DNA of 64,000 nt from Eledone cirrhosa (Eukaryota). Where the stretch lies: the NCBI GenBank assembly GCA_964016885.1, contig OZ024742.1, positions 256,060,001 through 256,124,000 on the forward strand. The letters are read 5' to 3'. How positions within the stretch are numbered: the stretch's first letter is position 1; every line of letters starts with the position of its first letter. A program made the translations under genes and the position numbers. Below the pieces are notes generated by a model, which did not search any database, was not told the DNA's origin, and saw only the letters and a list, made by a program, of their open reading frames with translations. Shown one piece after another: positions 1 through 64,000 of the stretch.

Positions 1-19749: not shown

Positions 19750-22700
19750 TATTTTTCGAATATTCTATGTCTATATTCACATATATATCGCTATTTCAGA
19801 GCATTTATTCCAATTTCTAATTTCTGCCGGACCGGCAACCGCTCTTTCAAACCAGTTCCTGTACACAGCTAAGTATTCTATAAGTCTCTAGCTGTGTCAT
19901 TCTCGATAAAAGCACTGGATATGTAGTCCTGATGATTTCTAACAAGAATGAAACGCGTAGATTACTTCCCTTGCTTTTATCGAGAATCTAATTGTAATAC
20001 GTGACGTATTCTATTCTATAGCGATTAGGTCTTCAAAATGTTTATTATAAACATACAGAATATTTTCGAATATTCTATGTCTATATTCACATATATATCG
20101 CTATTTCAGAGCATTTATTTCAATTTCTAATTTCTGCCGGACCGGCAACCGCTCTTTCAAACCAGTTCCTGTACACAGCTAAGTATTCTATAAGTCTCTA
20201 GCTGTGTCATTCTCGATAAAAGCACTGGATATGTAGTCCTGATGATTTCTAACAAGAATGAAACGCGTAGATTACTTCCCTTGCTTTTATCGAGAATCTA
20301 ATTGTAATACGTGACGTATTCTATTCTATAGCGATTAGGTCTTCAAAATGTTTATTATAAACATACAGAATATTTTCGAATATTCTATGTCTATATTCAC
20401 ATATATATCGCTATTTCAGAGCATTTATTCCAATTTCTAATTTCTGCCGGACCGGCAACCGCTCTTTCAAACCAGTTCCTGTACACAGCTAAGTATTCTA
20501 TAAGTCTCTAGCTGTGTCATTCTCGATAAAAGCACTGGATATGTAGTCCTGATGATTTCTAACAAGAATGAAACGCGTAGATTACTTCCCTTGCTTTTAT
20601 CGAGAATCTAATTGTAATACGTGACGTATTCTATTCTATAGCGATTAGGTCTTCAAAATGTTTATTATAAACATACAGAATATTTTCGAATATTCTATGT
20701 CTATATTCACATATATATCGCTATTTCAGAGCATTTATTCCAATTTCTAATTTCTGCCGGACCGGCAACCGCTCTTTCAAACCAGTTCCTGTACACAGCT
20801 AAGTATTCTATAAGTCTCTAGCTGTGTCATTCTCGATAAAAGCACTGGATATGTAGTCCTGATGATTTCTAACAAGAATGAAACGCGTAGATTACTTCCC
20901 TTGCTTTTATCGAGAATCTAATTGTAATACGTGACGTATTCTATTCTATAGCGATTAGGTCTTCAAAATGTTTATTATAAACATACAGAATATTTTCGAA
21001 TATTCTATGTCTATATTCACATATATATCGCTATTTCAGAGCATTTATTCCAATTTCTAATTTCTGCCGGACCGGCAACCGCTCTTTCAAACCAGTTCCT
21101 GTACACAGCTAAGTATTCTATAAGTCTCTAGCTGTGTCATTCTCGATAAAAGCACTGGATATGTAGTCCTGATGATTTCTAACAAGAATGAAACGCGTAG
21201 ATTACTTCCCTTGCTTTTATCGAGAATCTAATTGTAATACGTGACGTATTCTATTCTATAGCGATTAGGTCTTCAAAATGTTTATTATAAACATACAGAA
21301 TATTTTCGAATATTCTATGTCTATATTCACATATATATCGCTATTTCAGAGCATTTATTCCAATTTCTAATTTCTGCCGGACCGGCAACCGCTCTTTCAA
21401 ACCAGTTCCTGTACACAGCTAAGTATTCTATAAGTCTCTAGCTGTGTCATTCTCGATAAAAGCACTGGATATGTAGTCCTGATGATTTCTAACAAGAATG
21501 AAACGCGTAGATTACTTCCCTTGCTTTTATCGAGAATCTAATTGTAATACGTGACGTATTCTATTCTATAGCGATTAGGTCTTCAAAATGTTTATTATAA
21601 ACATACAGAATATTTTCGAATATTCTATGTCTATATTCACATATATATCGCTATTTCAGAGCATTTATTCCAATTTCTAATTTCTGCCGGACCGGCAACC
21701 GCTCTTTCAAACCAGTTCCTGTACACAGCTAAGTATTCTATAAGTCTCTAGCTGTGTCATTCTCGATAAAAGCACTGGATATGTAGTCCTGATGATTTCT
21801 AACAAGAATGAAACGCGTAGATTACTTCCCTTGCTTTTATCGAGAATCTAATTGTAATACGTGACGTATTCTATTCTATAGCGATTAGGTCTTCAAAATG
21901 TTTATTATAAACATACAGAATATTTTCGAATATTCTATGTCTATATTCACATATATATCGCTATTTCAGAGCATTTATTCCAATTTCTAATTTCTGCCGG
22001 ACCGGCAACCGCTCTTTCAAACCAGTTCCTGTACACAGCTAAGTATTCTATAAGTCTCTAGCTGTGTCATTCTCGATAAAAGCACTGGATATGTAGTCCT
22101 GATGATTTCTAACAAGAATGAAACGCGTAGATTACTTCCCTTGCTTTTATCGAGAATCTAATTGTAATACGTGACGTATTCTATTCTATAGCGATTAGGT
22201 CTTCAAAATGTTTATTATAAACATACAGAATATTTTCGAATATTCTATGTCTATATTCACATATATATCGCTATTTCAGAGCATTTATTCCAATTTCTAA
22301 TTTCTGCCGGACCGGCAACCGCTCTTTCAAACCAGTTCCTGTACACAGCTAAGTATTCTATAAGTCTCTAGCTGTGTCATTCTCGATAAAAGCACTGGAT
22401 ATGTAGTCCTGATGATTTCTAACAAGAATGAAACGCGTAGATTACTTCCCTTGCTTTTATCGAGAATCTAATTGTAATACGTGACGTATTCTATTCTATA
22501 GTGATTAGGTCTTCAAAATGTTTATTATAAACATACAGAATATTTTCGAATATTCTATGTCTATATTCACATATATATCGCTATTTCAGAGCATTTATTC
22601 CAATTTCTAATTTCTGCCGGACCGGCAACCGCTCTTTCAAACCAGTTCCTGTACACAGCTAAGTATTCTATAAGTCTCTAGCTGTGTCATTCTCGATAAA

Positions 22701-25669
22701 AGCACTGGATATGTAGTCCTGATGATTTCTAACAAGAATGAAACGCGTAGATTACTTCCCTTGCTTTTATCGAGAATCTAATTGTAATACGTGACGTATT
22801 CTATTCTATAGCGATTAGGTCTTCAAAATGTTTATTATAAACATACAGAATATTTTCGAATATTCTATGTCTATATTCACATATATATCGCTATTTCAGA
22901 GCATTTATTCCAATTTCTAATTTCTGCCGGACCGGCAACCGCTCTTTCAAACCAGTTCCTGTACACAGCTAAGTATTCTATAAGTCTCTAGCTGTGTCAT
23001 TCTCGATAAAAGCACTGGATATGTAGTCCTGATGATTTCTAACAAGAATGAAACGCGTAGATTACTTCCCTTGCTTTTATCGAGAATCTAATTGTAATAC
23101 GTGACGTATTCTATTCTATAGCGATTAGGTCTTCAAAATGTTTATTATAAACATACAGAATATTTTCGAATATTCTATGTCTATATTCACATATATATCG
23201 CTATTTCAGAGCATTTATTCCAATTTCTAATTTCTGCCGGACCGGCAACCGCTCTTTCAAACCAGTTCCTGTACACAGCTAAGTATTCTATAAGTCTCTA
23301 GCTGTGTCATTCTCGATAAAAGCACTGGATATGTAGTCCTGATGATTTCTAACAAGAATGAAACGCGTAGATTACTTCCCTTGCTTTTATCGAGAATCTA
23401 ATTGTAATACGTGACGTATTCTATTCTATAGCGATTAGGTCTTCAAAATGTTTATTATAAACATACAGAATATTTTCGAATATTCTATGTCTATATTCAC
23501 ATATATATCGCTATTTCAGAGCATTTATTCCAATTTCTAATTTCTGCCGGACCGGCAACCGCTCTTTCAAACCAGTTCCTGTACACAGCTAAGTATTCTA
23601 TAAGTCTCTAGCTGTGTCATTCTCGATAAAAGCACTGGATATGTAGTCCTGATGATTTCTAACAAGAATGAAACGCGTAGATTACTTCCCTTGCTTTTAT
23701 CGAGAATCTAATTGTAATACGTGACGTATTCTATTCTATAGCGATTAGGTCTTCAAAATGTTTATTATAAACATACAGAATATTTTCGAATATTCTATGT
23801 CTATATTCACATATATATCGCTATTTCAGAGCATTTATTCCAATTTCTAATTTCTGCCGGACCGGCAACCGCTCTTTCAAACCAGTTCCTGTACACAGCT
23901 AAGTATTCTATAAGTCTCTAGCTGTGTCATTCTCGATAAAAGCACTGGATATGTAGTCCTGATGATTTCTAACAAGAATGAAACGCGTAGATTACTTCCC
24001 TTGCTTTTATCGAGAATCTAATTGTAATACGTGACGTATTCTATTCTATAGCGATTAGGTCTTCAAAATGTTTATTATAAACATACAGAATATTTTCGAA
24101 TATTCTATGTCTATATTCACATATATATCGCTATTTCAGAGCATTTATTCCAATTTCTAATTTCTGCCGGACCGGCAACCGCTCTTTCAAACCAGTTCCT
24201 GTACACAGCTAAGTATTCTATAAGTCTCTAGCTGTGTCATTCTCGATAAAAGCACTGGATATGTAGTCCTGATGATTTCTAACAAGAATGAAACGCGTAG
24301 ATTACTTCCCTTGCTTTTATCGAGAATCTAATTGTAATACGTGACGTATTCTATTCTATAGCGATTAGGTCTTCAAAATGTTTATTATAAACATACAGAA
24401 TATTTTCGAATATTCTATGTCTATATTCACATATATATCGCTATTTCAGAGCATTTATTCCAATTTCTAATTTCTGCCGGACCGGCAACCGCTCTTTCAA
24501 ACCAGTTCCTGTACACAGCTAAGTATTCTATAAGTCTCTAGCTGTGTCATTCTCGATAAAAGCACTGGATATGTAGTCCTGATGATTTCTAACAAGAATG
24601 AAACGCGTAGATTACTTCCCTTGCTTTTATCGAGAATCTAATTGTAATACGTGACGTATTCTATTCTATAGCGATTAGGTCTTCAAAATGTTTATTATAA
24701 ACATACAGAATATTTTCGAATATTCTATGTCTATATTCACATATATATCGCTATTTCAGAGCATTTATTCCAATTTCTAATTTCTGCCGGACCGGCAACC
24801 GCTCTTTCAAACCAGTTCCTGTACACAGCTAAGTATTCTATAAGTCTCTAGCTGTGTCATTCTCGATAAAAGCACTGGATATGTAGTCCTGATGATTTCT
24901 AACAAGAATGAAACGCGTAGATTACTTCCCTTGCTTTTATCGAGAATCTAATTGTAATACGTGACGTATTCTATTCTATAGCGATTAGGTCTTCAAAATG
25001 TTTATTATAAACATACAGAATATTTTCGAATATTCTATGTCTATATTCACATATATATCGCTATTTCAGAGCATTTATTCCAATTTCTAATTTCTGCCGG
25101 ACCGGCAACCGCTCTTTCAAACCAGTTCCTGTACACAGCTAAGTATTCTATAAGTCTCTAGCTGTGTCATTCTCGATAAAAGCACTGGACATGTAGTCCT
25201 GATGATTTCTAACAAGAATGAAACGCGTAGATTACTTCCCTTGCTTTTATCGAGAATCTAATTGTAATACGTGACGTATTCTATTCTATAGCGATTAGGT
25301 CTTCAAAATGTTTATTATAAACATACAGAATATTTTCGAATATTCTATGTCTATATTCACATATATATCGCTATTTCAGAGCATTTATTCCAATTTCTAA
25401 TTTCTGCCGGACCGGCAACCGCTCTTTCAAACCAGTTCCTGTACACAGCTAAGTATTCTATAAGTCTCTAGCTGTGTCATTCTCGATAAAAGCACTGGAT
25501 ATGTAGTCCTGATGATTTCTAACAAGAATGAAACGCGTAGATTACTTCCCTTGCTTTTATCGAGAATCTAATTGTAATACGTGACGTATTCTATTCTATA
25601 GCGATTAGGTCTTCAAAATGTTTATTATAAACATACAGAATATTTTCGAATATTCTATGTCTATATTCA
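19750..25669 (+). repeat. Retrozyme-like array A2: ~19.1 tandem 310-bp monomers inverted relative to A1 (19 hammerheads on +)
   Basis: Reverse complement of the A1 unit; HHR at 19923+310k up to 25503. Confidence 0.92.
19923..19965 (+). ncRNA. Representative type I hammerhead ribozyme of the 310-bp monomer (allele A)
   Basis: gtagtc-CTGATGA-t-ttct(aaca)agaa-t-GAAA-cgcg-TA-gattac. Predicted cut after 19959 (GUA). Stem I is extended by a 16-bp helix, 19899-19914 with 19972-19987. Confidence 0.9.
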
Positions 25670-26334
<665 letters not shown>

Positions 26335-28553
26335 GAAATTGGAATAAATGCTCTGAAATAGCGATATATATGTGAATATAGACATAGAATATTCGAAAAT
26401 ATTCTGTATGTTTATAATAAACATTTTGAAGACCTAATCGCTATAGAATAGAATACGTCACGTATTACAATTAGATTCTCGATAAAAGCAAGGGAAGTAA
26501 TCTACGCGTTTCATTCTCGTTAGAACTCATCAGGACTACATATCCAGTGCTTTTATCGAGAATGACACAGCTAGAGACTTATAGAATACTTAGCTGTGTA
26601 CAGGAACTGGTTTGAAAGAGCGGTTGCCGGTCCGGCAGAAATTAGAAATTGGAATAAATGCTCTGAAATAGCGATATATATGTGAATATAGACATAGAAT
26701 ATTCGAAAATATTCTGTATGTTTATAATAAACATTTTGAAGACCTAATCGCTATAGAATAGAATACGTCACGTATTACAATTAGATTCTCGATAAAAGCA
26801 AGGGAAGTAATCTACGCGTTTCATTCTCGTTAGAACTCATCAGGACTACATATCCAGTGCTTTTATCGAGAATGACACAGCTAGAGACTTATAGAATACT
26901 TAGCTGTGTACAGGAACTGGTTTGAAAGAGCGGTTGCCGGTCCGGCAGAAATTAGAAATTGGAATAAATGCTCTGAAATAGCGATATATATGTGAATATA
27001 GACATAGAATATTCGAAAATATTCTGTATGTTTATAATAAACATTTTGAAGACCTAATCGCTATAGAATAGAATACGTCACGTATTACAATTAGATTCTC
27101 GATAAAAGCAAGGGAAGTAATCTACGCGTTTCATTCTCGTTAGAACTCATCAGGACTACATATCCAGTGCTTTTATCGAGAATGACACAGCTAGAGACTT
27201 ATAGAATACTTAGCTGTGTACAGGAACTGGTTTGAAAGAGCGGTTGCCGGTCCGGCAGAAATTAGAAATTGGAATAAATGCTCTGAAATAGCGATATATA
27301 TGTGAATATAGACATAGAATATTCGAAAATATTCTGTATGTTTATAATAAACATTTTGAAGACCTAATCGCTATAGAATAGAATACGTCACGTATTACAA
27401 TTAGATTCTCGATAAAAGCAAGGGAAGTAATCTACGCGTTTCATTCTCGTTAGAACTCATCAGGACTACATATCCAGTGCTTTTATCGAGAATGACACAG
27501 CTAGAGACTTATAGAATACTTAGCTGTGTACAGGAACTGGTTTGAAAGAGCGGTTGCCGGTCCGGCAGAAATTAGAAATTGGAATAAATGCTCTGAAATA
27601 GCGATATATATGTGAATATAGACATAGAATATTCGAAAATATTCTGTATGTTTATAATAAACATTTTGAAGACCTAATCGCTATAGAATAGAATACGTCA
27701 CGTATTACAATTAGATTCTCGATAAAAGCAAGGGAAGTAATCTACACGTTTCATTCTCGTTAGAACTCATCAGGACTACATATCCAGTGCTTTTATCGAG
27801 AATGACACAGCTAGAGACTTATAGAATACTTAGCTGTGTACAGGAACTGGTTTGAAAGAGCGGTTGCCGGTCCGGCAGAAATTAGAAATTGGAATAAATG
27901 CTCTGAAATAGCGATATATATGTGAATATAGACATAGAATATTCGAAAATATTCTGTATGTTTATAATAAACATTTTGAAGACCTAATCGCTATAGAATA
28001 GAATACGTCACGTATTACAATTAGATTCTCGATAAAAGCAAGGGAAGTAATCTACGCGTTTCATTCTCGTTAGAACTCATCAGGACTACATATCCAGTGC
28101 TTTTATCGAGAATGACACAGCTAGAGACTTATAGAATACTTAGCTGTGTACAGGAACTGGTTTGAAAGAGCGGTTGCCGGTCCGGCAGAAATTAGAAATT
28201 GGAATAAATGCTCTGAAATAGCGATATATATGTGAATATAGACATAGAATATTCGAAAATATTCTGTATGTTTATAATAAACATTTTGAAGACCTAATCG
28301 CTATAGAATAGAATACGTCACGTATTACAATTAGATTCTCGATAAAAGCAAGGGAAGTAATCTACGCGTTTCATTCTCGTTAGAACTCATCAGGACTACA
28401 TATCCAGTGCTTTTATCGAGAATGACACAGCTAGAGACTTATAGAATACTTAGCTGTGTACAGGAACTGGTTTGAAAGAGCGGTTGCCGGTCCGGCAGAA
28501 ATTAGAAATTGGAATAAATGCTCTGAAATAGCGATATATATGTGAATATAGAC
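26335..28553 (-). repeat. Retrozyme-like array B1: ~7.2 monomers of 310 bp (allele B), 7 hammerheads on the minus strand
   Basis: All copies read tcattctCgttagaaCtcatcag, versus tcattctTgttagaaAtcatcag in array A. Confidence 0.92.
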
Positions 28554-30102
28554 ATATTCACATATATATCGCTATTTCAGAGCATTTATTCCAATTTCTA
28601 ATTTCTGCCGGACCGGCAACCGCTCTTTCAAACCAGTTCCTGTACACAGCTAAGTATTCTATAAGTCTCTAGCTGTGTCATTCTCGATAAAAGCACTGGA
28701 TATGTAGTCCTGATGAGTTCTAACGAGAATGAAACGCGTAGATTACTTCCCTTGCTTTTATCGAGAATCTAATTGTAATACGTGACGTATTCTATTCTAT
28801 AGCGATTAGGTCTTCAAAATGTTTATTATAAACATACAGAATATTTTCGAATATTCTATGTCTATATTCACATATATATCGCTATTTCAGAGCATTTATT
28901 CCAATTTCTAATTTCTGCCGGACCGGCAACCGCTCTTTCAAACCAGTTCCTGTACACAGCTAAGTATTCTATAAGTCTCTAGCTGTGTCATTCTCGATAA
29001 AAGCACTGGATATGTAGTCCTGATGAGTTCTAACGAGAATGAACCGCGTAGATTACTTCCCTTGCTTTTATCGAGAATCTAATTGTAATACGTGACGTAT
29101 TCTATTCTATAGCGATTAGGTCTTCAAAATGTTTATTATAAACATACAGAATATTTTCGAATATTCTATGTCTATATTCACATATATATCGCTATTTCAG
29201 AGCATTTATTCCAATTTCTAATTTCTGCCGGACCGGCAACCGCTCTTTCAAACCAGTTCCTGTACACAGCTAAGTATTCTATAAGTCTCTAGCTGTGTCA
29301 TTCTCGATAAAAGCACTGGATATGTAGTCCTGATGAGTTCTAACGAGAATGAAACGCGTAGATTACTTCCCTTGCTTTTATCGAGAATCTAATTGTAATA
29401 CGTGACGTATTCTATTCTATAGCGATTAGGTCTTCAAAATGTTTATTATAAACATACAGAATATTTTCGAATATTCTATGTCTATATTCACATATATATC
29501 GCTATTTCAGAGCATTTATTCCAATTTCTAATTTCTGCCGGACCGGCAACCGCTCTTTCAAACCAGTTCCTGTACACAGCTAAGTATTCTATAAGTCTCT
29601 AGCTGTGTCATTCTCGATAAAAGCACTGGATATGTAGTCCTGATGAGTTCTAACGAGAATGAAACGCGTAGATTACTTCCCTTGCTTTTATCGAGAATCT
29701 AATTGTAATACGTGACGTATTCTATTCTATAGCGATTAGGTCTTCAAAATGTTTATTATAAACATACAGAATATTTTCGAATATTCTATGTCTATATTCA
29801 CATATATATCGCTATTTCAGAGCATTTATTCCAATTTCTAATTTCTGCCGGACCGGCAACCGCTCTTTCAAACCAGTTCCTGTACACAGCTAAGTATTCT
29901 ATAAGTCTCTAGCTGTGTCATTCTCGATAAAAGCACTGGATATGTAGTCCTGATGAGTTCTAACGAGAATGAAACGCGTAGATTACTTCCCTTGCTTTTA
30001 TCGAGAATCTAATTGTAATACGTGACGTATTCTATTCTATAGCGATTAGGTCTTCAAAATGTTTATTATAAACATACAGAATATTTTCGAATATTCTATG
30101 TC

Positions 30103-30107
<5 letters not shown>
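28554..30107 (+). repeat. Retrozyme-like array B2: 5.0 monomers inverted relative to B1, 5 hammerheads on +
   Basis: The junction gtgaatat-agac-atattcac (28542-28561) is a fold-back with a 4-nt loop. HHR at 28704-28746 reads CTGATGA-g-ttct(aacg)agaa-t-GAAA. Confidence 0.92.
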
Positions 30108-30146
<39 letters not shown>

Positions 30147-30148
30147 CA

Positions 30149-31312
30149 TTGCTGAACTCCTTTGTAGAGTTTTTTTCAGAATGTATTTGACTGCTATTTC
30201 TTGTAAATAAACATTCACTTCCATCTTGACGTCACTAGCCCCGTTTTTTCCTCATGTGCTTTTTCATAAATACACATGAAGGCGAACTAGCCAGTTTTAG
30301 AATTCCCTTTTTCGGATTATATTACTGTGAGAGCCCTGGTTTTCTGTTGAGCTCTGCTGATGATTGAAATTCCAACCGTGACCATCTCCACTGAAAGTTT
30401 TCATGAAATAGTCTTTTAAGACTATACAGAGCAATTCATGTTATTCCAAATTGAAAGATAAGTGTTTCAAACTTTATTTTATCATGAGTTAAATGTCTAT
30501 GGATTTTTCCCTGGATTTTACTAAATTCTGTGGATGAATTTATATCCTGATTCTCTTTTGAGATGAGTTTGAGTTATTTTTCTTAAATCTTTCTTTAACT
30601 ACTTTTCCCATCTTGACGTTATAGTCGCATATATGTTATAGAATGCCGTTAGCTTCTTGCTAAAACAATCTCTATACCTCTCATTTATATTTATACTCGG
30701 ATTCTTTTCCTAGAGTGCTTAAACTATCTGTGACTAATCCCGGTTTTTTTCATAAAAACTGTGGTAATTATTGCTATTTTGCTGAACTCCTTTGTAGAGT
30801 CTTTTTCAGAATGTATTTGACTGCTATTTCTTGTAAATAAACATTCACTTCCATCCTGACGTCACTAGCCCCGTTTTTTCCTCATGTGCTTTTTCATAAA
30901 TACACATGAAGGCGAACTAGCCAGTTTTAGAATTCCCTTTTTCGGATTATATTACTGTGAGAGCCCTGGTTTTCTGTTGAGCTCTGCTGATGATTGAAAT
31001 TCCAACCGTGACCATCTCCACTGAAAGTTTTCATGAAATAGTCTTTTAAGACTATACAGAGCATTTGATGTTATTTCAAATTGAAGGATAAGTGTTTCAA
31101 ACTTTATTTTATCATGAGTTAAAGGTCTATGGATTTTTCCATGGATTTTACTAAATTCTGTGGATGAATTTATATCCTGATTCTCTTTTGAGATGAGTTT
31201 GAGTTATTTTTCCTAAATCTTTCGTTAACTACTTTTCCCGTCTTGACGTTATAGTCGCATATATGTTATAGAATGCCGTTAGCTTCTTGCTAAAACAATC
31301 TCTATACCTCTC

Positions 31313-31318
<6 letters not shown>
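30149..31318. repeat. Direct tandem duplication, 630-bp period, ~1.9 copies, bounded by (TA)n
   Basis: gctgaactcc occurs at 30151 and 30781. Confidence 0.88.
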
Positions 31319-31367
<49 letters not shown>

Positions 31368-31379
31368 TTTTTCCCAATT

Positions 31380-31860
31380 ATATAGATAACACGAAGACGG
31401 GAGGGAAGATGGGAAAGATACGGAGTGATCTACATGTGGAAAATCCTGGAGGGGCTACCACCATACTTTGGCATTGGGCGCTGGATCAACCGTCGAACAG
31501 GACGTCACTGTGTGGTGCCAAAGGTCCTGTCTTCCGCATCTAGAATAAGGAGCAGATATTGCAATAGCCTGGGATTCAAAGGCCCTCAACTCTTCAACAA
31601 GCTGCCGAGGGATCTGAGAGATTTGCATGGTGTGGAGGTGGATGTCTTCAAGAAACATCTCGACACCTTGCTATGCAGGATCCCGGATGAGTCCAGAGAA
31701 AGGCACGAGGGAAACATAAGCGCAGCAGCAACAAACTCCCTCTTACACCAGTGGCCAACCTATACAGGCTGGAGATAAAATGTGTAGCAACAAGGGCGGT
31801 ACCCCAGCATGATCTCAGCCGGATGGCTGGAACAGGTAAAAGAGTAAAAGTGACGAATTA
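31380..31860 (+). mobile_element. CR1/L2-like LINE 3' end
   Basis: RRRERWERYGVIYMWKILEG...NSLGFKGPQLFNKLPRDLRD...FKKHLDTLLCRIPDE. Confidence 0.75.
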
Positions 31861-31877
31861 ATGTATATCTCTCCCTC

Positions 31878-31908
<31 letters not shown>

Positions 31909-32505
31909 GGTAAAGACCCACTTCGTGCATGAATGCCCGTACAATTTGTACGAAGAATGTACTCCTCCAAGATACAAGCCTGGGCAAGTTGTTTTTGTGG
32001 AGGGGCAGCAGATGCCCCAGAGTACCAGCCTCACCTTTTCACGTCTAAGGGAATGTCAAGTGTCGATCACCAGAGAGATAGAGGGGTGGGAATGGGCGAA
32101 AGAGAGGGGCTGAAGTCAGAACGACACATACAAAGTGGGAAATGATATAGAAGAGACGGGCTATTCATCAGGGGCAGGGGTAACATATGATATGTGGTGG
32201 ACAATATGTATATTAAGCCGGTCTATTTGTCATGTATGGCGGTCGATTTCGATCGCTGGAATGTTGTATATTTCCAACCTCACCGTGGTTCGCATTATTT
32301 TGTATCATTTTAGAATAGGGAAAGAAAGTACCAGCTAAGACATGATTCATCTTTCTCTCCTTCCAGCCGCCCCATTCTAGGTATTTTGGAGGACCAAGGG
32401 AAGGGTGCGTCTACTTGTGGCTGCATGGGCATCTCAAACCCTTAGGCGAAAGAGTTAAATACTACCAAATCTTACTCGGTTGCGATTGACGGTTGTTATA
32501 TACAT

Positions 32506-32579
<74 letters not shown>

Positions 32580-33074
32580 GTAATGTCAAGATTCTCCGTA
32601 GAAAAGATGAGGGAAGAAGACCGATCTATGTTATCAATAGAACTGAAATATTATTAATGTCGGCTTGATTTCAAAACACGCTCCAATAATCATTAACATT
32701 CATATATGAAAAGATAGCAAAGGTAGGAGAAGCATATGAAAAATAGGAGCATATAAATGCAATCAAATGAAATTAGGAGCAGCTAAAGTCAGTTAAGGAT
32801 AATTTTTCAAACTCTATGTTAAGATGGAATTCTTTATGCTTAATATATAAGACTTTCACCATCCTATTCAAATATGTGGTAATTTTTTCTGATGATTGCA
32901 CTTATTCTATTTTGCATTTAACTTTGCTGATTATATTTACTCAACATTAATTCCTCTGAATGATTTGATTAATAATAATTGTCACATAATAATAATTGGC
33001 ACAAAGCCAGTAAATACCCAGTGCATTACTGGTACTTTATTTTATCGATGAAAGGCAAAGTGAATTTGATTAAT

Positions 33075-33265
33075 AATAATTGTTTCTACGTTAGGCACAA
33101 GGCCAGCAATTATCCACTGTATTACTGGTACTTTATTTTATCGACCCCGTAAGGATGAAAGGCAAAGTTAACATCGGCGGGATTTGAATTCAGAATGGCA
33201 AGGGCCGTAACTCTATGCGTCAAAGCGTGGCGTCCGGCCCTCTACCAATACTGCCAATCCACTAA
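33075..33265 (-). mobile_element. tRNA-derived SINE (cephalopod OK/OR-like)
   Basis: Contains tttatcgaccccgtaaggatgaaaggcaaagttaac.tcggcgggatttgaa.tcag, repeated many times in the window. Confidence 0.75.
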
Positions 33266-33328
33266 TTTGATTAATAATAATAACACTTTAACCTATATGT
33301 GATTTTTATTTTGCTGACTACACTAATC

Positions 33329-33515
33329 CGATTGGCAGTATCGGTAGAGTGTCGAACGCCATGTTTTACAGCATAGAGTTACGACCCTTTACAGTCTGAG
33401 TTCCAATCCGGCTAAGGTTAAATTTGCCTTTTATCCTTACGGAGTCGATAAAATTAAGTTCCAGTAATACACTGGGATAATTGCTGACCTTGTTCCAAAA
33501 GTAGGAACAATTATT
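33329..33515 (+). mobile_element. tRNA-derived SINE, same family, opposite orientation
   Basis: A-box-like ttggcagtatcggtagag and B-box-like gagttccaatcc. Confidence 0.72.
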
Positions 33516-34122
33516 ACATTTGAAAAGTAATAGCTTATCTATATCATTATGACTGAAAGACGCTGTCGAACTTTTTATTAAAATATATTTTGGAGATGTA
33601 TTTTTATATTCTTAAATTTATATTGGATCTACATACCTGCTCTTATTAACATTATAAATTTTGTAATGCTTAAGATATATATTTATTTCCTAATTATGAT
33701 ATATACCTTGCACTATACTTAACTTCTTTATAGCAGTATATTTCTCTATACCAGCATGTTTTAACATTTTTTAATGCTTTTAACTGCTCCTAATTTCATG
33801 TTTTGCATTTATATGCTCATACTTTTCATATGCTTCTTCTATCTTTGCTAACTTATTTTATATGAATGTTAATACATATGCTTACTTCCCATATTATGTA
33901 TCCTCAAAATGTTCTTTGACAAACTTATTTGTATTTTAACCCTCACTATATACTCCGATGATGCGGCCTTGTGCTTGTATAAAACGATTGTAAGTCTGCT
34001 TATAAAGTATTTCGCCTCTGTAATATACTTATTTTACATTGAGCTATTATCATACTTGTAATGGGATAATATTTTATGTTACCCACATTATATATATATA
34101 TATATGTTAATACGATTATATA

Positions 34123-34248
<126 letters not shown>

Positions 34249-48592: not shown

Positions 48593-49147
48593 ATATATAT
48601 AATGCATTTTATTCAGTTTTATAAGTAACATTACAAATTGTTTATAATTCTTACAGAATGAAAATATAACACTAAATGAATCCCTGAGTTAGGCTTATTA
48701 TTTAAAAAGAAATATTTATTATTTATAAACAATTTATGTTTGGTATATCAGTTGTGATATAATCGTCCATTCTTCTATAACTGATGCTTAAAAAAATAAA
48801 ACAAAAAACGAAACAAATAGCTCAACAAAGTTTGAGAACATATATATATATACCTTCCATATATTGTACCGATTGTGTTGTTATTCCTGTTTACCTTTTA
48901 CATACATACAAACACACACAAACATATATATATTTAGAGAATTGGATTAACAATTGTGTTTCGATTTCCGAACCGGGCGATGCGTTATGTCATTGAGCAA
49001 GACAATTTATTTCACGTTGCTCCTTCTACCTGGAGTTGCGACCGATAGTTAATATTAGCAATTGGAAAGACCAATGGAAACATTGTTTCCTCGGACCAAT
49101 TAGACGAAAGTTGATCGACTGTCGATATATATATTTATAAATATACA

Positions 49148-49183
<36 letters not shown>

Positions 49184-50425
49184 AATATATATACATATTT
49201 ATAAATATATATATATTTGAAAATGTTATAACTTGCTACAAATCATTAACGACTATAAAATAGTTGACCAGGTCATATTCGTTACACACTTCGGTATGGT
49301 TATGACAGCGGACCGGCAAAAGGCAGATGTGGGGCCCTGCCTCAGACGGATGTCTTTGTCCAGATTTCTCAGTCTCGATGGGTAATTTACCTGACATATT
49401 CTAGTATTTTGTTATAATTGCGACAGCTTTTCATACGAAAAGCGAATACATTTCATATTACTAGCTTTTCCCAGTTTTTACTTAAGAATTTTAGTTTATA
49501 TATATATTTATATATATATATATGTGTGTGTGTGTGGGTGTGTATGTGTGTGTGTGGGTGTGTGTGTGTGCGTGCATATATATATATATATATATATATA
49601 ACTAATTCAGTTTGAGATTCCGTTGAGAGAGCTACATATAAGAGAGTTCCATAATATGACCAGAGAGATTAAGATCTCCTAAATGAATGTATCTCAGGAT
49701 TTTCTGAACATGTTAGATTGCCTGACGATATAACTATCAACTTGATTGATCATCCAGGACCATGCATGTCATCATTGGCCTTCATCGATCCTCTCTGTAC
49801 TACATACACTAATAGAGAATGAAGTGCCAATACATCTTCCTGGGTGTTCTGCCAAAATCGGAACACTTATATATTTCATCAACTATTCCTCCAGCCTATA
49901 CAATATAAACTATGTTGTTATAAAATATGATACACTTGACGGTTAAATTCGCCAGGCTGGATATATTAAGAATGTTATTCAAACGATATTTGTTAATTTT
50001 ACTGCCCATAATAGTGTTAAAAACACACCATCTCATGAAATTGTATGAATCTCAACGCGGGTGTAGCCGTAAACAGATGAGCATGAGCTGTGTACAGCCA
50101 ACCTCGCGTTGAGGTTCCTACAATTCTATGTGGATGTGGTGTTTTGGGCTTTTTTACGGTCATTAAAATTGATACACACACACACACACACACACAAACT
50201 CATGCTTAAGCACGTGCTCAAGTATAGCTCTTTTTACAAATAGTTTTGTTTTCCATTTCAGGCGCGCCATCATCCACTTTTCTAAAAAACAAATCATATA
50301 TAAAACGCCAGCAACAACAGTTTTGCAAGATATGTCATCATGAATGGACCTGTTATTTTTATCTAAAGACATTCTTTCCAATTCCATCCCGCCCGTCCCC
50401 TTAATCTATCTTATTTCTCATTCTT

Positions 50426-50461
50426 TCTTCTGATGAAGGACTAGAGTCCGAAATGTTATGA
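50426..50461 (+). ncRNA. Minimal hammerhead-like motif, degenerate in stems III and I
   Basis: tctt-CTGATGA-a-ggac(taga)gtcc-GAAA-tg-TT-atga; homologous to 59355-59390. Confidence 0.5.
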
Positions 50462-50696
50462 CCCTCTTCCTGCTATATCAAGCGTTAACCTAATATATAC
50501 TTTCCATATAATGAACCGATTGTGTTGTTATTTCTTTTACACACACATATATATATATATATATATTAATAATTATATATATATATATATATATACATAT
50601 AATATATAATTTAGTATCCTTGAAATATGTATAATAAAATAAATATGATGCTATTGTGATATATTTTCCATTTATTACTATTGTTACTATTATAAT

Positions 50697-50729
<33 letters not shown>

Positions 50730-51680
50730 ACAATGAGTTATAGGCTTCGTTGATAAGTATTCAACAGAGTTATATTCATTACAGATATGAAGCACTCTAA
50801 AGCAAAATTTTATCTGGAGTATTATAATAGTAACAATAGTAATAAATGGAAAATATATCACTATAGCATCATATTTATTTTATTATACATATTTCAAGGA
50901 TACTAAATTATAGTATGCTTTCAGCAGAACAAATACAATATTTGATGTATAAGATAATGACATACCCCAAATATAGACCTCAACGGTCAACTTACAATGG
51001 GTATGTGAATTAAAATATCAAAATTTTGTAGGATGTAAATTAGAGGTCAGATAGTAACATATGCCAAACTGGCATATACCTTCGAAGGTACTTGGTGTTT
51101 ACCGCAGTAAGCTGATGTTAATGTTGGTGAGTTCGTCAGCGACTGTAAACCAAGCGCGAAGAAACATTGTTTAATAGCAATGTAGGGACTATAATACTTG
51201 TGATAAAAAAAAACTCTGATGAGGGCTGGACAGCAGGTGATCGTCATTGGAGAAAGATTTCCGGCTCTTAACTTACACTCTAAGCGAGTCGGCCTCATAC
51301 AGGTCATGACTCCTTCAGATGATATGTAGTTATTTGGATATCAAAAACGTCTTGTTTATTTATACTATATGGAGATTTCATCGACATTATTATATTACTG
51401 ATATCTCACAGTGTTAATCCTTTTACTTTCGCGGATTAGCGCTGATAAAGAACATTGCACGTTAAACGGAAATTCGTAACATTCAGTCTTCTAAGGAAAA
51501 CAATATAAGACAATATCATACATCTATCTGTACTTTCATCCTTATGGGGTCGATAAAATAAAGTACCAGTAATGCACTGGTTAATTGCTGGCCTTGTGCC
51601 TAAAGTAGAAACAATTATTTCTCTTTCTTTCTCTCACTCTCTCTCCACTCTTTCTCTCTCTCACTCCCTCTCTCTCTATA

Positions 51681-51714
<34 letters not shown>

Positions 51715-51719
51715 AATAG

Positions 51720-51767
<48 letters not shown>

Positions 51768-51817
51768 GTGTGTGTGTATGTGTGTGTGTGTGTGTGTATA
51801 TAAATATATATACATGC

Positions 51818-51869
<52 letters not shown>

Positions 51870-52499
51870 TTGTGTACATACATACACACAAGAACACATA
51901 CGTACACAAATGTATATATATTATATGTAGGAATTAAAATTATAATAGTACGATCCATACAGAAACTCAAACAGAGTGAGACGTGATGAGATAAAGAGAG
52001 CAAGAGTGAGAGTTATGTGTCTCAATAGAAAACCAATTAAAAAAGGAATGTAAATTTATTATGATAGATTATATCTGCGAGTACGTTTTTAAAAGATACG
52101 ATATTCTCTCCAAAAGTCAAAAATACAGGTGAAAATATTTTAATGCGTTAATTATAATAGCGAATTTCAAAATACTTCTAATTTCATATCAAGTGGTGTC
52201 ACCTTGGCTTTTATACGTTCGTGCTCAATATATAAGTCCCAGTCTAGTAATATGTTCCATTGTTCCTTCATATACCAATCCCCATTCGACTTTCTGACAT
52301 GGGCTGAATATCCATCAATTTTAGTCGAGTTCAAAAGAAATTAAACGCTTCTATCTTTTGAGGGTTAATCGCAGAATAAATACTCTCTTATACTGGATGA
52401 TGACTGCGATGGGGGATTGGTTTTCATCAGGCTCGAGAAGACGCTCAACACACACACATATGTACTCATTTCACACACACAGAAATACGCACACGCACG

Positions 52500-52569
<70 letters not shown>

Positions 52570-53085
52570 TATATATATAACTGTGTACTATTTATAAATT
52601 ATTTATTAATTCTTTTGCCAGTGATTGTAAATATAGATGATTATATGTAGATCCTATTTCATACAATCATATCCATGTAAATAATACGAAATCATACACT
52701 GACTGTAAATAGTTCATAGTAAAATATGAAACAATTGACCGTGTAAATGAGAAATCTATATTAATTATAATATACAAGAATTGTTAGAAATATAAATATA
52801 ATTAGTCATATACAATACAGTAAAATCTGTGATCTTCGATCTAAAGGTTTCTTGTCTTTAAAGATCATTACGTCTGTTTAGCAATAATTACAAACAATTC
52901 AACATTAATGACATTCCAACATTTGCCTGGGAAATATTGATCTTTCAGTATTTGTATAACTTCCGATTTGATTACCTTTGTTGATATACAGAATCTTGCG
53001 CACATACAAAGAGTATCCATATATGCATAATACATACATAAGCGTATAATAAATATATATATATGTATATATACACACACACACA

Positions 53086-53148
<63 letters not shown>

Positions 53149-53149
53149 T

Positions 53150-56100
53150 TAAGTCGTTTGGAAGACTCGACAATGCACATGGGTAAATCTCCGGGTAACA
53201 AGATCCGGTGGTGGAGAGAGAGATGTAAGTGGGTGTACGTTGAGATGCGTGGTGTGTATAAGACGTGTAGAAGAATGAAGGAAAGAGTATAAAGGATAAA
53301 ATAAAAATAAGAACACGAGAGAGAGTTACCTTGGGAGAGATTTAATTGTCCCTATATATTTCGGATTCACATCCATCAACTGGGGTTTTTTCCGGGGTGG
53401 GGAAAGGTTGTCTATCGGAAAGGTGCGAAACGCGTCCTCCGTTGTTGGTTGTTTTGAATATCTGAGGTATTCAGCAGAGCGCGCGTGCGCGTGAAATGGG
53501 GTTGGTCGGGCAGAGGTCAGCGGCCGAATGTGGGAGTGGGGTGCTGCTAGCTGTCAGTCCATTCTCTGCCTGTGTGGTAAATGTTACTGTGTGTGTGTGT
53601 GTGCGTGTGTTGTTGTCTCGCTTGAGTGTGTGTGTGTGTTTGCCTTGTTCCTCTGTATTGGCAGTGTAGTATGTTCGTATGGTGGAATATTACTGTATGT
53701 GTGTGCGTGTGCGTGTGTAGTTGTCTCGTTTGTGTGTGTGTGTGCGTGTGTTGCTGCATCGTTTGTTAACTTAAACCAGCCACCTAATTTCGCTTCTCTC
53801 GGATCGATTGTTTATTTGTTTATTTGCGGTGCAAGGCGTTTGATAAAAAGCGCTTCCTTGATACGTAACGTGCCGACGTTTCTTTCAGTCGCTAGAATTG
53901 TGACAATCGCCCTTCCGTCTCTGTTTCCGCATTTGTCTATGTGTTTCCGGAAAGACGAGGCCCTAGTTTTAGTGTGTTCCTTGATCCGGATGTGCAAAGG
54001 TCGGATTGTGCTACCTATATAGTATTGGTTGCACCTGTCACATTCTATCTTATACACGACGTATGTGCGTAGGCAACAGTTCGCATTGCGTATCGGGCAG
54101 TCTCTGAGGGAGCACGCGTAAGTAGATTTCCCGGGTTTCCTGGAGGGGCATCTTCGCAGGGAGGGGCCAGAGTGGGCCAGGTGGATGTCGAGGCCTTCCC
54201 TCCGTATAGCCTTGCGGATAGCGTTGGTGGTATTCTCGCCCAGGTGTAGCATTTTAAGGAAGCACTTGCGTTGGGTGCCTCTCTGTCTCTTGTGTCTGGT
54301 GTCTCCTACTCTGTCTGTGAGCGAGGTAGGGTACCCGTTCGTCTCCAGCACCTCGAGGAATCGCTTGGTACGAGTGACACCACTCGCGGGATCGCTGCAT
54401 CTGTTTTTGATTCGCGCGATATCGTTCGTGATGTATCCTCTTTTGGCACTGTTAGGGACGGCGGACTTGTAGTGAACGAACAGGTCCCTGCAGGCTGCCT
54501 TTCGGTAGAAGTTGCAGTGGATCCTTCCCTGTTCCGTGATGTTGATTCGGAGGTCGAGGAGGGCAAGTGACCCGTCTTCGTTGGGGTGTTCAACACTGAA
54601 GTCAATGTTCTCGTCCGTGTTGTTGAACGTCTCATAGATTCTGTTCGCCGTGTCTTGGGAAGTTGTGAGGATGAGGATATCGTCCACGTACCTTGAGAAA
54701 AAGGCGACGGCGTTGGGGTGGCAGGCGTTGAGTGCCTTGCGCTCGAGGTTGTCCATGTAAGAGATCGCCAGCACACCCGACAGGCTTGATCCCATGGGCA
54801 ATCCCGAGGTTTGTTGGTATGTTTGGTCAAAGAATCCGAAGTAGGTGTTGTGGACGACGATGGATAGGAGTTGGTGGATGTCAGTGGTGGTGAGCCCGAA
54901 GCAGTGTAGGTCGGTGGATTGAACGCGTTCCATCAGTATATTGACGGCCGGGAGTGCCGGGACCGAGGTGTAGAGAGCGACTACATCAAGGCTGAAGGCA
55001 TATCTGTTATTCCTTCTGGTGTCGGGATCCATTTGATGCAGGCGTTTCAACACCTCCTCGGAGCTGTTAACGTGTCCCGGCAAGGTGACTATGATGGGCT
55101 TGAGTATTCTGGCTAGGAGCCATGACATTTTGTAGAGTGGTCCCTCCACGCTCGATACAATGGGCCTGATATTCAGGTCGGGTCTCTGTTTATGTGTTTT
55201 CACGAGGTTGTAGAAGGCGGGTAGTCTGCTGTTCCTCGTGAGGAGGTTGTATTTCAGCTTCTTCGGGAGCTTCCGCCGGTCGCAGATGTTGGTCCAGGCG
55301 GCGTTGATGTGCTCTTCTATCTGCGCGGGAGTGATTCCCGTGACCTTGGAGTAGAGGTTGTCATCGTCAAGGTGTTGGAGGGCCAGGTTGTTGTAGGCCT
55401 CTCTGCTGATGACGCAGAATTTTTTTCCCTTGTCGGAGGGGAGATAGATGAGGTTCTTCGATTTTAGGTTGGAGAGAGCGGTGAGTTGAGATTTGGTGAG
55501 GTTATGTGTTGTGCGTGTGTGTGTGTGTTTGTGAAGTATATCCGAGATGGACTTTTTTAGCCTGATGAGTTTAGTGTCGAGTTCGTGGTTGGTGTGTGGG
55601 GGGTGGAGTGGGTTGTCGGGGTGGTAAGTGGAGAACTTGGGGTGGGTTGCGTGGGCGCTGTTATTTTCTGTGGCGCTGTTGATGGCCGTCACCCATTTAA
55701 GTTGGTAAGCTTCTCGACAAAAGTTGGCCTCGATGTTGAGTTTGAGTCTGTCGTCTAGACGTTGTGAAACGATGAACTTGGGTCCGAGGTTTAGGAGTTT
55801 CAGCTCGTCGCTCGTGAGAGTGCCGGTTAGGTCGGTGACCAGGTGCGTCGCATCGTTGAGGTGTGGCTCGGTGTTGGTGGATGCGGCTGGCGGTTGTTAA
55901 GTTGTTGTTTTCCACGTGGTTCTGGTCTGTCTGTTCGTTAGTGTCGATGTTCTCGTTGTGGCGTTTCGACAAGATCCACTCATATTTTCGCTTGAGCCGT
56001 TTTTTCTCGTATTGGACTCTGGAGTGGTAGCACTGGTCGATTGCTTTAGTGATTTTCAGGAGTAAGTCCCCGGGTGCTATTGACAATCGATGTGTCCGCT

Positions 56101-56170
56101 CTGAGAGTGTCCGCTTATGGACGTGTAATTGGTGGTTGAGATGTCTCAGGATCTGTTTAATACACGTGCG
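53150..56170 (-). mobile_element. Near full-length Penelope-like retroelement inserted in (TA)n
   Basis: Has an N-terminal domain (55697-56170, frameshifted), an RT-GIY-YIG ORF, and a 3' UTR with an HHR-like motif at 53349-53385. (TA)n lies on both sides. Confidence 0.9.
53812..55692 (-). CDS. Penelope-like reverse transcriptase plus GIY-YIG endonuclease (626 aa; frame extends upstream to ~55860)
   Basis: PSDKG, FYNLVKTHK, IRPIVS, FSLDVVALYTSVP, QTSGLPMGS, RYVDD, LALLDL, FYRK, VVYKIECDRCNQYYIGST, LRIKEALFI. The upstream in-frame sequence includes VTDLTGTLTSDELKLLNLGPKF. Confidence 0.92.
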   Translation of the reverse strand: MTAINSATENNSAHATHPKFSTYHPDNPLHPPHTNHELDTKLIRLKKSISDILHKHTHTRTTHNLTKSQLTALSNLKSKNLIYLPSDKGKKFCVISREAYNNLALQHLDDDNLYSKVTGITPAQIEEHINAAWTNICDRRKLPKKLKYNLLTRNSRLPAFYNLVKTHKQRPDLNIRPIVSSVEGPLYKMSWLLARILKPIIVTLPGHVNSSEEVLKRLHQMDPDTRRNNRYAFSLDVVALYTSVPALPAVNILMERVQSTDLHCFGLTTTDIHQLLSIVVHNTYFGFFDQTYQQTSGLPMGSSLSGVLAISYMDNLERKALNACHPNAVAFFSRYVDDILILTTSQDTANRIYETFNNTDENIDFSVEHPNEDGSLALLDLRINITEQGRIHCNFYRKAACRDLFVHYKSAVPNSAKRGYITNDIARIKNRCSDPASGVTRTKRFLEVLETNGYPTSLTDRVGDTRHKRQRGTQRKCFLKMLHLGENTTNAIRKAIRREGLDIHLAHSGPSLRRCPSRKPGKSTYACSLRDCPIRNANCCLRTYVVYKIECDRCNQYYIGSTIRPLHIRIKEHTKTRASSFRKHIDKCGNRDGRAIVTILATERNVGTLRIKEALFIKRLAPQINK

Positions 56171-56552
56171 ATATATGCGGTTATATATATATATATATGT
56201 TGTGTAGGAGGTGAGTTTTATTGTAGCATAATAAAGCAATGCAAATATCGGATAAGTAGCACTCAACAGTTTATAGGACTGGAGTATAAATTATATAAAA
56301 TCAAAAGAAGGTTAAAAGAGTTCCATGTATTTTATTATGCGTATTTCAAAAGCAAATATCATCATGGAATGATATGTTGATGATATGTTGATGATATGTT
56401 GATTTAAAACTTCACTGCTCGCAAGTGTTTTTTAAGCTTCATATCATGTCTCCCTATTTTATCTGATGAGAACGCAAATATCATCCCATGATATTTGTTT
56501 TTGAAATGCTCATAATAAAATACATGGAACACATTAAACCATCTTTTGATTT

Positions 56553-56616
<64 letters not shown>

Positions 56617-56617
56617 A

Positions 56618-56655
<38 letters not shown>

Positions 56656-56694
56656 CATATATACATGCTTATATTTGTATATATATATATATAT

Positions 56695-57729
56695 GTTGAT
56701 TTCGGATTTACAGAAACCTCACTTGGTTATTCAGTAATTTCCAAGTGTTGGTCCAGGTATGTTATATATACAGATATGTTATATATACAGATGTATATAC
56801 ATACATATGTATGTATGTATGTATGTATGTATATTTTTATATGTGTGTGTATGTGTGTGTATGTGTGTGTGTGTGTATATTTCCTTTTCCCACTAGTCAG
56901 TTCTTTCGTTGAGACAGATCACGCGGTTAAATTAGCGGTCGCTATTTTCAATTTGCAAGCCCTTTTAAAATGTATGTTATTACTCTGAGGTTTATTCCTT
57001 GTCGAGTGCTTGGGTCCACTACTGAAGGCATTCGTTGGCTTGGCTGCTGATCGAACTTCGAATATGCTGTACTATTGTATTACTATCTCCTAGATAATGA
57101 TTAATTGATTAATTTAATTTGACAATTCCATTGATTGGTTAATTATTTAAGTTTGTTTAATAACGGTCTGGTTGAGTGCTTAATTCAGTTTGTGTATGGA
57201 ATTTTTTCCATTGCCATAAACTTTGAATTGACCGCCAGAAACCGGGTTTACCCCCCTTTGGAGTTACATGTGCATCACACCGGATTTTGGGTTAGAACGA
57301 AAGCCTGTTGAGAAAGTATATTCCTCTGTTCGAACTTCCAGAAACCTAACTTGTATACACCACAAGCGGATTTTGTTGATTTCGGATTTACAGAAACCTC
57401 ACTTGGTTATTCAGTAATTTCGAAGTTACGGTCCAGGTATGTTATATATACAGATATGTGCATATATGTATGTATGTATATTTTTATATGCATGTATATA
57501 TGTGTGTGTATGTGTGTATGTGTGTATTTCCTTTTCTCACTAGTCAGTTCTTTCGTTGATACAGATCACGCGGCTAAATTAGCGGTCGCTATTTTCAATT
57601 TTTCAATGTGCAAGCCCTTTTAAACTCTATGTTATTACTCTGAGGTTTTTTTTCTTGTTGAGTGCTTGGCTCCACTACTGAAGGCATTCGTTGGCTTGGT
57701 TGCTGATCGAACTTCGAATATGCTGTACT

Positions 57730-57735
<6 letters not shown>
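56695..57735. repeat. Direct duplication, 680-bp period (~1.5 copies); third partial copy at 61850-62050
   Basis: gttgatttcggatttacagaaacc occurs at 56695 and 57375; the cactagtcagttctttcgttg...gaatatgctgta segment occurs three times. Confidence 0.82.
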
Positions 57736-57777
<42 letters not shown>

Positions 57778-58721
57778 TGTATATATATATACATTTCAGT
57801 ATGGTGGTTCACCACTGGATAGAACTGGTGATTACGTATAGCCAATCATGAAGTAATATTGGGAAAAGAATCTACGTTCTACAACTCATTTATCGTTAAT
57901 GTTGAATCTTGTTGGTGGTGCGAGAACGGAGTTAATATTTAGTAAAATGGCAGGAGGTCAGATTGGTGAAATTCCTTCAAAGATTTATTTCAGTAAACAC
58001 TATGTACATTTCAGTGGCCAAGTTACATATGAACCTGGTGACATCATCATGTGTATATTGCATAATGCTTATATAATAATTACCTTAACAAACTATGAAT
58101 TATAAATGTAAAATTCAGTTAATACAGGGTATAGGAGGTCATGATGATTGATATATATATATATATATATTATATATATGTGTGTTTGCATACATACATA
58201 CATACATACATACATACATACATTCAGAATTCACACAGAATTCCACAAATACTTGCATAAGGAATGGATACAATTTGGTTGCATCTCGATTATGCCAATT
58301 GGCATCACTTGATAATTGTCTCACCTATGTGTGTCACGAACAATACTTTTTAGTTATAGGAGTTAATTTGTTTTCTGAATAAGTTGCAGCTAAGTCTTTT
58401 TCGGCCAAGGCTAGTTTATGTCCATGTAAAGCAAGTGAAAGATTGTTAGATCAAGTGACACCTGTGCTTGTAGCTTTGGTAAGTGAAGAAAGGCCTTCTG
58501 CTGGAAGACAGGTATCCAAAAACAAGTACATATTAATATCATTGGTTGCCAGTGGGCTGCAGATTTCCTACTCTTAGAATGATGTTCTATCAACGACCAG
58601 GTGTATGTATGTCACTGAAGGTGGGACAACCGCACGCTAGGACGCCACACCAAGTATTTCCATTTCTCTGTGGATATATATATATATATATTCACAGAAA
58701 AATGGAAATATATATATATAT

Positions 58722-59127
58722 ATATATATTGGTAAACGGAATAGAAAATGCTGACAAATTGTTCACAGTTGAAAAATGGTTTAATTAGGAATAAAAGAGT
58801 ATTAGTGATTGTATGGGTTAGTATTCAGTTGTGGTTTTAAGTTTTTAAGTTTTTACCGGTTGCGCATTTCTAAATGCTTTTCAAAAATAATTTTGAGATA
58901 GAGTGTCCGTGCTGTTTGCTCGAGATCAGAGCAAACAGCACGGACACTCTATCTCAAAATTATTTTTGAAAAGCATTTAGAAATGCGCAACCGGTAAAAA
59001 CTTAAAAACTTAAAACCACAACTGAATACTAACCCATACAATCACTAATACTCTTTTATTCCTAATTAAACCATTTTTCAACTGTGAACAATTTGTCAGC
59101 ATTTTCTATTCCGTTTACCAATATATA
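58722..59127. repeat. Perfect ~400-bp palindrome with a 7-nt loop (58922-58928), carrying an HHR-like motif on each arm
   Basis: gctgtttgctc-gagatca-gagcaaacagc; the motif ttt-TTGAAAA-gcattt(ag)aaatgc-GCAA-ccgg-TA-aaa is at 58963-58999. Confidence 0.9.
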
Positions 59128-59156
59128 ATAACTTGTGTGTTACACCTCTATTCTTT

Positions 59157-59269
<113 letters not shown>

Positions 59270-59354
59270 AAAATTTAAACAGAAATAACAACACAAGCGT
59301 TACAGAATATAGAAGGAATACATTAGTAAAACGCATGAAATGGCAGGAAGAGGA

Positions 59355-59390
59355 TCTTTACGTTTCGGACACTAGACCTTCATCAGAAGA
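59355..59390 (-). ncRNA. Minimal type I hammerhead
   Basis: Minus strand reads tctt-CTGATGA-aggtctagtgtcc-GAAA-cg-TA-aaga. Confidence 0.62.
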
Positions 59391-60417
59391 AAGAATGAGA
59401 AATTAGAAATATCGAAGGGACGAGCAAGGCGGAATCGGAAAAAATGTTTTTAGAAAAAAATAACAGGTCTGATTAATAAATTACCTCATCAGCAGCAACC
59501 TTCTTCAAATGGTGATTATTATCAGCAGCAACAACCACAAGTTCAATGGCAACCTTCTTCAAACCACAAATTCAATGGCAACCTTCTTCGCATGGTGTCA
59601 AGTCAGAACCGCCTCGAACTGGTTACTTCTGGCTTGTGCAAGGTATCTCGATAGCAACCAGCGATTCCCTCGGCCTCAGTGACCAAAGTCAGTGGAGAGG
59701 GAAAGGTAATATTTCTGTAGCACGTGTTTTAGCGTCTATTCACTCTCTCTCTCCCTCTCTCCCTCCCGCTATCCCCCTCTCGTAGTCTGTCTCTTTCTTT
59801 CACACTCACTCTCTCTCTACGCACGTGTTTCCACTGTCGGACAGACAGAGAAATTGCTGGTTATATATATAAGTAGATAATTTATAACTTCATCGCTTTC
59901 ACCTGTTTCATGATTTTCAAAGCTTAAGAGAGACGAAGAGATGTGTGGCTATGCCGACTTGTAACTCACATCTAACTGATGTTTGGAATTTCATTGAGTT
60001 TTATGCAAAAAATATTGTGGCTCAGATGGCTATATGTTGGAAATAAAATTTGATAAATTGAGGAAGATCACGTGAGTAAGCATCGACATTTTTGTAACAT
60101 CATACTAAAAATTGAATGTCGTGCCAAAAAATGACTCAAGTTTAAAATATAATTCGATAGGGTGCGCATGATCCCGTGATAAGCAACTAATTCAATGCTA
60201 CTTTCTTGCCAAAAATAATGGGGGTGTCATGATTCAGTGAATTTGGACATTACCCATTCATATTTTCCGTGTCAAGGGGAGCTGCTATTTTCTTTGTGGA
60301 AATCGCAAAATTTCAAAATTTTACTTTTGTATGTATGAGTATGTGTGTAGAGAGCTTTATTCTTTTTTGTTTTTTGCTACGTCGGAATAACAATAACAAT
60401 AACAATACAAATAATAA

Positions 60418-60985
60418 GGGTTAGAGCGTCGGACCACATGCTTCGCAGCATATATTTACGACCCTTTATGTTCTGAGTTCAAATGCAACCGAGTTTAGTT
60501 TTACCTTTCAGGTCGATAAAATAATTGTTTCTACTTTTTGGCACAAGGCCAGCAATTAACCCAGTGTATTACTGCTACTTTATTTTATCGACCCCATAAG
60601 GATGAAAGGCAAAGTTAACATCGGCGGGATTTGAGCTCAGTCCGTAAAGGGACGTAACTGTGCTACAAAGCATGGCGTCCGACCCTCTACCGATACTGCC
60701 AATCCACCAAAATAATGTACCAGTAACACAGTGGGATCAATTTACTCAATATTTCCCTTCCATTCAAATGGTTGGCCCTGTACCTATATCAGAAATCAGT
60801 ATTACCATTAACACCACTATCAAAATGACAGCCATCAGGTGTTTCTACTTTTGGCACAAGGCCAGCAATTACCCCAGTGTATTACTAGTACTTTATTTTA
60901 TCGACCTCATAAGGATGAAAGGCAGAGTTAAGCTCGGTGGCATTTGAACTCAAATAATGAAGGGACGTAACTCTATGCCAATCCA
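60418..60985. mobile_element. Cluster of tRNA-derived SINE copies (partial + at 60418-60522; - at 60525-60708 and 60840-60985)
   Basis: Same family as 33075-33265. Confidence 0.75.
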
Positions 60986-61049
60986 ATCAGCAAAATGTGC
61001 AAAACATGTACGTTACTGCGTATATATGTGTCTGTGCGTGTGTGTTTGC

Positions 61050-61137
<88 letters not shown>

Positions 61138-61673
61138 TTGGTTGTTCTGGTTCAGTAAGTAGCCGGGTACACAAATATATTTAATTTATTTTGAATAAAT
61201 ATATTCTCTTTTATTAATTCTTGCGTTGTCGTTCTGTGTGTGTGTGCGCTTGTGTGTGAGTGTCTCTGTATATGTGTGTGTGTGTATGTGTGGAGTGTGT
61301 GTGTGTTTCTGTGTGTTGTAATAGCGATTTAATCCGTCCTCTGTTCGGGTACAGTTTGTTTTGTGATAATATAACAATAATGGCTGACTGAATACGGACG
61401 TGTGTTTATCTTTTTCAATTCTTTTTCTGTTTCCTACTTCTTCTCACCCTTTATCTTTCTATTTCATCTTGTAATTCTTATGTTATCTTCTGATGTATTA
61501 TTAGTTACCGAAATGCTAACACTATTTTCTTAATATTTCTAGCGTGACACTAATTGTACTGTGTCGTTCGCTTCGTTAATTCTGGTTACTTTTTCACACA
61601 CACAAATACACACACACAAACACATACACACACACAAACACACACAAGCACACACACGTGCACACACACACAG

Positions 61674-61712
<39 letters not shown>

Positions 61713-61727
61713 TATCTGTATATATAA

Positions 61728-61773
<46 letters not shown>

Positions 61774-62049
61774 GTATGTATGTGTGTATATGTATATATA
61801 TATGTATACATATATGTGTGTGTATGTATGTATATGTGTGTGCGTGTGTGTATTCTTTTCTCACTAGTCAGTTCTTTCGTTGCTACAGATCACGCAGCTG
61901 AATTAGCGGTCGCTATTTTCAATTTGCAAAACCCTTTAAACTGTATCTTATTACTCTGAGGTCTATACCTTGTCGAGTGCTTGGCTGCACTGCTGAAGGC
62001 ATTCGTTGGCTTAGCTGCTACTCGAACTTCGAATATGCTGTAGTTTTGT

Positions 62050-62087
<38 letters not shown>

Positions 62088-62223
62088 CCAAATAAAGAGA
62101 TATGTGTATTTACAGAGAGTGAACGAGCCATATATCGCACAAGAAACACGGTATATTGTATATATATATACCAAATACATATTCAATAGAATAATTTATA
62201 CACAGGTGGAAGCATAAGTGAAG

Positions 62224-62359
62224 CCTTATACCGATATTTCATACCTGGAGAGTATGTCTAAAAATGTATCTCTGTAATCGATCATCGAAAGAAAAAAAAA
62301 TCAATACATTCGATCATCGAAGACAAACTATCGATTAAGATTCAGGTACTCATCAGAGG
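62224..62359 (-). ncRNA. Type I hammerhead with a ~95-nt insertion in stem-loop II
   Basis: Minus strand reads cct-CTGATGA-gtacctg-[~95 nt incl. taatcgat/atcgatta]-caggtat-GAAA-tatcggta-TA-agg. Confidence 0.62.
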
Positions 62360-62730
62360 TTTAGTCTCACTATTCTAAGGGAAATATAGAAACAAGATGG
62401 TAAATAAATCAATATACCTGGGAAGTCCTACGCGTCCATCATGCTAACAAGCCCATGGAGGAATACGCCAGACCGGAGCAAACAAATATCCACTAGGTGG
62501 ACGATAACTCTGCTAGAAATAGGAGCGATAATTATAGCCTCCCAGCTCAACAAGTTAAGAGGTTTGGAGCTGTTAAATACAACTAATGGATCAAATATGT
62601 TTAGAATTTTGTGTTTCTAAATAAGCATGCTTGCTCTACAGACTTAATAAAATAATTTTATTGCATAGTTCAAGATTCACTTCTTTTAAAAGATTCAATT
62701 TCCAATACTTCCGGTATATCTATACTATAC

Positions 62731-63052
<322 letters not shown>

Positions 63053-63273
63053 GTGTGTGAGTATATGAAGAGAGAGATACAGGTAGATAGAGTGACTGTG
63101 ACAGATACATAATATATATATATATATAAATTTATAAATTGCAGAAATAGCCTTCGAAATGGCTTGAGTTCTGCCGTCGGGGTCAAAATTTTACCTATAT
63201 ATATATATATATATATATAATTATAATAAAATAACAGGAGGCTGGACTTGTGTAAATCCTTGAAAGGTTTATT

Positions 63274-63331
63274 ATACTATGATCATTTCAATGACCGGGT
63301 TCCGTATGAATCCGGTGATATCATCAGGTAT
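63274..63331 (-). ncRNA. Intact type I hammerhead followed by AATAAA
   Basis: Minus strand reads atac-CTGATGA-tatc-accgg-attc(atacg)gaac-ccggt-catt-GAAA-tgatca-TA-gtat-aataaa. Confidence 0.78.
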
Positions 63332-63537
63332 TCGAAATATAATAAATGAGTGTAATAGATAAAATCCATGGGGCTGAAAATCATAGACCCGTGGACGACC
63401 GACCATCTAGCATCCTCCATTTTAGCCGGTCGCCCTCAAGTGCTACTTAAGTCTATCTGGTGAGGGGGCTAAAGCTTATAGTGTGCTACTAACCTCCCGG
63501 TCAAATAGAAGAAACACAGAAAGGGAGAGGAAGACAA

Positions 63538-63684
63538 GTCAGCGTTAATGTCATGCTACAAGAAAAAAGACAAAAAGAAAGAGGAAGAAAAAGAAGAAGA
63601 AGAACAGTCAGCGTTAATGTCATGCTACAAGAAGAAAGACAGAAAGAAAGAGGAAGAAAAGTCCGTATTGATGTCATGCTACAA
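63538..63684. repeat. Three diverged ~55-70-bp tandem units
   Basis: gtcagcgttaatgtcatgctacaagaa at 63538 and 63608; atgtcatgctacaa again at 63671. Confidence 0.7.
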
Positions 63685-64000
63685 TCAGGCCAGGAATCGA
63701 CAAAAGTTATTCTAAAGGACCCATATCTTAACAGAGGTATATATTATAACAGAGGTAAATATAGTTGGGGTCTGCATGTTATAATGTGTGATCAGAAGAT
63801 TGGAACGTTAAATTTTTGTTTAGATTTATAGGATGAAGTTACAAAAATGTAAGATTAACATTATAAAATAAAAAAAAATTAGAAAATTGAAAATTAAACA
63901 GTTTAACATTTTTAAGGTTTTGTGTTGCGAGGTTTAGTTAAAGAAAGAGTCTTTTATGAAGAAACTTTAATTGTATTTTCGCGTAAAGATTATGTCCTTG

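Follow-up and report, generated by a model that had tools for sequence, protein, structure and literature searches.

Allele-uniform inverted arrays of a hammerhead retrozyme in TA microsatellites of Eledone cirrhosa have an insertion footprint like that of PLEs

How do the tandem arrays of animal retrozymes arise? Two proposals compete, namely rolling-circle reverse transcription by Penelope-like elements (PLEs), put forward for metazoan non-LTR retrozymes that form up to 62-mers (Cervera and de la Pena 2020, PMC7229834), and local unequal exchange, discussed in a recent preprint. In its accessible part, the preprint derives animal retrozymes from PLEs as non-autonomous forms, resting this link on co-occurrence and on homology to pLTRs, and it considers unequal crossover as a means of local amplification (Li et al. 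2026, 10.64898/2026.07.22.740005). In the locus analyzed here, a stretch of 64,000 nt from one haplotype (the window), two arrays of a 310-bp hammerhead repeat lie 665 bp apart, each with an allele of its own. An initial annotation had proposed that each array was copied from one RNA molecule in a single event.

The repeat occupies four arms, in which we counted 51 hammerhead cores. All four were aligned to a monomer from the window, numbered so that position 1 is the base after the predicted cleavage site. Array A has a left arm on the minus strand (13,574–19,749; 19.93 units, 20 motifs) and a right arm on the plus strand (19,748–25,669; about 19.1 units, 19 motifs), both with U10.1 and loop A. 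Array B has a minus-strand left arm (26,335–28,556; 7.17 units, 7 motifs) and a plus-strand right arm (28,554–30,106; about 5.0 units, 5 motifs), both with G10.1 and loop G. In each array, the minus arm precedes the plus arm and the RNA 5' ends meet at the centre. The initial annotation omitted this arrangement; what it called an array is in each case two inverted arms.

With a unit of 310 bp, a GC content of about 0.34 and no intact long ORF in the arrays, the element fits the metazoan non-LTR retrozymes, which are described as non-coding tandem units of 150–450 bp with a GC content under 50% and one type I hammerhead each (PMC7229834). The unit type is alike, and the axolotl HHR_Amex2 also has a basal U·U in helix II (PMC7229834). 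Arrays A and B differ from these elements, as described, in forming inverted pairs and in having two fixed end sites in (TA)n; the words “inverted”, “tail” and “microsatellite” do not occur in the main text of that paper.

The predicted fold is a type I hammerhead whose long stem I carries a UAU bulge; stem II has 4 bp and stem III 2 bp, the six bases of the latter being palindromic. Plus-strand examples are found at 28,698–28,750 for allele B, with its palindromic minimal stem III and predicted cleavage after 28,740, and at 20,537–20,589 for allele A, with predicted cleavage after 20,579. The conserved core was found in 51 of 51 units, one of which, in array B, bears a single change at 29,044 that abolishes A15.1. 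Rfam, at gathering score, gave no match across the window. When the 310-bp family is compared with a second hammerhead family in the window, with units of 461 bp, changes on both sides are seen in 7 of 16 pairs, and pairing holds in 93.8% of cells, against 37.5–50.5% in slid controls; the comparison comprises only two independent families, and the structure was drawn from those same sequences. At the level of sequence, these double-sided changes are good support for the hammerhead fold. The folding z-score of the monomer is -4.7 for B and -4.4 for A, with 0 of 100 shuffles equally good. In the minimum-energy fold of the monomer, stems I and II form and stem III is absent. Axolotl motifs with a short palindromic helix III are reported to cleave better as dimers (PMC7229834), and for Xenopus a failure to cleave is described for 8 of 9 predicted elements.

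The alignment separates the two arrays cleanly. T287>G and A295>G are present in all 12 B units and in 0 of 39 A units, and in the examples above they correspond to 28,717 (N10.1) and 28,725 (loop II) in B and to 20,556 and 20,564 in A. Among all 51 aligned units, none has the allele of the other array, and there is no further fixed difference between A and B. The initial annotation was thus right that each array is clonal for its own allele (39/39 and 12/12 units) and that both fixed differences lie in stem-loop II of the ribozyme, position 287 being N10.1 opposite U11.1 and position 295 lying in the loop. Two randomly placed differences would both fall within the 14-nt stem-loop II with a probability of 0.0019, and within the 60-nt ribozyme with a probability of 0.037 (calculated post hoc). 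The other internal variants, counted without four junction variants (19,752, 25,670, 30,108 and 30,111), number eight, or 5.0e-4 per base over 15,873 bp. Every one of them is a singleton; array A has three 1-nt indels and three substitutions, array B two substitutions.

In the circular monomer, the predicted pairing of stem II is about 0.15 with U10.1, 0.57 with G and 0.92 with A, and the loop base 295 makes no difference in the two-dimensional folding model. On this modelling, a difference in cleavage rate between alleles A and B is plausible. The initial annotation also pointed out that B changes loop II, which in natural hammerheads docks on the stem I bulge. The loop does change, but not at the docking base. 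In the conserved docking pair, loop II is reported to contribute its 3' A and the stem I loop its 5' U (PMC2632901); both alleles retain these two bases, and 295 is the penultimate base when the loop is read as one of 6 nt. We also considered that 287 and 295 form a compensating pair, and rejected it, since the loop base is without effect in the folding model and the two sites vary separately in a public sequencing run (X1).

Public runs place the two alleles in the variation of the family. Words of the family occur at 70–93% in 20 runs from 17 studies with 18 organism labels; four of the 24 runs listed were compared with the window. A Hi-C run (X23) gave 0 reads in 1,938 Mb and counts as no test, the other run with the same label having the element. 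Across the 576 contigs of run X1, variation reaches 2% or more at four places, and it is largest at 287 and 295. At position 287, a summed contig depth of 309,004 comprises 238,393 for T and 70,590 for A, with about 21 left over for G; at position 295, A accounts for 228,287 of 319,898. Such depths are no measure of copy number, and X1 may be the source from which the window itself comes. Runs X10 and X20 have a third haplotype, A/A, with a Watson-Crick A10.1-U11.1 pair, which is not the dominant allele of X1. Across the family as a whole, variation appears to be concentrated in stem-loop II, without 287 and 295 being locked together.

These data speak against the further claim of the initial annotation that B restores a G10.1-U11.1 pair. 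The direction is unsupported: U·U dominates run X1, recurs in the 461-bp family, where 6 of 7 aligned motifs are unpaired at 10.1/11.1, and is a known functional hammerhead variant (PMC3088659; PMC7229834). U·U appears to be the family norm, and the G·U of array B is more naturally understood as a rare and likely derived form than as a repair; alleles A and B would then be samples of a family that is polymorphic at stem-loop II. A-to-I editing was considered as the origin of B, given that two A>G changes would turn the A/A allele into B and that the host is a cephalopod. Editing is a weak candidate, since loop G is common in X1 and B has no other A>G change.

In X10 and X20, the element is present as one closed, flankless 310-nt contig each (matched to window positions 29,105–29,414), at depths of 34 and 18. 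Such a contig could be a circle, another species or carry-over, and a collapsed tandem array would look alike. We do not claim horizontal spread, as these low-depth contigs fit carry-over, diet or a related species as well. Two pattern scans of metagenome contigs and one of viral contigs gave 0 loci.

The ends of the arrays point more directly to their origin. All four outer ends of A and B sit in (TA)n. The left arms end, on the RNA 3' side, at monomer positions 172 (A) and 168 (B). The right arms, on the plus strand, end at position 130 in A (138, to 25,677, with TA microhomology) and near position 126 in B (139, to 30,119, with microhomology). Both end sites agree within 4 nt between arrays of different allele, for which the chance is about 8e-4 if ends are uniform. 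The offset between the two sites appears as a tail on the left arm's outer end only, of 40 nt in A (13,574–13,615, minus strand; overhang of 0 units plus 40 nt) and 42 nt in B (26,335–26,376, minus strand; overhang of 2 units plus 42 nt), or about 30–45 nt depending on how microhomology is assigned. Among the contigs listed for run X1, loose ends enter (TA)n at position 139 in at least 10 and at position 170 in at least one.

At the centre of array A (19,740–19,760), the arms have their 5' ends at positions 196 and 100, with a 2-nt overlap and one extra T. The centre of array B (28,542–28,561) is a palindrome with a 4-nt spacer (28,550–28,553), and its arms overlap by 3 nt, at positions 117 and 124. 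All four 5' ends lie 99–123 nt from the cleavage site. We therefore reject ribozyme cleavage as the terminator of the arms, and ribozyme activity is not an obvious setter of arm length.

Could the inversions and the uniformity have been created by fold-back chimeric reads or by polishing? Near-identical palindromic tandem arrays are hard to assemble, and 1-nt indels make up 3 of the 8 variants. A fold-back read artefact is, however, made less likely by the flanks, which do not mirror each other. The left flank of array A (13,274–13,573) is a (TA)n tract with C interruptions, the spacer between the arrays (25,670–26,334) is (TA)n with C interruptions strand-matched to the outer flanks, and array B is followed by (TA)n (30,107–30,146); the C interruptions are on one strand on both sides. 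Moreover, the 40-nt asymmetry occurs in both arrays and agrees with the loose ends in X1, and the two alleles are cleanly separated. We regard an artefact as highly improbable.

Some other features of the surroundings may be recorded here. About 11 kb at 1,280–12,453 are mostly (TA)n with C interruptions and hold no 310-bp unit, so that not all long TA tracts are hit. The left TA flank of array A adjoins a 5'-truncated, LINE-like 3' end on the minus strand (12,455–13,273; no match in Pfam), which we presume to be RTE-like. Just to the right of array B, at 30,149–31,325, lies a direct duplication of about 550 bp, 630 bp apart and 97.8% identical. An isolated minimal hammerhead-like motif is found at 59,386 on the minus strand, in a short element that ends in (CA)n/(TA)n.

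Inverted arms, a one-sided tail and a (TA)n target are known together from another class of elements. EN+ PLE insertions are described as partial tandems with an inverted, 5'-truncated copy, a one-sided tail of 30–40 bp and a bias to (TA)n or AT-rich targets (Craig et al. 2021), and head-to-tail insertions in several copies are likewise on record for the non-autonomous Chlamys elements of algae (Craig et al. 2021). In vitro, AT-rich DNA is nicked and extended on both strands by a purified PLE protein, which begins at two internal positions, one at each boundary of the tail (Frangieh et al. 2024, PMC11167929). Arrays A and B differ from EN+ PLEs in that they have no ORF, in their full type I hammerhead with a stem I bulge instead of the minimal PLE form, and in having 5–20 units in both arms.

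PLEs are also present in the window, a co-occurrence of the kind reported by Li et al. 2026 (10.64898/2026.07.22.740005). One copy (38,573–42,458) has an RT-like ORF (40,531–41,790) and a GIY-YIG ORF (39,907–40,530) with a stop between them, and a CX4CX2C motif of the kind linked to Neptune-type elements (Craig et al. 2021). It has an inverted 5' piece, a main end longer by about 70 nt, and (TA)n at either terminus; the named relatives of its protein, 2 of 20 matches, are from an octopod. A second copy on the minus strand (53,145–56,290) has a 694-aa RT and GIY-YIG frame, and a third on the plus strand (273–1,280) is a GIY-YIG fragment. Both have their 3' ends in (TA)n, which makes (TA)n ends in 3 of 3 copies inspected. 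A Pfam search gave GIY-YIG domains in the three PLE remnants, at E values from 6e-6 to 3e-4 and in one case below the cut-off, as well as one RVT_1 match. The pLTR homology of the preprint was not found here, an insertion footprint being found instead: in seven window regions tested, the monomer has only 10–15 nt matches to a PLE pLTR or terminus. The accessible part of the preprint contains no analysis of ends, tail or alleles.

The 461-bp hammerhead family (43,623–45,672) has a comparable plan, with an inverted piece of about 145 bp, about four direct units, (TA)n at both ends, and ends about 60 nt apart. Its stem-loop has U·U and AACA, as in allele A. It may represent a nested insertion, placed in an internal TA tract. 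Unlike A and B, this older array is not clonal, as copies C1 and C4, and likewise C2 and C3, share variants; arrays in this region can thus be composite or remodelled. A decayed relative with 75–80% identity lies at 42,690–43,570 and appears to follow this inverted-plus-direct plan. A terminal motif common to the 310-bp and 461-bp families is at chance level (a score as good is reached by 508 of the 16,328 pairs from the window and by 221 of the 5,000 shuffles). Candidate target-site duplications reach 37 bp at best for A and 15 bp for B, with a median of 22 and a maximum of 65 at random cuts, which were made in the tracts of A only.

Together, our data suggest that each array stems from one PLE-driven copying event on one RNA, to which we assign a probability of roughly 0.7, irrespective of how the second arm was made. 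The single event proposed in the initial annotation is thus supported mainly by the architecture, that is, by the inverted arms, the two fixed end sites and (TA)n, with clonality lending only moderate support. For the more specific version, in which a Penelope-type RT wrote each array at once into a TA microsatellite from one RNA and two priming sites, we see slightly less than even odds. Tandem transcripts would self-cleave to monomers, which then circularize. The PLE protein would nick both (TA)n strands, and the two 3'-OH ends would prime reverse transcription at sites about 40 nt apart (168–172 and 127–139), each reaction circling the template many times. The two cDNAs would finally join at their truncated ends via microhomologies of 2–3 nt, giving inverted arms and a one-sided tail. 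A common template would account for the single allele in both arms. Transcription, cleavage, circularization, PLE catalysis and the single template are all inferred. A circular template is not strictly required, since in vitro insertion worked with uncleaved linear RNA, the ribozyme being dispensable (Frangieh et al. 2024, PMC11167929).

Instead of a second priming, the same PLE event on one RNA could have made the second arm as a fold-back copy; the first cDNA, started at 168–172, would have folded onto and copied itself before joining the far side of the break at the TA-like site 127–139. The latter resembles (TA)n over 7–10 nt and the former over 0–2 nt, and the centre of array B has the form of a 3-bp snap-back with a 4-nt loop. 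The right arm of A equals the left arm minus the centre (214) and the tail (40), with no whole-unit difference. In all four cases, namely A, B, the 461-bp array and the PLE copy, it is the longer arm that bears the tail. The position of the tail and the hairpin centre of B fit fold-back at least as well as second priming. The centre of A, however, would need a 214-nt loop held by 2 nt, and B's right arm is two units short, A's arm lengths matching to the unit. None of the four private variants of the left arms is mirrored in the right arms, though these may postdate insertion. Furthermore, both ends of the tail are RT start sites in vitro (PMC11167929), and tails are described from either end of PLE insertions (Craig et al. 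2021). We consider fold-back rather unlikely, and second priming remains the preferred version.

A different history, which we judge unlikely, would begin with a short PLE-type seed of one or a few units per arm, followed by rapid expansion in place by slippage or unequal exchange. It accounts equally well for clonality and for the end signature, the shared variants of the 461-bp array are in its favor, and local amplification is argued for in the preprint (10.64898/2026.07.22.740005). It also requires that the arms came to similar lengths (19.9 and 19.1; 7.2 and 5.0), and 0 of the 8 variants are common to two units. For array A, the probability that all variants are singletons is 0.003 under a coalescent and 0.023 under a Yule model, or 0.028 and 0.14 with substitutions only; for array B, it is 0.18 and 0.31. 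With all variants counted, the Yule product of A and B is about 0.007; with substitutions only, values of 0.14 for A and 0.31 for B give no grounds to reject the Yule model. All of these probabilities lose their meaning should the variants be assembly errors.

No exchange of alleles is seen between A and B, and both arms of B bear an allele that is nearly absent from X1. The sharing of this rare allele by both arms speaks for one template or one donor. The template might have been a long, uncleaved read-through of a uniform array, or two RNAs of one donor locus, rather than one circle. Uncleaved RNA is the main substrate in vitro (PMC11167929), uniform donors of 20 units exist, array A being an example, and stem II is predicted to be weak in the U·U allele. 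On the other hand, some 19 intact ribozyme motifs would have to remain uncut, and related animal elements are reported to accumulate as monomers and circles (PMC7229834). This origin is in our view very unlikely, and copying from one RNA by a PLE remains the preferred reading.

Taken singly, the components are not new: elements of this class, the U·U variant, rolling-circle copying as an idea, and the PLE architecture were all known before. In the literature searched, mostly non-subscription papers without supplements, we found no description of an inverted-plus-tail footprint or of allele-marked arms for retrozyme arrays. As natural variation at a site where U·U is known to be tolerated, the difference between the alleles is modest, and the value of the locus is mostly in its architecture and less in the two bases. 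A bolder extension, which we hold to be doubtful, is that a single PLE complex may circle one 310-nt ribozyme from two starts and so build a palindrome of up to 12 kb in one step. Every young array would then be a snapshot of one RNA, and the N10.1 states (U, G and A) might tune self-cleavage, with the weak U·U favored in genomic copies and the stable A-U in free circles. The allele-marked arms offer a means to tell second priming from fold-back in the unexplained inverted structure of PLEs. A PLE footprint with ends at defined bases makes the question of a link between retrozymes and PLEs testable, and it names candidate start sites for reverse transcription.
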